From sequence record OZ346158.1: DNA of 64,000 bases; one strand, given 5' to 3'. The notes below the pieces were generated by a model, which did not search any database, was not told the DNA's origin, and saw only the letters and a program-made list of their open reading frames with translations. This document shows positions 1-64,000 of this stretch, one piece after another (positions within the stretch are counted from its first letter, which is position 1; every line of letters begins with the position of its first letter). The stretch is from a phage. The translations under genes and the position numbers were made by a program.

Positions 1-32
1 AGGCTGGTGAGCTGTCAAGAGAGGCAGAAACC

Positions 33-740
33 GTGACAACAATGTCACCTACTCCTAGTGGATTTATCAAGCTTACCAACAGAGAAAGATTCAATGAGGG
101 CAGGGATGTTGAGAAAGACTCAGAGTATCGCTTAAGAGCTTCCAGCACAAAACAGTTAACATCTAAGGCTACCCGTCCTGCAATCCTTAGCGCTGTAAGC
201 GAGGTGAAAGGTGTTGAGAAAGTGAGAGTGTTCTCCAACAACACCGATAAAACTGATGCTAAAGGTATACCTCCTTACAAGTTCCAAGTGGTTGTGTTTG
301 GTGGTGCAACGGAGGACATTTGCCAGGCACTTTACCAAACTATAGCTTGTACGAACAGGACTTATGGTAATATTTTCTACGATGTCACTACATCTGACGG
401 TCAAACTGAAAGAATTTATTACTCCAAGGCAAATACCTACCGCCTAGATGTAAGAATTACCTACTCCGGTGCTGCGCTTTCTACAACCGAAAAAGATGCC
501 ATTGTAGAGGCTCTTTTGCAGGTTGTTAACGGACTGGATGTTGCAGATACGTTGTATAATATCCAATTGGTAGGTGCTGCATCTGCTGCTGTGTCAATAG
601 GTAGATTTAATAGACTGGTAATTCAAGTTAAACCAGTAGGGGCTTCTGATGAAGCTTACACTACAAACGATATTGTTGCGAACATGACCGAGGTGTTTGA
701 CCTCGACGAAAGTAATATAACTTTCCAACAAACTATTTAA
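33..740 (+). CDS. hypothetical virion structural protein (tail/baseplate module)
   Basis: 235-aa ORF, GTG start 8 nt after AGAGAGG RBS; first gene of co-oriented structural block; no recognisable motif. Confidence 0.6.
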   Translation: MTTMSPTPSGFIKLTNRERFNEGRDVEKDSEYRLRASSTKQLTSKATRPAILSAVSEVKGVEKVRVFSNNTDKTDAKGIPPYKFQVVVFGGATEDICQALYQTIACTNRTYGNIFYDVTTSDGQTERIYYSKANTYRLDVRITYSGAALSTTEKDAIVEALLQVVNGLDVADTLYNIQLVGAASAAVSIGRFNRLVIQVKPVGASDEAYTTNDIVANMTEVFDLDESNITFQQTI

Positions 741-751
741 GGCGGCGAGAT

Positions 752-1438
752 ATGGCAGAGATTAAGTCGGATGTTAACCACATCCACACTCTGCCAGATT
801 TTGTTCAGGGAGGTCTTGACTACCTACCTGGAGATTTTCTGGCTGAGAAGGTTAATTTAGTCACATTCTTAACCGTATACCTTAAAAGGTTGGAGGATGT
901 TGATAAGATGCTGGTAGGTTTGGCTGAAGGAAGATTGCTTAACAATGCCAGCGGAAGATACCTTGACGAAGTTGGTAATCAGCTTGGTATTCTTAGGAAT
1001 GGACTTTCAGATGCTGATTTTCGTGCCACACTAATTATTCAGCAGGCTGCAGCATCAAGGGGCGGGACTCGCGAAGATGTCATCTCCACCTTGCGACAAT
1101 TGTTCGGAAGAGACAATTTCGATACGTGGAAAGGAGACAACTTCAGGTTTGACATAAATATTAGAAAAACTTGCTTTGACATATTGCAGTCTATCGATCA
1201 GATCTTAGATATGCTACCATTACCTTGTCATTTGCGTCTTACAGAATCGCAAGGGCAAGCTTTTGGTTTTGAAGGGGACTCTACAGCTCTTGGCTTCGGA
1301 TCAGTGTGGGAAGAAAGCCAATTCGGAGTTGGTGGGCTGGCTACTTTGCTATATGTTCCTGACGTAAGACCTGATTGGGACACCACAACCATTTATTGTG
1401 AAAGTATTACAGTAAACGCAACTAGACAGGAGGGTTAA
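752..1438 (+). CDS. hypothetical structural-module protein
   Basis: 228-aa ORF, tightly packed after previous gene, GGCGGCGAGA RBS-like upstream; stop overlaps next start (ATGA-type coupling). Confidence 0.6.
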   Translation: MAEIKSDVNHIHTLPDFVQGGLDYLPGDFLAEKVNLVTFLTVYLKRLEDVDKMLVGLAEGRLLNNASGRYLDEVGNQLGILRNGLSDADFRATLIIQQAAASRGGTREDVISTLRQLFGRDNFDTWKGDNFRFDINIRKTCFDILQSIDQILDMLPLPCHLRLTESQGQAFGFEGDSTALGFGSVWEESQFGVGGLATLLYVPDVRPDWDTTTIYCESITVNATRQEG

Positions 1439-3510
1439 TGGCAACAGCTGTTTTTAAACCTTACCGTGATTACTCTACAATGGCTGCACAGTTTCATTAC
1501 CGCACAGTTCAGGATACTGCCGTTCCTGGTAGAGATTATGATCATGTTGAGGGCGATGTAACTATCCCAGTTGGGGCAACCAGTATTGAGATCCCAGTGG
1601 AAATTGTTGACAAATTACCCAACAGGTTGCCAAGAAGCTTCTTTATGGAGTTTTCATCAAAATCTCAAGGAGTGATGATTGGAACACAAAGGGCGAAATG
1701 TACAATAGTTTCAGATGAGAATCTTGACAGGATATCTTGGGATACTGTTGAGGAGAGAATGTTTCACCCAAGATATTGGGTTACAACCACTCAGCAGACT
1801 GAAAGTACCTGTATTGTTGCAGATAACAACTGTTGTATTAACCGTTTAGTGTCAAGAACATATGGAGGTATGGCTGGGTGCATTTGGGAAACAGTTGACA
1901 AGTATGACCATTTCGGTATTGGGTTTGATGATCACTATGAGATGAGAAACACCAAGCTTTGGTTCAGAATGTCAATAACCAACGCCAGCAACTTCTCCAC
2001 TCCTGAAAAGATGATTATGACTGTAGACCTTGTTGATGGCACAATCATCTATGTTCCTTTAGCTCAATATGCTGTCAGCATCTCAGAGGATAAAAATGTT
2101 GCAGAAATTCATATTGATTTTGAGGACTGCGTCGGGATGGACCAGAACAACAACATGATGGGTGTTGATCCTCGGCAGGTGAGAAGGATTTTAATACCAC
2201 TTATGCCTAAAGACTGGGTAAGTAATAGCACAGATCCAAGAACGGAAAATGTAGAGTGTGAGTTGCGCCTAGATCTGCTTCAGCCAGACACAGGCTGGAA
2301 AATGATGCAACTTAATAATATCCAGGTGAGAGAGCACGACGTTGGGATCTGCACCGCATATGACGATATGTGGAACGTGTCCCCTTTAAGGGTGTTGAAC
2401 AATATCAAGCGTCTGGGCTATACCGGAACCATAAACCATTATGTTGGTATGAGTCATTATTATGACTACACATGGTCAGGAACCCAATGGTCTATAAACA
2501 GAACAGGAGCGCTAAACGCTGCAGCTTATAAATGGCATGATGATTTTATGTACAATGCCAAACGACATAACTTCGACGTTATGCAATCTGTAAGTTTTGA
2601 GCTTTTCAGCGATGCCTGCCCGTTGGAATGGACCCAAAGAGACTGGAACGATAACTACGCTAAAACAGGGTATACACCTTGTAGCTACCTCCTGTCTCCA
2701 ACCATTGAAGAGGGTATGAATTTCCTTACTGCAGTATTTAAGAATTTTGCATCAGCCGCTATGAGAAACAACCTGCCAGTGATTATGCAGGTTGGTGAAC
2801 CGTGGTGGTGGTACAATACCGATACTCGTAGACCTTGTATTTATGATTACCCTACAAAGCAGGCGTTTTATGATGAGACAGGTGAGTATGCATTAGATAT
2901 TGGGACTATTGACGATCCTAAAACTGGCGGTGTTTACGACAAGTATGTAGCATTTTGTCGTGGTAAGCTTGGCGCTCGTATTGCTGCTATTTCAAAGGCA
3001 ATAAAGGCACACGCTGCATCAGCTCAGATGACAGCTCTGCTGTTTTTCCCAACCATTATGGAAACCGAGCTTACGCAAAAGCTTAACCTTGCTGACCAAT
3101 ATAAAAAGGAAGCAGGTGCTCTTGATTTCTTCTGCACCGAGTGCTACGATTGGGTGATGCAGGGAGGTATTGAAAAGGCAAAAGAGTCTGTAAACATACC
3201 TATCGTTAAGTTAGGTTGGCAACCGTCTGAAATACAATACCTTGCAGGGTTCGTTCCTAGTAAAGAGCTTGCTCCGGTATATGGTTACGACCCAACTAGG
3301 AATTACCAAGAATTTTTATGGAGATGTATTTGCGGAAACATGGCAACTATAGAGTATAGATACCCTGAGGTAAAACAGTATGTGTGGGCATACCCGCAAG
3401 TAATGTCTGACAGCATCACTGTTACCGCTAGAGATTCTACCGTGCTTCATATGGGGCAGGTTGCTCTGAAAGGGTATGTAGAAGATGTTGTCCCGCCAGA
3501 CTTCTCATAA
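1438..3510 (+). CDS. hypothetical large virion protein (690 aa)
   Basis: Long uninterrupted ORF, GGAGGG RBS, translationally coupled to upstream gene; function not recognisable. Confidence 0.65.
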   Translation: MATAVFKPYRDYSTMAAQFHYRTVQDTAVPGRDYDHVEGDVTIPVGATSIEIPVEIVDKLPNRLPRSFFMEFSSKSQGVMIGTQRAKCTIVSDENLDRISWDTVEERMFHPRYWVTTTQQTESTCIVADNNCCINRLVSRTYGGMAGCIWETVDKYDHFGIGFDDHYEMRNTKLWFRMSITNASNFSTPEKMIMTVDLVDGTIIYVPLAQYAVSISEDKNVAEIHIDFEDCVGMDQNNNMMGVDPRQVRRILIPLMPKDWVSNSTDPRTENVECELRLDLLQPDTGWKMMQLNNIQVREHDVGICTAYDDMWNVSPLRVLNNIKRLGYTGTINHYVGMSHYYDYTWSGTQWSINRTGALNAAAYKWHDDFMYNAKRHNFDVMQSVSFELFSDACPLEWTQRDWNDNYAKTGYTPCSYLLSPTIEEGMNFLTAVFKNFASAAMRNNLPVIMQVGEPWWWYNTDTRRPCIYDYPTKQAFYDETGEYALDIGTIDDPKTGGVYDKYVAFCRGKLGARIAAISKAIKAHAASAQMTALLFFPTIMETELTQKLNLADQYKKEAGALDFFCTECYDWVMQGGIEKAKESVNIPIVKLGWQPSEIQYLAGFVPSKELAPVYGYDPTRNYQEFLWRCICGNMATIEYRYPEVKQYVWAYPQVMSDSITVTARDSTVLHMGQVALKGYVEDVVPPDFS

Positions 3511-3522
3511 TCAGGAGATAAA

Positions 3523-4563
3523 ATGTCAAAACCTAGTTTTCCATTAGAGATTTGGGCAGAGGAGGATCAGGTTCTGCCTAACACCCACAGACAGAACAGG
3601 CTACGCCCGATTGATGATTTGTGGAGAAAAGGTTGGGATCTTGGTCAAAAGCCCTCATGTGAAGAACTTAACTATATTTTCAATATGCTCGGAACTTGGG
3701 CAAAATACATTGCTGACGAGCAGATCCCCGCTCAAGAAGGCCGTTATCTGGTACGTGATAATAACTTGAGTGATCTTTTGAACATTCCTGTTGCCCGTAG
3801 AAACCTTGGGATTATTACTAAGGAAGAGGCAGACGCCAGGTATGTAAAAGTTACAGGTGATACAATGACAGGCCCATTGGGTTTGCAACGTATCAACTTT
3901 AAAGCTGCAGAGACAGATAAGGCTTGGATAGAGACAACTATTGGCCCAGATAAGACAACTCTCGACTTTGGGTTAAGTGATAATACTGGTTCGTTTGATG
4001 ATGGTGGTACATCTACGGTAGATGCGTTTCGTTGGAGATTCCAGCCAACTCAGCCGGATATTAATCCAGAGTTCACTTTGATGTACCTTAACGCGATCAC
4101 GGCTAACCGTGCGCTGTTGAAAGTGGTAGGCAATGTTGAAGTTGTCGATAACATGAGGTGCAATAACCTTACTATCAGCAATACAGCAACATTCACCAAC
4201 TGTAATGTGGCTAGTCAGTTGACGGCTGGGTCAGTATATGTTAATGGTGGTGCAAGTTGTGACAGTATGGTTGTAAGAAGCCAGCACTGTGTTGTAGGTA
4301 ACAGAAATGTGGTTCGCTCTGTGAACGGAGTGACGGCTAACGGTAACGGTGATGTAACGATCACTATCCCGCAGACAGGTGTGCAAGACATCAGAATCGG
4401 TGCAAGACTTGTGGACGGCGTTTCTGAATCTCCAATCCGCAACGGCTACGTTGTCACAGGCTGGCATTTCGGTGACAAAAAAGAGATGCGTGGTTCAACC
4501 TACTGGGCAGGACCTTTACAAAAACTTGTAAATGGTCAATGGATCACTGTTAATTATGCATAG
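3523..4563 (+). CDS. tail fibre protein, paralogue A
   Basis: 346 aa; GDTMTGPLGL motif typical of phage tail fibres; homologous along its length to 5575..6621 with near-identical C-terminus YW.G..QKLVNGQWIT(V/I).YA; AGGAGA RBS. Confidence 0.7.
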   Translation: MSKPSFPLEIWAEEDQVLPNTHRQNRLRPIDDLWRKGWDLGQKPSCEELNYIFNMLGTWAKYIADEQIPAQEGRYLVRDNNLSDLLNIPVARRNLGIITKEEADARYVKVTGDTMTGPLGLQRINFKAAETDKAWIETTIGPDKTTLDFGLSDNTGSFDDGGTSTVDAFRWRFQPTQPDINPEFTLMYLNAITANRALLKVVGNVEVVDNMRCNNLTISNTATFTNCNVASQLTAGSVYVNGGASCDSMVVRSQHCVVGNRNVVRSVNGVTANGNGDVTITIPQTGVQDIRIGARLVDGVSESPIRNGYVVTGWHFGDKKEMRGSTYWAGPLQKLVNGQWITVNYA

Positions 4564-4577
4564 ATCGGAGGACTAGC

Positions 4578-5162
4578 ATGAAAATACTTCAAGAGTTTAA
4601 ACTTTACCAACCGGGATCTGGCGAATACCACGCCAACAAGGAAACCAAAGAGCTGACCCCTCAAGAGGTTGAGGACTACACCGCATACACTGGGTATTTT
4701 TTACGTAATGATGATGGCGATTGGTATGTGCAGTCAAGAACATTACGACAAGAAAATCCGGGTTGTATCTTCCTACTTGTTGACGAAAAGGGAATTCTTA
4801 AGACATCTACAGAAGAACCTGATGCCTTATGGCCTGCTCCAGGTCTTCGTGTGGTTATCGCCAAAAAAGAAGAGGTACCAGAAAACATTATGCTTCACCA
4901 CGACGCTTTGCGTTTAGTTGGTGATGAATTTGTCACAGACAATGAATTCTTTGTTCAACAGGCAGAGGGTGTCATAGAGACAGAACTTGCTTGGGCTACT
5001 GCTAGAATTGGTGCCTATCAAGACATGATTGACCTTGAATATGATCTTACTGATGACCAGAAACGTAACATCAGAGATTTGAAAATGTACAGGGTAAAAC
5101 TTCTTGAAATAGATACATCTAAAGCCCCTGACATTTTCTTCCCGGAGCGACCTACCCTCTAA
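4578..5162 (+). CDS. hypothetical protein, possible tail-fibre assembly/chaperone (by position only)
   Basis: 194-aa ORF immediately downstream of tail-fibre gene, GGAGGA RBS; function inferred only from position. Confidence 0.45.
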   Translation: MKILQEFKLYQPGSGEYHANKETKELTPQEVEDYTAYTGYFLRNDDGDWYVQSRTLRQENPGCIFLLVDEKGILKTSTEEPDALWPAPGLRVVIAKKEEVPENIMLHHDALRLVGDEFVTDNEFFVQQAEGVIETELAWATARIGAYQDMIDLEYDLTDDQKRNIRDLKMYRVKLLEIDTSKAPDIFFPERPTL

Positions 5163-5173
5163 GAGGAGGTGTT

Positions 5174-5488
5174 GTGGAGTTGGATTTGGCGGCATTGTAC
5201 GGTATCTGCATGGGTACCGTTGTCCCGATCTGTGTATGGGCTTTCAACCAGTGGCACACCAAATGGAAAGGCATTTCCAAGAGGTTGGATGAACTGGAGA
5301 AAGACCTCATCTTAGTGAAAAACAGTATGGTTACAAAAGATAAACTTGATTCCGTTATCGAGACCCGGTTAAGTAAGCTAGAGGCCGATATTAACGACCT
5401 TAAGCAGGATGTCAGGACAGATGTCTCCGGTATCCGAGCTGATGTACAAAAGATTTTGCACATGCTCGTAGAGCATAGTAAAAGGTAA
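5174..5488 (+). CDS. membrane-anchored coiled-coil protein
   Basis: 104 aa, GTG start after GAGGAGG RBS; N-terminal hydrophobic helix (ALYGICMGTVVPICVWAF) then heptad-like charged region; followed by terminator. Confidence 0.5.
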   Translation: MELDLAALYGICMGTVVPICVWAFNQWHTKWKGISKRLDELEKDLILVKNSMVTKDKLDSVIETRLSKLEADINDLKQDVRTDVSGIRADVQKILHMLVEHSKR

Positions 5489-5497
5489 ACAAAGGTT

Positions 5498-5530
5498 AGA
5501 ACGGAAAGGACTCCGTTCTTGCATTTTGTT
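5498..5530 (+). terminator. rho-independent terminator
   Basis: 8-bp stem AGAACGGA/TCCGTTCT with 6-nt loop followed by TGCATTTTGTT. Confidence 0.6.
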
Positions 5531-5574
5531 CCCTAAAGTGTTAAAATAGTCCTAAGGAATTTTCTCAGGAGAAC

Positions 5575-6621
5575 GTGATGACTAAACCAGTTATCCCTCT
5601 TGATATTTGGGCCAATCAGGATGTTGTGCTTGAAAATACGGGAGAGTTGAATAAGTCTCAACCAAAAAAAGAAGAGAGATTGAAAGGTTGGGATATGACA
5701 CAAAGAGTGGCATGTGAAGTTGTTAACTTTGAACTTCACATGCTTTCTGCGTGGTTAAAGCATTTAACAGAAGATGTTGTCCCGGGATGGGATAATAGAT
5801 TCTTAAGGGTCACTAATAATCTAGCAGACGTTCCAGACAAAGCTGCTGCACGTCAAGTTCTCAATGTATACTCGCCTGAAGAAATGGACGATCTATATAT
5901 TGACAGGTCTGGAGACATAATGACTCAGACTCAAACTTTAGGTCTTCAAAGAATCGAGTTTGCATCTGCGTCAACAGACAATGCGGCAATATATACCACC
6001 ATAACTCCAGACAAGACGACGATGGATTTCTGGATTATGGACAACATCGGTGGTGCTGACGGCACAGACCTTGATGATCCTTCTCACCAAATAGACGGGT
6101 TCCGTTGGAGATTTCAACCTTCTGGTGGGCAGCCTGTGTTTTCGGCTATGAAGCTCAATGCTATAACTGCCAACCGTGCAAGACTGGCTATCCAAGGGAA
6201 TCTTGAATGCAACGATGCAAAAAGTTCCTCTGCAAATGCCAATGCGGTCACGATACCAAGAGCCACTATTAATGGACAACAATCCTGCGGAAGCGCTCAA
6301 ATAGGTGGAAGAGTTGATTGTAACGATGAAACCGTCAGGGGCCAATACGCAACAGTTGGTGGAAGAAACGTGGTCCGCAGGGTAAATGGTAACGGCGCAG
6401 ACAGTAGTGGTAACCTTACTATTCCTATGCCTAGCAGAGGGGTTGATGATGTAAGGATAGCAAACCGTTTCAAAACCACCTACAGAGAGTCAAGAGTCTA
6501 CCCTGGGCATGTGATGTGCTCTGGTAACTACGCTTATAAACACCCTTATCAAGGTGACTACTGGACAGGTGCTATCCAAAAACTTGTAAATGGTCAATGG
6601 ATCACTATATCTTATGCTTAA
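5575..6621 (+). CDS. tail fibre protein, paralogue B
   Basis: 348 aa; SGDIMTQTQTLGL motif; homologous to 3523..4563, C-terminal ~25 aa nearly identical; AGGAGAA RBS. Confidence 0.7.
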   Translation: MMTKPVIPLDIWANQDVVLENTGELNKSQPKKEERLKGWDMTQRVACEVVNFELHMLSAWLKHLTEDVVPGWDNRFLRVTNNLADVPDKAAARQVLNVYSPEEMDDLYIDRSGDIMTQTQTLGLQRIEFASASTDNAAIYTTITPDKTTMDFWIMDNIGGADGTDLDDPSHQIDGFRWRFQPSGGQPVFSAMKLNAITANRARLAIQGNLECNDAKSSSANANAVTIPRATINGQQSCGSAQIGGRVDCNDETVRGQYATVGGRNVVRRVNGNGADSSGNLTIPMPSRGVDDVRIANRFKTTYRESRVYPGHVMCSGNYAYKHPYQGDYWTGAIQKLVNGQWITISYA

Positions 6622-6632
6622 AAAGAGGGTAA

Positions 6633-6899
6633 ATGAAACTAACTCAGTTTTTATGGGGACTGGTTGCGGCATCTGATGACCCTACGAAAGTGTCCCAAAC
6701 TAAGCTATGGTCGAACATAGGCATGGCGGTGATGACTGGGGTGTTTATTCATATGGGGTATAATGATACGCTTCCTGAATGGTATGCGTGGATATACGCG
6801 CCTTCAGTAGCTTGCCCCCAGCTTATTAGCAAATTCATCTCGCTCCGGTGGGGTTGCCAGCACCCTGACCACGTTAAAAACGAAGAGCAAAAAGCTTAA
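6633..6899 (+). CDS. hypothetical small protein
   Basis: 88-aa ORF with GAGGG RBS-like sequence directly after fibre paralogue B. Confidence 0.45.
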   Translation: MKLTQFLWGLVAASDDPTKVSQTKLWSNIGMAVMTGVFIHMGYNDTLPEWYAWIYAPSVACPQLISKFISLRWGCQHPDHVKNEEQKA

Positions 6900-6908
6900 G
6901 GAGAAATC

Positions 6909-8654
6909 ATGGCGCAAGACATGACAAGCTTTGAGCAGGCGGTAGATCAAGTAATTGTTGATTCTGAACGTTTGCACTTGGTTGTCAACGGTAACGCTGT
7001 GGATGAAGTTGTCGTAGAGGATGGGACCACCATCCCTACGGTACGAAAAGCCATGCTTGACAACCTTTATTTTAAAACGCCACCGATCCCTTGGGCGTAT
7101 GGTGCATCCACAACAGTTTTTAACCAGCTGTACGAGTTTAAAGGGGACACAGGCCCTCAGTGGTGGTACGCTCCCGCAGCATCAAAATCTAACCCGGTTA
7201 GAATGCCAGCAGATCCTTCACAATCTCCAAACTGGAGATTATATACCGACTCTGCAGTAATGGCAAAATACTACGCAAAACTTAACAGCCCGAGGTTCGA
7301 AGGTGACCCACGAGTACCTACACCTCCAATGGACGATAAGTCAGAGTCCATAGCAAACACAGAGTTTGTTGTTGACTATGTTGATAGCATATTTAAAGCC
7401 ATGGAGGGGATGAAAGTTACTGTAGGGTCTTTGGTGGTAAAAGGTCTTACAGAACTCGCTAACACTATAGTTGGTGGCACCCTTACCTTACATGGACCTG
7501 TTAATGGGGCAGATTCTACTGCACGCTTTAGGAATCTAATCCTCACGGCAAATACTTCTACACTTACTTTTGCGTGGAGCGATCCTAAGCATGCAGACTG
7601 GAGAAGTACAGAGCTGCAACCTCATGAAGTGTCCACCCACAGGGTTGTAGCTGACACTATAACTTCTGGGAAACCAGTGGCTAATAATAACGATGTGCAT
7701 TTTGATGGTCTGGGTAATAACTTTTTTGACTACGTGTACATTCGTGGTAATGCCATGAAGGCAGCAACCGAACCGACATTGCAGGTCGATGGGACCACCA
7801 GGGTTAAGAACCTTGAGGTGACAGGTACCGTTACAGGGATAACATACTCTGTCGATGGCACCATGATCTACCCTAGCTATATTGAAAGCACGGGTGATGC
7901 ATTGATAAATGGCGATTTGGAGGTTGGCGGGTCTGTAGTTATTCGAGGTACAGCCTCTATCCAAAATATAGCTCTGAATACTCTAAGAGTCAATGAGCGT
8001 GCAACTTTTGAAGGAGAAGGGCTTACAGCCAATAAAGGTACAATTACCGAGCTAACCACCACCACTTTAACTGCAACAACTGCAAACTCTGAAAACTGCA
8101 ACATTACCAGAAACTTGCAGGTAAATGGAGATGTTAGTTTAAACGCCGCAGGGACTGGCACCACCCACCTTCACAACCTTGAAATATCCGGCACAGTGAC
8201 CGGGTGGCTGCCAGACTTCTCTAATGTCAACTTTGTCTGTAATGGCATTAACTCCAGTGGTAAGATAACCACCTCTCAAGAAATTGAGGCGGGTAAAACC
8301 ATTACTGCCCCTACTTTCCACGCAGGAAAGGTAGATTTTGACTTAGAGGAGGTTGACGCGTCCAGTGGGACATGGACACCTAACGGGCAGGCCAGTATGT
8401 ATGTTGTCCACGCTAAAGGGGATTTTACAATAGGTCAGTGGCCTGGGACATCAGCGGAAGATAAACCTTATCCATTCACTGCAGTTATCTATGTCATTCA
8501 GGATGCTGTAGGTCACAACGTGACTTTGCACGATAAGTATGCTATCCTGTCGGCAACACCTGTTATTAACAACAGGGCTAACAGTGTTACCTTGCTGCAA
8601 TTAACGTATTGTGGTGTTGGTGATATTGTAGACGTAGTAATTGCACAACGTTAA
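6909..8654 (+). CDS. tail fibre / tail spike-like protein
   Basis: 581 aa, AAGGAGAAA RBS; Thr/Gly/Asn-rich repetitive beta-type composition typical of fibres; in fibre cluster. Confidence 0.6.
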   Translation: MAQDMTSFEQAVDQVIVDSERLHLVVNGNAVDEVVVEDGTTIPTVRKAMLDNLYFKTPPIPWAYGASTTVFNQLYEFKGDTGPQWWYAPAASKSNPVRMPADPSQSPNWRLYTDSAVMAKYYAKLNSPRFEGDPRVPTPPMDDKSESIANTEFVVDYVDSIFKAMEGMKVTVGSLVVKGLTELANTIVGGTLTLHGPVNGADSTARFRNLILTANTSTLTFAWSDPKHADWRSTELQPHEVSTHRVVADTITSGKPVANNNDVHFDGLGNNFFDYVYIRGNAMKAATEPTLQVDGTTRVKNLEVTGTVTGITYSVDGTMIYPSYIESTGDALINGDLEVGGSVVIRGTASIQNIALNTLRVNERATFEGEGLTANKGTITELTTTTLTATTANSENCNITRNLQVNGDVSLNAAGTGTTHLHNLEISGTVTGWLPDFSNVNFVCNGINSSGKITTSQEIEAGKTITAPTFHAGKVDFDLEEVDASSGTWTPNGQASMYVVHAKGDFTIGQWPGTSAEDKPYPFTAVIYVIQDAVGHNVTLHDKYAILSATPVINNRANSVTLLQLTYCGVGDIVDVVIAQR

Positions 8655-8661
8655 TATATCT

Positions 8662-8690
8662 AACCGCTCCTGACGGGGCGGTTTTCTTAT
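8662..8690 (+). terminator. rho-independent terminator
   Basis: Stem AACCGCTCC/GGGGCGGTT (one G-U pair) with TGAC loop followed by TTCTTAT. Confidence 0.55.
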
Positions 8691-8702
8691 CTGGAGAACA
8701 CA

Positions 8703-11700
8703 ATGCTTCCAATCCCTTTGCTAAAACTTGGTCGTCATTTCCTCGATAAGAGGGGTGGAATTAAGGAACTTGCTGTTCTGTCATACCCAATAGACAACAG
8801 TGATGGTACAAGCAACACAGTATCCTATGTAAATAGCTTGGCTATACTTTTTGATGATGGTCAGCTTAATATTACGGGCTATAACAAGTTCGGGGAGTGT
8901 CGCACTGGGGATCGTAACCCTATAAACTACCCAAGCGAAACAGCCTGGAATGTTGATCATGTGTGGAGAGCAGACCGTGCGTTTGTGATCCGGACTTTTG
9001 ATAACCAGTTTTTCTACATCGGCTGCACTGCAGGTCTTATCGGATCCACTGCGGCAGGCGGTAATGATGTTTGCGTAAACGAGTGGACACCTCTTCCGGA
9101 ACAGATTGTTAAAGGGTTGCACCTTGACACCCACCCAGAGCGCCTTATTGAGGTGATGGGTGGTATTAACAACACTGTCTGGGTTATTGCAGAGGCAGAA
9201 GGCACTGGCATACTTAAACTATATGGATCTGGTAACAACACCTACGGATCTTTGCATGTAGATAAAAATCAGCATGCAACCCCTGTAAAGATTGGTGAGA
9301 CATCGGAAAATCCGGAAACAGGTCCTTGGAAAAACCCAAGCATCAACTGCGAGGTGCATGACAACTCTGTTATTTTCGGTGGTCCTAGAGGCTTCTGGAT
9401 TGCTGGATACGACTTTCTAAGAAATAACAGTAGAAACGACCTTGTTTGGCCTCCTGTGCAGATTACTCGTAACGATTTGAGGGGCATTCCTGCAGATGAA
9501 GAGTGGAAAGGGTTTATGTGCGGTCCTAACGGGGCAATAATTGCCACACAGAGGATGCACAAACCAAATGACCAGCAGCTTGTTAACGTATTCTACGGGC
9601 AAGACGTTTGGGGAGATGACACGTGGCGTTCCTTAAATATCACCTACACCCATGAGGTGATAATGGCTCGTGGATACGGCACAAGTGGCATTTTCTTCAA
9701 TAATGGCACTAAACAGTATCGTGGATTCTCTCGCAACTTGTGTAATGATATTGGTGCACAATCTGCAAACAATAGCCCTAGGGCTAATTTTATCCACTAT
9801 CAGGCTCTTGCTACAGCTAAATATGTTGAGCAACGCCTGCCAGTTAGCTGGACAGAGAGTGTTTATTTCCAAGGCATCCACAGGGAAGGTTTCTTAGGAA
9901 CCTTTACTGTTGTTAATGGCAAACTTTGGTGGTCAGGCATCCCAAGGGGGAGTTTTGCAGGATCTAACAACCTCTTTGGCGGCAGACTTAACAGCCAAGG
10001 GTTCACAGAGATTCCGGAGAATTGGTATAAAAATGTCCCGGTAGATAGCTGGGGTATCGAAGACATCTTTGATGTCAATGGTGTGAGCAATGTTAGCAAC
10101 ATTTACATCGGAGATACTGTCAAGATGAAATTGAAACCTCAGCCGGAGGGTGCTACGTTCATTATTGACAAGATTGAGTTGGTAAATGCTGCAGGCACTG
10201 TTGTTACAGATGCAAACTATCAGTTCTCCACTAACTGGAACCATGGTGGTGCTAACGAAGTTGTGGTCACCCAGTATAACCGTAACATCAACAGACGTGG
10301 TTTGTATTCTATCAAGATCACCTACCATGACAAGCATGGCACTGGAAGAACCTATACGACAAGAACTTTGAACTGGAACACTATAGTTCCTGCGTATCCG
10401 TCCAACGGCAAGTGGCATACCGTTGGTAGAAACAAGCAGTTCCATGTTAACGATACTGTATACTTTGGGCTGAATGGGACCCAGCCTGCAGTAGAAGGGG
10501 ATACATCGTATATGGTCAGACTCCACAGAATGGATGCTGGATCAGTCACTTATGATGTGACCCAAGAGATCTACGATCAAAGACGTGCCACGTATGACAA
10601 TATTGTAAAAACACAAGCCTTGTGGGAGTTCAATCCTAATGGCAAGGGTGGTAAAATGTTGCAGGTTAATGAGCAGAACGGAACGTCGTTGACTGTTCAC
10701 GAACACCCAGACCCTTGGCCTGATCCTGGAAAACCTCACCCGGGAGCTCGTACACTGAAAATTGTCAGCCATGATGCAGGATATTTCGGAATACGCTGGG
10801 AAGCTACAGTAAGATATGTCGACGGGACAACAAACAACATAGGGATTACACTTGGCGGCACTAGTGAAGATAACTCGCTGAAAATTGCCTACACGCCCAG
10901 AGGTATCTCTATTGATAGTATGGATGTTGTTCGCAATGGCTACGGCGATGTGAATGTCAAAGTTACTCTTGGCGAACATCTTGGTGGGGAAAGGATCATC
11001 ATGTATGCCTTTGATCATGATCCACGCACCAATGGAACTTATGCAAATCAGGCATGGAGTTACCTGATAAATGCACCTGAGCCGAATACTAAAGAGTTCT
11101 ACTATGGTATGAAGCGAGATGTGTGCAAGAAAACAGGAACACATGACTGGATTGCTATCTGCGTTAAAGATGAGCGCACAGCTTGGGATGAGCCTGTTAA
11201 CAGATGGTTCATAGGTATTCCTACCAGAAGTGATAAGTATGTCGCAGAATATATTGTATGCATGGGCGGTACCAACCTAAACATGTGTTGGAACGAAGAT
11301 GTAAACAAATACTCTGATTATGACTATATGAGGGATTACTCTTGTAATTTGTGGTTTAACCAAACTACAGGTTACCCTCCAAGACAGGCGAGAGTAAACC
11401 CTGCAATCTTCACAGACACGCAGGTTTTCTTGACAAAACAGGCCAACGAGGTTCAGACCTTCAAGAATAAATACGATCCTAACAAGTGGTTCTACAACTG
11501 TTACGGCGCATTTTTCTGGGGACCTGGTGAGTTACCTGGTGGGGGATCTTGCTTGAATGAGGCAACTTACGCAAGTGACTACATCATGGGGCAGGTCAAG
11601 AAGTATAAGATAATCCCCGGTCCTGAGACTTTGGGCAATGCCGTTGACCCTTATATCATCATGACTGCACTGAGATCAAACATGGATGGGACATCCATGT

Positions 11701-14339
11701 CCATGCAAATTCCGGTAACAAACGGATACAAACGTGTTGTGATGATCATTAAGTGCGACCTGATAGGTAAACAAGTTCTTGCAGAAAACGGGACATCCAC
11801 ACATCCTTTTGAGATCGCTCTGCACTATCAGTTTGCTGACTCACCTTTTGCAGGGGATAAGAGAATATCTGATACAGACGCACAGCGTTGTAAGAAAGTA
11901 TTGTTGGGTGCAGGTTGGTGGTGGTATGAGTTTGATTTAACAGACAAATTCACCGACACGTCTAAAGTTGTAACAGGACTTCGTCTAGACCTTGGCGAGA
12001 ACATGCACAAAGCTGTTTGTGATGGCACCTATGGTGACCCTACAATATACCTAAAATATGTTTCTTTTGAGCATCCGGAAGATGTTGTCTACGGTCCAAA
12101 ACTGAGATTGTTTGGCAGCTGGATTGCAAAAGATAGGGTAGGCATGGGTAAGAAGGTAAGAGGGCTCTTGGTTGATGCAGGAACAGAAGACATGCTGGTT
12201 AATGCAGTGTGGCCTGAATTACCTGGGACTCAGTGGGACAACTCAGCCAAATCTATAAACTGGTTTAACATTCATAGGGCCATGTGGACCACTAACTGCT
12301 ACTTGTGGAGAGAGCTTAACGATCAGGCCTTTGGATTCAGCGATGGTAGAAGGATGGCGATCATTTGCTGGACAACACTGCAAAGATGTTATGACCATGA
12401 CTATGAGATTGGGGGCAGGGCATGGAAAAATATCAGGGATAGAATCATAACCAATTTTGCAGACGACAACGGTGGTGGAGCACATAACTTTGGCACAAGC
12501 CGACTCATCCATTTGAACGGATCCTCAGCCTACAAGAAAGAAGGTTACTCTGGGTCTATGATCGAGTGGGGTCTGGTGAAAGATGCTCGCGTATTGATGG
12601 GCCAGCAACTTGCTGCCGCAATAGGTCCCAGCGCAGTGCAGTCGGTTAAACCAGCGTGGTTCGATATTCCATTGTGGTCACCCGGAACACCGGGAACTGC
12701 TGCAATCAACCCTACCACTGGGGATCTAGAAATCTCCTGGGAGGACTTGAAGCAGGTCGGTGGTTGGGACAAAACAGGGTACCAGGTTCAGTGGTGGAGA
12801 GCTGATGGATCTTTAGCTGCTGATGAGTTTGTTAAGGACAATTTCTACACTATGTCCTCTGCAAAAGCACAGCAATTATTTGGTCAGGCAACTCCGTCAA
12901 CGATCACCATGTCTATGTGCTGTAAAGACAACAGGACTGGAGCTTTGGGGCCAAGGGTTGCTAAAGTTTTCTCAGGTATTAAATGGAATCTACCTGTCCA
13001 AAGTATTTCATGGAAGCAAATAGGTGATAACAAGCTGCTGGTTACCCCTGCCTGTCAGTTCAACGCAACTCTTAACGTTGATCCTGCTGTTGCGGCAAAC
13101 TCAGCTAAAGCTTCTGACTTCTCTGTGTCTAACACTGCTATGGCAGATGTGAGGAAGATTGACACGCTGAACGCCAGAATTACCTGTAAAAACACTTATG
13201 GCACATTCCAGATCATCAACAACTTCACAGATGCTGATTCTAAGGTAGTGAGGACAGCAAGCCAGACTTTGAGTTTAGGAACTCTGGCCTATGCGGCCCT
13301 GATCACTGAACAGTCGGCAACACTCCAAGGAGGTGGTGTAGGCAAGTCCATTACAACACCTGTGTGGAAGCCAAATGAGTGGGTTGTGTTTGATTTGACT
13401 GTGGACTTCTCCAGCGATAATAACTGGACATGGGTAAGGAATTGTTTGTCACAGTTGATGGGCGGTCCAAGCTCCGTTAGTGATAGTCACGACTCTACTG
13501 ACCCGAGTGTGTTCCAGGTAGGTAAAACTCACCCAGAGACTGGAGAAACGTTGCCTGACAGGAAGTATGCTTTGGTTTGCATCTCTTACGGGAAGGCAGA
13601 TGTCACCTTCTCAGGGACACACACTTATAACGGAACCTACAACTTCTCAAGGAAGTATAGTCTCAAAGCAGGGAACATTATAGACGAGGTTGGTGTGCTG
13701 TATAATCCGGGCAACGGCATAGGGATTGTTGGTGGTAAACTGCAGATGCAGGAACCTTCTATTACCCCTTCCAACGTATCCGGGATTAGAAAGACTTGGG
13801 AAAGTAGTAATACCAACATTGCAACAGTGGATGCCACCACAGGACTGGTAACATTTAAAGCTACTGGGAATGTCACCATAAAGTTTGTAGTTACAGATGA
13901 TGCAGGGCGCAAAACGTCTTCAACATCTTTTACTGTCAAACAGATGGCACCACAGTGGAGAATGTGGATAGGTACAGCAACAAACGGGGCATACCCTAAT
14001 CCGGCAGGTACTTCTGGTATGAAGACTTTCTCTACAAGCAAACCGATGGAGTACGGCAGCGGTCCTAAGGTAGGGCAGATGGTGTACTTTGGTGCGTATA
14101 TTCCTGAAATTATAGGGCTTCCGAGAAGTCAGCTTCAGTTGCTGTTTGGGGCTGGTGTTGACGATCTTGCCACTTTCGGGTATAGCGACAACATCGAGGC
14201 TGCAAGGAGTTCAGGATGGGTAGGGTTCAGAATGGAGTCTGGAAAGGAAGGCAGGATTCTAGGGACAGCCTCTATAGGTGTTATGTTCCCTGGTGACCAG
14301 CAGTATCGTCTAGAAGCCTACGCAACCTTTTCTCGTTAA
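8703..14339 (+). CDS. giant virion protein (1878 aa) with C-terminal bacterial Ig-like (Big_2-type) domain; probable host-recognition/tail protein
   Basis: 5.6-kb uninterrupted ORF; Ig-like segment ...VSGIRKTWESSNTNIATVDATTGLVTFKATGNVTIKFVVTDDAGRKTSSTSFTVKQ near C-terminus; last gene of structural block. Confidence 0.7.
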   Translation: MLPIPLLKLGRHFLDKRGGIKELAVLSYPIDNSDGTSNTVSYVNSLAILFDDGQLNITGYNKFGECRTGDRNPINYPSETAWNVDHVWRADRAFVIRTFDNQFFYIGCTAGLIGSTAAGGNDVCVNEWTPLPEQIVKGLHLDTHPERLIEVMGGINNTVWVIAEAEGTGILKLYGSGNNTYGSLHVDKNQHATPVKIGETSENPETGPWKNPSINCEVHDNSVIFGGPRGFWIAGYDFLRNNSRNDLVWPPVQITRNDLRGIPADEEWKGFMCGPNGAIIATQRMHKPNDQQLVNVFYGQDVWGDDTWRSLNITYTHEVIMARGYGTSGIFFNNGTKQYRGFSRNLCNDIGAQSANNSPRANFIHYQALATAKYVEQRLPVSWTESVYFQGIHREGFLGTFTVVNGKLWWSGIPRGSFAGSNNLFGGRLNSQGFTEIPENWYKNVPVDSWGIEDIFDVNGVSNVSNIYIGDTVKMKLKPQPEGATFIIDKIELVNAAGTVVTDANYQFSTNWNHGGANEVVVTQYNRNINRRGLYSIKITYHDKHGTGRTYTTRTLNWNTIVPAYPSNGKWHTVGRNKQFHVNDTVYFGLNGTQPAVEGDTSYMVRLHRMDAGSVTYDVTQEIYDQRRATYDNIVKTQALWEFNPNGKGGKMLQVNEQNGTSLTVHEHPDPWPDPGKPHPGARTLKIVSHDAGYFGIRWEATVRYVDGTTNNIGITLGGTSEDNSLKIAYTPRGISIDSMDVVRNGYGDVNVKVTLGEHLGGERIIMYAFDHDPRTNGTYANQAWSYLINAPEPNTKEFYYGMKRDVCKKTGTHDWIAICVKDERTAWDEPVNRWFIGIPTRSDKYVAEYIVCMGGTNLNMCWNEDVNKYSDYDYMRDYSCNLWFNQTTGYPPRQARVNPAIFTDTQVFLTKQANEVQTFKNKYDPNKWFYNCYGAFFWGPGELPGGGSCLNEATYASDYIMGQVKKYKIIPGPETLGNAVDPYIIMTALRSNMDGTSMSMQIPVTNGYKRVVMIIKCDLIGKQVLAENGTSTHPFEIALHYQFADSPFAGDKRISDTDAQRCKKVLLGAGWWWYEFDLTDKFTDTSKVVTGLRLDLGENMHKAVCDGTYGDPTIYLKYVSFEHPEDVVYGPKLRLFGSWIAKDRVGMGKKVRGLLVDAGTEDMLVNAVWPELPGTQWDNSAKSINWFNIHRAMWTTNCYLWRELNDQAFGFSDGRRMAIICWTTLQRCYDHDYEIGGRAWKNIRDRIITNFADDNGGGAHNFGTSRLIHLNGSSAYKKEGYSGSMIEWGLVKDARVLMGQQLAAAIGPSAVQSVKPAWFDIPLWSPGTPGTAAINPTTGDLEISWEDLKQVGGWDKTGYQVQWWRADGSLAADEFVKDNFYTMSSAKAQQLFGQATPSTITMSMCCKDNRTGALGPRVAKVFSGIKWNLPVQSISWKQIGDNKLLVTPACQFNATLNVDPAVAANSAKASDFSVSNTAMADVRKIDTLNARITCKNTYGTFQIINNFTDADSKVVRTASQTLSLGTLAYAALITEQSATLQGGGVGKSITTPVWKPNEWVVFDLTVDFSSDNNWTWVRNCLSQLMGGPSSVSDSHDSTDPSVFQVGKTHPETGETLPDRKYALVCISYGKADVTFSGTHTYNGTYNFSRKYSLKAGNIIDEVGVLYNPGNGIGIVGGKLQMQEPSITPSNVSGIRKTWESSNTNIATVDATTGLVTFKATGNVTIKFVVTDDAGRKTSSTSFTVKQMAPQWRMWIGTATNGAYPNPAGTSGMKTFSTSKPMEYGSGPKVGQMVYFGAYIPEIIGLPRSQLQLLFGAGVDDLATFGYSDNIEAARSSGWVGFRMESGKEGRILGTASIGVMFPGDQQYRLEAYATFSR

Positions 14340-14351
14340 CAAGGGGGTAAA

Positions 14352-14384
14352 TAAAAAGGGGCCAAACGGCCCCTTTCTTTTTAT
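14352..14384. terminator. bidirectional rho-independent terminator between convergent blocks
   Basis: AGGGGCC-AAAC-GGCCCCT hairpin flanked by A-run upstream and T-run downstream; sits between + gene ending 14339 and - gene ending 14387. Confidence 0.75.
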
Positions 14385-14386
14385 AG

Positions 14387-14587
14387 TTAGTAATACTCCC
14401 AACATGCCCCATCTTCAGACGGCTTGACGCGCTTACCTTTATGGTCAACATAGGTATAGCCACAACCTTCACAAATAACAGGTGCTGCATAGCCTTCCTT
14501 CCACTGATCCTCAGTGATCAATCCTTTCAGATCTCCGCAGTCACGACCAAACAACTCTTCAGAACAGTCTTTACAAAAATCAGCCAT
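14387..14587 (-). CDS. small zinc-ribbon-like protein
   Basis: 66 aa with two CxxC pairs (CKDC ... CEGC). Confidence 0.5.
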   Translation of the reverse strand: MADFCKDCSEELFGRDCGDLKGLITEDQWKEGYAAPVICEGCGYTYVDHKGKRVKPSEDGACWEYY

Positions 14588-14656
14588 CTCTATCAGTCTC
14601 CATATTTAACCAATCTATATTACATATTGCCGAAGAAACAGTATTTCATTTCATCA

Positions 14657-14875
14657 TCACAGATCTCCAACAACTTCCCAAATACCCCAGTGAGCATCTA
14701 TATCCTTGATAAAGTATCTTTCTCCACGGTTTGTCCACACACCTATCCCAACTTTACCATCTATCCCATTGTATACATCTGCCTCATACTCTTTGCCCGG
14801 TGTAAAGTGTACACCCATCATAAGGGCTGTTATTCCATTAGGATTTTTAAATTTAACAAATTTTACTTTGCTCAT
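14657..14875 (-). CDS. hypothetical protein
   Basis: 72-aa ORF co-oriented in - strand block. Confidence 0.45.
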   Translation of the reverse strand: MSKVKFVKFKNPNGITALMMGVHFTPGKEYEADVYNGIDGKVGIGVWTNRGERYFIKDIDAHWGIWEVVGDL

Positions 14876-14876
14876 A

Positions 14877-15206
14877 TTACTTAATCCTTGCAGTTACAGT
14901 AGCGCTATACCCCATGTAGTTATGAGACATAAAGAATGTAAGCCCTTTAAGTTCAGGATTCTTTCTAAGAAATCGTTTCAATTTTCGAATGCAATTAACA
15001 CCATGATCATAGTTTGAGAAATTAAATTTAATACCCTGCTCCATCATAGTGCACACTTCTTCATGGGTATGCCATTGTCTATCGTGGTCACAAAACCAGT
15101 AACCACTACCTTCTTTTTCTTGGATATGCAATCCCCAAAATACTTTATGCATTGGATATTTTGGTTTTCTACCATGATAATGTAGTTTAATATTCACATG
15201 TGCCAT
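14877..15206 (-). CDS. hypothetical protein (His/Cys-rich)
   Basis: Start moved to ATG at 15206 (MAHVNIKL...) because the longer ORF start at 15254 lies inside the -10 box of the upstream promoter. Confidence 0.45.
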   Translation of the reverse strand: MAHVNIKLHYHGRKPKYPMHKVFWGLHIQEKEGSGYWFCDHDRQWHTHEEVCTMMEQGIKFNFSNYDHGVNCIRKLKRFLRKNPELKGLTFFMSHNYMGYSATVTARIK

Positions 15207-15244
15207 TTTTTTTTTTGTTACTCCGTTCTGTATCTGTGATAATG

Positions 15245-15274
15245 AGAATAGCAAACTGGGGTGTGTGCTGTCAA
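15245..15274 (-). promoter_or_regulatory. sigma70-like promoter (TTGACA-18-TATTCT) on - strand
   Basis: Reverse complement reads TTGACAgcacacaccccagtttgcTATTCT just upstream of gene 14877..15206. Confidence 0.4.
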
Positions 15275-15379
15275 CAACATTTTTAAGCGTTTTGGGGAAG
15301 TTTTTTGAAAGGTGGGTGTAATCACAAGAGAGGGTGGAGTTATTGAAGGCACAGGCCTCTTTTGAGGCCTTAAAATCGA

Positions 15380-15760
15380 TTATGACACTTTGACGTAGCG
15401 CTCTGACAGAGCTGGAAAGCCAAAAGCAGTACCTATACTACCGTATGCTACCCACCATTGAAGTTCATCGTGACACCATTTTCCGATCAGGAAGGTGCTG
15501 GGGTAGCGGGTCAGTATTTTGGCATAAGCTTTAGGGTCTGCATCTTCTGGGATAATGATACTTGGAACATCTTTGTTATGGCCACAGCAGCAGTTTAGAG
15601 TTTTCAATCCTGCCGCCCATAGACTCATGATAGGCTTAGCCATGCACTTATCAAGGCACACACGTTTTTTGCCGTCACGGAGCTTTTTAGGCACATCAAC
15701 GATAACATTTTGATGCTTGGCACCTTTCACTTTCCAATTATAGGATCTACACTTGCACAT
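15380..15760 (-). CDS. hypothetical Cys-rich protein
   Basis: 126-aa ORF; several Cys clusters (CKC, CLDKC, CCCGHN) suggest metal binding. Confidence 0.5.
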   Translation of the reverse strand: MCKCRSYNWKVKGAKHQNVIVDVPKKLRDGKKRVCLDKCMAKPIMSLWAAGLKTLNCCCGHNKDVPSIIIPEDADPKAYAKILTRYPSTFLIGKWCHDELQWWVAYGSIGTAFGFPALSERYVKVS

Positions 15761-15790
15761 TTAATCAGTCTCCATCTAGAAAGCAATACT

Positions 15791-15961
15791 TTACTTAAAA
15801 TCTTTGTCACCTATTACGATTGCACGAATCCACTCATTGTGATGTTCAATGGCGGTAAGGTGTAACATAATGCAGTGATTGTCATTACCAAACACGGTGC
15901 GGTAAGCTTTAGCAGCACCATGATATAACTTCCACATCAGGTAATGATATCTTCGCCTCAT
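15791..15961 (-). CDS. hypothetical small protein (56 aa)
   Basis: ORF below the track cutoff; ATGA overlap with stop of upstream gene and GGAGAAAGAG RBS. Confidence 0.35.
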   Translation of the reverse strand: MRRRYHYLMWKLYHGAAKAYRTVFGNDNHCIMLHLTAIEHHNEWIRAIVIGDKDFK

Positions 15962-16437
15962 GGCTCTTTCTCCGGTTCAGGATCTGGGTAATCTTCAATA
16001 ATAAAGGGCCATCCGTTCCGCTTAGCCTCAGACTTGTACTCAATCTCCTTCATTGCAAACTCTAACTGATTTTTAGCCGGAATACATGCCGGAGAATCAT
16101 CAACCCAGATATCTGGGTAGATATCAAACTGCGCCAGGTAGGCTGCCTTCTGAACACCGCCAGTATAAAACACACCAACATCGAGCTCCTTGCGCCAATA
16201 CTCAATGTCCACATTGTCTTGAGTAATGAATCGGAAAGTCACAAGGTATACTGTCCACCCCTCCTTCTTCAGGTCCCTGATCAGGCGGGAGAAGATGAAA
16301 GGGCTCGCATTAAACGTTCCATCAAAGTCAATGGCAATGATGTGCGTGCCGTGGCGAGTCTCATATGGATTGCTTGTGGTAAGATTGCTGTAGTTAAAAG
16401 GGACCTCTTCCCCGCAGTAGCTGTAGTCCATATTCAC
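15958..16437 (-). CDS. HAD-superfamily phosphatase-like protein (nucleotidase/phosphatase)
   Basis: 159 aa; HAD motif I IAIDFDGTF near N-terminus and acidic motif IWVDDSP later. Confidence 0.65.
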   Translation of the reverse strand: MNMDYSYCGEEVPFNYSNLTTSNPYETRHGTHIIAIDFDGTFNASPFIFSRLIRDLKKEGWTVYLVTFRFITQDNVDIEYWRKELDVGVFYTGGVQKAAYLAQFDIYPDIWVDDSPACIPAKNQLEFAMKEIEYKSEAKRNGWPFIIEDYPDPEPEKEP

Positions 16438-16709
16438 ACCTTCTCGTTGATAAATTTACGGGCGGTTTGGTGAGTTGTTTCTGCTGTCTTCAGAATAATA
16501 TTAATTTTATCGTCAAGATCATTCATCTCAGCAGTTAATTCAGGAATCTCTCCGGCATGCATAGTGAAATCATACATAGACATGCCAAGAATCTCATTGA
16601 TTCGGCGGTTGCATTCTGCAGCACGCTGGTTCATTTTCCAAGCTAACACCAGAGCCTCTTGCGTAGCCTCCAGTGCAAAGTCTAATACGTCAGCTTCTTC
16701 TTTCGTCAT
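16434..16709 (-). CDS. hypothetical protein
   Basis: 91-aa ORF, start overlaps upstream stop. Confidence 0.45.
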   Translation of the reverse strand: MTKEEADVLDFALEATQEALVLAWKMNQRAAECNRRINEILGMSMYDFTMHAGEIPELTAEMNDLDDKINIILKTAETTHQTARKFINEKV

Positions 16710-16764
16710 CTCAGTCTCTCTTGTTGTATTGTTGGTAGGTGCATGAACACCTTATATCTCACTT

Positions 16765-17331
16765 TTATTCAAACTGCAATAGTAAGTCCACCACCGCGCT
16801 AGGTCTGTCAACAAATTCCCCAGGTCCACATGCCCACAGAGGGTATCCGTCTACATACCGCCAAATCCAACCTGCAGTGTGTAGCTCAAGCAGGGCAGTA
16901 CCGTCCTTACTGTCAACCACTCTTTCCCACAGTGTTGGGCAGCGAAGCTTGAGAATCGGATCACCTCCCTTATACCCGTCCATATAGATACCCATTGCAA
17001 AGTTCAGCATCATCTTTTTGTGCACTGATCTCTTACTGAGAGTGCTCATCACTTCCTCTTTGTGAATGTTTGTAAGCTTCTCTTTGGCTACCCGCAGATC
17101 GTTGCAACCATTGTTCAGCAGATCTTCCAGACACTTGATCCGAAGGTCGTGAATGTCTTTGTCGTGTACCGTTGGCACAGGGTCGTAGCGGTATAGCACT
17201 GTTGATACAAGGTTGCTCGGGTGTGGGTCTGACAGCAACCCATAACCCCAATACTCTTCTGTATCTGAAAGGACAAGACACCCAATGTCTCTGTCAAGCT
17301 TTCCTGTGTTGTAAGCCACATTGACCGCCAT
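16765..17331 (-). CDS. hypothetical protein
   Basis: 188-aa ORF in co-oriented block. Confidence 0.5.
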   Translation of the reverse strand: MAVNVAYNTGKLDRDIGCLVLSDTEEYWGYGLLSDPHPSNLVSTVLYRYDPVPTVHDKDIHDLRIKCLEDLLNNGCNDLRVAKEKLTNIHKEEVMSTLSKRSVHKKMMLNFAMGIYMDGYKGGDPILKLRCPTLWERVVDSKDGTALLELHTAGWIWRYVDGYPLWACGPGEFVDRPSAVVDLLLQFE

Positions 17332-17333
17332 GA

Positions 17334-17579
17334 CTATAGCTCCACTAACAAAGTGCTTTCAAAGTGCCGTTCATGCAGACCGTTGTAAGGGACCACTTCT
17401 ACAACGCCATCACGGACATATGGGGCCATCATGGTGGTATAATCTCCAAACGGGTTGGTATTGTCACTAACCACAACCACCTTCTGCCCTTCCTTGGCAG
17501 AGTGCCAAATAGATCTGCACTTCATCAGGTGTTCGAGAGCTCCAGGTAAAATTTTGTTACGTTCTTTACGGGTCTTCAT
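17334..17579 (-). CDS. hypothetical protein
   Basis: 81-aa ORF, 4-nt overlap with upstream gene. Confidence 0.45.
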   Translation of the reverse strand: MKTRKERNKILPGALEHLMKCRSIWHSAKEGQKVVVVSDNTNPFGDYTTMMAPYVRDGVVEVVPYNGLHERHFESTLLVEL

Positions 17580-18025
17580 AATAGGTATAGCTCCTTATGA
17601 AAGTAGTCTTTTAATTTCTCACTGAGAAACCTCTTGATACCTTCCTCTAAAGTGTTTTCGATGTAGTCCAGCTTAACTGCTTCGATGGACATATCATAGA
17701 TCGCCAGCTCTAAGCTGTCAAGTCCCATCATAGCATGAACCATAAGATTTTCATCTTCAGATACATTCAGGGGACTTCCTATAACATCTGTAGGGAGGAT
17801 AGTTTCCCAATTATTCTGGGTGGTAGTTCTCCCGCCATCCACTTTACGGCGTAGTTCGAAGGTGTTCTTAGTGTAGAACACTTCATAAGAAACGATACGG
17901 CTGTCGCTCTCATAATAAACGAAGTTCAGGTAGGAGCCTAGCCGCAGTCGGCAAACTTCTACCCCAAACCATTGTTTCTTATAAGAATTCAGGCTAATGC
18001 TGTCGCATTCACGTTTGCTCAACAC
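17576..18025 (-). CDS. hypothetical protein
   Basis: 149-aa ORF co-oriented. Confidence 0.5.
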   Translation of the reverse strand: MLSKRECDSISLNSYKKQWFGVEVCRLRLGSYLNFVYYESDSRIVSYEVFYTKNTFELRRKVDGGRTTTQNNWETILPTDVIGSPLNVSEDENLMVHAMMGLDSLELAIYDMSIEAVKLDYIENTLEEGIKRFLSEKLKDYFHKELYLL

Positions 18026-18041
18026 GGCTCTCTCCTTTTTG

Positions 18042-18275
18042 TTAATCTTCGTAAATCAGGATTTCTGCTTTAGGTTTTCGTGCTTTCAGGTCCAGCTCTA
18101 TCCAGTGCACCATAGCTGTTTCAAGAAAAACAGCTTGGATGCATCCGTCCTCAGCGTGCCCCACCAACATAACAAGATCTTCACCTTCGTCATCTGCATC
18201 ACGAACATACAGAATCTCTCCAGATTCAAAGTCTTTCACAACCTGATTGCTGGATAATTTACGAATTTTTGCCAT
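18042..18275 (-). CDS. hypothetical acidic protein
   Basis: 77-aa ORF. Confidence 0.45.
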   Translation of the reverse strand: MAKIRKLSSNQVVKDFESGEILYVRDADDEGEDLVMLVGHAEDGCIQAVFLETAMVHWIELDLKARKPKAEILIYED

Positions 18276-18276
18276 A

Positions 18277-18540
18277 TCAGAAACCCTCTAAAAAGCTCTT
18301 GTAGAAAATAATTTCAGTGTCCACACCTGTCACGATCTTATCGTTTCGGATCTCATCTGTGAGGTAGGTATCGAAACGTAGTACTTGTGTGGTATTGTCA
18401 CACATCCACTCAGCTGTGACCATTGCGAAAATCTTAGCATCTTCATTATCTGGTGTGAATGTTACCACCTCGCCGCACTTAAACTTTTCGATAGGTTGAG
18501 TGTTAGCTTTCGGTTCTGCGATAGTGATTTTCGTGGTCAT
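18277..18540 (-). CDS. hypothetical protein
   Basis: 87-aa ORF, tight spacing. Confidence 0.45.
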   Translation of the reverse strand: MTTKITIAEPKANTQPIEKFKCGEVVTFTPDNEDAKIFAMVTAEWMCDNTTQVLRFDTYLTDEIRNDKIVTGVDTEIIFYKSFLEGF

Positions 18541-18806
18541 TACTCTTCCTCCATAGTTTCACCAAATACTTCGATACGAGCATCGAGCTCGGTTGCTTTC
18601 AGCTCTCCAACAAAATATTTTAGTTCTTTCTCGTCCAGATCGTAAGCCCACACACAAGAAGAACATGCAGATTTCACAATCAGCAGCGTAGATACACGAC
18701 CTGACTCTGTGATCATGCTCACAATGGTTCCCACAGGGAACGTGTTGATAGCTTTTTTAACTGGGCGTTCAGCTTTAATTACTACCTCTGTTGCCATAAA
18801 TAACAT
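18540..18806 (-). CDS. hypothetical protein
   Basis: 88-aa ORF, overlaps downstream start by 1 nt. Confidence 0.45.
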   Translation of the reverse strand: MLFMATEVVIKAERPVKKAINTFPVGTIVSMITESGRVSTLLIVKSACSSCVWAYDLDEKELKYFVGELKATELDARIEVFGETMEEE

Positions 18807-18812
18807 CCTCTC

Positions 18813-20294
18813 TTACTTAGCGTACTCGATTAATTCCACAGTTTTACCAAAGCTAGGGATATAATTTTTATTATACCCTTCGGTTAGAACCCATAAAGTA
18901 TCGTACTTTTTCCACTTGTTGTCAACAGCCTTTTGTTCAAAGTTATGCTCAAAGTATAGGTCGGTCAGGACGATGACATCTTTTGCATTTGGTATGTTGG
19001 CATCCAGATACTCGAACACGCAAGCAGCTGTTGTTCCCCATGTTGAGTGGACCTCATAGTTGATCATTTCGTCTATGTTGCCGCGAGTGTATACTTTAAC
19101 CTCTCCAACCTCAGTTGACCAACAGAACATTGTAACCTTAAATTCTTTATACAGATTGCACAATCCGGTGATTTCATTGAACATTTTCTTTAAAGTTCTT
19201 TGAGAGATCGAGCCAGAAACGTCTAAAGCCACCACAATATCTATAGTGTTTTCCGGATTACGACCAGGAACAATAACGTGCTGGTTCTTGTTTATAGCTC
19301 CGACTTTTCGCATTGTGCTGGTCAAAGACCCAGATCGGCGACCAGGTTTTCTGTAGGTCAGTTCGGCCTTTCTTTTAGACAACATACGCTGCTTGATGAT
19401 GTCTATATAATTGATTACAGGCTTACCTCTATTCTTGACAAACTCACGAACCGCCTCAGGGCAACGACCTCCGGAAGCTTGCATTGCTGCCTCAAGCATG
19501 TCACCAGAGTCCTGCATGGCCTGATCTTTATCAGATTGGCTGATTACAGGTTGTGGCTGATCATACCCCATAGCCTTTCCAAGATCATCACTGGTGCCAC
19601 CGTTCCCACTCATGTGATCATCGGTTTGTCGCTTATCTCCTTGAGAGTTCTCACCTTTACCGCTCTTACTTTTACCGTTATTCTGATCTCTTTGCTTATC
19701 AAGAACTGCATAGACGTTCTCAGCAATCCATCCATGAAACTTCATGTCGCAGTAGCAGTTAGCTAAGAAGCCAAAAGGCTTGCCTTTCACGAACGTAGTG
19801 CTTTTCCCCTTCGGGAAGAAAACACAAGGAGGCTTGCTAAAGTCAACCACAAGACCTGTGTTGATAACGTGATCACAAGCAATATTGAACAGTTCCGGCT
19901 CAAAGCTTTTACCACGGACCAGGTGATCACAGATAATATGCCCCACCTCATGTGACAGAAGGAAGGCCACCTCTTTCACAGATTTTGGGGAATAGAAAAC
20001 TTCAGCCATCTCAAACTGCTCGTCAGTTAGAGAAGCCTTAAGAATAGCCTTGCGTTCATCAGCCAATCCCATAATGAACTCAGGGCTGTAATAAATGCGT
20101 TTATGGTCGGTTGCCATGGTGGAGCACCATGTGTGGTTTTCTACGAACTGCAACCCTGACAGCAGTGTGCCATAAAACGGCAGCTTTTCAAGGAGATACA
20201 TACGTGCAGCCTGCAACATTCTCAGGGCATCATCTTTCTGTGAGGCAATGATTTCTGAACTTCTGCTATCCATTAAAACTCCAGAAGGGGCCAT
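18813..20294 (-). CDS. VWA-domain protein with N-terminal putative zinc metallopeptidase motif
   Basis: 493 aa; HExxH motif LSHEVGHIICDH in N-terminal half; VWA MIDAS-like motif VVALDVSGSIS in C-terminal half. Confidence 0.75.
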   Translation of the reverse strand: MAPSGVLMDSRSSEIIASQKDDALRMLQAARMYLLEKLPFYGTLLSGLQFVENHTWCSTMATDHKRIYYSPEFIMGLADERKAILKASLTDEQFEMAEVFYSPKSVKEVAFLLSHEVGHIICDHLVRGKSFEPELFNIACDHVINTGLVVDFSKPPCVFFPKGKSTTFVKGKPFGFLANCYCDMKFHGWIAENVYAVLDKQRDQNNGKSKSGKGENSQGDKRQTDDHMSGNGGTSDDLGKAMGYDQPQPVISQSDKDQAMQDSGDMLEAAMQASGGRCPEAVREFVKNRGKPVINYIDIIKQRMLSKRKAELTYRKPGRRSGSLTSTMRKVGAINKNQHVIVPGRNPENTIDIVVALDVSGSISQRTLKKMFNEITGLCNLYKEFKVTMFCWSTEVGEVKVYTRGNIDEMINYEVHSTWGTTAACVFEYLDANIPNAKDVIVLTDLYFEHNFEQKAVDNKWKKYDTLWVLTEGYNKNYIPSFGKTVELIEYAK

Positions 20295-20306
20295 TGGCCC
20301 CTGTCA

Positions 20307-21350
20307 TTATTTAACGTGTTTGAAAATACCTGCCAACTCGGTCATTGTCATGCGGGTGGTCTTCATAAGATCTGTCATAGCTTTCTCCATAATTGGAGAT
20401 ACTACCATAAAGTTTCCTTTAGTGAAACCTTTATTCCAGTCGGTCACCAACAGTGGTTTAAGTCCAGCTCCGAGACGTTCACCAGTTAAAGCACAGCATT
20501 TGCGAATATACGAACTCTTAAATTGGCTGAACGACAGATCAACTTTCATACCTGCATCGTAGAACGTTTGACAATAGAAAGTGTAAGCCTTAGCAATCTC
20601 AACATCATCAGGCAGTGCAGGAACTTCTTCTGCAATCTCCTCTTCGACCTCCTGAGGATCTTTTTCCTCTTCAGAGTTCTGTTCTTCAATTTCTTCTGCC
20701 ACAGTCTCGTTTACGATGTCTGAAATGTGTTTGTTGGCTGCACGATCAGCCATGAAATTTTTAAAGTCCTGCATTGGTGACATATCTTCCTCCTCTTCGT
20801 CAAATAGTGCTAGTTTATCTTCTTCTGTCCCGTATTGCAAGATGAAATCTTCAAAAGTATAATCACCTTTCAATTTCTCCATACGCTCTTCGCTCAGGTG
20901 GAGCATCATCTGCTGGACAATTTTTCGATCAGTTTTGTCTTTAATCAGGATTGCAGTCTTTTTATCTACCAGACAGTCTTTCAGAGCATTGCACCTCAAC
21001 CCTACCACACAACAATTATCAATTGCGTAAGGACCTTCATCATCTATCCGCTCCAGAGATGGGTAGAAAGGATTTCCCAGTCCGTTTTCATCTGTGTGCA
21101 TGTCGAAAGGTATAAGGGTGTAGTCGCATACCCCCTCCCCTAAAAGTTTTTTACCAAATAGGAGGTATTCTTCCCATGACAGGTCGAACTCTATATCTCG
21201 TTTCCGTGCGTTATTCTGTTTGCGTCTATATTTTTTGAGCAAGCGCTCTAACTCTTCTGGTGTATAATATTTTTCAAGATTCATGAGTCGTCTCTCGTGC
21301 TCTGTAAGTGAAGAAATCGTATCAATTGTCTCAACAGATGTCAACATCAA
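20307..21350 (-). CDS. hypothetical protein with acidic central region; weak HNH/His-Me-finger-like N-terminal pattern
   Basis: 347 aa; N-terminal pattern H.D...G...PSLERID...Y..NC.VV...CN..K; long Glu-rich stretch. Confidence 0.5.
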   Translation of the reverse strand: MMLTSVETIDTISSLTEHERRLMNLEKYYTPEELERLLKKYRRKQNNARKRDIEFDLSWEEYLLFGKKLLGEGVCDYTLIPFDMHTDENGLGNPFYPSLERIDDEGPYAIDNCCVVGLRCNALKDCLVDKKTAILIKDKTDRKIVQQMMLHLSEERMEKLKGDYTFEDFILQYGTEEDKLALFDEEEEDMSPMQDFKNFMADRAANKHISDIVNETVAEEIEEQNSEEEKDPQEVEEEIAEEVPALPDDVEIAKAYTFYCQTFYDAGMKVDLSFSQFKSSYIRKCCALTGERLGAGLKPLLVTDWNKGFTKGNFMVVSPIMEKAMTDLMKTTRMTMTELAGIFKHVK

Positions 21351-21356
21351 AAACGT

Positions 21357-21391
21357 GTTGACTTTACTCTAACTCCACAATATAGTGCACC
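21357..21391 (+). promoter_or_regulatory. sigma70-like promoter (TTGACT-17-TATAGT) in divergent intergenic region
   Basis: gTTGACTttactctaactccacaaTATAGTg about 40 nt upstream of gene 21427. Confidence 0.5.
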
Positions 21392-21426
21392 CATTCGAAA
21401 GAAAACTAACATAGGAGCACTTACTT

Positions 21427-22326
21427 ATGGCAAATCTTAACAGTTTTAGTACGCGGTGGAAACAGGACATAACAACCAATCTTTCAGCTGGGGACATCCT
21501 TTCTGCAATTTACGAGGCTTTAGATGATAAAGCTACTTCAAAAGCGGTTTGTACCAACCCACTAATTCCTGTAGTGATGAAGGTTATTGAGCGTAGATTG
21601 GTATCTGGGTCTGATAAGTGGACATATTTAGATAATGAAGGACACACCTATTCCAATGGGTACGTCGATATAAAAGTAGAATACGCGGTATCATACCGCC
21701 GGAGCGGTTCTGTAACTTTCAACTTCTCTGGAGGTTTTCGATCTCTGGCTACCTCACCTTTTGTTTCCTCAGAGGAGAAGTATGAGCTGCCATTTCTTTG
21801 GATGATGGCTAACGCGACAGGAAAAACCCCCGTTAGCATCCGAGTAAAATACAACTACAACGGATCTAGTAAGATCTATGCCGAAAGTGCCTCAGCAAGT
21901 TTTTATTTTGTGATGGGGGATGGAATCCTCAAACATATAAAGATGTGCGATATGCATGATGTTATAAATGAAGTGACTGATAAGAATGTTCTAGTGAAAG
22001 ACCTCAATAATTTTTATACACCTGGAGACTATTACGTCAACCGCCCACTGTGCATCTTTAATGCCGCACACCCTTTAGGTGAGTATTTGATCGCCAATAG
22101 CGATATTGCCAATAACCGCTTCGAGGTAGCAAGAGTACAGAATGAGGTATTGACATCTTGCAAGAGCGGTGATAAGTTTACCGAAGAAGAGATGGGTGTT
22201 TTAGAAATGATGGGATATAAGTGTAGCCTTTGGGTAGATGAGGTGTTTAATGACTGCATCTATGGACAGGATATTTACCCATTAAAGAAGTATACTGATA
22301 CAAGTTTAATTTATGCGGGGATTTGA
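21427..22326 (+). CDS. hypothetical protein
   Basis: 299-aa ORF, AGGAG RBS. Confidence 0.6.
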   Translation: MANLNSFSTRWKQDITTNLSAGDILSAIYEALDDKATSKAVCTNPLIPVVMKVIERRLVSGSDKWTYLDNEGHTYSNGYVDIKVEYAVSYRRSGSVTFNFSGGFRSLATSPFVSSEEKYELPFLWMMANATGKTPVSIRVKYNYNGSSKIYAESASASFYFVMGDGILKHIKMCDMHDVINEVTDKNVLVKDLNNFYTPGDYYVNRPLCIFNAAHPLGEYLIANSDIANNRFEVARVQNEVLTSCKSGDKFTEEEMGVLEMMGYKCSLWVDEVFNDCIYGQDIYPLKKYTDTSLIYAGI

Positions 22327-22328
22327 CT

Positions 22329-22601
22329 ATGATGAAGGCATGTGGTAATGTATATTACGTCGGTGAACATGTTCAGGCAGACAGTGTGTGGAAATCTATT
22401 AAGTCCACCACTGACGATGCCTTTCTGAGTGGACTATGTTTCCCCAACCCTGGAGACATCCTCCCTCACCCTGGAGATTTTGTTGTTAACAAGATGGACG
22501 GTTATACCGTGTGCCTGATGGTTGAAAAAATCTTTTTAGACACTAGACACAATCACCGTCTTGTGTTAAAATTTCAAGAATGTAAAATGACAATTGCCTA
22601 A
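22329..22601 (+). CDS. hypothetical protein
   Basis: ATG at 22329 (MMKACGNVYY...) after GGGGA; start uncertain. Confidence 0.45.
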   Translation: MMKACGNVYYVGEHVQADSVWKSIKSTTDDAFLSGLCFPNPGDILPHPGDFVVNKMDGYTVCLMVEKIFLDTRHNHRLVLKFQECKMTIA

Positions 22602-22614
22602 GGAGGCCTTACCG

Positions 22615-22971
22615 ATGTCTAAAGTTACTTATCGTGCAGCTATTTACTGCAATGAACACCCAATCAATAATGATGGTCACTGTCTTTTTAAAGAAAATCA
22701 GTTGGGCTGTATTGTCCTCCCTGATGAAGGGAAAGGTTATCTGATTGCATTGACAGGGTTTGAGCCTGAAGCTTTGGAAGCCAATCTGGACTACCTGGTA
22801 GAAGAGGGTGCTGCAGACCTGGTTGCCAATGGCCTCCCCATAAACCTTGACGAAGTGGAGCGCTTCATGGGCAATTACCGTGTAGTGCGTGAGTTTACTA
22901 TCGAGGTTGAAACTCCAGAGTGGGGTAGCTCTGAAACTAATGTCGAAGAAAAAGAAGAGGAGGTAGAATAA
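22615..22971 (+). CDS. hypothetical acidic protein
   Basis: ATG preceded by AAGGAGG RBS. Confidence 0.55.
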   Translation: MSKVTYRAAIYCNEHPINNDGHCLFKENQLGCIVLPDEGKGYLIALTGFEPEALEANLDYLVEEGAADLVANGLPINLDEVERFMGNYRVVREFTIEVETPEWGSSETNVEEKEEEVE

Positions 22972-23228
22972 TGAAAGTTCAGATCTTGACTAATGCCGAG
23001 AAGATGTTTATTGAAGATACACCTTTTGAAGCTGGTGAGCTACAGTTCGTTTATTTTGTTGACTTAGATAAGGTGTTCCCTGCACTGAATCTGGGTCTGG
23101 ATGAAGTTCCTCATAAGGTTTTGTGCCAAGTTGTTCGTGCCTTAGCGGCAGATGGGGAGTTCCACACTTTTGAAGATATCCAGACCTACGGGTATCTTGA
23201 ACTACAACGAGAAGAAGAGGTGGACTGA
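22971..23228 (+). CDS. hypothetical acidic protein
   Basis: 85 aa, GAGGAGG RBS, ATGA overlap. Confidence 0.5.
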   Translation: MKVQILTNAEKMFIEDTPFEAGELQFVYFVDLDKVFPALNLGLDEVPHKVLCQVVRALAADGEFHTFEDIQTYGYLELQREEEVD

Positions 23229-23230
23229 TA

Positions 23231-23611
23231 ATGACCCGGTGGAAGACAACGGTTGACCTGCATGATCAGTGGTTAGGACGCATCACTGAAGACGGGAAAC
23301 TAGTAGAGTGGGACAATAAGCATGTTAGCGAGTTGGCAAGTATTGTGGCTGGCAAGTTACGCTCCAAGTTCCCTGAACAACTGGATCCTGATAATTCAAA
23401 GTTCGATCCTGAGTTGGAGGATGTTGTATACTACTTCGATACCGTGGATGACTACGATGCGTGGTTTGCAGCACGGGAGCTTTACCCCCAAGGCTCTGCT
23501 ATGCGCCAGATGGAAGAAGATTATCCTCCGTGCGAGCAATTTAATAGCGCAATGACTTGCCTCTATGATTGGGCAGATAAGAACCTTGTCTGGATTCGGA
23601 CTGCATTCTAG
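23231..23611 (+). CDS. hypothetical protein
   Basis: 126-aa ORF, GAGGTGG RBS-like. Confidence 0.5.
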   Translation: MTRWKTTVDLHDQWLGRITEDGKLVEWDNKHVSELASIVAGKLRSKFPEQLDPDNSKFDPELEDVVYYFDTVDDYDAWFAARELYPQGSAMRQMEEDYPPCEQFNSAMTCLYDWADKNLVWIRTAF

Positions 23612-23614
23612 CGG

Positions 23615-23920
23615 GTGGTGGCAAGGATGCCACTTAAAAGAGTAATAAACATGTTATACCAGAAACACGAACTTTGTGCAGAAAAAGAGTTAAATTTTGA
23701 CAAAGTTATCCACAGATATTGTTATGGGAAAACCGGAAGACAACTAAGAAGGTGCACTCCAGCATTCTTTCACCCCAGCAGGCGGCTAAGTCCTGAAGAA
23801 GCAACAGCAGAAAGGGTTGCATACAACTGGGAAGTTGTGTACGATATTGACAGATCCGATGTGACATCTGTTTTGGAAAACTTTGAAAACACTTACACAC
23901 AAGTAGAGGATTTTTACTAA
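23615..23920 (+). CDS. hypothetical protein
   Basis: 101-aa ORF; GTG start at 23615 or ATG at 23627 (start uncertain). Confidence 0.4.
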   Translation: MVARMPLKRVINMLYQKHELCAEKELNFDKVIHRYCYGKTGRQLRRCTPAFFHPSRRLSPEEATAERVAYNWEVVYDIDRSDVTSVLENFENTYTQVEDFY

Positions 23921-25104
23921 TGTCAAGAAACGTATTTGAAAGTGGTCAAATCACTGTCCGTGAGTTGCCAGCTATCATTCAGTTTGCCCAGCGTCATAAC
24001 CGATCTGTCCTGATTTTAGGACCAATGGGTGTGGGAAAGAGTCAGGTGATGAAGCAGATCGCTGATAATATGTTCGGTGAGCGAGATGACAACCTGGTTG
24101 ACGTGCGGCTGTCAGATAAAGATCCTGCCGACTTATCTGGGCTACCTATCCCTGTAGAAGCTGATGGAACTACACGTACAGTGTTTGCAATTCCAGAATT
24201 TTGGCCTGCAGATCCGAACTGGAGCGGAATTATCTTTCTGGATGAGCTTACTCATGCAGATAACTATCTGCAAAAGGTTGCAATGCAGATTATGCTCGAC
24301 CACAAGTGCGGCACCTATGCATTCCCTAAAGGCTCTGTTTTTGTGGCTGCGGGTAACCGTTCTACAGATGGTGCTGTTCTTTCGGCGCTCGAAGCTCCTC
24401 TGGCTAACCGCTTTATCATTGTAGAGGTTACAAGCAATGCAGAGGTGTTTATTGAGGACTACGCATTCCTCAACGGGGTTCACTCCTCTGTGATTGGGTA
24501 TCTGAAAAGAGTTCCATCAGCTATTGATAATTATGAGGCTATGGCTGAGATTAATTGTCCATCTTTTGCCACACCACGATCTTGGGTTGCTGCATCTGAC
24601 ATCTTGCACGATTTTGACAGCGGTATTATTTCTGACGCTATGGCCCGTGTTCTTCTGCAAGGTGCTATTGGTCACACTGCAGCGGTAGAGATCTGGACCT
24701 ACCACACCAAGAAACGCAACTTACCGGAAATCGGTCGGATTATGGCAGGGGGTTGCAAAGAATACGTAGGTCCTAAACAGCCGGACATCTTGTGGATTCT
24801 TGGATCTGAAGGTTGTATCGCTATTCGTAATATGATGGAAAATGCAAGTATCTCTGACGAAGATCTTGTTAGCTGTGTGGCAAACTTCCTCGATTTCCTT
24901 TGGGAAAATTTCAAGGACGAGAACCGAGATTTTGTATTCTCAGTCTTTATGGCGATGATGAAACCTAATGCCTTAGGAAATGCCTTGCTTATCGGTAAAG
25001 GGCGTGACAAGATTGTTGCTCAGCTGATTAAAGCATACCCAAACCTGATGAAGATTGTAAAAGAGTTTGGTGAAGAGTTTAGCGCCATTTTGGCTAAAGC
25101 TTGA
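23920..25104 (+). CDS. MoxR-like AAA+ ATPase
   Basis: 394 aa; Walker A LILGPMGVGKSQ, Walker B IIFLDELTHAD, sensor region AAGNRST and RF arginine typical of MoxR/CbbQ-type ATPases. Confidence 0.8.
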   Translation: MSRNVFESGQITVRELPAIIQFAQRHNRSVLILGPMGVGKSQVMKQIADNMFGERDDNLVDVRLSDKDPADLSGLPIPVEADGTTRTVFAIPEFWPADPNWSGIIFLDELTHADNYLQKVAMQIMLDHKCGTYAFPKGSVFVAAGNRSTDGAVLSALEAPLANRFIIVEVTSNAEVFIEDYAFLNGVHSSVIGYLKRVPSAIDNYEAMAEINCPSFATPRSWVAASDILHDFDSGIISDAMARVLLQGAIGHTAAVEIWTYHTKKRNLPEIGRIMAGGCKEYVGPKQPDILWILGSEGCIAIRNMMENASISDEDLVSCVANFLDFLWENFKDENRDFVFSVFMAMMKPNALGNALLIGKGRDKIVAQLIKAYPNLMKIVKEFGEEFSAILAKA

Positions 25105-25113
25105 GGAGGTTGT

Positions 25114-25494
25114 ATGGCTAAAGTAGGTAAGCGGGGAAACTACATGGTAGTATTGACCGAAGAGCCGGAGAAGGAGTACGAATGCAGCTCCACTTGCGTG
25201 ATCGATATCCGAGAAAAAGATGTAGATGAAATCTGGTTTGAAATACTAGACGCTTGCGACAGTAGTGATTATTTCTTCATCTATGTCAACGATAAGGCTG
25301 GGTTCTTCCATGACGACGGAGAGTTGCCGTATGAAATCTATGAACTTGTAGAGGCTTGCCATCGTGGAGATGCGGAGTTGTTTGGCCTACGGCTGAAAAG
25401 CGGTAAATTCTTCTATCAAGATGAGTGCATGAATCTTCATAACTTTGTAGAGGGAACTTGCAACGATGGAGAGATTTTGGCACACTACGATTAA
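25114..25494 (+). CDS. hypothetical acidic protein
   Basis: 126 aa, GAGGAGG RBS; followed by terminator. Confidence 0.5.
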   Translation: MAKVGKRGNYMVVLTEEPEKEYECSSTCVIDIREKDVDEIWFEILDACDSSDYFFIYVNDKAGFFHDDGELPYEIYELVEACHRGDAELFGLRLKSGKFFYQDECMNLHNFVEGTCNDGEILAHYD

Positions 25495-25503
25495 TTTCTA
25501 AGA

Positions 25504-25534
25504 CACCCCCGCTTCGGCGGGGATTTTCTATTTG
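25504..25534 (+). terminator. rho-independent terminator
   Basis: CCCCGC-TTCG-GCGGGG hairpin followed by ATTTTCTATTT. Confidence 0.7.
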
Positions 25535-25542
25535 GAGTTATT

Positions 25543-26043
25543 GTGAAAATTAAGATCTTTGCTATTATTTTGAGCGCATTTTTATCGCTGCCTGTTGTTG
25601 CAGCACCAAAACAAAAAGTATATCATACTTGCAAGCCCTCAGATACTAAGGAAAACATTCTGGCATGCAATATCTACAGGGAGGCTAGAGGGGATGGCAC
25701 GATGGGTATGCTGGCATCAGGGTTTGCCACACTAAACAGGAAATCTCACCCCAAATACCCAGACACTATAAGAAAGATTGTCTACCAACCTAACCAGTTT
25801 TCGTGGACAAACCACGGCAAAACTTTTAAGGTGACAGAAAAAGATTCATGGGATCACGCTAAAAGTCTTGCAAAGATGCTTCTAAAGGTCTATAATAACA
25901 ACCATGTTGCATACATGGCTATGGACATAACAGGTGGAGCAACACACTACCATACAACCAAAGTACGACCGAAATGGGCAAAAAAGATGCAGAGGACAGC
26001 TCAATTCGGGAGTCATATCTACTACAAGGAGCGCAATAAATGA
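25543..26043 (+). CDS. secreted cell-wall hydrolase, SleB-like; candidate endolysin
   Basis: 166 aa; N-terminal signal peptide MKIKIFAIILSAFLSLPVVAAP; CNIYREARGDG and HYHTT resemble the SleB/Hydrolase_2 family; GTG start after GGAG. Confidence 0.7.
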   Translation: MKIKIFAIILSAFLSLPVVAAPKQKVYHTCKPSDTKENILACNIYREARGDGTMGMLASGFATLNRKSHPKYPDTIRKIVYQPNQFSWTNHGKTFKVTEKDSWDHAKSLAKMLLKVYNNNHVAYMAMDITGGATHYHTTKVRPKWAKKMQRTAQFGSHIYYKERNK

Positions 26044-28022
26044 TTGTAAACAGTAATGAAACTAAAGCAGTACTAACCGGAAATATGGAGGTCACCAGGG
26101 GCTCAATTTCTCTGAACAAAGAGACTTTTGGGCTAATCATTAAAGGGATTTACGAAGATAAGGTGCTGGCAAGCTGCCGTGAACCAATCTTCAATGCTGT
26201 GGACTCCCATGTTGAGTCTGGACGGGGTGATGTACCGATCATCATTCACTCCCCTACAGACCTTGAACCATACTTCTTTGTGCAGGACGTTGGATTGGGT
26301 ATGTCAGAAGAGATGGTCCGCAACACTTTCATGAACCTCGGGGAGTCAACCAAGCGCAACAGCAACGCCCTGGTAGGTAATAAAGGTGTAGGTTCAAAGG
26401 CCCCGTTCAGCATGGTGGACACTTTCGATGTGATCAGTGTGCACAACGGTGTTGAAAGCACATATCTATTGTTCTTGGATCAGGGTATCCCAAACGTTAC
26501 CAAGATCCGCGAGCGGAAGACTGAAGAGCACAACGGGGTAAAAGTTCAGTTCCATGTTAAGAAAGAGCATGTTCTGAAATATCGCACTGCTATTGCGTCA
26601 TGCCTCCGCTATGCAAAGTTTCCGTTTACCGTTACCGACCCTATGACCAGTAAGATGCTGGAAGGTGACAAGGTTGAGGCGCAGTATCGCTACGAGAAAG
26701 ATGGTTGGAAAATGACTATCCTGAAAGGTTATACCAGCTCTGATGAGAGCCGTGTTGTGATGGGTCACCAACCTTACCGCTCCAAGTTCCTGGAGACATT
26801 GACCGATTACCCTGCAATCTGCGTGGAAATTCCTATTGGGGATTGCAATATTAACCCTGGGCGTGAATGGACCATAGAGGGACATGACGACGGTGGATTC
26901 CAGGATCGCCTGGAGGCCTTTGTCAAAGAAGGTATACGTCTTCGCGGGGCAGAAGTTGTTGCAGAACTGGAGACGGCAAAAACCTCCGCAGAAGCACGTG
27001 AAATGATGAAGAATAGTGGAGTGTTCGGACACATCTTCGGCAAAAACTTTATGTGGAACCGTTGGGAAGAAACAGGGCTTGGCGACTTAGGCGATTGTGA
27101 AATTTTCGCTGGCGGCTTAAATAAAGGCCGCATAGGCTATGCTCGTTACGGAAAGTCGGAGTTCTTACGAGGTGTATACCTTGTATTTAACGACGGAGAC
27201 GGCAAATATAACCGGAATAAGTGTAACTACTTAAGCGAGATCACCGGACGCAACGTTTTCTATTGCCGGAACACGGATCTGGTGAAAGAGTTTAAAGAGG
27301 CGGCACACCATCCGTTCTTTGCAGATACGGTCAAATTGTTATCGGAGCTTCCACGCCGACCTGCGAAGAAAGGTGAAACCAAAACTCGTTACGAGCCAGG
27401 CTACTGGGTTAAGAAGCTTAGAGAGGATGGCTACTTCCATCGTGAGCGCCTCACGAAGGCAGAGTTCAAGAAGATTAAGCATTGCATCCCTTATGAGGGG
27501 GATATCCAACGGGGAAGCTGCTGGCTGGGCCAGATGAGTAACATCTACCAGCAAAATTATGACCGTGTGCGTGCTGCACTCCAGATTCCTGAAGGTGAAG
27601 ATCTGTACCTGGTATCAGAATCTCGTCTGCTTTGGACTGATCCTGATTGCCAGTATGTTACAGAGAAGAATGTGGAACATTTGTTGAAAGAGGATGCTTG
27701 GAAATTCTTACTGACTCGCGCAGCAAATGAAACTTCATATGACAGCCTGTATAGACAATTAGGGAAAATTATCCCCATGCAGGATTTTGGAAATTATCGG
27801 CCACATTTCCACAAGTGGGAAGGTAACACCGCGTGGAAGCACAGTGAGCTAAATCATCGTGCCAAAATCTTAATCGCCAACCGAGTTAAATGCGGGAAGG
27901 CCTATATTGCAAGATTGGAAAAGAAATACCCACTTTTGAAGCATGTAGGCTTGAAATATTGGGACACCCCTGCTATGATTGAATACCGTGAGCTGATTGA
28001 TACAAAGAATAACACCAAATAA
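26040..28022 (+). CDS. GHKL-type (Bergerat-fold) ATPase domain protein, 660 aa
   Basis: N-terminal motifs in order: N-box REPIFNAVDSH, G1 FVQDVGLGMS, G2 GNKGVGSKAPF; no TOPRIM or His-kinase domain apparent. Confidence 0.6.
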   Translation: MIVNSNETKAVLTGNMEVTRGSISLNKETFGLIIKGIYEDKVLASCREPIFNAVDSHVESGRGDVPIIIHSPTDLEPYFFVQDVGLGMSEEMVRNTFMNLGESTKRNSNALVGNKGVGSKAPFSMVDTFDVISVHNGVESTYLLFLDQGIPNVTKIRERKTEEHNGVKVQFHVKKEHVLKYRTAIASCLRYAKFPFTVTDPMTSKMLEGDKVEAQYRYEKDGWKMTILKGYTSSDESRVVMGHQPYRSKFLETLTDYPAICVEIPIGDCNINPGREWTIEGHDDGGFQDRLEAFVKEGIRLRGAEVVAELETAKTSAEAREMMKNSGVFGHIFGKNFMWNRWEETGLGDLGDCEIFAGGLNKGRIGYARYGKSEFLRGVYLVFNDGDGKYNRNKCNYLSEITGRNVFYCRNTDLVKEFKEAAHHPFFADTVKLLSELPRRPAKKGETKTRYEPGYWVKKLREDGYFHRERLTKAEFKKIKHCIPYEGDIQRGSCWLGQMSNIYQQNYDRVRAALQIPEGEDLYLVSESRLLWTDPDCQYVTEKNVEHLLKEDAWKFLLTRAANETSYDSLYRQLGKIIPMQDFGNYRPHFHKWEGNTAWKHSELNHRAKILIANRVKCGKAYIARLEKKYPLLKHVGLKYWDTPAMIEYRELIDTKNNTK

Positions 28023-28032
28023 GGAGACAGTT

Positions 28033-29238
28033 ATGATTTTCATCTACGAACACTTCAAAACTCGTAAAGAAGCACGCGACCGCCGTGCAGAACTTGAGAA
28101 GAAGGGTTTCACATGTGCCATTGAGAAAGGCGACACAACCTGGACACTGGCAGTTGGTGCCCCAGAGTTGTTCGATCCTGACCGTGACAGCGTCTGCTAC
28201 ACCCGTGAGGATTTTGAAACCCGTGAAGAGGCCCGTCTATTTCGATATGGGCTGGAAGATAATGGTAAGTACGCCATGATCTTAGACTTAGGCGAAGGTT
28301 CCGTTAAACGTTGGGGCGTGGTATACCCACTGTGTGTTGTTCACGGTGTGGGGTTCACTGGGGTGGCAATCAAGTCAGAAGAACCTTTAGTAGAAGTCAA
28401 AGACCCGGTGCTGGAGGTGGTGAGCAGTGTGTCTCAGCAACAGACTCGAAGCATCGAGCCTTTAGTAGTTATTTGTGGGGAACTCCTCCAGATCACCTGC
28501 AACGAAGGCATTTTTGAAATTCGCCGCAGCGAAAGTGAGGAAGTTTACCAGAAAGTCTTCGACCATATCTCTGTTCAGGAATATGATGAGGCAATTGGTG
28601 AAATCCTTGTCTGGCTGGAACGCAAGAATGAGTTCACCACACTTGCAGACAACCTGATCATGAAAGATGGTAAGCTCTACTACTACGGTGTAGAGATGCG
28701 ATCCACCATTGCAAAGAAAATTGAGAAAGACTATGCAGACGGAACACTGGATGACCGCTATGTGAAATTCCTCGTTCGCCTGCTACGCAATCCTTCTGCA
28801 AAATCTGTAAACATGCTCTACGATTTTATGCAGGCCAACGATATCCAGATTGCAGAAGATGGTCGAATCATTTGCTACAAAGGGGTTCAGTTTAACGGCA
28901 GCAAGTGGGTGGATTGGCACAGTGGTAAAGTTCCACAATACCAGGGTGCTTTTGTATCCATGCCTCGTAACTTTGTAGAGGATGATCCTGAAGCTGCGTG
29001 CTCCTATGGCTTACACTGCGCCAGCAAGGAGTATGCAAAGAGCTACGGCACTGTAATGACTGTCATGGTTGACCCTGCAGATGTGGTTAGTGTGCCATAC
29101 CAACACAATAGCGCTAAGTGCCGTGCATGCCGCTATGAGATTGTGGTAGCTCCGGAAGCACGCAAGGACGGAGACCCGATTGAATACGTGGTTGACCGAG
29201 ACGGTAACACTATCGACATTCTTTACGAGGAGGCGTAA
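28033..29238 (+). CDS. hypothetical protein
   Basis: ATG at 28033 preceded by AAGGAGA RBS (longer ORF start at 27997 overlaps upstream gene). Confidence 0.55.
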   Translation: MIFIYEHFKTRKEARDRRAELEKKGFTCAIEKGDTTWTLAVGAPELFDPDRDSVCYTREDFETREEARLFRYGLEDNGKYAMILDLGEGSVKRWGVVYPLCVVHGVGFTGVAIKSEEPLVEVKDPVLEVVSSVSQQQTRSIEPLVVICGELLQITCNEGIFEIRRSESEEVYQKVFDHISVQEYDEAIGEILVWLERKNEFTTLADNLIMKDGKLYYYGVEMRSTIAKKIEKDYADGTLDDRYVKFLVRLLRNPSAKSVNMLYDFMQANDIQIAEDGRIICYKGVQFNGSKWVDWHSGKVPQYQGAFVSMPRNFVEDDPEAACSYGLHCASKEYAKSYGTVMTVMVDPADVVSVPYQHNSAKCRACRYEIVVAPEARKDGDPIEYVVDRDGNTIDILYEEA

Positions 29239-30608
29239 TGGAAAAAGGGCAGTATGATGTAGGCACAGATGCTGCCCTTGTTGCAATCATGAGTGGGGAG
29301 AATGTCTTCGTTTCAGGACCCGCAGGTTGTGGGAAGACGTACCTCATCAACATGATCCAGTCAATGTATGGAGACTCTTGCATAACGGTTGCCCCGACAG
29401 GGGTAGCCGCTTTAAACGTTAATGGAGCAACAGCACACCGAACCTTCGATCTTGCAGCAGGTGTGAGCATGGAGTCTGACTGGACTGCAATAAGGGCAAA
29501 AACAGCAAAGCCTTTGAAAAGCAAGGCATTTACCATCCTAATTATCGATGAAATCTCTATGATCCGTGCTGATAAGTTTATAGAGATGGATAGGAAACTC
29601 CGCTTCCTTCGAAAAAATGACAAACCTTTCGGAGGCATACAGGTCATATTGTTTGGCGATTTTTACCAGGCACCTCCTGTTGTCTCTTCTATGGAGAAGG
29701 AGGCCTACTTCAACTTCTACCACACAGACCTATGTTGCTATACCGAATCTTGGAAAGAGCTGGACCTTCACAACATAGCCCTAATAGACCAGTTCCGACA
29801 GGAGTCTATTCGATTTGCCACAATGCTCAACTGTGTTCGTGAGGGTCGTCGCATAAAAGAGGTTGTAGCAGAACTTAATGCTCGCTGTTACAAAGGCGGT
29901 GTACCAACAGACGCTCTCACAATTTGCGCCACCAACAAACAAGCAGAGGAAGTGAACAGAAGGTTCTATGATGCCATCAACGCCCCAGAGAAGGTATACA
30001 CTGGTGAAATGAAGGGTAAGTTTCCCTCCACCCTGCCAGTTGAGCAGGAGATGAAGTTGAAAATTGGCATGAAAGTTATGATAACCGCCAACGATGTTGA
30101 CCCGACGCACAAAGTACCTTATTATGTTAACGGAACACGTGCCACAATTGTTAAATTTAAGAACAAGGCGGTGGTGGTAGAGCTTGAAGATGGAACACAG
30201 GTTGACATAGAGCAGAGGTTGTGGGAAAATAACGAGTATAAGCCATCTCAGAGATACAACATTGCAGAAAGGAAGATGGAGAAGTTTATAGAGAGGGTAG
30301 TGATTGGGTCATACAGGCAACTTCCTCTGAAATCTGGGTATGCCGTAACATCTCATAAAAGTCAAGGACTTACGCTAGATTGTTACAACCTGGACCTTGG
30401 AAAGAACGGAGCTTTCTCTCCTGGGATGACGTATGTTGCTTTGAGTCGGGTTAAGACAATACAAGGAATAAACTTGTTGCGTCCACTAAGAGAAGTTGAC
30501 ATTATTGTTGACCCGCGAGTCGTAGAGTTTTACAATACAACATTCCCTGACTTAGACAAAATTGTCAGGAAAGATTTTGAAACCAGAGCCGAAGAGGGGG
30601 ACGTATGA
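29238..30608 (+). CDS. Dda/Pif1/RecD-like SF1 DNA helicase
   Basis: 456 aa; Walker A SGPAGCGKT; Walker B IIDEISM; C-terminal motif VTSHKSQGLTLD characteristic of RecD/Pif1/Dda helicases. Confidence 0.85.
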   Translation: MEKGQYDVGTDAALVAIMSGENVFVSGPAGCGKTYLINMIQSMYGDSCITVAPTGVAALNVNGATAHRTFDLAAGVSMESDWTAIRAKTAKPLKSKAFTILIIDEISMIRADKFIEMDRKLRFLRKNDKPFGGIQVILFGDFYQAPPVVSSMEKEAYFNFYHTDLCCYTESWKELDLHNIALIDQFRQESIRFATMLNCVREGRRIKEVVAELNARCYKGGVPTDALTICATNKQAEEVNRRFYDAINAPEKVYTGEMKGKFPSTLPVEQEMKLKIGMKVMITANDVDPTHKVPYYVNGTRATIVKFKNKAVVVELEDGTQVDIEQRLWENNEYKPSQRYNIAERKMEKFIERVVIGSYRQLPLKSGYAVTSHKSQGLTLDCYNLDLGKNGAFSPGMTYVALSRVKTIQGINLLRPLREVDIIVDPRVVEFYNTTFPDLDKIVRKDFETRAEEGDV

Positions 30609-30946
30609 GGTTGTGGAGAAATATAGTTAACTACGTGTGTGGCAATCCAACTCCTGAAGAGAAGGATGTTGTGATTCACGATTTTACTAAAAGATCCCGT
30701 GAAAAAGATCTACTGTTAACAAAGGTGACTGATAAAGACCCTGCAGTAGGGGACTGGGCAGGTTTTGCGTTTACATCGGACAAATACACCTTTAACAAAG
30801 GTGACTACCTTGTTGTGGATTTTAACGAAGACATTGAGGGTGCTGAACCTTACTATCAGACCCTTATTGTTGCAGGGTGTGTTGATCTCTCTGCAGGTAT
30901 GCACAGTTTGATTCTTTTTGAGCTTGACTCTGAAGACCTCCAGTAG
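30605..30946 (+). CDS. hypothetical protein
   Basis: 113 aa, 4-nt overlap coupling to helicase gene. Confidence 0.5.
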   Translation: MRLWRNIVNYVCGNPTPEEKDVVIHDFTKRSREKDLLLTKVTDKDPAVGDWAGFAFTSDKYTFNKGDYLVVDFNEDIEGAEPYYQTLIVAGCVDLSAGMHSLILFELDSEDLQ

Positions 30947-31007
30947 TAAGATGTAAGTATAAAGGGGAGGCACTCCTCCCCACAAAAACTAAGGAGAGCA
31001 CCAAACG

Positions 31008-32333
31008 ATGAGTAAAACCAAATTAGAACTTACCTGGATAGGTAAAAACGAGCGCAAAAAGTTAGAGCCGCACATTTTGTTAGAAGATTCTAGCAAGTCT
31101 TACCACAGCCAGAAAGTGACCGAAAACGATATTTTTGATAATAAACTGATTTTTGGAGATAACTTATTAGCATTGAAGGCGCTAGAGCAAGAGTACGCAG
31201 GCAAAGTGAAGTGTGTTTACATAGACCCACCATTCAATACCGGGAGGGCTTTTGAGCACTACGATGATAGCCTGGAGCATTCCATTTGGCTGGGCTTAAT
31301 GAGGGATAGGTTAGAAATAATTCGTAATCTTCTAAGTGATGATGGGGTAATATTCGTTCACTTAGATGATTGCGAAATGGCGTATTTAAAAGTTTTGATG
31401 GACGAGATTTTTGGTCGTGCAAATCAGTTAAATACCATATCGATGACCACAAATTCCCCTTCGGGATTTAAGGCAACGGGAGCCACAGTTTTCTCCACAG
31501 CAAACTTTTTGCTTGTATATGCAAAAGATCGCACCCAGAAACCGCTTAACAAAATCTATATACCTAAAGGGTATGATACCGGATATAACAAATACCTATT
31601 AAACCCGGATGATCATTATAAAAATTGGACGTGGTGCGGTATTGCCGATGCGTTTGCAAAGGCCAATGGCTATAAAGATGCAAAAGAAGCCAAGAAAAAA
31701 CTGCCTGACACATTCGATGATGAATTAGCACAATTTGCAATTGATAATGCAGAACGTGTATTTCAATCTGTTGCAATTGGTGGTGGTGCTAAAATAAAGA
31801 GAAAAGAAACTATAGAGAAGTCAAAGAAAGATAGGGATAAGGTTTATGTACATCCAAATGAGGATGTTGAAGGATTTTATATCGCAAATGGTAGGCAAAT
31901 GGTCTTTTACTCCAACAGGCTTTTGGAAATTGACGGTGATATGCAACCTGCGGAACTAATAACTGATGTTTGGACAGACATTAGTTGGAATGGAATAGCA
32001 AATGAAGGCGGCGTTAGTTTCAAAAATGGGAAAAAACCAGAAGCGCTTTTGAAGCGGATTTTCGAAATGTGTACGCGAGAAGGTGATTTGGTATTGGATT
32101 CATTCGGTGGTTCGGGAACTACTGCCGCTGTAGCTCACAAGATGAAAAGACGTTGGATCTCCATCGAGATTGGTGATCATTGCCATACCCATATTATTCC
32201 GCGCTTGGAAAAAGTGATCGATGGGGAAGATCAAGGTGGTATTTCTAAGTCTGTAAACTGGCAAGGTGGTGGTGGCTTCCGTTATTACAAACTTGCCCCG
32301 ACCTTAATTGCGAAAGATAAGTCTGATCAATAA
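31008..32333 (+). CDS. DNA N6-adenine methyltransferase (beta class)
   Basis: 441 aa; catalytic DPPF motif (CVYIDPPFNTG) upstream of SAM-binding motif DSFGGSGTT, the beta-class order; AAGGAGAG RBS. Confidence 0.8.
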   Translation: MSKTKLELTWIGKNERKKLEPHILLEDSSKSYHSQKVTENDIFDNKLIFGDNLLALKALEQEYAGKVKCVYIDPPFNTGRAFEHYDDSLEHSIWLGLMRDRLEIIRNLLSDDGVIFVHLDDCEMAYLKVLMDEIFGRANQLNTISMTTNSPSGFKATGATVFSTANFLLVYAKDRTQKPLNKIYIPKGYDTGYNKYLLNPDDHYKNWTWCGIADAFAKANGYKDAKEAKKKLPDTFDDELAQFAIDNAERVFQSVAIGGGAKIKRKETIEKSKKDRDKVYVHPNEDVEGFYIANGRQMVFYSNRLLEIDGDMQPAELITDVWTDISWNGIANEGGVSFKNGKKPEALLKRIFEMCTREGDLVLDSFGGSGTTAAVAHKMKRRWISIEIGDHCHTHIIPRLEKVIDGEDQGGISKSVNWQGGGGFRYYKLAPTLIAKDKSDQ

Positions 32334-32346
32334 AGAGTACAATCAA

Positions 32347-32652
32347 ATGATGAAACGTTATAAACCATACACTTTTGAAATCGATTTCGAACTTGACGAT
32401 ATGTTCACTGTAGAAGCTCAGGCAGTTGTCCAGTTGCCAGACCCGGAGTGCCGTGATTCTGATGTTGACTATTACGGATTTAGACAGATCACTGATGTGC
32501 ATGTTTACCACAACGGTGAAGAGGTGGACTTCCACCAACTGCCAAACGATATTCGCCACTCAATTTACAAACGTGCAGCCCGTGAACTAGAGTCCTATCT
32601 GGATGCAGCGACGACAGCAGCTGCATTTGCCGAAGAAGTGGGAGGTTTCTGA
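32347..32652 (+). CDS. hypothetical protein
   Basis: ATG at 32347 (MMKRYKPYTF...) after AAAGAG; start uncertain. Confidence 0.45.
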   Translation: MMKRYKPYTFEIDFELDDMFTVEAQAVVQLPDPECRDSDVDYYGFRQITDVHVYHNGEEVDFHQLPNDIRHSIYKRAARELESYLDAATTAAAFAEEVGGF

Positions 32653-33050
32653 TGATTACAGGTGTGAAGATTCTCCAATACCACTTAACCAAATTGGAAG
32701 ATGCTGAAAAAGAGCTTGCAGAAGTTCTGAATAGTGGATATACTTTGCTATCATGCGCCTGCTCAGACACCTACGTTGTGTGGACACTTATCCGGAAGGA
32801 AGAGCCTGCAGGGATCTTGGTGCCAAACCCTAAGATTATTAGTGAGGTGGATGACTATTCCCAGGACGGCCTGCCAGAAGGCTGGGAAGTATGGGAAGGT
32901 GGTGAAAACCCTGCACCAGGTAAGTGGGTAAAATATAAACTACGTAGTGGTGCACAGTACGCTGACTACTCTGATGACCTAGACTGGAGTCATTCTTCAC
33001 CAGGATCGTCTGCAAGTTCATATGATATCGTTGCTTTTCAGGAAGAATAA
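32652..33050 (+). CDS. hypothetical protein
   Basis: 132 aa, ATGA coupling, GGGAGG RBS. Confidence 0.5.
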   Translation: MITGVKILQYHLTKLEDAEKELAEVLNSGYTLLSCACSDTYVVWTLIRKEEPAGILVPNPKIISEVDDYSQDGLPEGWEVWEGGENPAPGKWVKYKLRSGAQYADYSDDLDWSHSSPGSSASSYDIVAFQEE

Positions 33051-33062
33051 GGAGATAGTGTT

Positions 33063-33545
33063 ATGTCAGATTTTATGTGGAAAGTAGGTTACGCAGCTCC
33101 TGAAATGTGTGAGGCTTGCTTTGTGAAAATAGGCCGCGAGGATATCGACAAAGTGATCCTTAAGTTTCGTGATGTGGCTGTGATCGGCAACCGAGTGCTT
33201 AAGCACTTAAAGAATCTGAAGCTCACCAAAAAGAAATTCTTCGGGCTTTTCGAAGAGAAAGTTGATGCTTGGACCCATTGCATTCAGGAAGCTAAATCTC
33301 ACTACAGTGCTATCGTTACCCCAGAACGGGTAGCCAAGATGGAAGGACTCATCAACAGCACAGAGTTTGAGTGTCTGAAAGCTGCACTCGATAGTTATCC
33401 GAAATGCCTCAAGCACTTGGACAAGTATGTAGAAAAGGATGGGGAAATGTATCTCACCCTGGACGCATATTATGAGATGCAAGAAATTTTAAATTTAGAT
33501 TTGACATTGGTATCCACCGAGTATACAATAGGTATCCGGGTTTAA
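33063..33545 (+). CDS. hypothetical protein
   Basis: 160 aa, AAGGAGA RBS; followed by terminator. Confidence 0.55.
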   Translation: MSDFMWKVGYAAPEMCEACFVKIGREDIDKVILKFRDVAVIGNRVLKHLKNLKLTKKKFFGLFEEKVDAWTHCIQEAKSHYSAIVTPERVAKMEGLINSTEFECLKAALDSYPKCLKHLDKYVEKDGEMYLTLDAYYEMQEILNLDLTLVSTEYTIGIRV

Positions 33546-33551
33546 CACTAG

Positions 33552-33580
33552 GCCCTGCCCGAAAGGGTGGGGCTTTTTGC
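33552..33580 (+). terminator. rho-independent terminator (sequence repeated at 45180)
   Basis: GCCCTGCCC-GAAA-GGGTGGGGC hairpin followed by TTTTTGC; same 22-nt hairpin recurs at 45180. Confidence 0.7.
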
Positions 33581-33596
33581 ATTAGGAGACAGCAAA

Positions 33597-34361
33597 TTGA
33601 AATTTATCTACAAAGAACACTACCACAAAGGTGTTGTGTGGAGCCTATTTGACGGATCTGGTGGTGCAGTCATTGACTGGGCAAAAGCTGGATATCTGTG
33701 CCTGTGCTTTAACGCAGAAGGTGCTGACCACGGCAGTTATGCAGAGGTGATCACCGATCATCCAAATATTCACTATGTAGATTATTGGATTGATCCATGG
33801 TTCCCTCAGGAAACTTTCTGCATGTACCCAGCTCCGGACTTTGTTCTTGCATTTCCTCCGTGCACCCACTTAGCGGTGTCAGGTGCTGCACACTTTAAGA
33901 AGAAGCTGGCTAAGGACCCGTTGATCCAGATTAATGCTGTAAAGGATGCTCGGGTTGCAGAAGAGTTGGGAGAGATTTACGATTGCCCGTGGCATGTAGA
34001 GAATCCTGTGGGTGTTATGTCCACACTGTGGCGCAAACCTGATTACCGTTTTCACCCTTCTGACTATGGCGGGTATTTACCGGAGGATGATGTAAACCCC
34101 TGGTTTCCTGAATTTATAGCTCCACGTGATGCCTATCCAAAAATAACTTGCGGCTGGATAGGTAATGGATTTATAATCCCGGCCACAAAACCTGTCCCGC
34201 AAATAGTTGACGCGGTTAGCGGGTATTCCATGCAACACGCCAAGCTGGGTGGAAAGAGTGCAAGAACGAAGATGATCCGAAGCCTCACACCACGTGGCTG
34301 GGCAAAAGCCGTATTCTTAGCAAACGAGCCTGTAGTAAGGAGCAGAATTAATGGGAAGTAA
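33597..34361 (+). CDS. C5-cytosine methyltransferase-like protein (short; PCT in place of PCQ)
   Basis: TTG start 6 nt after AGGAGA; motif I-like VWSLFDGSGGA, motif IV-like AFPPCTHLAVSGA, motif VI-like WHVENPVG. Confidence 0.5.
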   Translation: MKFIYKEHYHKGVVWSLFDGSGGAVIDWAKAGYLCLCFNAEGADHGSYAEVITDHPNIHYVDYWIDPWFPQETFCMYPAPDFVLAFPPCTHLAVSGAAHFKKKLAKDPLIQINAVKDARVAEELGEIYDCPWHVENPVGVMSTLWRKPDYRFHPSDYGGYLPEDDVNPWFPEFIAPRDAYPKITCGWIGNGFIIPATKPVPQIVDAVSGYSMQHAKLGGKSARTKMIRSLTPRGWAKAVFLANEPVVRSRINGK

Positions 34362-36429
34362 ATTTATGGCATCTGCATACAACCGTTTCGGTGAGCCAAA
34401 CCCGAAAGCAACTAAGTATAAAAGTGGGGGAAGTGTGAAACGAGACTATCGTGATGAAAAAGAGGTTGAAACTGTAGAGACTGTTTTAGAAAATACTAAA
34501 ATTGTCCCTGTTCCACAACAAAATATCGGTCTGATGGCTGCACAATATTTTGGTGTGCGATCAGCATTGTCTCAAGAAGACGGTGTGACAGTTACTGCAA
34601 CATATTTCCCATATTACGACCGCTACGGAAATCTGTCAGGTTTCAAAAAGCGTGACTGGACGATTCCTAAAGAGCAAAGGGGCCATTTCTCAGTTGTTGG
34701 CATAGTAAAGGCTAACTCTCAGATGTTTGGGCAAAAGCTGTGTGCATCTTCCAACAACCGTAAGCAAATTAACGTTTGTGAGGGGGAAGGTGATGTTATT
34801 GCAGCATGGCAGGCTGCATATCAGATACAAGTAAAAGGGATTCTCACCAACGCTAAAGCCCCGGCAAAGGTGAAGCAGTGGGCTAAAGAGGTCCAGGACG
34901 GGATCGATGCAGTTATCAACGGTGGTGATCTGGCAGGAAAACCCTGCCTACCTTTTGTTGGAATTAACTGTGGATGTGCAAACGCAGTAGATACTTTTGC
35001 AAACAATGAGAAGTTTATCCGTAGCTATGGAACAGTTGTGCTGGCAATGGATAACGATGCAGCTAACGAGGTAGAGAAGCAAAAACACGTCATTAAAGGT
35101 GTCGAGGCCACGCACAATATCGCAGCATTTTTGATGGCTGATAACGTTTACCACGTAGAATACCCTGGTGAAGTAAACGACCCTGACGGTGTAAAAGATA
35201 TCCGAGACATGCTGAAGGCTAAAAAGCTGGAAGATATTGTCAACATGTTCCGGCATCCTGTTAAATATGTGCCTGATGCTGTGTCGGATTTAGAAGACTT
35301 CTCTATCGAGTCTTTGCGGAAAAAGACTTCCAACGGGGTAGATATCAGCGCAGAGTTCCCAAAACTGCAAAAAATGCTAAAAGGCTTGCACAAAGGTACA
35401 CTCGTAATGCTTACAGGCCCATCAGGTGGCGGTAAAACAACCGTAGCTAAAAAACTGGAACACTGTATTGCAAGATACCTAATGGACCCGACATGCCCGA
35501 AGGCTGATGACTATGAAGAGGATGATCGTCTATGTATGATCCATCTTGAGGAGGACCCAGAGGAAGCAATTAACTCCTTGTATGCAAACCAGTTAGGGTT
35601 TGATGTTAAAGAGTTTGTTGAAGATCCTAGCCAGTTTTTAACTGATCAAGAACACGCAGAGATTCATCAGTCATGGGCAAAAGCTGGAAAAATCAAAGTG
35701 TTCAAACATTTCGGGTCTATTCCGGTGGATGAGTTGATTACCAAGCTTAAGCAAATGGTTTGCCTGTACCATTGCCGTTATATTGTGCTGGATCACCTGT
35801 CCATGGTAATTTCAGGGCTTAATGTTAAGGATGAGCGAAAAGAACTGGACATGGCTATGACCCAACTGGCTGCGTTTTGTAAGCAGTTTAATGTGTTTAT
35901 CTTGGTGATCGCTCACCTCAAACGTACAGAGATTGTGCCTCCTAAGGACAAGGATGGTAACCCGTTACCTTTCTGGTATCCTGTGCGAAAAGAGAATTTG
36001 CGAGGATCGGCGGGGCTTGAACAGTTGAGTTGGGTAGTCATAGGTGTCGAGGCCGAAGAAATGGTGGATCGTTCTCGTGGACGTGTCCGTCTGGTAGGTC
36101 TTAAAAACCGTCCAGCAAAAACTCTAGGTATTGCTGACACTTTGGTTATGGACCCGCACACAGGTAAGTTCCATGATGCCAGTAATTGGTACTGGGACAA
36201 AGAAATGCAAATGTTTACAGACGGAGAAGGTGGGGAGGTTGTTTGGAGACCTCAGGCTATGTTTGAGGATCAGGAGCATGCAGTTGTAGAAACACCTATG
36301 GGCAAGGTTGTGGCTGATAAGGTTGTAACACCCACTGTCAAGCCTATTGACACGCAGGAAGACCTCCAATACGATGATCCATCCTCTGATCCGGTCCCTG
36401 GTTTTGAGGATGATGAAACACCTTTTTAA
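34351..36429 (+). CDS. primase-helicase (T7 gp4-like)
   Basis: 692 aa; TOPRIM-like CEGEGDVIAAWQA; helicase Walker A LTGPSGGGKTT and Walker B YIVLDHLSMV, with IAHLKR downstream. Confidence 0.8.
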   Translation: MGSKFMASAYNRFGEPNPKATKYKSGGSVKRDYRDEKEVETVETVLENTKIVPVPQQNIGLMAAQYFGVRSALSQEDGVTVTATYFPYYDRYGNLSGFKKRDWTIPKEQRGHFSVVGIVKANSQMFGQKLCASSNNRKQINVCEGEGDVIAAWQAAYQIQVKGILTNAKAPAKVKQWAKEVQDGIDAVINGGDLAGKPCLPFVGINCGCANAVDTFANNEKFIRSYGTVVLAMDNDAANEVEKQKHVIKGVEATHNIAAFLMADNVYHVEYPGEVNDPDGVKDIRDMLKAKKLEDIVNMFRHPVKYVPDAVSDLEDFSIESLRKKTSNGVDISAEFPKLQKMLKGLHKGTLVMLTGPSGGGKTTVAKKLEHCIARYLMDPTCPKADDYEEDDRLCMIHLEEDPEEAINSLYANQLGFDVKEFVEDPSQFLTDQEHAEIHQSWAKAGKIKVFKHFGSIPVDELITKLKQMVCLYHCRYIVLDHLSMVISGLNVKDERKELDMAMTQLAAFCKQFNVFILVIAHLKRTEIVPPKDKDGNPLPFWYPVRKENLRGSAGLEQLSWVVIGVEAEEMVDRSRGRVRLVGLKNRPAKTLGIADTLVMDPHTGKFHDASNWYWDKEMQMFTDGEGGEVVWRPQAMFEDQEHAVVETPMGKVVADKVVTPTVKPIDTQEDLQYDDPSSDPVPGFEDDETPF

Positions 36430-36443
36430 TGTTTAACAAAGAG

Positions 36444-36475
36444 TGGGAGGGGTAGTACAACCGCCTCCCCTTTAA
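36444..36475 (+). terminator. possible rho-independent terminator
   Basis: GGGAGGGG ... CCTCCCC hairpin followed by short TTT; weak. Confidence 0.35.
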
Positions 36476-36487
36476 GGAGAACTGTAT

Positions 36488-38911
36488 ATGAGCATGTGGT
36501 CGTTCGACTTTGAGTCATCCGGTTTGCTGGAAGATCCAGATCTTTATTATCACTGCGGCCTGTTTAAAGAGCTGAATAAGAACCGTTTTATGCTGTTCCT
36601 TCCTCTAAATGACCGCACACACTACTCCGAAGAGGATATAGAGAAGGCTAAGAACTTTATTCTGGCAAAGAAAACTCTTCATAAAGATTTTGAAGTTCGC
36701 ATAGCAGATTTTTCGGAGTTGGAAGGTTGGCTTACAGGCAATTCCGACTGGTCACCAACAGCTTTGAACTGCCATAACTGCTACAGTTATGACTTTATGC
36801 TGATGGAAAGATTATCCGGTATTCATTTTGATATGTTCCGTGATCCTAAATGCATGGGGACTATCAACGACCACCAGGTTAACCTGTTTGATACGTTGGC
36901 TATGAGCCGAATCTTGTGGCCTGATCGCCCTTTACCAAAAGGTTGTCCGGACGCTGTATTCAACCCGGTTACTAAGAAAATGCAACCTGTTGGTCCTCAC
37001 GGCCTTATGGCATGGGGCTACGCCCTTGGTAACCAGAAAGTTCAAATTGATGACTGGCGCGATCTTCCGCTGTGGAAATATGTGGATCGTGTGTTCGAGG
37101 ACGTTATCATCCAGGAGTTGCTCTGGAAAGAGTTGGTAGCGGAATCAAAAGGTGTATTCTACGGCAAATCTGACATGCAGAACTTTATGTATGACCCTGC
37201 CAAAGAGAAGCCTAAAGGATTCAAGAAGATTACCTGGAAGAATGCATTACGCCGAGGCATGCTGCAGCATTTCCTGATGGAGCTGCAGGCTCGACAGGGT
37301 GTGTATTTCGACATAGATGGGGCTATTGCTTTACGTGACCGCTGCGATGCGTGGATGAAAGAGATCGCTGATCGTGTTGAACCACAACTTCCTTTAAAAG
37401 AGTTATCAATGTCTCAGCGGCCTAAGTTCCCTGAAAAGCCGTTTAACCAGGATGGGACAATCTCCAATAATGGTTGGAAATGGTTAAAAGATAAGCTTGG
37501 CTATCCTGTAGACATGAGCGCTTTAGAATTCAAAGCCCCGCCTAAGCGAGCATTTACCTCCACAGGAGATGTCAGCAAGATGGGGATAAAATGGTGCGAA
37601 GAGATGGGCTGCAAAGACCCCGACAAGATGGCTGATTTCTTGAGAGGTTATATTAAGGGCACCTCCACACCACAACCTTTACCTAAAGAGCTGATGGATC
37701 AGGCAATAAGTGATCTGCAGCAGAAGCGAATGCCTGACTGCAAGATACCTATGAAAATCAGCAATCAGGACGACATTAAGCGATACCTGATCAGTGCTGG
37801 TTGGCTTCCGACAATGTGGAGAACTAAGGATGTAACTAAGGACAGCAAGAAGAAAGCTCTACCTGATGCAGATGTTGATGCACGAGTATATGCATACATG
37901 GACGAGCTTTTAGAGTCAGAGTATTGTGACCTAATTATCAACTTCTGGAACAAAACTGATGCTAAGTTTCAGACAACAGTGCACAAGTTCCGAAGCTTTC
38001 CTAACTCCGAAAGGATTAAAAAGGAAGTGTTCGGGAAAATACGCAGAAAAGCCAGGGCACTTATTACTTCTCCGCAACTGAAAGATACGTTTGGACACCT
38101 ATGTCCGAATCTTGAAAAATTGAACGGAGAGATGGCTAAAGATATCGTCTTGTGGTTATCATTGCGAAACCGCAGATCGGTCCTTGATCCAATCAAGGAG
38201 GATAAGGTTGATACTGGTCTTCTTAATCACCCACGTTTGAAGATTGACCATAAGCTTCCTGCTAAAAGCTCTGGATTAACAAACACTTCCCGACAGAAAC
38301 ACAGTATTTGTGCAAACATGCCTAAACCATCTCCTAAAGTGGTTATGGGTAAAGAGATGCGTAGCTTGTGGGGTGTTCCTCCTGGATACTTTGAGATCGG
38401 TATTGACGGGTCCAACTTAGAGCAGCTTATCGGGGCTTGGGGTGCCTTTGAGTTCGACAACGGCTTGTACTATGATGTTGTAAGTAACGGGGACGCACAC
38501 CAAAACAATGCTGAGGCATATACAAAAGTAGCAGGCAGAGAGGTGTCTCGTAACGACGGTAAACCTATCACGTATGGGGTTATGTACGGGGCACAAAAAG
38601 ATAAAGTTGCAGATATGCTGGATATCTCCCCAGAGTTGGGGCAAAGGGTGATCGATGCACTTTGGGATGCCAACCCCGGTCTTAAGGGGCGCAAAGAGGA
38701 TCTGGAGAAATTCTGGGAAGCAACGGGTAAGAAGTTTATCTACTCTTTTGATGGTCATGCCATCTGGACCCGATCTAAACACTCTTTACTTAATGCATAC
38801 CAACAGAATGGTGGTGCATCGCTGTGTGACTTGGTTGGGATACTTATGCACCACCAAATGGTGAAGCGTGGGTGGTACGATGAAGGTGTTCGTCGTATTA
38901 TTTATTACCAT
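36488..38911 (+). CDS. DNA polymerase family A, exon 1 (3'-5' exo and most of pol domain)
   Basis: Exo I-like FDFESSG; motif A-like YFEIGIDGSNLEQLIGA; motif B-like RNDGKPITYGVMYGAQKDKVAD; reading frame ends ...IIYYH, then K and stop, i.e. just before the expected motif C HDE. Confidence 0.8.
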
Positions 38912-39753
38912 AAATAACATTGTGGCTTCGTGCAGTGATGCACGTCGAAAACCTCTTTAATTGACGGGAAGGCTAAGTTGACTTTTACACCTAAACATGG
39001 TAAAAGCTCAATATGCTAATCCGCAGCGAAGACTAAAGGGGTGTAGTTAAAATGGCTAGATCAGTTGATTATCACGGATATACCGTGTTTGATGATGGAA
39101 CAATACCTTTATCGAAACGTGATCATACAACAATGTTCTGTTTTGATAATGGTCGAGGTTACCTTTGCGTAACCATGTTCATCGAGGGGAAGCAGTGCAC
39201 AAAAGGTGTCCACCACTTGGTTGCTGAATGCTTTGTATCAAACCCTGATCCTGAAAGGCTCACATGGGTGAACCATAAGGACGGAAACAAATACAACAAT
39301 GCATACTGGAACCTTGAATGGACCACCCCTGGTGGAAATATCAAACACGCTTATGATAATGACCTCAGAGTAAGGCCAGTCGGTGAGTATAATGCCAACG
39401 CTGTACTGACCGAGGATGAGGTAACGGAGATTTGCGAACTGTTACAAAGTGGTTTACGACAATGCGAGATTAGGGATCTTGGGTATCCTTATGAGACGGT
39501 CAGAGCCATAAAGCAAAGAAGACAGTGGAAACATATCTCTAAAAACTACACCTGGTAGTAACGTTCAGAGACTATCGAAAGCATAGCGCCAACATAAATT
39601 GGTGCGAAGAAGCGAGTAGAGTAGGCCAGCAAGTGCGGTCGAAATGGGAGGTGCCTTGGTAACAAGGTAGTGAGATAGTCCGATCCATACAGGAAACTGT
39701 ATGGCTGTGCACGTAATGGTGCGGGGTAGCTTAACGACCTACCTGAACTATTG
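38912..39753 (+). ncRNA. putative group I self-splicing intron interrupting the DNA polymerase gene
   Basis: 5' exon ends in U, intron ends in G; P1 possible between exon CCAU+AA and UUGUGG at 38920..38925 (U-G wobble at splice site); P2-like hairpin CGTGCA-GTGA-TGCACG; P7-like AGACUA (39568) / UAGUC (39676); P9-like hairpin CCATACAG-GAAA-CTGTATGG; contains HNH ORF. Confidence 0.7.
39052..39558 (+). CDS. HNH homing endonuclease (intron-encoded)
   Basis: 168 aa; HNH motif HHLVAECF...VNHKDGNKYNNAYWNLEW; lies inside the putative intron. Confidence 0.8.
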   Translation: MARSVDYHGYTVFDDGTIPLSKRDHTTMFCFDNGRGYLCVTMFIEGKQCTKGVHHLVAECFVSNPDPERLTWVNHKDGNKYNNAYWNLEWTTPGGNIKHAYDNDLRVRPVGEYNANAVLTEDEVTEICELLQSGLRQCEIRDLGYPYETVRAIKQRRQWKHISKNYTW

Positions 39754-40107
39754 GATGAGTACCAACTTCAGGTCCCTGACACACCTAAGTATAAGACTGT
39801 GTACACCTTCGACACAATTGAAGAATTGGAAGCATTTAAGGCAGAGCAGGAGGCCAAACTTCATGTGTTCGACGGTCATAAGTACAAAAAGGCACGCAAG
39901 GATGAAAACGGAAACGAAGTGGTTGACAGAGACGGAAACACGGTGTACGATCCTATCCTGAACGATGACGGAAAGCTTGAACTTATCTGGAGCCCTGTGG
40001 GTGAAATGGTGGTGCATTGCTTCTGGCAAGCTTCTAAAATGATGGGCGTTCCATTCCAGATCACAGGTGAATACTTGTGCGGTCGTAACTGGGGTGATTG
40101 TCACTAA
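39754..40107 (+). CDS. DNA polymerase family A, exon 2 (motif C and C-terminus)
   Basis: Begins DEYQLQVPD, so the spliced junction reads YYH|DEYQLQV (motif C HDE); ends ...GRNWGDCH resembling Pol I-family C-termini; no convincing independent start/RBS. Confidence 0.7.
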   Translation, partial: DEYQLQVPDTPKYKTVYTFDTIEELEAFKAEQEAKLHVFDGHKYKKARKDENGNEVVDRDGNTVYDPILNDDGKLELIWSPVGEMVVHCFWQASKMMGVPFQITGEYLCGRNWGDCH

Positions 40108-40156
40108 TGTAAACTATCAGCACAGGGAGGTGCTGTTGAGCAAAGAGGAGACTTTT

Positions 40157-40441
40157 ATGGTAGTAGAGCCAACAAAAACATTTACATCCATGACCATTCC
40201 TGTTATTATGCAGGTGGAGTGTGTTCAGGTATCTCAAGTGTGGCCTGGCACCAAAATCCCAACAGGGCCTGATTTCTTTCAGGTTGGGAAAGTGTACAAT
40301 GTCTGGAAGGCACCAGATTGTTACCCTTTCATTAAAGATGACCGTGGGATGCTGTGGTATCTTGGAAATGACTTGACACTGCACCTTGGGAATGCTATTA
40401 TTGCAGTATTCAGACTTAACAAGAAGGAGACCGATCAATGA
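40157..40441 (+). CDS. hypothetical protein
   Basis: ATG 6 nt after AAGAGGAG RBS. Confidence 0.5.
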   Translation: MVVEPTKTFTSMTIPVIMQVECVQVSQVWPGTKIPTGPDFFQVGKVYNVWKAPDCYPFIKDDRGMLWYLGNDLTLHLGNAIIAVFRLNKKETDQ

Positions 40442-40665
40442 CGACTTTGGTTAAAGCTACCTTTGTAGAAGAAAAGATGACAGACCTGTCATTCTTTAAA
40501 GAAGGAAAGACCTACGAGGTTTATTACGATAAAGCTCGTGCAAACAAAATGATTAAAGACGAGGAAGGGGTTGCCTGGTATATCTCTCACCTGGCAAACG
40601 GTGAGTATCATATCTACGGAACCACTTTGCTTGCCAAGTTTGTAGTTGTTGAAGAGGACCTATGA
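40438..40665 (+). CDS. hypothetical protein
   Basis: 75 aa, ATGA coupling. Confidence 0.5.
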   Translation: MTTLVKATFVEEKMTDLSFFKEGKTYEVYYDKARANKMIKDEEGVAWYISHLANGEYHIYGTTLLAKFVVVEEDL

Positions 40666-40856
40666 AAGTAAAGTATCTTGCTGAAGGTATGAATAGGTAT
40701 TTTACCCTTGGTGAAGAATATTGGCCCTTTACAAACAACGGTGATGTCTACGTGAAAGATAATTTCGGCACGCCGTGGTTTCTGCACTCTAATGGGCTGG
40801 GATACTCCATTTACTGCGGTGCAGTGAACAACACAACTCTTGCAGAGTTCGTTTAG
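40662..40856 (+). CDS. hypothetical protein
   Basis: 64 aa, coupled; shares an aromatic/Gly pattern with neighbouring small proteins. Confidence 0.45.
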   Translation: MKVKYLAEGMNRYFTLGEEYWPFTNNGDVYVKDNFGTPWFLHSNGLGYSIYCGAVNNTTLAEFV

Positions 40857-40866
40857 AGGAGGTAGG

Positions 40867-41238
40867 ATGTTAGTAAAAGGTACCCATACAGTCAAACAAC
40901 GTATTGAAGTTGAGATTGATGATTGTGAGCTGAAGCATATTTTACGGTCATGCTCCAACGTTTTGCTCCTTAGTATTCTCCAGGAGCGAGCGGAGAACGA
41001 GTTCTTAAATGCACTGGCAGGCCGCCCTGGTGATTTCTGTGTGCGTAAGCGTGGTGACAACAAGTCATGGCTGTGGGAGATAGACGCAGAATGGGATTAC
41101 CATAAAAATGAGGGTATAGATGAACCTATTCGTGAATTGACGGACAACGAGGTTCAGATGTACAATGAAGTTTGTCAGTGGGCAAAAAGTCAACAAACTT
41201 ATCTTGATCCTTGGTGGATGATCGAAAATAGTCGTTGA
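40867..41238 (+). CDS. hypothetical protein
   Basis: ATG after GAGGAGG RBS. Confidence 0.5.
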   Translation: MLVKGTHTVKQRIEVEIDDCELKHILRSCSNVLLLSILQERAENEFLNALAGRPGDFCVRKRGDNKSWLWEIDAEWDYHKNEGIDEPIRELTDNEVQMYNEVCQWAKSQQTYLDPWWMIENSR

Positions 41239-41314
41239 CAGGAAGTAAGATTAGATATAAGATGCTTCACACAAACAGAGCGTTGATTGTTTAACACTTA
41301 AGGAGACCGCTAAG

Positions 41315-41569
41315 ATGAAAATTACTCTGAAGCCAGAATGCGTTGAAAATGACCGAGCTTTTAAAGATTGCACAATCGGTGCAATTTATGAAGCAGAGTT
41401 TTGTGAGAACCCTTTGGTAAAAGCCCTTCTGGAAGAAGGGGCCCCTTTATCACAAGAAGAGATCGATGAGCTGGAAAACTCAGCACAGTGCCTTACCTTT
41501 AAAGATGATGAAGGAGACTCTGTCTGGTGCACTGTTAATGAAGTCGTTTTTGTAAAACCTGAACATTAA
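41315..41569 (+). CDS. hypothetical acidic protein
   Basis: 84 aa, AAGGAGA RBS. Confidence 0.5.
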   Translation: MKITLKPECVENDRAFKDCTIGAIYEAEFCENPLVKALLEEGAPLSQEEIDELENSAQCLTFKDDEGDSVWCTVNEVVFVKPEH

Positions 41570-41632
41570 TACTTGACAACAGCGATAGGACCTAATACAA
41601 TGGTCCTATCAAAACGAAAGGGGACCACAACA

Positions 41633-41905
41633 ATGACCAAACAATACCAACGAATTAAAGCCAAGGTTAAGCCAGACTATCTGGAGAAGGACTCTGCTTT
41701 TCGGGACTGCACAGCTGACAAAGTTTACACAGGGGCCGTCCTGCTGAACGATGAACTTGAAGTAGATATTCTTGGTAAAGAGGCCACTATTAAGGACGAC
41801 CAAGGCGATTATGTTTGCTGCACCACACGTGAGCTAGAAATCTTAGAATACTTCGGTGAAATCTTCACCTCTCTTGATGATTACTTAGATGATGAGGAAG
41901 CGTGA
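41633..41905 (+). CDS. hypothetical protein (paralogue-like of 41315..41569)
   Basis: ATG after AAAGGGGA; shares motif K.D.AF(K/R)DCT with preceding gene; TTGACA-17-TACAAT promoter and leader hairpin upstream. Confidence 0.5.
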   Translation: MTKQYQRIKAKVKPDYLEKDSAFRDCTADKVYTGAVLLNDELEVDILGKEATIKDDQGDYVCCTTRELEILEYFGEIFTSLDDYLDDEEA

Positions 41906-42294
41906 TGAAAAATATTTGGGATATCGATATCTTTGAAGCCTCTAAGCTTGATGGTGCTGATGGAGTGATTATGGTGTCTGATGGCAAGGCAACACTAACT
42001 TCTGGGGATATCATCTATGCCTTGGACGAGCTGGCGCTTCTGAAATCTACCGGTAACACTTTAGAGGAGCGTCTTCAAGGCTTCGCCTTCAAAGAAGGCA
42101 CAAATACCGCCATGATGTGCACCACACGGACAGTTCAAGTTGGTAACGGTGTCTATATGATCATTGCTGTGTGTCCTAAATTCAGCAACGTCAACAAAGA
42201 TGATGCTGACGCTGTCAACGATGTGGTTGTTCTCTTCGTGGGTGACGCTATGGCAGATCTGATGAATGCAGGAGAAGCAGCAAATGAAGACTGA
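41902..42294 (+). CDS. hypothetical protein
   Basis: 130 aa, coupled start. Confidence 0.5.
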   Translation: MMKNIWDIDIFEASKLDGADGVIMVSDGKATLTSGDIIYALDELALLKSTGNTLEERLQGFAFKEGTNTAMMCTTRTVQVGNGVYMIIAVCPKFSNVNKDDADAVNDVVVLFVGDAMADLMNAGEAANED

Positions 42295-42586
42295 AAACAT
42301 CACCCCCGCAGGGTTCTTAAAAGTATACCGTGAACTGCTATATACTACAGAGGACAGTGTTCTAGAGTATCCAGAATATCTTTTGCTGTATAAGTATCTG
42401 CAGGAGGCTGGTGAAAATCTGCCAGTTAGTGCAGAAGGTGGTCCGAACTGGATATACAGCGCATGGAGAAAGGTTGACATTCTCCCCGACCCAGGTAAAG
42501 ATATGGTAGTTTGGCAGCTTATTAACAACATCGGGATTCCAATCTTTGATGAAGCTGTTAAAATCTATTTTGAACTTGACGATTAA
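42284..42586 (+). CDS. hypothetical protein
   Basis: ATG 6 nt after AGGAGAAG. Confidence 0.45.
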   Translation: MKTENITPAGFLKVYRELLYTTEDSVLEYPEYLLLYKYLQEAGENLPVSAEGGPNWIYSAWRKVDILPDPGKDMVVWQLINNIGIPIFDEAVKIYFELDD

Positions 42587-42603
42587 TATCAGGAGACCTT
42601 AAG

Positions 42604-42849
42604 ATGACTGAAGTAGTTGCTCGCGCAGGACAGAAAGTACGTTGTGTTGAAGTAGGTTTTGGTGGCAAAGGGTGTCAAAACTTGACTCAAGGTAAGGAAT
42701 ACGCTGTTATTTCTGGTGGTGGCGACGAAAGTATTGTGTTCGAGGGCCACATCCTGGATGCTGAAAACTTTGAAATCTTTGACGACGATGGGGATCCGAT
42801 CACCTGCCTGCTGGACGGGAATTGGGGAACTTTCGAAGTGATTGGCTAA
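42604..42849 (+). CDS. hypothetical protein
   Basis: 81 aa, AGGAGA RBS. Confidence 0.5.
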   Translation: MTEVVARAGQKVRCVEVGFGGKGCQNLTQGKEYAVISGGGDESIVFEGHILDAENFEIFDDDGDPITCLLDGNWGTFEVIG

Positions 42850-42932
42850 CAAATACCTATTGTAATTTACAGAAGGGGATGCTAAAATAGTGTCTCCTTC
42901 TATGTTGTTCAAATAAAATCGGAGATTCCATA

Positions 42933-43298
42933 ATGGAACAAATGAACGATCAAGCGTCGGTTGCGATGAACGAGCAAGAACAACCTCAAGAATTTTTCTT
43001 AGGGTTAAGTAAAGATCAAGTGTCTCTTTTGCTAGTGCTTTCTTCTTTCATGGGAAGACTTCAGGAGCTCACACAACAACCGGAGGCTGAACAATTATTT
43101 CAGGCTCTGCGTGAAGAAGAAAAATATCGTCGTTTGGACTATGCCTTAGGTTGGGTAGCTCAACAACGAGATATGCTGATGGCCCTCTCTGGGACCACAA
43201 GTTTTGCAATGGGCCTGTTGGCTCAAGTTCAGGACAAATTAATTCAAGCAGGGTTTGCACACACGGCAAACACTAACGAAGAACAAGGAGACAAATAA
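42933..43298 (+). CDS. hypothetical protein
   Basis: 121 aa, GGAGA RBS. Confidence 0.5.
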   Translation: MEQMNDQASVAMNEQEQPQEFFLGLSKDQVSLLLVLSSFMGRLQELTQQPEAEQLFQALREEEKYRRLDYALGWVAQQRDMLMALSGTTSFAMGLLAQVQDKLIQAGFAHTANTNEEQGDK

Positions 43299-44569
43299 TG
43301 AGCGTTATTCAACAATTCGCTAACCCGATGAATCCGCGTGAAACTGTTTTACTGGCTCACGGCATGATTAAACGCGTCAGCATCAAGCCTATCAAAGGTG
43401 CTGATCCTACAACAGGTATTAAAACCACTGTGTGGCAAGGTAAGAAAATTGAGTCCAGCCACACCATCTCTTTACTGATTTCTGAACTGGATTCCTCTGA
43501 TAACCTGCTTCAAGGTGGTGAAGAAGTCTGGATCAGCATGGGTGATAAACTGCTTAAACCGGGTCATCAAGACTCTGTCTCTGTTAAGATTGATGACAAG
43601 TGGGAAACCGTAACGCCAGGATGGATCGTAAATATCCCTTTGAAGGCAAACGAGCATAACGGTAAGACCTACTACAAGGGCTCACTGGCTAAGATGGTTA
43701 AGCTGGGTGCAGGGGAGGCTCCAGCAGCGACTCAGCAGCAAAAACAGCAACAAGGTGCACAATCACAAGGCCAGAAGCAGAAACCTCAGCAGAATGCCAA
43801 TCAGGACGTTTTACGCATCTATGGCGATGTGACTCAGATTGTTGGCAACGTGGTTACTGTTAATGACCACAAGATTGGCGAAGGTGCTATGGTTGTCACT
43901 GATGAGCAGCTTAAAGACCTGGTGGTAGGTGGTCGTGTTGCAGCCATTGTTGACAAAGACACCGGAAACATTATCAGTGGTTTCAAAGCCTACCCACCTA
44001 AGGCAGAGAACGGCACTCAAGGCTCTGGTGGCAAGCGTAAATCCTCTTACGACCCTATTGGTGTGGAGACGGGACATAGCATCAATGCGTTGCAAATCAT
44101 CCTGGATCGCGGGTTTAAGGTAGACGACCCACTAGGTGTGGCTAAAACACTGCACGTAGTCACCATTGAGCTTAAGAAAGAGTATGCTCAAGCCACCAAC
44201 CGAACTGAAGATGAAGTAGGTGCCAGTGTCGGTAATGCGGTGTTGAACGCTTGTCGCCGTATTGACAAGAAAACGAAAGTTGATGATTTTGCAGCGGCAA
44301 TTACTGCAGAAGCAAAAGATGTCTTGACTAATCTGGCTGAGCCGTTGTACGATTGGATCAAGAACGGTGCTGGGTCCACTGACCATCAAGAACCTCAAGC
44401 TGCCAAACAGGAAGCTGCTTCACAGCAAAATACTGTAGACGCTCCTCCTGTAAATGACGAGGAAGATGACCCAATGGATCAGAATCCAGCACAGTATGAC
44501 TTCTGTGATGACATACCTTTCGCTCCGGTGGGTTTGCAATATGGCAAAAGTAGAATCCACGCATTGTAA
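43298..44569 (+). CDS. putative ssDNA-binding protein with SSB-like acidic tail
   Basis: 423 aa; Gln-rich linker; ...YDFCDDIPF near C-terminus matches the E. coli SSB tail DFDDDIPF, but is followed by 16 extra residues; in replication block. Confidence 0.5.
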
Positions 44570-45164
44570 GAGGTGCATCAAGTGTGGAGAGGTGAAAAAC
44601 CTCTCCGAGTTCTACAAACATCCAAAGATGTCTGACGGTCATCTTAATAAGTGCAAAGAGTGTTGCAAGAAGGCCAGCAGGGAGGCTGACCAATTTTCCC
44701 ACGACTCTTCAGAAAAAGGTGTGATCCGCGTGTTGTACAAGACTCAAAAGTGCAACAGTAAGAAGAGAGGTCACCCACCTCCGACTTACACCAAAAAAGA
44801 GTTTAAGGAGTGGCTATACCTAAACGGTTACAAAGAGTTGTATGATCAATGGGTAGCCAGCGGATACGACAAAAGGAAAAAGCCTTCTTGTGACAGGATA
44901 GATGATTTCAAAGGGTACTCTTTTGATAATATCCGTTTAACGACTTGGGGAGAAAATAAAGACAAGCAGACAGAGGATATTCTGTTACATAGAAGCACCA
45001 GCGGTAGACGGTGCAAAAATGTAAGGAGGTTGGACATGAATGGTAACGTTCTTAAAGAATGGGTATCCCACAATTCTTGCCGAAGAGAAACAGGGATATG
45101 TGTTGATTACTACATTCATGAAAAAATTCCAGCTCCCGATGGATACCTCTATGAATACTTCTAA
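44541..45164 (+). CDS. zinc-finger protein, possible free-standing homing endonuclease-like
   Basis: Start at ATG 44541 overlapping end of SSB-like gene; N-terminal CKRC...[13 protein letters not shown]...CKEC zinc-finger pattern seen in phage endonuclease-type proteins. Confidence 0.45.
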
Positions 45165-45179
45165 CATCTAGTTAACATA

Positions 45180-45209
45180 GCCCTGCCCGAAAGGGTGGGG
45201 CATTTTTGT
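45180..45209 (+). terminator. rho-independent terminator (copy of 33552 hairpin)
   Basis: GCCCTGCCC-GAAA-GGGTGGGGC followed by ATTTTTG. Confidence 0.7.
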
Positions 45210-45226
45210 ATAAGGAGATCTGAAAA

Positions 45227-45643
45227 ATGACATTAGAAGATATCATTGTTAAGCCTGAGAACTATGACCAATACAACCTGTCAACTCAATCTGTAGACCT
45301 TGGATGCGCCACGGTCAGTGCGTGGCTGGTTAACGGAAAAGAGCTGGATAAATGCTTAGAAGCTCACATGTCTATTAACAAGTTTCTGGATGAAAATACT
45401 CACTGGCTTGAGGGTGCAGGCGTATATGCTTCATGGTTGGAGAGTATGGGATTCGACTACCAATCTGAAGAGGGGTGGTGGAGCTATTTAGCTATCTGCC
45501 CAGAGACGCTGCAATGCTTCATGAAATATTCTGAAGATTTAGAGTATCGCGCTGTGGTTGACAGTGCTATTGCCCGTTATAGCCGTAAACCTTTTTCCCA
45601 CGACATTAAAACTGTGGAAGAGTTTGTTGAAGTTTTCTGTTGA
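45227..45643 (+). CDS. hypothetical protein
   Basis: 138 aa, AAGGAGA RBS. Confidence 0.55.
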   Translation: MTLEDIIVKPENYDQYNLSTQSVDLGCATVSAWLVNGKELDKCLEAHMSINKFLDENTHWLEGAGVYASWLESMGFDYQSEEGWWSYLAICPETLQCFMKYSEDLEYRAVVDSAIARYSRKPFSHDIKTVEEFVEVFC

Positions 45644-45738
45644 CACAGGTTGAAAGGTGTGCAATTATAACTTCATAGACGGGAGGACGTGATGAACGAA
45701 GAAAACTGGGATGTATAACTAACAGGAGGCCACTGCCC

Positions 45739-45936
45739 ATGATTTATCGAATCCGTGTAAGAGAAGATGCACCAGGCTGTTACTTTGACTGGCGTGGGTG
45801 GTGGTTTCTCCACCCGATGGATGGACTCACAGATAGAATGCTGGATGCTGCCCTTTATACAGATACCGACATAGAATATAATCTCTATCTGAAGGACGGT
45901 ATAGATAACGGTCTATTTGAAGCAATTCCTGTGTAA
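45739..45936 (+). CDS. hypothetical protein
   Basis: 65 aa, AGGAGG RBS. Confidence 0.5.
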   Translation: MIYRIRVREDAPGCYFDWRGWWFLHPMDGLTDRMLDAALYTDTDIEYNLYLKDGIDNGLFEAIPV

Positions 45937-46004
45937 GAGACTGTGATAGCCATGTTTTATGATCTTCCTGTAGCACCACCACCTGTTGAACCCGGAGAAC
46001 TAAG

Positions 46005-46430
46005 ATGATCTATGAAATGCCAAAACTGATTCGTGATGATGCCCAAAACGCTCACACCATTATTATGGGCAAACGTATGGATATTATTTGTCATAAAGAT
46101 TTCTGGGAAGGAAGTTACTTCACAGAGTATTTTGGTAAACTGGACAATGGTCTGCTGATCCAGTTCTACACCGATGCGGAAAACAACATTCACTGGGAGT
46201 TCGAAACTGAAGATATCCATAAACTTTTCACCTTCCTCGGTATTAAGGTCGAGGCCAAGTTTGAAGAAGGTGAGTGCGACGATTGTGGATTCTATGAGGT
46301 AACAGATTTCTACCTTCCAAGTGGTAAAAATCTCTACTACGAAAGCCACTTCGGCAACTCAAATATGCCACAGGGTTGGGATGAGTTTTTGGAAATTGCA
46401 GAAGAGGAGCTGGAATACCGTGATTATTGA
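46005..46430 (+). CDS. hypothetical protein
   Basis: 141 aa, GGAGAA RBS-like. Confidence 0.5.
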   Translation: MIYEMPKLIRDDAQNAHTIIMGKRMDIICHKDFWEGSYFTEYFGKLDNGLLIQFYTDAENNIHWEFETEDIHKLFTFLGIKVEAKFEEGECDDCGFYEVTDFYLPSGKNLYYESHFGNSNMPQGWDEFLEIAEEELEYRDY

Positions 46431-46878
46431 TACTGTAAAGGGAGATCTAATCTCCATTTTCAAGAAAGGGTCAGGCCACATGATCCACGGTTGTAACTGC
46501 TTTCACACAATGGGTGCAGGTATAGCGAAAGATATTGCCCGTGAGTTCCCTCAAGCACTGGCAGCCGACAAAGAGACTGCTTATGGTAATCTAGACAAGC
46601 TGGGTATGTTTTCTTGTTGGGAGCATTTTGCCAAGGCCAGGGTCGTATATGGAATCAACCTGTATACCCAGTTCTACCCAGGGCCCAATGCTGAATACTT
46701 CTCAATCATGAAAGGTTTTGAGCGAGTCAACGAGGTATTCAAAGGTATGTCATTGCCGTTCTACATTCCTAAAATCGGATGCGGTATTGGAGGTCTAAAG
46801 TGGAAACATGTAGAAGATGTAATTAATCTTGCAACCACAGATATTGATGTGGTTGTAGTAGAGTACAAAAAGTGTTGA
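46420..46878 (+). CDS. macro-domain protein (Poa1p-like ADP-ribose-processing)
   Basis: GTG start after GAGGAG; motifs VKGDLISIF, IHGCNCFHTMGAGIAKDIAREFP and PKIGCGIGGLKW match the Macro_2/Poa1p pattern. Confidence 0.7.
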   Translation: MIIDTVKGDLISIFKKGSGHMIHGCNCFHTMGAGIAKDIAREFPQALAADKETAYGNLDKLGMFSCWEHFAKARVVYGINLYTQFYPGPNAEYFSIMKGFERVNEVFKGMSLPFYIPKIGCGIGGLKWKHVEDVINLATTDIDVVVVEYKKC

Positions 46879-47129
46879 CGACCATCTTCTGAGGTGATAT
46901 AGTTTCCACAACAACTAAGAGAGGAGAGCACTGTGGAGACTAAAATCTTAATTCTTGCTGTGGTAGATACAACCGAAGGAGCTATATTCGAATCTGCAGG
47001 AGGGTATTTCTACCTACCATACGGAAAAAGAACTTCCGAGCCAAGTAAAGATTCAATCCTCAAAGTGTTCCCGTGTGCTTTCTGGCTGGAGATTTTGGTA
47101 TAAGATTGCAGATGATTTGGGAGAGAATT

Positions 47130-47324
47130 ATGAGAAACAAGAAAGAACTTTACTCTGGTGAGTGGATCAACGATCAACAGGTGGGAGAGGTAACCTGCTT
47201 CCGATGTTTTACCAGGTACAATCTTAAAACTGCACCAAAAAGTGTTCCAAAGACTGATGGTTATTATATAAAAGAACCTCATTGCCCAAAATGTAAATGC
47301 CGATTGTACTGGAGCAATCTGTAA
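47130..47324 (+). CDS. small zinc-ribbon protein
   Basis: ATG after GGGAGAG; CFRCF ... CPKCKC cysteine pairs. Confidence 0.45.
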   Translation: MRNKKELYSGEWINDQQVGEVTCFRCFTRYNLKTAPKSVPKTDGYYIKEPHCPKCKCRLYWSNL

Positions 47325-47387
47325 GAGGTTGACATCTGAAAACTGCAGTGTATAATATACGCATAAACTAACAGAGAGCGATGTATT

Positions 47388-47579
47388 ATGGTAATTTTTA
47401 ACCGAGATGGTATCATAGTTAGACAGCACCCGTTCCTTGAATACTATCAAATTGAGCAATGGTGCTACGGGGATTGCAGTCACTCCTATGGGCAAAGTTG
47501 GGGATACCGTACAGTTTTTGAATCCACAGACCTTGACAAAGTAAGACAGAAAGTTTTAGAACTTATTAACAACAAGTGA
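47388..47579 (+). CDS. hypothetical protein
   Basis: 63-aa ORF. Confidence 0.4.
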   Translation: MVIFNRDGIIVRQHPFLEYYQIEQWCYGDCSHSYGQSWGYRTVFESTDLDKVRQKVLELINNK

Positions 47580-47586
47580 GTATGAT

Positions 47587-47919
47587 ATGGTAACATTAGA
47601 AAGACGTAAAGCTATTGCCGCCACACTGGCAGACATCTTTTGGGATTGTAATTTAAAATCTACCCGAAATTGTGGCGCATCTGTAGATGTATTATTCCCA
47701 CGGCCTACTATTGTTGCAATGGGCAACCTTCTTGATGTGGTATATGGAGCATGGGACAAGGAAGGTGGATTCTATATCTGGCAACCTGACTACGGGACTT
47801 GGAAAGAGGTTAGTGGTTCTACGGACTTCACTCCTGCAGTGGCTAAAATGGATGGCTGGAAAATCTATGTCGGTAACGACATGGAACTGAAAGGCGAAAT
47901 TGTTTACTGGTTACCTTAA
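47587..47919 (+). CDS. hypothetical protein
   Basis: 110-aa ORF. Confidence 0.45.
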   Translation: MVTLERRKAIAATLADIFWDCNLKSTRNCGASVDVLFPRPTIVAMGNLLDVVYGAWDKEGGFYIWQPDYGTWKEVSGSTDFTPAVAKMDGWKIYVGNDMELKGEIVYWLP

Positions 47920-47939
47920 GAAAGTGCAGGAGATAAAGT

Positions 47940-48185
47940 ATGAACAAAGGGTGGACATTTGTAGACGGCGTTGAAAACATGCCTCTAGGAAAGTATATTG
48001 TAGCCATGGCAGATGAGAATGGCAAGGTTGATTTCGGAGCTTGCGAGATTGTTCTTGCAGGATCTGGTGACCATGTGCACAAAACTGGGATAATTAACGG
48101 TCATTTCTACTTTGATTACAACCCTGTTGTGGCGTATATGGCTATGCCAGAGTTAGAGCTCCCAAAGGAGGGTGCAGATGTTTAA
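47940..48185 (+). CDS. hypothetical protein
   Basis: 81 aa, GGAGA RBS. Confidence 0.5.
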   Translation: MNKGWTFVDGVENMPLGKYIVAMADENGKVDFGACEIVLAGSGDHVHKTGIINGHFYFDYNPVVAYMAMPELELPKEGADV

Positions 48186-48375
48186 GCTTAAATCTGCATG
48201 GAACATCGCTGTGGGGGATGAGATCCGCATCCCAGGTGGAAAGACCATTATGAAGATATCACGTATCGAGTATGAAGGTGATCGTGTATTTCATATCTTT
48301 GCAGAAGATGGTCGAGAAATTTATATACAGGCAGGCTCTCACATCTATATCAGTAAGAAAGGGGACGACAAATGA
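48172..48375 (+). CDS. hypothetical protein
   Basis: 67 aa, AGGAGGG RBS, overlaps upstream end. Confidence 0.45.
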   Translation: MQMFKLKSAWNIAVGDEIRIPGGKTIMKISRIEYEGDRVFHIFAEDGREIYIQAGSHIYISKKGDDK

Positions 48376-48704
48376 CAGAGATCATCGTTTCAACTGCAGG
48401 GTATGTATTCCTGACAATCATTGCGTTGGCTATTCTGGTGGCGGTGTATGGATTTGTTATCCTGCCTATTCTTGAGACATTTAGCTTGTGTCGGTGTTGG
48501 AGAAAAGCTTACGGACCACAACCGTGGAAAGACTGGTTTCATTTGGTGCGTATAGCGTTCTCTTATGCCTATGATCACTCCAGCAGTGCATGCGTAACCG
48601 GGTACCATGCCTACAACTGGAACTGGGAAGGGCTTGGGAGATGGACTGTTACAAAAACTATACCCTTACGGTTGTATAAAGGAAAGAACACACTGGGAGC
48701 CTGA
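48372..48704 (+). CDS. hypothetical membrane protein
   Basis: 110 aa, N-terminal hydrophobic helix; last gene before repeat-rich non-coding region. Confidence 0.5.
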   Translation: MTEIIVSTAGYVFLTIIALAILVAVYGFVILPILETFSLCRCWRKAYGPQPWKDWFHLVRIAFSYAYDHSSSACVTGYHAYNWNWEGLGRWTVTKTIPLRLYKGKNTLGA

Positions 48705-48739
48705 TATTTTAAGTTATCAGATTGCCAGAGATCAGGAGG

Positions 48740-49200
48740 ATTTCTAAAATGGATTTCCTCCTTTTGATATTTTACCTACCAGGATATTTTAAAATCCTTA
48801 GAAAATCAGAAAATGGATCGAAAACTAAAATGGATTTTTCAGAGCAGGCACGACGAGATGAACCACTCATCCTATCGTCTGCACCATATTCCAGACCACC
48901 ATTACAGATTTCCCGCACATGCTCACATCCTTCTACTAGAACTTCCCCCACTTACCCTTGACCTTTTATAGTAATAATCCAACCACTACCTTGAAGTTGT
49001 GGCGCAGCTTTCCAAGTACTCGATCTGTTTTTCGTTTCAAAGATTTAATTTTCTGAAAATTTTTCTCGATAAATTTCTCAGTACTCGATCTGTTTTTCGT
49101 TTTCTGAATCGGATTTTCTGGAAATCGTTCCGGCTCTCGACCTGAAATTTTTGGGGACGAAATCGATTTTTCGTTTTCAGAAATGGATTTTTAAAATTTC
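48740..49200. repeat. iteron-like direct repeats in non-coding region
   Basis: AGTACTCGATCTGTTTTTCGTTT at 49015 and 49080 (65-bp spacing), related CGATTTTTCGTTTTCAG at 49163; several AAAATGGAT copies between 48745 and 49190. Confidence 0.6.
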
Positions 49201-49310
49201 TATATGGGAATATTTTAGTGGATACTATTTTATAGGAAATTGTTACGGAGGGTAATTAGCGTGCTAATTAAATTTATTAAATGCGAGGAGTTCTCATTTA
49301 GAATTTTGAA

Positions 49311-49515
49311 TGATAATCATTCTCGTTTGCAGAATAACGGGCAGGCCCGGTGATTGTCTCCCGGCCCCTACTGCCCCGGCTTGTTATTATAGTAACACAC
49401 AGGACAAAGAAAGCAAGAAGTTTTTGCATAAATTTTTAGACGATAATGATAATCGTTCTCATTTCATGCAGCGCCCATCCCCGGTGGTTGTCTCCCCCGT
49501 CACCGGTGCCTGCCG
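49311..49515. repeat. imperfect direct repeat pair (about 55 bp) containing CCGGTG(A/G)TTGTCTCCC
   Basis: ATAATCATTCTCGTTTGCAG...CCCGGTGATTGTCTCCC at 49311 and ATAATGATAATCGTTCTCATTTCATGCAG...CCGGTGGTTGTCTCCCCC at 49444. Confidence 0.6.
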
Positions 49516-49706
49516 TCCTTTCAATAGGTATATTTTGCCACCTGGCGGGGCCGCTGTCAACACTTTTCAAAAAAAAAATTCTAACCTGATGCGCTGACCG
49601 CTGCAACCTGGCAGGGCCTAACTGACCAGGTAGGAGAGAATGAAGGCTTGCAAACCTGGTGGGCCTATGCTATAGGATAGGTAACAATTGAAGAGGAGGT
49701 ACAAAA

Positions 49707-49883
49707 ATGGAAGGTAATATGATCCCCCTGGAAAATGTAGCTATTAATGACGCTGAGGCTATCGCCCTGGTTGAAAAGGCTATGGCGGGAGCGTTGGAAC
49801 ATAAAGAAGAGTACGAAAAAATGGTGGTTAACCTGGCAGGGGCGGCGGCTGGAGAATTCTACCCAAAAAATAATTTTAACTAA
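49707..49883 (+). CDS. hypothetical small protein (58 aa)
   Basis: Below track cutoff; strong RBS AAGAGGAGG 7 nt upstream of ATG. Confidence 0.5.
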   Translation: MEGNMIPLENVAINDAEAIALVEKAMAGALEHKEEYEKMVVNLAGAAAGEFYPKNNFN

Positions 49884-49968
49884 TGGTTGACAGCTCGGAC
49901 AGTTCTTGTTATTCTTATCCTCGCAAGGTGAACAACACCACACCAATTAACAGAGAGGATAAAAAATC

Positions 49969-50166
49969 ATGAACGCCTACGGAATTAAAGTACGTCGCAA
50001 CACTCGCCAGGTGGTCACCAATCAAGTGATTTGCCGGGTGGATGTAACCATCAACAACGGGCAAGGCCTTTATAAATTTCGTCGCGGTCATAGCTATACC
50101 CTGCAACAGCTTAACCGTTGCGCCCTGACAAAAGGTCAGATCAACCACTGGTTTAATAAAAAATAA
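49969..50166 (+). CDS. hypothetical basic protein
   Basis: 65 aa, RBS GAGAGGATAAAAAATCATG. Confidence 0.55.
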   Translation: MNAYGIKVRRNTRQVVTNQVICRVDVTINNGQGLYKFRRGHSYTLQQLNRCALTKGQINHWFNKK

Positions 50167-50229
50167 TGTTGACATAGGGTCTGACACAAAATACACTGAA
50201 ATCACAAAAGACACTAAGAGGATAAAATC

Positions 50230-50628
50230 ATGAAAACCACTACCTTTAATTTTGATAATGCGGACTTTTCTTTTTCTGATGTCAAGAACTGCCGCCGTGA
50301 TCGTGGATTTTACAAGGCTTATAATCTGGTGGGCCTGGACGATGACAATAATTTGCACGAAGTAGCTGAGATCCGGTATTATGCCGCCGCCAGTGGTAAC
50401 ACTCACTACTGCGTGTTTTGGATTCACGACAACAAGAACAATAAGTACGGTTATACTGGCGGCAAGGCGAGCGGTCACGGTTACGATAAAGCTAACGCAG
50501 CACTTGAGAGCGCATTAAATGCTATGGGGATCACTGCCGACGGCTGGATCTACGAAGAAGAGTTTTTGTCGGCACTTGCTGACCACCTGGGCTATAAAAA
50601 GCACATTGTGACATGCGCCCACGAATAA
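50230..50628 (+). CDS. hypothetical protein
   Basis: 132 aa, RBS AAGAGGATAAAATCATG; promoter-like TTGACA-17-TACACT at 50169. Confidence 0.55.
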   Translation: MKTTTFNFDNADFSFSDVKNCRRDRGFYKAYNLVGLDDDNNLHEVAEIRYYAAASGNTHYCVFWIHDNKNNKYGYTGGKASGHGYDKANAALESALNAMGITADGWIYEEEFLSALADHLGYKKHIVTCAHE

Positions 50629-50711
50629 AAATCATTGACACGCTGCAAAATTTAAGTAAACTAGACACAAAAGGCGGGAATGTTTCCCGCCAGCACAAAG
50701 GAAAAAAGATC

Positions 50712-51107
50712 ATGAATAAGAACGTACGCCGCATCATGAACGAACTGGCAAACGATGAAAAAATTATTGACATGCATTTAGTCAACATTTGCCGCCGTTG
50801 TGTAACATATAACAACCGCGCCGCAAAAGCGCGTGAGATGAACGCAAAAGGCACCTTAAAGCCCTTTCAGGTGGTTGTAAAATCTATAACCAGTGCAGCA
50901 GGCCAGGCGCATGACCACAACAACGGGAGCACTAATATTGATCCGTCTTACGTAATGAAACGGATCCGGACTTGCAAGAATAAAGAGCAGGTGTATAATG
51001 TCATAGACTGGTTGGATTCTATGGGCGATGTGGTTTACAATAGGTTTTCTGCAGCTATCGAGATCCAGCTTGACAGGTTGGACGGTAAAGTACTGAAAAC
51101 TTACTAA
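50712..51107 (+). CDS. hypothetical protein
   Basis: ATG after AAAGGAAAAAAG; upstream TTGACA-16-TAAACT and leader hairpin GGCGGGAA-TGTT-TCCCGCC. Confidence 0.5.
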   Translation: MNKNVRRIMNELANDEKIIDMHLVNICRRCVTYNNRAAKAREMNAKGTLKPFQVVVKSITSAAGQAHDHNNGSTNIDPSYVMKRIRTCKNKEQVYNVIDWLDSMGDVVYNRFSAAIEIQLDRLDGKVLKTY

Positions 51108-51155
51108 GATTATTTTTAGATGGCCTTGACTTCAGGGCCATCAATAAAGTAAACT
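51105..51155 (+). repeat. 51-bp intergenic element, copy 1 (hairpin ATGGCC-TTGACTTCAG-GGCCAT)
   Basis: TAAGATTATTTTTAGATGGCCTTGACTTCAGGGCCATCAATAAAGTAAACT starting at the stop codon; identical copy at 51736, diverged copy at 55475. Confidence 0.8.
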
Positions 51156-51187
51156 AATCCCAGTTAAGCGAAAAAGGAGGCTTGAAG

Positions 51188-51307
51188 ATGAGCACTACAC
51201 GCCAACACACAAAGGTAACGATTATCGTTTGCATCATTGGTTACATCCTGGCGCAAATGTTGATGGGTAGCGCCAATGATTTCGCAAAATTTTTCTTAGA
51301 CTTTTAA
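51188..51307 (+). CDS. small membrane peptide (39 aa)
   Basis: AAAAAGGAGG RBS; hydrophobic core VTIIVCIIGYILAQMLM. Confidence 0.4.
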   Translation: MSTTRQHTKVTIIVCIIGYILAQMLMGSANDFAKFFLDF

Positions 51308-51335
51308 TTGACAAGCTAACTTAAATCAGTATAAT
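51308..51335 (+). promoter_or_regulatory. sigma70-like promoter TTGACA-16-TATAAT
   Basis: Consensus -35 and -10 hexamers, then leader hairpin and RBS for gene 51388. Confidence 0.6.
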
Positions 51336-51387
51336 ACTAAGCACATAAACGGGAAAACTTCCCAGAACACCAAAAGGAGAAAACATT

Positions 51388-51738
51388 ATGAATACTTCCA
51401 TCACTATGACCGCCGAAGAAAAAGCCCTGCAGATCGCCGCTCTGAAAAAACAGATTGCAGAACTTGAAGACAAGATCGACAATTTTGAAATCGACGAAGA
51501 CAAGTACGACGATAAATATGATGAATGGTTAGACGAGATCTACGGCGAAATTATGATCGGAAACATTTCTTTTCTTCCGTCGCGTATCCTCAAGGAGCTA
51601 GATCCTATCGCTTACCGCTGCGGATTTAGCGACTACATCGACAGCCTGGATATTGAGGACGATGAAGAATACCAGGAATTACAGACAGAGTTAGAAGAAG
51701 CAAAAGAAGAGCTTGCAGAACTGGAAGAAAACGAGTAA
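51388..51738 (+). CDS. highly acidic coiled-coil protein (candidate DNA mimic)
   Basis: 116 aa dominated by D/E (e.g. DIEDDEEYQELQTELEEAKEELAELEENE); AAAAGGAGAAAA RBS; own promoter. Confidence 0.6.
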   Translation: MNTSITMTAEEKALQIAALKKQIAELEDKIDNFEIDEDKYDDKYDEWLDEIYGEIMIGNISFLPSRILKELDPIAYRCGFSDYIDSLDIEDDEEYQELQTELEEAKEELAELEENE

Positions 51739-51786
51739 GATTATTTTTAGATGGCCTTGACTTCAGGGCCATCAATAAAGTAAACT
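51736..51786 (+). repeat. 51-bp intergenic element, copy 2
   Basis: Identical to 51105..51155; begins at stop codon of 51388..51738. Confidence 0.8.
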
Positions 51787-51827
51787 TTATACTGTTAACA
51801 CTGAACTAATGCATAGGAGTTAAAACC

Positions 51828-52073
51828 ATGGCAGCACTAATCACCAAATATTATGCCCCTACCAACACCAAAAGCGCCCGTATCATGGTAAAAGGCTTCG
51901 GACGTAAAAAGGTGTACACCTGGGATTATGCCTTAGACACGGAAGACAACTACACCAACGCGATGACCGATTTTATTAATGATCTGAACACGCGGATCTT
52001 GACAAATTATAAAATTACCGATATTGCCTATATAGGGGAAGGCGGGATCTGTTTTGTCGGTATCGTCAAATAA
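51828..52073 (+). CDS. hypothetical protein
   Basis: 81 aa, RBS GGAGTTAAAACCATG. Confidence 0.5.
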   Translation: MAALITKYYAPTNTKSARIMVKGFGRKKVYTWDYALDTEDNYTNAMTDFINDLNTRILTNYKITDIAYIGEGGICFVGIVK

Positions 52074-52148
52074 GCTGTTTTTTCGGTGGTCCTGGTAGCA
52101 GGGCCATCTATAAAGATAGTTTATCAATACAATGAAAGGAGAAAGTAC

Positions 52149-52502
52149 ATGATCAGCGGGGCAAGTTTTATTATTGGCGCTATTGCTACGGCTTTAATTG
52201 TAAACAAGATCCAATCTAAAAACGAAAAAGATAGCAACGCCCTTACAGAATACCCGTTTTGGGTATTCAACGACAATGAAGACTATATTATCAAGTACAA
52301 GAATGAGAAGGGCGACCAGGTAACACCTCGACCGATCCCGGCTTACAAGATGCAAGAAACACTATACCGCCTAAAGGCTGGAGGCGCAAAAATCGTAGAC
52401 TTTTGGGGATACGATCACACAGATCAGGAAGTTATAAAGCGCCGTATCCGGGCTATTCAGGCCAATATTGAAGTTAGCAAGGGGGGAATATATGAAGATT
52501 AA
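52149..52502 (+). CDS. membrane-anchored hypothetical protein
   Basis: ATG after AAAGGAGAAAG; N-terminal hydrophobic helix. Confidence 0.5.
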   Translation: MISGASFIIGAIATALIVNKIQSKNEKDSNALTEYPFWVFNDNEDYIIKYKNEKGDQVTPRPIPAYKMQETLYRLKAGGAKIVDFWGYDHTDQEVIKRRIRAIQANIEVSKGGIYED

Positions 52503-52689
52503 TTTTGAGAAGATTGTAAAGCGATCTCATGCTTCCGAAGAGCTGCCGGAACGCCGCCAGCGCAACAATAAACTGAATAAGCCAAAAAGATTTGGGAAGA
52601 TCTGGCGGAATCATTATGATCGCAAATTACCGGGCCTGCTTTTGGAACGTGAACGACAGGCGGAACGATACCGCCACAAAGGCAAATAA
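52492..52689 (+). CDS. small basic protein
   Basis: ATG after GGGGGGAA; Arg/Lys-rich 65 aa. Confidence 0.4.
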   Translation: MKINFEKIVKRSHASEELPERRQRNNKLNKPKRFGKIWRNHYDRKLPGLLLERERQAERYRHKGK

Positions 52690-52697
52690 CAACCAAC

Positions 52698-52727
52698 GCC
52701 CCGCCATTGTGCGGGGCTTTTTATTTC
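52698..52727 (+). terminator. rho-independent terminator
   Basis: GCCCCGC-CATTGT-GCGGGGC followed by TTTTTATTT. Confidence 0.75.
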
Positions 52728-52871
52728 TATCCTACAAATAGCGCCCCTGGTTGGCCCTGTAAGCGCCAAAAAGGCCCCACCTATGCAATCGCCCCCCCTT
52801 TAACCTGAAAACATCGCTTAGGGCCGTTTTATGGCGTTAAAAATATCATTGACAGTGATTTTATTTAAAGC

Positions 52872-52899
52872 TTGACATCTTAAACAGGTTAGCTATACT
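52872..52899 (+). promoter_or_regulatory. sigma70-like promoter TTGACA-16-TATACT
   Basis: cTTGACAtcttaaacaggttagcTATACT upstream of gene 52932. Confidence 0.55.
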
Positions 52900-52931
52900 A
52901 ACCACATCAAAGAGAGAAAGGAGTAAACGCC

Positions 52932-53192
52932 ATGCGTAAATTAAAAAATTTTGATAAAGTTGATGTTGTCCTGAATAATTTTTACTACTGCAACAACAAG
53001 GCCATTTGGTGGCGTGATAGTTCCACCGATAAAGTCAAGGCGCGCTTTCTCCAGGGGCACTGGCAAGGCCGCCCAGTGATTAAAATCATGGGGCAATTGG
53101 TAGCGTTTAAAAATTGCCGCCGTGTTGATGACGTTGAAGAGATCTTGAATATTTTACGCCACAATAATTTAAAAAATAGTGTTGACAAGTAA
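52932..53192 (+). CDS. hypothetical protein
   Basis: 86 aa, AAAGGAG RBS. Confidence 0.5.
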   Translation: MRKLKNFDKVDVVLNNFYYCNNKAIWWRDSSTDKVKARFLQGHWQGRPVIKIMGQLVAFKNCRRVDDVEEILNILRHNNLKNSVDK

Positions 53193-53209
53193 ATCTCAAT
53201 AAGTATACT
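53182..53209 (+). promoter_or_regulatory. sigma70-like promoter TTGACA-16-TATACT
   Basis: gTTGACAagtaaatctcaataagTATACT, followed by leader hairpin GCGGGAA-GTTT-TCCCGC and RBS. Confidence 0.55.
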
Positions 53210-53266
53210 TAAGCACACAGGCGGGAAGTTTTCCCGCCACTAACAAAGAAAATAGGAGAAAATATC

Positions 53267-53890
53267 ATGACCACCGTTAACATTACCACAGGTTGCAATT
53301 TATCTTTCGACGTGCTGACCGACGAACAAAAAGAAAAAGCTATTGAAATGGTCCGCGAAAGAGAAGAACACAGCGGAGAGGATTTTTTCGCAGAAAGTGT
53401 AATTGAATATTATAAAGAACAAGTTTTTCCAGAGTACGGCCTTGAAGATACCGATGTACATTGGTCCGGCTTTTGGTGTCAAGGCGATGGCGCGTCAATT
53501 AATGCTGAAAATGTAGACTTAGAGAAATTCTTGCGTAAAGTCAAGGCCCTGACCAAGTTCCGATCAATTCGTCACTTGTTCGGCACAATGCACGATGGCG
53601 AACTATCAGCCAGTGTTGAACGCGACAAGTACAGCCATTACAGCCATGAAAACACTGTAAGCGGATATATTGATACTACCTGGCTAGATCTGACCGCAAA
53701 ACAAGAAAATAAAGTAGAAGATCTGGAAGAGCTGATCACCGAGACGGTACGGGAGCTATCCCGCAAGGTTTATGTAGACCTGGAGGAGGCCTATCTTGAA
53801 CAGTTTACTACCGAAAACCTGATCGGCCTTATTGAAGCCAATGATTGGCGGTTTGATGTGGATGAATATGGAGAAATGAGTTTTTCATAA
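53267..53890 (+). CDS. hypothetical acidic protein (207 aa)
   Basis: AATAGGAGAAAA RBS; acidic composition; own promoter. Confidence 0.55.
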   Translation: MTTVNITTGCNLSFDVLTDEQKEKAIEMVREREEHSGEDFFAESVIEYYKEQVFPEYGLEDTDVHWSGFWCQGDGASINAENVDLEKFLRKVKALTKFRSIRHLFGTMHDGELSASVERDKYSHYSHENTVSGYIDTTWLDLTAKQENKVEDLEELITETVRELSRKVYVDLEEAYLEQFTTENLIGLIEANDWRFDVDEYGEMSFS

Positions 53891-53898
53891 ATAAAGTG

Positions 53899-53926
53899 TT
53901 GCAATAATCTAAAAACCTGCTATATT
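53899..53926 (+). promoter_or_regulatory. sigma70-like promoter TTGCAA-16-TATATT
   Basis: gTTGCAAtaatctaaaaacctgcTATATT upstream of gene 53982. Confidence 0.5.
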
Positions 53927-53981
53927 AAAACTTAAGGGGGAGAGATGACTTGCCCCCACACAAAACAAAGAGGAAAACATC

Positions 53982-54362
53982 ATGAAAAACACTACTAAAG
54001 CTATTGACACCGTTATGTTTAACCTGGTTACATTCCGTGAAGATATGAAAGATCTTCCACGTGAAACAGTGTGCGACCATATCGAAAACTATCGCAAACT
54101 AATCAAAGAGTTGCCTTTAAAACGTGACCAGTACGCGGCTAACGCTATGCTTAACGCCATGATCAAGAAAATGATTCAGTGCGATTTGACTTTAGCTTAT
54201 GATTATGCAGGTGGTCGTTTTGCAGTATACAATCAGCCCGTGCCTGGTATGAGCACCACAGAAGAATTGCACGCGTTAAATCTAAAACAAGACGTATGGG
54301 ATAACATGCCCCGCGTGGTGGTGTGGGCAGAAAGCGGAAAGATTTACGGCGATAATTTTTAA
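53982..54362 (+). CDS. hypothetical protein
   Basis: 126 aa, AAAGAGGAAAACATCATG RBS. Confidence 0.55.
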   Translation: MKNTTKAIDTVMFNLVTFREDMKDLPRETVCDHIENYRKLIKELPLKRDQYAANAMLNAMIKKMIQCDLTLAYDYAGGRFAVYNQPVPGMSTTEELHALNLKQDVWDNMPRVVVWAESGKIYGDNF

Positions 54363-54372
54363 TCAGGTAACA

Positions 54373-54398
54373 GGCGGCATATTTGCCGCCTTATTGTT
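54373..54398 (+). terminator. rho-independent terminator
   Basis: GGCGGC-ATATTT-GCCGCC followed by TTATTGTT. Confidence 0.6.
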
Positions 54399-54426
54399 AA
54401 ACAGAACTGCAAAAGAGGTACATAGA

Positions 54427-54798
54427 ATGGAATTTATTATTTTGGCTGTAGTAGTTGCCTTGTTCAACGCCTGGATCGCTGGCAAGATAGGTAGATCCGC
54501 TTTTCTATGGTTTGTTATATCTATTTTCCTGGGAGTGGTTGCAACTATTGTATTGGTTATCCTTGCAATTGTTGACAAGGGGAATAATAGAAAGGGTAAA
54601 GTATTTTCAGACCTGTACGACGCTCAAACGTTTGTCAACGCCTATTATAGTGATCTTCCAGTCTCCCTACGTTGCAGCCTTGCACAACAGGTTTTCGATG
54701 AAGCTAAAACCAGAGATCACGCCCATGAGATTTGTTTAACTGAGGCGGATCGCCTATTTGAGAGGAATAGAAAATATGTGGACCAGCCGTTTAAATAA
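54427..54798 (+). CDS. inner-membrane protein (two predicted TM helices)
   Basis: ATG after AAAAGAGG; N-terminal hydrophobic segments IILAVVVALFNAWIAG and FLWFVISIFLGVVATIVLVILAIV. Confidence 0.55.
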   Translation: MEFIILAVVVALFNAWIAGKIGRSAFLWFVISIFLGVVATIVLVILAIVDKGNNRKGKVFSDLYDAQTFVNAYYSDLPVSLRCSLAQQVFDEAKTRDHAHEICLTEADRLFERNRKYVDQPFK

Positions 54799-54908
54799 TG
54801 CCACGTTAATTAACCCCTTTAGTGAAGATTTGAAGCCAGCCGCCTGGCGGGATGGATTCAATAACGAAAGCTTTATTTTCAGGCCTGATCTTAAGGAATT
54901 TTATAACA

Positions 54909-55136
54909 ATGGATCGAACAACGACAGAGATAATTTTTCTTGTAATGTGCGTGGTGATAATACTCCTGGGGGCCATTGCAAACCACGTCACTGCTAACAG
55001 GAGGAAAGGGGAGACGATGACACCCAAGGATAAGCCCCGTACCGATAAGGCGCGCCGTGTTATGGTATGGCTTGAGATCATCGCCCTTGAAATATTGTTA
55101 GGCGTAGGGATGTATTTTATCGCTGTAAGTAATTGA
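54909..55136 (+). CDS. possible small membrane protein (start and frame uncertain)
   Basis: ATG after AAGGA; two hydrophobic helices; competes with overlapping ORF 54776..54997. Confidence 0.3.
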   Translation: MDRTTTEIIFLVMCVVIILLGAIANHVTANRRKGETMTPKDKPRTDKARRVMVWLEIIALEILLGVGMYFIAVSN

Positions 55137-55276
55137 TAACGGCCCCGATCCCTGGGGCCTAACTTTTCAAATTTTTTTCTCCCTGAGTGTTGCAATCCGA
55201 TCCAGAATATGGATAATAACAATCAACGGGGAGACACTCCCCACCGCATAGACAAAGTTCCAAAAGGAGAAACAAA

Positions 55277-55477
55277 ATGAGCAACAATATCCGCGTTATT
55301 AACTTCAAAAAAGAAGAAAAAATTGCCGTGCTGATTGACGGTCAAGAAATCTTTAAAGGTGATTATGAAGATCATCAAACGGCGATTAGTATCACTCGCG
55401 TGATTGGTTACCATAATTTTTACCCTCAAGGCGCTGAGGCAGCAGTAAAACGAATTAAAGAGATTGTAGGCCTGTAA
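55277..55477 (+). CDS. hypothetical protein
   Basis: 66 aa, AAAAGGAGAAACAAAATG RBS. Confidence 0.5.
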   Translation: MSNNIRVINFKKEEKIAVLIDGQEIFKGDYEDHQTAISITRVIGYHNFYPQGAEAAVKRIKEIVGL

Positions 55478-55525
55478 AATTTATTTTTAGATGGCCTTGA
55501 CTCCAGGGCCATCAATAAAGTAAAT
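55475..55525 (+). repeat. 51-bp intergenic element, copy 3 (diverged)
   Basis: TAAAATTTATTTTTAGATGGCCTTGACTCCAGGGCCATCAATAAAGTAAATT. Confidence 0.75.
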
Positions 55526-55568
55526 TTAAACCCTGTTAAAATAATCAGTGCAAAAAGGAGTAATGATC

Positions 55569-55868
55569 ATGTTTATCCAGGCTAATAATCTTTATTTCTT
55601 TGATGGTCAGATCGTAGACGGCGTGGAGGTGGAAATCACCGGGTGCCCTGGCGGTCAGGTTATGACTTTTCGGAATAATGCCTTTGATGATTCTCATATC
55701 GTTATGAGAATGGAAGTTAGTAAGCTGGATGACAAGAAAACACTCATTGATTATTCCGTGAAAGATCATCCAGACTACCACATGATCTATGGTGATTTGT
55801 GCATTGTTGACCGTGACAAGGTGGGCGGCATTGTGATCGCTATTGTGAACGATGTTTTCTCAAACTAA
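55569..55868 (+). CDS. hypothetical protein
   Basis: ATG 8 nt after AAAAAGGAG. Confidence 0.5.
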   Translation: MFIQANNLYFFDGQIVDGVEVEITGCPGGQVMTFRNNAFDDSHIVMRMEVSKLDDKKTLIDYSVKDHPDYHMIYGDLCIVDRDKVGGIVIAIVNDVFSN

Positions 55869-55885
55869 TTTCAGCAGGTGATTTT

Positions 55886-56236
55886 ATGAAAGTAAAACTA
55901 TATTACCTTAATGAGCTTAACCCCCTTGCCCAGGTCCGCGCCATGGCTAATACCTTGATTTGTGAGAAATCTGTATATTGTGTTGAGCTTAACTCCATGC
56001 GTGAACGTCTCAAAGGTGGTTACTTTGACATCCATGCTGCAATCAACGGCCTGAATATGGAATTTATCCGCTTACGTAACAGCCGCCAGAATCTGGGAAG
56101 AATGGAACAAGATCCGGCCCACCTTCGTAAGCTGGTTATTGAAAATCATCTAATGTTTAATGCCGATGGTGATTATTACCATTTTCACCGTAAACGCTGG
56201 TACCGTAGCGGCAATATAGGAAAGAATGCAAAATAA
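55886..56236 (+). CDS. hypothetical protein
   Basis: 116-aa ORF, weak RBS. Confidence 0.45.
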   Translation: MKVKLYYLNELNPLAQVRAMANTLICEKSVYCVELNSMRERLKGGYFDIHAAINGLNMEFIRLRNSRQNLGRMEQDPAHLRKLVIENHLMFNADGDYYHFHRKRWYRSGNIGKNAK

Positions 56237-56270
56237 GGCCCCTGGCAGGGCCTGCAGCGATATAATCACA

Positions 56271-56305
56271 TAAAGGCTATGCGGTTGCATAGCCTTTATT
56301 ATTTT
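56271..56305 (+). terminator. rho-independent terminator
   Basis: AAAGGCTATGC-GGTT-GCATAGCCTTT followed by ATTATTTT. Confidence 0.7.
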
Positions 56306-56444
56306 GGCGTTACAGCGGCCCCCAAGGCGCTTAAAAAAATTTTTAAAGAAGTACTTGCATCAAGTCCTACAATATGGATAATAAAGGGTGTCGGGGGGGC
56401 GGTGAGGCCTCCAATCATTAACCGGATAGATAGGAGTTAAAACC

Positions 56445-56729
56445 ATGGCTATTGTTACCGTTGGCGATGTAGTAGAAATGGAAGCCAAATACTTAAAAGC
56501 TGGTATGCATATCATACGGAATGATCAAGAATTGTTATTAACCATGGTTGAATATAATCCCGGTCAGGATTATCCAAGCATTGACTACTTTTTCCAGTAT
56601 GTTGATGAAGAATTAAAAGAGGATGAGGCTTATCAGGGTGAATTTTGTAATTTCTTTTGCCCTGATGAGGTTGTAAAAGTTATCTATCAACCTGGCGTAC
56701 CTTTCCCGCTGCACGCTATCAACAAATAA
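56445..56729 (+). CDS. hypothetical protein
   Basis: 94 aa, TAGGAGTTAAAACCATG RBS. Confidence 0.5.
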   Translation: MAIVTVGDVVEMEAKYLKAGMHIIRNDQELLLTMVEYNPGQDYPSIDYFFQYVDEELKEDEAYQGEFCNFFCPDEVVKVIYQPGVPFPLHAINK

Positions 56730-56784
56730 ACCTGGCGGGGCCGAAAAGGCCCCCAATTATGAAAATAAAGAGAGGCAAATCATC

Positions 56785-57018
56785 ATGATGGAACAAATTA
56801 AACGCGCCGAGGCTATTAATGGCAACGTGATCTATTTTGTCAGCAAAAACGAAAAAGGCGTACCCTATGCGGCGGTAATAGTACAGCCTGACGGCGATTA
56901 TTGGTGTACTGTGTACGGCGCTTATTCTTTTGGGCGTCCAGTGCATGATAAAATTTTGAAAGTAGCGAACCCTACCGGGAAAAATATCACAGCAGAAAAA
57001 TTTTTTGAAAATAGTTGA
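56785..57018 (+). CDS. hypothetical protein
   Basis: 77 aa, AGAGAGG RBS. Confidence 0.5.
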   Translation: MMEQIKRAEAINGNVIYFVSKNEKGVPYAAVIVQPDGDYWCTVYGAYSFGRPVHDKILKVANPTGKNITAEKFFENS

Positions 57019-57089
57019 CATGACCATATAAGACTGTAGTATATAAATCAAAGGGGCAAGCCCCACCAACCACAAAGAGGATAAAAATC

Positions 57090-57269
57090 ATGGCTATTAT
57101 TGCAAAGACTGAGATCGTAGGCTTGGATTCTATTCTCCTCGCATATGAGGAAGCTATAGAAATGTATGTGGTTTCCTATGGTGAGTATATCCGTGAATAT
57201 AAATCTATTGATCTGGCTTTTGAATGTTATATTCGCCAGGTTAATAAAGCGTACGATGATTATCGTTAA
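57090..57269 (+). CDS. hypothetical small protein (59 aa)
   Basis: Below track cutoff; AAAGAGGATAAAAATCATG RBS; TTGACA promoter at 57015. Confidence 0.45.
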   Translation: MAIIAKTEIVGLDSILLAYEEAIEMYVVSYGEYIREYKSIDLAFECYIRQVNKAYDDYR

Positions 57270-57359
57270 AATAGTTTGAAAACAAACAACCATCTTACAA
57301 AGCATAATACATAAGGCGGTGGAATGGTCCGCCACCTGGAACAAGAAGAGGAAAACAAA

Positions 57360-57464
57360 ATGAAACAGAAATTAATTGATGCGGTGATCCTGGTTATTGC
57401 CCTGGGTATTGGCCTGATTGCAACCATGGCTAATGTGATCTTGTCTTCCAACGGTATCGGGTGA
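57360..57464 (+). CDS. possible small membrane peptide (34 aa)
   Basis: AGAAGAGGAAAACAAAATG RBS; hydrophobic core AVILVIALGIGLIATMA. Confidence 0.35.
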   Translation: MKQKLIDAVILVIALGIGLIATMANVILSSNGIG

Positions 57465-57779
57465 GGTTGGCAAATGATCACTAACAAAACAGGCAAGCGG
57501 AATTTTTACTCAACTTACAGATCGGCAAGCCTGAGATCTGGTATTGCACTAAAACACCACGTGACGAAATGAAAGACTTCACCGCCACGCTGCAACGGGT
57601 AAAGATATCCATCACGCAGAAAAAGGCCTTGATAGTGGTGGAAGGTGAGATCCCTCAAACCGTTGTTATAGTTGAGCGTACAGCATAGTTTAATTTATAC
57701 CGATACCCGAAAATTAACCAACAAAGCATAAACAGGCGGTTACCGCCGCCTTAAACGTAGCAGAAAGAGGATAGACACA

Positions 57780-58064
57780 ATGAAAAAGATGATCGCAGTG
57801 GTTGCCCTGGTTGTTGGACTTAATGCGCCTGTAATGGCTAAAGAGCTGGCAAAAGAGGTTAATCTAACGGATATTCATGCCGTCAATCGAATCGGGGTTA
57901 CTTATCGCTTATGCCTTGCCGCTAAAACTTTTAAGGACGGCACGACAGAGTACTACGGATTCGAAGGTGTCCGGTGCGGTGAACTTGCTCGCGACCTTAA
58001 GGAAGATCCAGACCTGGAGGATCTGCCCATCACCGTAAACGGGAAAACTTACGTAAACCGTTAA
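57780..58064 (+). CDS. secreted/periplasmic small protein
   Basis: 94 aa; signal peptide MKKMIAVVALVVGLNAPVMA; AGAAAGAGGATAG RBS. Confidence 0.55.
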   Translation: MKKMIAVVALVVGLNAPVMAKELAKEVNLTDIHAVNRIGVTYRLCLAAKTFKDGTTEYYGFEGVRCGELARDLKEDPDLEDLPITVNGKTYVNR

Positions 58065-58212
58065 CCATGATAAAGATAATCATCACCTTGGCATCGTGGC
58101 GGGATCGCTGGCGCTCTTTCTCCTTATGGTTAGGTATGTGCTGATCGGTATTGTCCTGGTAGTCAGTGATCTATTGGAAACGGTTGGCACCTTGTTTTAA
58201 AGAGCGGTAAAA

Positions 58213-58404
58213 ATGAATATCGAACAAGTTAGAAAGGTATTGGCGGTACTGCGTTATCATAATCATAGAAAGGTCATAGACGATCCTGATTATGTCGATT
58301 CAAGCCTGGAAGGGGATACACTACAAGCCATAAGTAACATGCAAGAATTGCTAAAGCGCATGACAGAGAAAAACCGACCGGACTACATAGGCGAAAAAAT
58401 ATAA
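58213..58404 (+). CDS. hypothetical protein
   Basis: 63-aa ORF, weak RBS. Confidence 0.4.
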   Translation: MNIEQVRKVLAVLRYHNHRKVIDDPDYVDSSLEGDTLQAISNMQELLKRMTEKNRPDYIGEKI

Positions 58405-58467
58405 TCCTTATAAACTACAAAACAGGGCTTGCAATGGTCCTGTTTTTTGTTATACTTGTTTCACGGC

Positions 58468-58505
58468 AGGCGCCTGGCGACGGGGGAGACAATCACCGGG
58501 TGTGC
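58468..58505 (-). repeat. inverted copy of the 49.35/49.48-kb CCGGTGATTGTCTCCC element
   Basis: GGGGGAGACAATCACCGGG on + strand is the reverse complement of the motif at 49346 and 49479; flanks GCCTGCCGT also shared. Confidence 0.6.
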
Positions 58506-58615
58506 CTGCTATATAAAAACTATAAAAACCGTTGACATCTGCCAGGTGGTGGGGTAGCATTTATCTCGAAGGGGGCAAAAGCGCCCACACAACAACCGGA
58601 AGAGAGGAAAACGCC

Positions 58616-58888
58616 ATGTTAAGCTGGATTAACCAAGAAGTTGAATCACGTTTCAATGCTATTTGGGATCTCATCGAAAAAGAGGACGGAACATCAAGCC
58701 CTTATCTCAATAATCTTGAATTCCATTTCGTGGAAGCGATGAACGCAGAACATGATCACGAAGGTGGTGCGGATGAATTCGCTAAAGGATATGGCTTCAA
58801 CAATGCCAACGAAATGATCGAGGCGGTTGTACTCCAGGCTGAGGAAGATTATCAATTAAAAACGCTTGAATTCTGCCGCCGTAAGTAA
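58616..58888 (+). CDS. hypothetical protein
   Basis: ATG after GAAGAGAGGAAAA; TTGACA promoter-like at 58531. Confidence 0.5.
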   Translation: MLSWINQEVESRFNAIWDLIEKEDGTSSPYLNNLEFHFVEAMNAEHDHEGGADEFAKGYGFNNANEMIEAVVLQAEEDYQLKTLEFCRRK

Positions 58889-58950
58889 TAAGATAATGAC
58901 ACGGGCCAAAAGGCCCACTAAACAAAAACCACATAAAGAGGAAAAACATC

Positions 58951-59214
58951 ATGAAACGTCTTGATCAGCTCAAATTAGTTCAATATATGGCTTATCGTGT
59001 TCTTGAAGTCCAGAAAGGTAGCAAAAAAGAGGTTTGCGAGAAAGCTTATAAGATCTTCACTCGCAAAAAAGATGATTGGATGTTACGCCAGACCAAAAAA
59101 GCCGATATCTTGGGGTACCTGGAAGAAGAGATCCGGCTTGAAGAGCAAGAAGAGATCCGCCGCAGTGAGGCAGATTATCAGGCAGCTTGGGAAAACTGGA
59201 TGAATAACAAATAA
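58951..59214 (+). CDS. hypothetical charged protein
   Basis: 87 aa, AAAGAGGAAAAACATCATG RBS. Confidence 0.5.
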   Translation: MKRLDQLKLVQYMAYRVLEVQKGSKKEVCEKAYKIFTRKKDDWMLRQTKKADILGYLEEEIRLEEQEEIRRSEADYQAAWENWMNNK

Positions 59215-59280
59215 TACAACAAGTTACATGGTCAGGGGCAATAAAGCCCCTTGATCACATAAAAATTATGCCATCCTTGG

Positions 59281-59309
59281 TTGACAGGGATCGGCAGTTT
59301 TGCTATATT
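59281..59309 (+). promoter_or_regulatory. sigma70-like promoter TTGACA-17-TATATT
   Basis: TTGACAgggatcggcagttttgcTATATT upstream of gene 59359. Confidence 0.55.
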
Positions 59310-59358
59310 CTTTTTTGAAGGGAAGTTGTAAGAAAATTAACTAAGAGGTAAAAACACC

Positions 59359-59778
59359 ATGAACATTAAATCTAATAATCCGGCATATAGCTTTGATAAC
59401 GCTTTTTGTCACGGTCCGGCGGCGAAAGGATTCGAAATCGATGGTAAACTAGTTATTGTCAATGTTGACGGGGAAGAGGTTGCAGTATATCCGGTGGCAG
59501 ACGTTAAAAGCCGTCTACAATGCCGCATCGATGTTACCGCCTACCAGCTTGATCCGGTCCGGGTAGTTGCCCTGGTCCTGGAAGAAGAAATTAAAGCAAT
59601 GCACCACAGCAACAAGTTTATTGGTGACGCTCAAGATAATATGAAGGTGTGCCGCCATAAAGTTAATGAAGTGCTTAAAGAATATGGCTTTAAAGATCTG
59701 ATGATCAAACGTGAGGAAAAATTCCGCTACCGTAACGACCTGGCAAATCGGATTTTTGAAATATACGAATCATTATAA
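59359..59778 (+). CDS. hypothetical protein
   Basis: 139 aa, CTAAGAGGTAAAAACACCATG RBS; followed by terminator. Confidence 0.55.
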   Translation: MNIKSNNPAYSFDNAFCHGPAAKGFEIDGKLVIVNVDGEEVAVYPVADVKSRLQCRIDVTAYQLDPVRVVALVLEEEIKAMHHSNKFIGDAQDNMKVCRHKVNEVLKEYGFKDLMIKREEKFRYRNDLANRIFEIYESL

Positions 59779-59796
59779 TTTCTTAACTGAATTATC

Positions 59797-59826
59797 AAGG
59801 GGCTTAAAGGCCCCTTTCTTTTTGTC
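59797..59826 (+). terminator. rho-independent terminator ending the + strand small-gene array
   Basis: AGGGGC-TTAAAG-GCCCCT followed by TTCTTTTTG. Confidence 0.75.
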
Positions 59827-60591
59827 TGCTCTTCTCCTACCATAAACGGCCCTACCTGGCAAGTGGAATAATTGACTAGCCATCAATCCCACATACTGTA
59901 CAAATATACATGGAAAATAACTATTGCATAATTTTTCATTGTGTGGTAGCAAGTCCATTTTTACCCGTTTTCTCTCCCAAAAGTGCACGTAATGCCGCTA
60001 TTGCACAAATTTTAACCTGATGCACATCTCCAATATCTTGTCAACAACTAAAAATCTTTATAAGTCATACACTTACACAGCATCGAAAGCGTGTTCTACG
60101 CGAAAAATCGAGTATAACTATAGCCGCCAGATCTCAGAATTCACGTACGCACGCCATTCTATAGCCTGCAAAGTATTTATTCCAACCACAGAATAACGGA
60201 ATAGTCAATACCTGCATAAAATAATTATTCGTGTAAACTGCATAACATAAATCAGCTCAGGTGTCAACATTTTTCGTAAACAGTCCGAAATTATCACGAT
60301 GAGTTATCATAAACAGAGAAATCTTTAGTCGTCTAATGTTTACTGTACATTACTATACTGACTGGAATCATTAGATGACTAATACAATAGAACAAATTAA
60401 TAATGTAATTATTTTACCTGTAACAATAAGGCAACTATGCAAACGAATGGCATGGCGCGACGGAGTCGCGACATAATATAAAAGCAGTAACCATCACCCC
60501 CGTGATAGTTTGTCTGCAAACTATTAATCAGATCATAGTTGCCTTGTATTTAGTTAATCATGACATAACAAGCAAGGCAACTATAGATATA
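59827..60591. other. AT-rich non-coding region with multiple hairpins/inverted repeats
   Basis: No credible ORF; hairpins ATAGTTTG-TCTG-CAAACTAT (60506), ATAGTTGCCTTG...CAAGGCAACTAT (60538/60580, third copy of AAGGCAACTAT at 60424), TAGTCGTCTAATG...CATTAGATGACTA (60326/60376). Confidence 0.5.
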
Positions 60592-60849
60592 CTAAACCAT
60601 AGCTTCAAAAGGAGTCATGAACGAATAAACGGCATCATCATCTGCTTCAGGGAATGCTCCCAAAGACTTCATATCTGAACCCTTGACAAATACAAGGTTT
60701 TGATCAAAGGCTTCTTGGGGGTCAATCCGATACATATTTCGTAGAATATCGCTTACCTCCTCATCAAGAGGTGAGTATGCTGTGCACGTTTTTCCGATCA
60801 AGCTTTGAGAATCAGGGTATCCACCTGAAGTTTTAAAATAAACAATCAT
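60592..60849 (-). CDS. hypothetical protein
   Basis: 85-aa ORF, last gene of - strand block. Confidence 0.45.
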   Translation of the reverse strand: MIVYFKTSGGYPDSQSLIGKTCTAYSPLDEEVSDILRNMYRIDPQEAFDQNLVFVKGSDMKSLGAFPEADDDAVYSFMTPFEAMV

Positions 60850-60940
60850 ATAGTATCACCTCTGGTAAGAGATTGGGATTCCTTTCCCACAAATAATTAC
60901 AAATCTTCCTTATCGAGGAAGTATGCTAATCCAAGCAGGA

Positions 60941-61210
60941 TTATTCCTCTACAATCTCATACACATCAGGAGTTACAATCAATTCTTCTCCGTTACCCGG
61001 TGCAACAAACACCACCAAACCTTCAGGTGTGTGCTTTTTAGCCATCTCGATAACATCTTCTCGCAGAGCTGGCTCCATCAGATCAAAACCTTCACCCAGG
61101 GCATCACGAACCACCTTCATATAGTCCACTGGTTGTGCTTCAACAATCATGCCTTCAACCAGTCCACAGTTTTTGTCTGCCAGCTCAGTTTTGAATAATT
61201 TAATTTTCAT
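60941..61210 (-). CDS. hypothetical acidic protein
   Basis: 89 aa, GAGGAGA RBS on - strand. Confidence 0.5.
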   Translation of the reverse strand: MKIKLFKTELADKNCGLVEGMIVEAQPVDYMKVVRDALGEGFDLMEPALREDVIEMAKKHTPEGLVVFVAPGNGEELIVTPDVYEIVEE

Positions 61211-61236
61211 TTAGAGGTCTCCTCAATTATTTGATA

Positions 61237-61338
61237 TTAATAGCCGTAACCTAACACATTAACTACAACTGCGATTGCAAACATAATTTCAAAGCATGCA
61301 ATCTCTACATTTGGGACTAATTTCTTAATCACACCCAT
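61237..61338 (-). CDS. possible small membrane peptide (33 aa)
   Basis: Below track cutoff; GAGGTG RBS-like; hydrophobic. Confidence 0.3.
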   Translation of the reverse strand: MGVIKKLVPNVEIACFEIMFAIAVVVNVLGYGY

Positions 61339-61347
61339 TGTAGCACC

Positions 61348-61665
61348 TCATTTTCCAAAGTCAATCTTTACTTTGCCTTTCCCCTTACCTTTCTTTCCAC
61401 CGCATTTAGCCAGCTGACGTGCTGCAACATCTACCATACGGTCAGTTGCCTCGTAAGCATCACTACCTTTAGCCTTGGCAATAACTTCTTTTCCAGAATT
61501 GTCAAAAATGAACGCCATAACTTCCTGGTGATCATTTTCAACTTTTACACTCACACGTGCATAGTTGGCAGAGGGGTGCAAACGCTCCAGTTTAGACATT
61601 TTGTTGGAAATGAAAGACACCATACCTTCAGTGATTTCTACGTTGCCAGTGATTTCAATTTGCAT
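61348..61665 (-). CDS. hpf: ribosome hibernation promoting factor / RaiA family (Ribosomal_S30AE) homologue
   Basis: 105 aa; N-terminus MQIEITGNVEITEGMVSFISNKMSKLERL...VKVEN aligns by eye with E. coli HPF MQLNITGNNVEITEALREFVTAKFAKLEQ...LKVEK; ARQLAK near C-terminus; own - strand promoter TTGACA-17-TATCAT (61713..61741) preceded by a terminator hairpin. Confidence 0.8.
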   Translation of the reverse strand: MQIEITGNVEITEGMVSFISNKMSKLERLHPSANYARVSVKVENDHQEVMAFIFDNSGKEVIAKAKGSDAYEATDRMVDVAARQLAKCGGKKGKGKGKVKIDFGK

Positions 61666-61712
61666 AACGTGTTCCTTTTAAAGAAGAGGGAACCAAACCC
61701 TCTTTGAAAACA

Positions 61713-61741
61713 ATGATACTAAATCTGAAGCGTTGTGTCAA
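61713..61741 (-). promoter_or_regulatory. sigma70-like promoter TTGACA-17-TATCAT driving the HPF homologue
   Basis: Reverse complement reads TTGACAcaacgcttcagatttagTATCAT about 45 nt upstream of HPF start; terminator-like hairpin AGAGGGAACCAAACCCTCT lies just upstream at 61684..61702. Confidence 0.55.
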
Positions 61742-61747
61742 CAGTTT

Positions 61748-62038
61748 TTACAGATTGTTGTCGATAGTTTTTAAAATATCCACAGCAAGATCTGCCATTT
61801 TTCGAACATACTCTGCAAACTCAACAGGATCCTTGATCAAAGAATTCACAGGGTCGTACCCTAGAGCGTTCAAAATGGCTGCAGCATCTACAACCTTCTC
61901 ATCATTTGCGAAGATCTCTCCATCAAACTTGTAGGTCCATTTTGAGTCAATCTTGGCAGGGAAGGATTGGTCAACGCTTGTTACACCATCCTTTTTAAAC
62001 GCTCCGGTGTTATCAGTGTCCAGAACTAAATCCATCAT
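61748..62038 (-). CDS. hypothetical protein
   Basis: 96-aa ORF. Confidence 0.5.
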   Translation of the reverse strand: MMDLVLDTDNTGAFKKDGVTSVDQSFPAKIDSKWTYKFDGEIFANDEKVVDAAAILNALGYDPVNSLIKDPVEFAEYVRKMADLAVDILKTIDNNL

Positions 62039-62055
62039 GTTAGTACCCCACTGTT

Positions 62056-62454
62056 TCAGTTTAGCTTTTCTTCAACAACCCCATAGCTCGGGACAGAGTC
62101 AAGAGCTTTCTGGTTTAAAAGTGGTGTAGCAGAATCTGCAAACGGTGTCCAAGTTTTTGTTCTGGCATTCCAGTAATGCTTCACTCTGGAATCTGGATGC
62201 ACTATAACAAAAACTTTTTCACTTGTCAACACATTAATTTCTTCTACACCCTTGCTGATAATTTCTCCGTCATAGCCCCCAGTCTGGTATCCTTCGTACC
62301 AGGTTCTTGCATAGGCATAGCCAGCTTGCCAGCATGCAGCCTCCTCCGAGGTGGAGACTACGTAGAAGTCTTTCTCAAATTCTGGAATACGCCCTTGCTT
62401 TATGCTCCAAGCTCCGCGAATTTTCATTGTAACTTTGAACAGTTTATTTTTCAC
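62056..62454 (-). CDS. hypothetical protein
   Basis: 132-aa ORF. Confidence 0.5.
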   Translation of the reverse strand: MKNKLFKVTMKIRGAWSIKQGRIPEFEKDFYVVSTSEEAACWQAGYAYARTWYEGYQTGGYDGEIISKGVEEINVLTSEKVFVIVHPDSRVKHYWNARTKTWTPFADSATPLLNQKALDSVPSYGVVEEKLN

Positions 62455-62466
62455 AACGGTTACCCA

Positions 62467-62721
62467 TCACAGCTCTACAATATTTGCATCTGACCCTACC
62501 CCAAAGGCATAATAGGACTCTTCCCCGAAATAATATTCAGGTGCACCAGCGGTGATCAGGTCTGCTCCTAAGATAAACACTACGTTGTGGCCTACATAAC
62601 TGTGATGTTGCCGAACAGGATCATCCCACGGCAACCCTTCAAAGTATACCGCAGGAACGACCTTTCCCTTCAGGAAGGATTGTCCCAAGTAGACGTTAGA
62701 ATCAAGAATTTTAACCTTCAT
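62467..62721 (-). CDS. hypothetical protein (tandem paralogue 1)
   Basis: 84 aa; MKVKILDSNVYLGQ...GADLITAGAPEYYFGEE similar to the adjacent gene. Confidence 0.5.
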   Translation of the reverse strand: MKVKILDSNVYLGQSFLKGKVVPAVYFEGLPWDDPVRQHHSYVGHNVVFILGADLITAGAPEYYFGEESYYAFGVGSDANIVEL

Positions 62722-62938
62722 GATTGTCCTCCACTATCTCTACATCCTCACCTAGGGCAAAGTTGTAGGTCCACTGACTGTCAAAGCATTCCTGAGATGC
62801 ACCAGCGGCAATAAGATCTGCCCCTTTTATTTTTAAAAGGTCGGGGTAATCTTCGTTAGGGACAGCAGTAAACACTTTCCCCACTAAGGGCTCCTGACCA
62901 ATATAGAAGCTCGAATCTAAAACTTTAACTTTCATCAA
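62711..62938 (-). CDS. hypothetical protein (tandem paralogue 2)
   Basis: 75 aa; MMKVKVLDSSFYIGQ...GADLIAAGASQECF similar to 62467..62721. Confidence 0.5.
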   Translation of the reverse strand: MMKVKVLDSSFYIGQEPLVGKVFTAVPNEDYPDLLKIKGADLIAAGASQECFDSQWTYNFALGEDVEIVEDNHEG

Positions 62939-63222
62939 CGGTCTCCATCAGGTGGTTGTGGGACGTAAACACTGTTACGAATATCGTCCGCAGTATAGTA
63001 ATAAGTGTCTCCAACCCTATCTCTGGCTGCAATGTACTCTGCTATACCAATAAGTGCCATTGATTTGGTGGCGTATCTTCCCCACTCGTTAGCTCCCCAG
63101 TAGAATTTAGACCAGTAAGGAATAAGACCGAACAAATATACCTTTTGACGAACTTCCCAGTAAGTGCCTTTTCCGACAAGTTTAAACTCGACTTCACTAC
63201 TGTTAATCTTTTTCATTATCAA
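62935..63222 (-). CDS. hypothetical protein
   Basis: 95-aa ORF, coupled. Confidence 0.5.
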   Translation of the reverse strand: MIMKKINSSEVEFKLVGKGTYWEVRQKVYLFGLIPYWSKFYWGANEWGRYATKSMALIGIAEYIAARDRVGDTYYYTADDIRNSVYVPQPPDGDR

Positions 63223-63515
63223 TCTCCCTCTACCGTGGTAGGATTGTCAGTAAGAAATTGAGCATTGGCTGGAGGCACGCCTGACATTTTCCACACAACC
63301 ATAAGTTTGTAACCAGGCACTCTATTAAGTGCAGATCGAGTAGAGTTTGTGCACGTATACTTTCGCTTTCCAAACCCGTTCTCCATCATAATCCAGTACC
63401 CAGTATCTTTGTCACCAGGTATCGGTAGACCACCTTCATCAACCCACTGAATGGACCACGGCACGATGGCTACAGCTTTATATTTAAACTTTTTAAACCA
63501 CTCAAAAAGTTTCAT
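63219..63515 (-). CDS. hypothetical protein
   Basis: 98-aa ORF, coupled. Confidence 0.5.
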   Translation of the reverse strand: MKLFEWFKKFKYKAVAIVPWSIQWVDEGGLPIPGDKDTGYWIMMENGFGKRKYTCTNSTRSALNRVPGYKLMVVWKMSGVPPANAQFLTDNPTTVEGD

Positions 63516-63610
63516 AATTCAGCCTCGCATAGACATAATCACTATAAACAGGCAAACAATGAATCCGAATGCCACGCCACCCATAAACGTTAATATTGAT
63601 GCAATCATAG

Positions 63611-63796
63611 TCAATCAGCCTCGCTTGGCAACTCTTCTACCTTAACATGCCGAAAAGTGTTACCGTAATGGTTGATCCATGACATCAGCTCGCTTTCTTG
63701 CTCTTCCTCTGGGATGAACTCTCGAATGCTGACAAGTTTTAAGAAAACCCAATCACAATCTGCACCCATTCTACCAGACAGGCAATAGTGCTTCAT
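63611..63796 (-). CDS. hypothetical protein
   Basis: 61-aa ORF. Confidence 0.4.
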   Translation of the reverse strand: MKHYCLSGRMGADCDWVFLKLVSIREFIPEEEQESELMSWINHYGNTFRHVKVEELPSEAD

Positions 63797-64000
63797 AAAA
63801 CCCTCCCGCCTGGTTTAGAATATTGCTTCTTCCATTGCGCCTGAGAGCAACAAAGAGGTGATCTGGCTAACATTCATCTCAGACTCTACTTCCTCCCCTT
63901 TGAAAGGTTCGCGGCAGAATAGGACTGTTTCAGGACTTTTACTTCGAACAATATAATACAAATCATTCAATGTGTTGTAGTAATAAGTGTTAAAACGTAA

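What the first reader, a model, noticed from the sequence alone, without database searches (positions are those of the whole stretch)
61348..61741. Phage-encoded ribosome hibernation factor (HPF/RaiA) homologue with its own promoter
The 105-aa protein begins MQIEITGNVEITEGMVSFISNKMSKLERL...VKVEN, closely matching the N-terminus of bacterial HPF/YfiA (Ribosomal_S30AE). It sits as a self-contained cassette: upstream terminator hairpin, a TTGACA-17-TATCAT promoter, then an AAGGAA RBS. A phage carrying a ribosome-silencing factor suggests manipulation of host translation during infection, which is uncommon among phage auxiliary genes as far as I know.
Basis: partly seen in the sequence, partly recalled or inferred. 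Interest (0 to 1): 0.75.

Follow-up and report, generated by a model that had tools for sequence, protein, structure and literature searches.

The report
Known rV5-phage ribosome hibernation factor gene
This is a real HPF/RaiA-family ribosome hibernation factor gene in an rV5-like E. coli phage, but it has been annotated since 2006 and was described and tested in a 2019 paper, so only its function during infection remains open.

Summary
The 105-aa ORF (61348-61665, minus strand) is real and belongs to the HPF/RaiA (Ribosomal_S30AE) family. It scores 48.9 bits on Pfam PF02482 (cut-off 23.7) and 46.1 on TIGR00741 (cut-off 40.9). The "upstream terminator hairpin" is not: it lies downstream of the -10 box in the mRNA leader, has no U-tract, is no more stable than shuffles, and is absent from a diverged relative. 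The gene is not a closed cassette either, because the next ORF starts 9 nt after its stop codon. The window is an rV5-like coliphage (Vequintavirus). rV5's GenBank record already annotates this gene (ORF 144) and its promoter (P144). Mizuno et al. 2019 listed the protein, expressed it in E. coli, and did not find it in high-salt-washed ribosomes. New here: the lineage is long diverged from cellular HPFs, is under purifying selection, and carries an invariant Lys/Gly-rich basic tail unlike those of HPF or RaiA. It keeps some published ribosome-contact residues (K26, E60, R83, K87, K91 equivalents) and has lost others (T53, H55, K80, K89). Verdict: correct but already known.

The parts
61348..61665 (-). 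HPF/RaiA-family gene (homologue of rV5 ORF 144), 105 aa plus stop codon
   Evidence: ORF listing; Pfam, TIGRFAM and PDB matches; 98% identical to rV5 ABI79209 / P0001
61402..61665 (-). Folded S30AE core, residues 1-88: strands 2-7, 33-42, 47-55 and 60-67; helices 13-29 and 70-88
   Evidence: AlphaFold2 model with core pLDDT of about 90-96; Foldseek rmsd 1.1-1.4 A over 89 residues to 4hei, 6h4n_x and 2rql
61351..61401 (-). Disordered Lys/Gly-rich C-terminal tail, residues 89-105 (GGKKGKGKGKVKIDFGK, net charge +6)
   Evidence: pLDDT below 50; charge count; nearly invariant in six other Vequintavirus alleles; sequence differs but stays basic in diverged P0004
61672..61677 (-). Shine-Dalgarno-like AAGGAA, 6 nt upstream of the ATG
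   Evidence: Read from the sequence; conserved in Vequintavirus alleles
61684..61704 (-). 7-bp hairpin in the 5' leader (AAGAGGG / CCCTCTT, 7-nt loop); not a terminator
   Evidence: Fold of -9.9 kcal/mol, z = -0.01; uncompensated changes in V18 and DrSchubert; 3' arm absent in the diverged lineage, where GAGGG is the RBS
61713..61741 (-). Sigma70-type promoter (rV5 P144): -35 TTGACA at 61741-61736, 17-nt spacer, -10 TATCAT at 61718-61713
   Evidence: Promoter scan, 11/12; annotated as P144 in DQ832317; -35 box conserved in diverged lineage L002, with an extended -10
61237..61338 (-). 33-aa hydrophobic ORF (rV5 ORF 145 homologue), starts 9 nt after the HPF stop, probably co-transcribed
   Evidence: Translation; rV5 and pangalan annotation
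60592..61210 (-). Two further small ORFs (rV5 ORF 146 and 147 homologues) downstream on the same strand; no known domains
   Evidence: ORF list; no Pfam hit; rV5 annotation
61748..62038 (-). Upstream gene (rV5 ORF 143 homologue); its stop codon lies 6 nt before the -35 box
   Evidence: ORF list; sequence; no Pfam hit

Best explanation
This is the Vequintavirus (rV5-type) copy of a short HPF-like ribosome hibernation factor, equivalent to rV5 gp144. Shown: it is an S30AE-family protein with the HPF fold. It is conserved in essentially the whole genus and in a diverged sister lineage at the same genomic position. It is under purifying selection. It sits behind a near-consensus host sigma70 promoter, at the head of a short run of small ORFs. 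Inferred: host RNA polymerase transcribes it without phage factors, so it is probably made early in infection. The protein then binds vacant 30S/70S ribosomes in the decoding channel (A/P-site), as HPF and RaiA do. It would use the retained contacts: phage K25 (E. coli K26), E60, R83, K87 and K91. The invariant flexible Lys/Gly tail would add non-specific rRNA affinity and, like RaiA's longer tail, probably reach toward the RMF pocket. That would make it act more like RaiA (holding and protecting idle 70S monomers and competing with host HPF, RaiA and RMF) than like a promoter of 100S dimers. The likely benefit to the phage is control or preservation of the host ribosome pool, for example in slow-growing or stationary hosts. 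About 0.97 of my confidence is for family membership. Only about 0.5 is for ribosome binding in vivo, and less for the RaiA-like detail. The confidence figure given for this explanation refers to the ribosome-binding mechanism as a whole.
For: Family: PF02482 at 48.9 bits against 23.7, TIGR00741 at 46.1 against 40.9, and E. coli HPF in the PDB at E 6e-12. [quoted passage not shown] Conservation: present in 119 phage records of this genus. A 64%-identical copy (P0004) sits in the same slot of a diverged phage contig. Selection: pS 0.81 (saturated) against pN 0.26 versus L002, and dN/dS 0.13 versus rV5. Contacts: alignment A3 mapped onto the published contact list shows K26, E60, R83, K87 and K91 equivalents retained. 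Tail: net +6, disordered and invariant. The preprint reports that RaiA's tail heads toward the RMF site. Promoter: 11/12 match, annotated as P144, and retained in the diverged lineage. Such sites are about 9-fold enriched in the window.
Against: Mizuno et al. 2019 expressed rV5 HPF in E. coli. They detected it in crude extract but not in 70S or 100S fractions, and saw no change in 100S. However, the ribosomes had passed through a 500 mM NH4Cl cushion and the cells were late-exponential, and the authors themselves list salt stripping and growth phase as possible causes. Several contacts reported as conserved in Gram-negative HPFs are lost: K80 to V, K89 to G, H55 to F and T53 to F. The protein fails the E. 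coli HPF equivalog cut-off (56.2 against 125) and the RaiA equivalog cut-off (18.2 against 158). No transcriptome, TSS map or mutant phenotype was found in the literature searched. The tail's path on the ribosome could not be modelled here.
Confidence: 0.5

Rival explanations
1. Anti-hibernation decoy. The phage protein competes with host HPF, RaiA or RMF but binds weakly or transiently. It thereby prevents 100S formation or wakes hibernating ribosomes, so that phage mRNAs can be translated in starved cells. This is the hypothesis put forward by Mizuno et al. 2019.
For: Proposed in PMC6375957. Weakened contacts (K80V, K89G, H55F, T53F) and absence from salt-washed ribosomes fit low-affinity, reversible binding. 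A tail longer than that of short HPF could occlude the RMF site, as RaiA's does.
Against: Expression in E. coli had no discernible effect on 100S, although few 100S particles were present to begin with. There is no direct competition data. Occupying the decoding channel is itself inhibitory, so a decoy would still need to be displaced.
Confidence: 0.2
2. Classical HPF function. Together with host RMF it converts 70S ribosomes into 100S dimers and shuts down host translation.
For: By sequence it is closer to short HPF than to RaiA: NF007780 E 3e-15 against NF007654 E 3e-3. The best structural matches are HPFs.
Against: Expression had no effect on 100S. It scores far below the HPF equivalog cut-off. 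The 17-residue basic tail has no counterpart in short HPF. Global silencing would also hit phage mRNAs.
Confidence: 0.1
3. The fold has been repurposed. [quoted passage not shown]
For: It was not detected on ribosomes. Four of the listed contact residues are lost. Outside its own lineage no relative exceeds about 47 bits among 1.84 billion representatives, so it has evolved independently for a long time. Weak Foldseek matches beyond the family are dsRNA-binding domains (ranks 38, 42, 50).
Against: The invariant R83 and K87, and K26 on the ribosome-facing helices, are kept across both phage lineages and in both E. coli factors. The core is under strong purifying selection. No alternative partner is suggested by any data.
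Confidence: 0.15
4. A neutral passenger recently captured from the host, with no role in infection.
For: Mizuno et al. suggested a relatively recent transfer, based on alignment conservation.
Against: It is only 41-43% identical to E. coli HPF and has no close cellular relative anywhere. It is retained in about 119 genomes and in a 64%-identical sister lineage at the same locus. Synonymous sites are saturated while pN is 0.26.
Confidence: 0.03

Closest known systems
rV5 gp144 (ABI79209, 'sigma 54 modulation factor' / HPF) and its Vequintavirus orthologues
   Same: This is the same gene: 98% identical protein, same length, same promoter P144, same leader and same neighbours.
   Different: The window allele has N21 (rV5 has H21) and a terminal K105 where all six other alleles examined have E. 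This genome also lacks about 6.56 kb (rV5 ORFs 148-163 and part of the non-coding region) shortly downstream.
E. coli short HPF (YhbH; PDB 2rql, 6h4n)
   Same: Same fold at 1.2-1.4 A rmsd with 41-43% identity. The N-termini align from residue 1. The K26, E60, R83, K87 and K91 equivalents are retained.
   Different: It fails the HPF equivalog cut-off (56.2 against 125). T53, H55, K80 and K89 are replaced. The tail is a 17-residue Lys/Gly stretch rather than the 7-residue KDKLKQH, and the pI is 9.2 rather than 6.5. Promotion of 100S was not seen on expression.
E. coli RaiA / YfiA / protein Y
   Same: Same fold and same predicted binding site. Both have a flexible C-terminal extension beyond helix alpha-2, which in RaiA runs toward the RMF site. 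RefSeq names the phage protein RaiA.
   Different: Sequence support for RaiA is weak (18.2 bits against a 158 cut-off). The tail sequences are unrelated. RaiA's tail ends in an acidic run (net -4), whereas the phage tail is net +6.
HPF homologues of jumbo phages (Cronobacter phage GAP32 in Mizuno 2019; Xanthomonas phage XaC1)
   Same: They are also phage-borne PF02482 proteins.
   Different: The XaC1 protein has no pairwise BLASTP similarity to the window protein. It has an acidic RaiA-like tail and sits among tRNA-processing genes. These are independent acquisitions. The window protein falls in its own PHROG (12469), separate from phrog_8990.
Phage-encoded ribosomal proteins (bS21, bL12; Mizuno et al. 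2019)
   Same: Both belong to the same class of translation-machinery genes carried by phages, and were analysed in the same paper.
   Different: bS21 and bL12 were shown to be incorporated into E. coli ribosomes. rV5 HPF was not detected there under the same high-salt protocol.

Membership tests
HPF/RaiA superfamily (Pfam PF02482 Ribosomal_S30AE; TIGR00741) | Profile match above the curated cut-offs | tested here: met
   PF02482 scores 48.9 bits against 23.7. TIGR00741 scores 46.1 against 40.9.
HPF/RaiA superfamily (Pfam PF02482 Ribosomal_S30AE; TIGR00741) | [quoted passage not shown] | tested here: met
   [quoted passage not shown] Rmsd is 1.1-1.4 A over 89 residues to 4hei, 6h4n_x and 2rql, and the top 37 hits are all family members.
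HPF/RaiA superfamily (Pfam PF02482 Ribosomal_S30AE; TIGR00741) | Conserved ribosome-contact residues (E. coli numbering K26, T53, H55, E60, K80, R83, K87, K89, K91) | tested here: inconclusive
   K26, E60, R83, K87 and K91 are retained. T53 to F, H55 to F, K80 to V and K89 to G are changed. This comes from alignment A3 mapped onto the contact list of bioRxiv 10.1101/2025.10.07.680626.
HPF/RaiA superfamily (Pfam PF02482 Ribosomal_S30AE; TIGR00741) | Binds the 30S decoding channel of vacant ribosomes | not testable with these tools
   The only published test did not detect the protein in 70S or 100S fractions after a 500 mM NH4Cl wash, and the authors call this non-conclusive.
Enterobacterial short HPF (NCBIfam NF007780 equivalog) | Score above the equivalog cut-off | tested here: not met
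   56.2 bits against a cut-off of 125. This is the best-scoring specific model, but the protein is not an orthologue.
Enterobacterial short HPF (NCBIfam NF007780 equivalog) | Promotes RMF-dependent 100S dimers | not testable with these tools
   Published expression in E. coli showed no discernible effect on 100S.
RaiA / YfiA (NCBIfam NF007654 equivalog) | Score above the equivalog cut-off | tested here: not met
   18.2 bits against a cut-off of 158. The RefSeq name 'RaiA' is therefore not supported at this level.
RaiA / YfiA (NCBIfam NF007654 equivalog) | C-terminal extension that occludes the RMF site | tested here: inconclusive
   A 17-residue disordered extension exists, but it is unrelated in sequence and opposite in net charge. 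Its path on the ribosome was not modelled.
Long HPF (Gram-positive type) | C-terminal dimerisation domain, protein of about 180-190 aa | tested here: not met
   The protein is 105 aa and has no second Pfam domain. Long HPFs match only through their N-terminal domain, for example 8uu4_w at E 0.0018.
Sigma70-dependent promoter | -35 and -10 hexamers close to consensus, with a 16-18 nt spacer, upstream of the gene | tested here: met
   TTGACA-17-TATCAT is an 11/12 match. It is annotated as P144 in rV5. There are 12 such sites in the window against 1.36 expected. The -35 box is conserved in the diverged lineage. Activity itself was not tested.
   The hairpin at 61704-61684 lies downstream of the -10 box, and only 3 T follow it. 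The scan does not call it and z = -0.01. It is absent in L002.

The most novel reading that the evidence does not exclude
The rV5-type protein is neither a plain HPF nor a plain RaiA but a phage-specialised third type. Its invariant Lys/Gly tail would let it seize vacant or hibernating host ribosomes, exclude RMF and host HPF/RaiA, and shield rRNA from host nucleases or ribosome-targeting defence toxins. That would let Vequintaviruses exploit slow-growing or stationary-phase E. coli. Nothing found here excludes this, and nothing tests it directly.
Probability: 0.2. Interest if true: 0.55.

Novelty: already known. Interest (0 to 1): 0.2.

Why it matters
The existence of this gene is not news. 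It has been in GenBank since 2006 and was highlighted in 2019-2020 papers as a phage auxiliary gene. What remains open is what a lytic coliphage gains from a hibernation-factor homologue, and whether the protein touches the ribosome at all, since the only experiment was negative under conditions expected to strip such factors. The points added here make that question sharper and directly testable in a tractable E. coli system (rV5 and the BASEL-collection Vequintaviruses). Those points are long divergence from cellular HPFs, strong purifying selection, an invariant basic tail, partial loss of canonical contacts, and a host-type promoter.

Tried and rejected
(1) Hairpin as terminator: rejected on position, missing U-tract, z = -0.01, uncompensated changes, and absence in the diverged lineage.

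(2) Recent capture from the host: rejected. Identity to E. coli HPF is 41-43%, and no cellular relative scores above about 47 bits among 1.84 billion representatives.

(3) A second HPF copy next door: ORF 60941-61210 is labelled 'sigma 54 modulation factor' in some records but has no S30AE or other Pfam match, so the label is a propagated error.

(4) P0006, a 1160-aa hit with eight 'HPF-like' stretches, is a PPC-domain repeat protein and therefore spurious.

(5) The word-indexed protein search returned only 5 close relatives, so the exhaustive HMMER search was needed.

(6) Literature searches for a newer functional study or a transcriptome of rV5-like phages found nothing relevant. One search was too loose and returned nothing useful.

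(7) Polikanov et al. 2012 was not held under the id I tried. Contact residues were taken from bioRxiv 10.1101/2025.10.07.680626 instead.

(8) There are no tRNA genes and no Rfam families in the window.

HPF residues 1-89 agree with the PDB alignment. RaiA matched the PDB chain except for one residue (T99), which was corrected for alignment A3. The charge and pI figures used the uncorrected D99 sequence.

Full report
**1. What is in the sequence**

The minus strand carries a 318-nt ORF at 61348..61665. The upstream layout on the minus strand is as follows:

- The previous gene's stop codon is at 61750-61748.
- Six nt later comes the -35 box TTGACA at 61741-61736.
- A 17-nt spacer follows, then the -10 box TATCAT at 61718-61713.
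- A 7-bp hairpin, AAGAGGG-tttggtt-CCCTCTT, lies at 61704-61684.
- AAGGAA is at 61677-61672, with the ATG at 61665.

The promoter scan scores the site 11/12. Sites of at least 11/12 number 12 in the 64-kb window, against 1.36 expected from first-order Markov sequences (maximum 5 in 100 trials). Near-consensus sigma70 sites are therefore a real feature of this genome, not chance.

**2.

The "upstream terminator hairpin" is not upstream of the promoter. It lies between the -10 box and the RBS, in the predicted mRNA leader.

- Only three T follow the stem, and the terminator scan does not report it.
- Its folding energy equals the mean of shuffles (z = -0.01).
- In phages V18 and DrSchubert the 5' arm carries uncompensated changes.
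- In a diverged sister lineage the 3' arm and the AAGGAA box are missing altogether, and the GAGGG of the "stem" serves as the RBS.

The gene is not a closed cassette either. A 33-aa hydrophobic ORF starts 9 nt after the stop codon, with its Shine-Dalgarno overlapping that stop. Two more small ORFs follow on the same strand, and no terminator-like site lies in between. P144 is best read as an internal promoter in a long co-directional array of small genes. Kropinski et al. 2013 describe the same arrangement as the rV5 gene 82-163 transcription unit.

**3. What the protein is**

- **Sequence.** It passes the curated cut-offs of Pfam PF02482 Ribosomal_S30AE (48.9 against 23.7 bits) and TIGR00741, the HPF/YfiA family (46.1 against 40.9). 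The best solved relatives by sequence are E. coli HPF chains (E about 6e-12, residues 1-89 aligned to 1-89).
- **Fold.** An AlphaFold2 model built on a 23-sequence alignment has mean pLDDT 85 and core values of 90-96. Its topology is beta(2-7), alpha(13-29), beta(33-42), beta(47-55), beta(60-67), alpha(70-88). Residues 89-105 are disordered.
- **Structural matches.** The top 37 Foldseek hits against the PDB are all HPF, RaiA or pY proteins. V. cholerae HPF matches at 1.1 A and ribosome-bound E. coli HPF (6h4n_x) at 1.2 A over 89 residues.

**4. Subfamily**

The protein is closer to short HPF than to RaiA (NF007780 E 3e-15 against NF007654 E 3e-3). It fails both equivalog cut-offs, 56.2 against 125 and 18.2 against 158. 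It has no long-HPF dimerisation domain. It is a family member but not an orthologue of either E. coli factor. The RefSeq name "RaiA" is a family-level label at best.

**5. Where it comes from, and prior knowledge**

The window is an rV5-like coliphage of the genus Vequintavirus, 99.9% identical over this stretch to Escherichia phage pangalan.

- The rV5 GenBank record DQ832317 already annotates ORF 144 as "sigma 54 modulation factor". It also annotates "Sigma70-type promoter; P144" directly upstream.
- Relatives label the gene hpf, ribosome hibernation factor or RaiA.
- Mizuno et al. 2019 (PMC6375957) list rV5 ABI79209 among virus-encoded ribosome-associated proteins. They expressed it from pBAD24 in E. 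coli and found its peptides in crude extract but not in purified 70S or 100S ribosomes. They saw no effect on 100S.
- Their ribosomes had been pelleted through 500 mM NH4Cl from cells at OD600 = 1. The authors name salt stripping, growth phase and genuine loss of binding as possible reasons.
- Mathieu et al. 2020 (PMC6969025) again list hpf as an auxiliary gene of rV5 phages.

I found no later functional study. The finding is therefore already known.

**6. What this analysis adds**

- **(a) Distribution.** A tblastn search with the phage protein finds 119 phage records, all but one at 93% identity or more and all in the rV5 group. A search with E. coli HPF finds 130 of 50,697 records, about 118 of them the same genus. 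The rest include a Xanthomonas jumbo phage, Listeria and Enterococcus records, and short faecal contigs. The gene is thus a hallmark of one genus and rare elsewhere.
- **(b) Age.** An exhaustive HMMER scan of 1.84 billion representatives finds only one close relative, P0004 at 65% identity. The next true HPF-family hit reaches about 47 bits at 45% identity or less. A slightly higher-scoring hit, P0006 (52 bits), is a spurious PPC-repeat protein. Identity to E. coli HPF is 41-43%. This contradicts a recent capture from the host.
- **(c) Sister lineage.** P0004 sits in the same syntenic slot of a phage-like contig of about 126-137 kb. Only 12-16% of its 10-kb neighbourhood matches known phages at 80% identity or more. 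The TTGACA -35 box and its flanks are conserved there, with a different, extended -10.
- **(d) Selection.** Between the window and L002, synonymous sites are saturated (pS 0.81) while pN is 0.26. Against rV5, dN/dS is 0.13. The gene is maintained by purifying selection.
- **(e) Tail.** Residues 89-105, GGKKGKGKGKVKIDFGK, carry a net charge of +6 and give the protein a pI of 9.2. E. coli HPF has a 7-residue tail (pI 6.5), and RaiA has a 25-residue tail ending in an acidic run. The tail is nearly invariant in six other Vequintavirus alleles. In P0004 it is basic but different in sequence.
- **(f) Ribosome contacts.** I mapped the contact list of a 2025 cryo-EM preprint onto alignment A3. The equivalents of K26, E60, R83, K87 and K91 are kept. 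T53 and H55 are both replaced by F, K80 by V and K89 by G.

**7. Mechanism**

These points are shown: family membership, fold, conservation, purifying selection, and a host-type promoter motif.

The rest is inferred. Transcription by unmodified host RNA polymerase would mean early expression. The protein would bind the decoding channel of vacant 30S/70S ribosomes through the retained alpha-1 and alpha-2 basic residues. The flexible basic tail would add rRNA affinity and may reach toward the RMF pocket as RaiA's tail does. That would make the protein more RaiA-like, holding or protecting 70S monomers, than 100S-promoting.

The published negative binding result and the four lost contacts keep my confidence in ribosome binding near 0.5. 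The rivals are an anti-hibernation decoy (Mizuno's proposal), a classical 100S promoter, a repurposed fold with another target, and a neutral passenger. The last is disfavoured by points (b) to (d).

**8. Comparison and verdict**

The protein works like, and is a member of, the HPF/RaiA superfamily. It is not a member of the enterobacterial HPF, RaiA or long-HPF subfamilies as defined by their curated models. The Xanthomonas jumbo-phage HPF shows no pairwise similarity to it and sits among tRNA-processing genes, so phages have acquired such genes independently. The window protein has its own PHROG family, phrog_12469, annotated "unknown function".

The regulatory anatomy is partly wrong, and the finding is already in the databases and the literature. 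Interest is low. The residual value lies in the unresolved function and in the distinctive conserved tail.

Noticed in passing
window ~60569-60594 (junction); compare rV5 DQ832317 99268-105824: This genome lacks about 6.56 kb that rV5 and other relatives carry just downstream of the HPF sub-operon: ORFs 148-163 plus about 1.8 kb of rV5's 'non-coding' region. The junction falls right after the stop codon of the ORF 147 homologue. No record in the phage collection spans the junction. It may be a natural deletion variant or an assembly artefact.
   Followed up: partly
window 60941-61210 (-): This 89-aa ORF is labelled 'sigma 54 modulation factor' in phage pangalan and sibling records, but it has no S30AE or any other Pfam match, so the label is a propagated error. 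Some records instead label the true HPF gene 'ATP-dependent protease La type I'.
   Followed up: yes
window 61237-61338 (-): A 33-aa hydrophobic ORF (MGVIKKLVPNVEIACFEIMFAIAVVVNVLGYGY, rV5 ORF 145 homologue) starts 9 nt after the HPF stop codon. Its Shine-Dalgarno GAGGTG overlaps that stop. It may be a small membrane peptide co-expressed with HPF.
   Followed up: partly
phage collection records MG0656xx ('Campylobacter phage' C15, A12a, D#, etc.): About 18-24 records named Campylobacter phages are 95-98% identical to rV5-like coliphages across this region (up to 24 kb compared) and carry the same HPF gene. The host attribution looks wrong, or the preparations contained coliphage.
   Followed up: no
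window 61351-61353 (last codon of the HPF gene): The window allele ends ...DFGK, whereas all six other Vequintavirus alleles examined, including the 99.9%-identical pangalan, end ...DFGE.
   Followed up: partly
whole window; e.g. 47329-47356 (+), 51308-51335 (+), 62229-62201 (-): Twelve near-consensus sigma70 promoter matches (at least 11/12, two of them perfect 12/12) occur in the window, against 1.36 expected. This fits the rV5 paper's view that host RNA polymerase is used across the genome. The window has no tRNA genes and no Rfam families.
   Followed up: partly
window 59797-59816 (+) and 60510-60489 (-): Plus-strand genes (57780-59778) and the minus-strand array containing HPF converge here. 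A strong terminator-like hairpin (AAGGGGCTTAAAGGCCCCTT followed by a T-run) sits at the end of the plus-strand unit, and a weaker one lies on the minus strand.
   Followed up: no
L010 (Xanthomonas phage XaC1, OR258281) 3001-3390: This jumbo phage carries a 129-aa S30AE protein with an acidic RaiA-like tail, close to genes for a tRNA nucleotidyltransferase and a tRNA amidotransferase. It has no BLASTP similarity to the rV5-type protein, so it is an independent acquisition.
   Followed up: partly
L002-L004 (Logan contigs ERR6997038_58, ERR4623478_391, SRR25571739_58736): These contigs come from a vequintavirus-like phage lineage not represented in the phage collection. Only 12-16% of 10 kb matches at 80% identity or more. 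The lineage keeps a 64%-identical HPF in the same slot, behind a conserved -35 box.
   Followed up: partly
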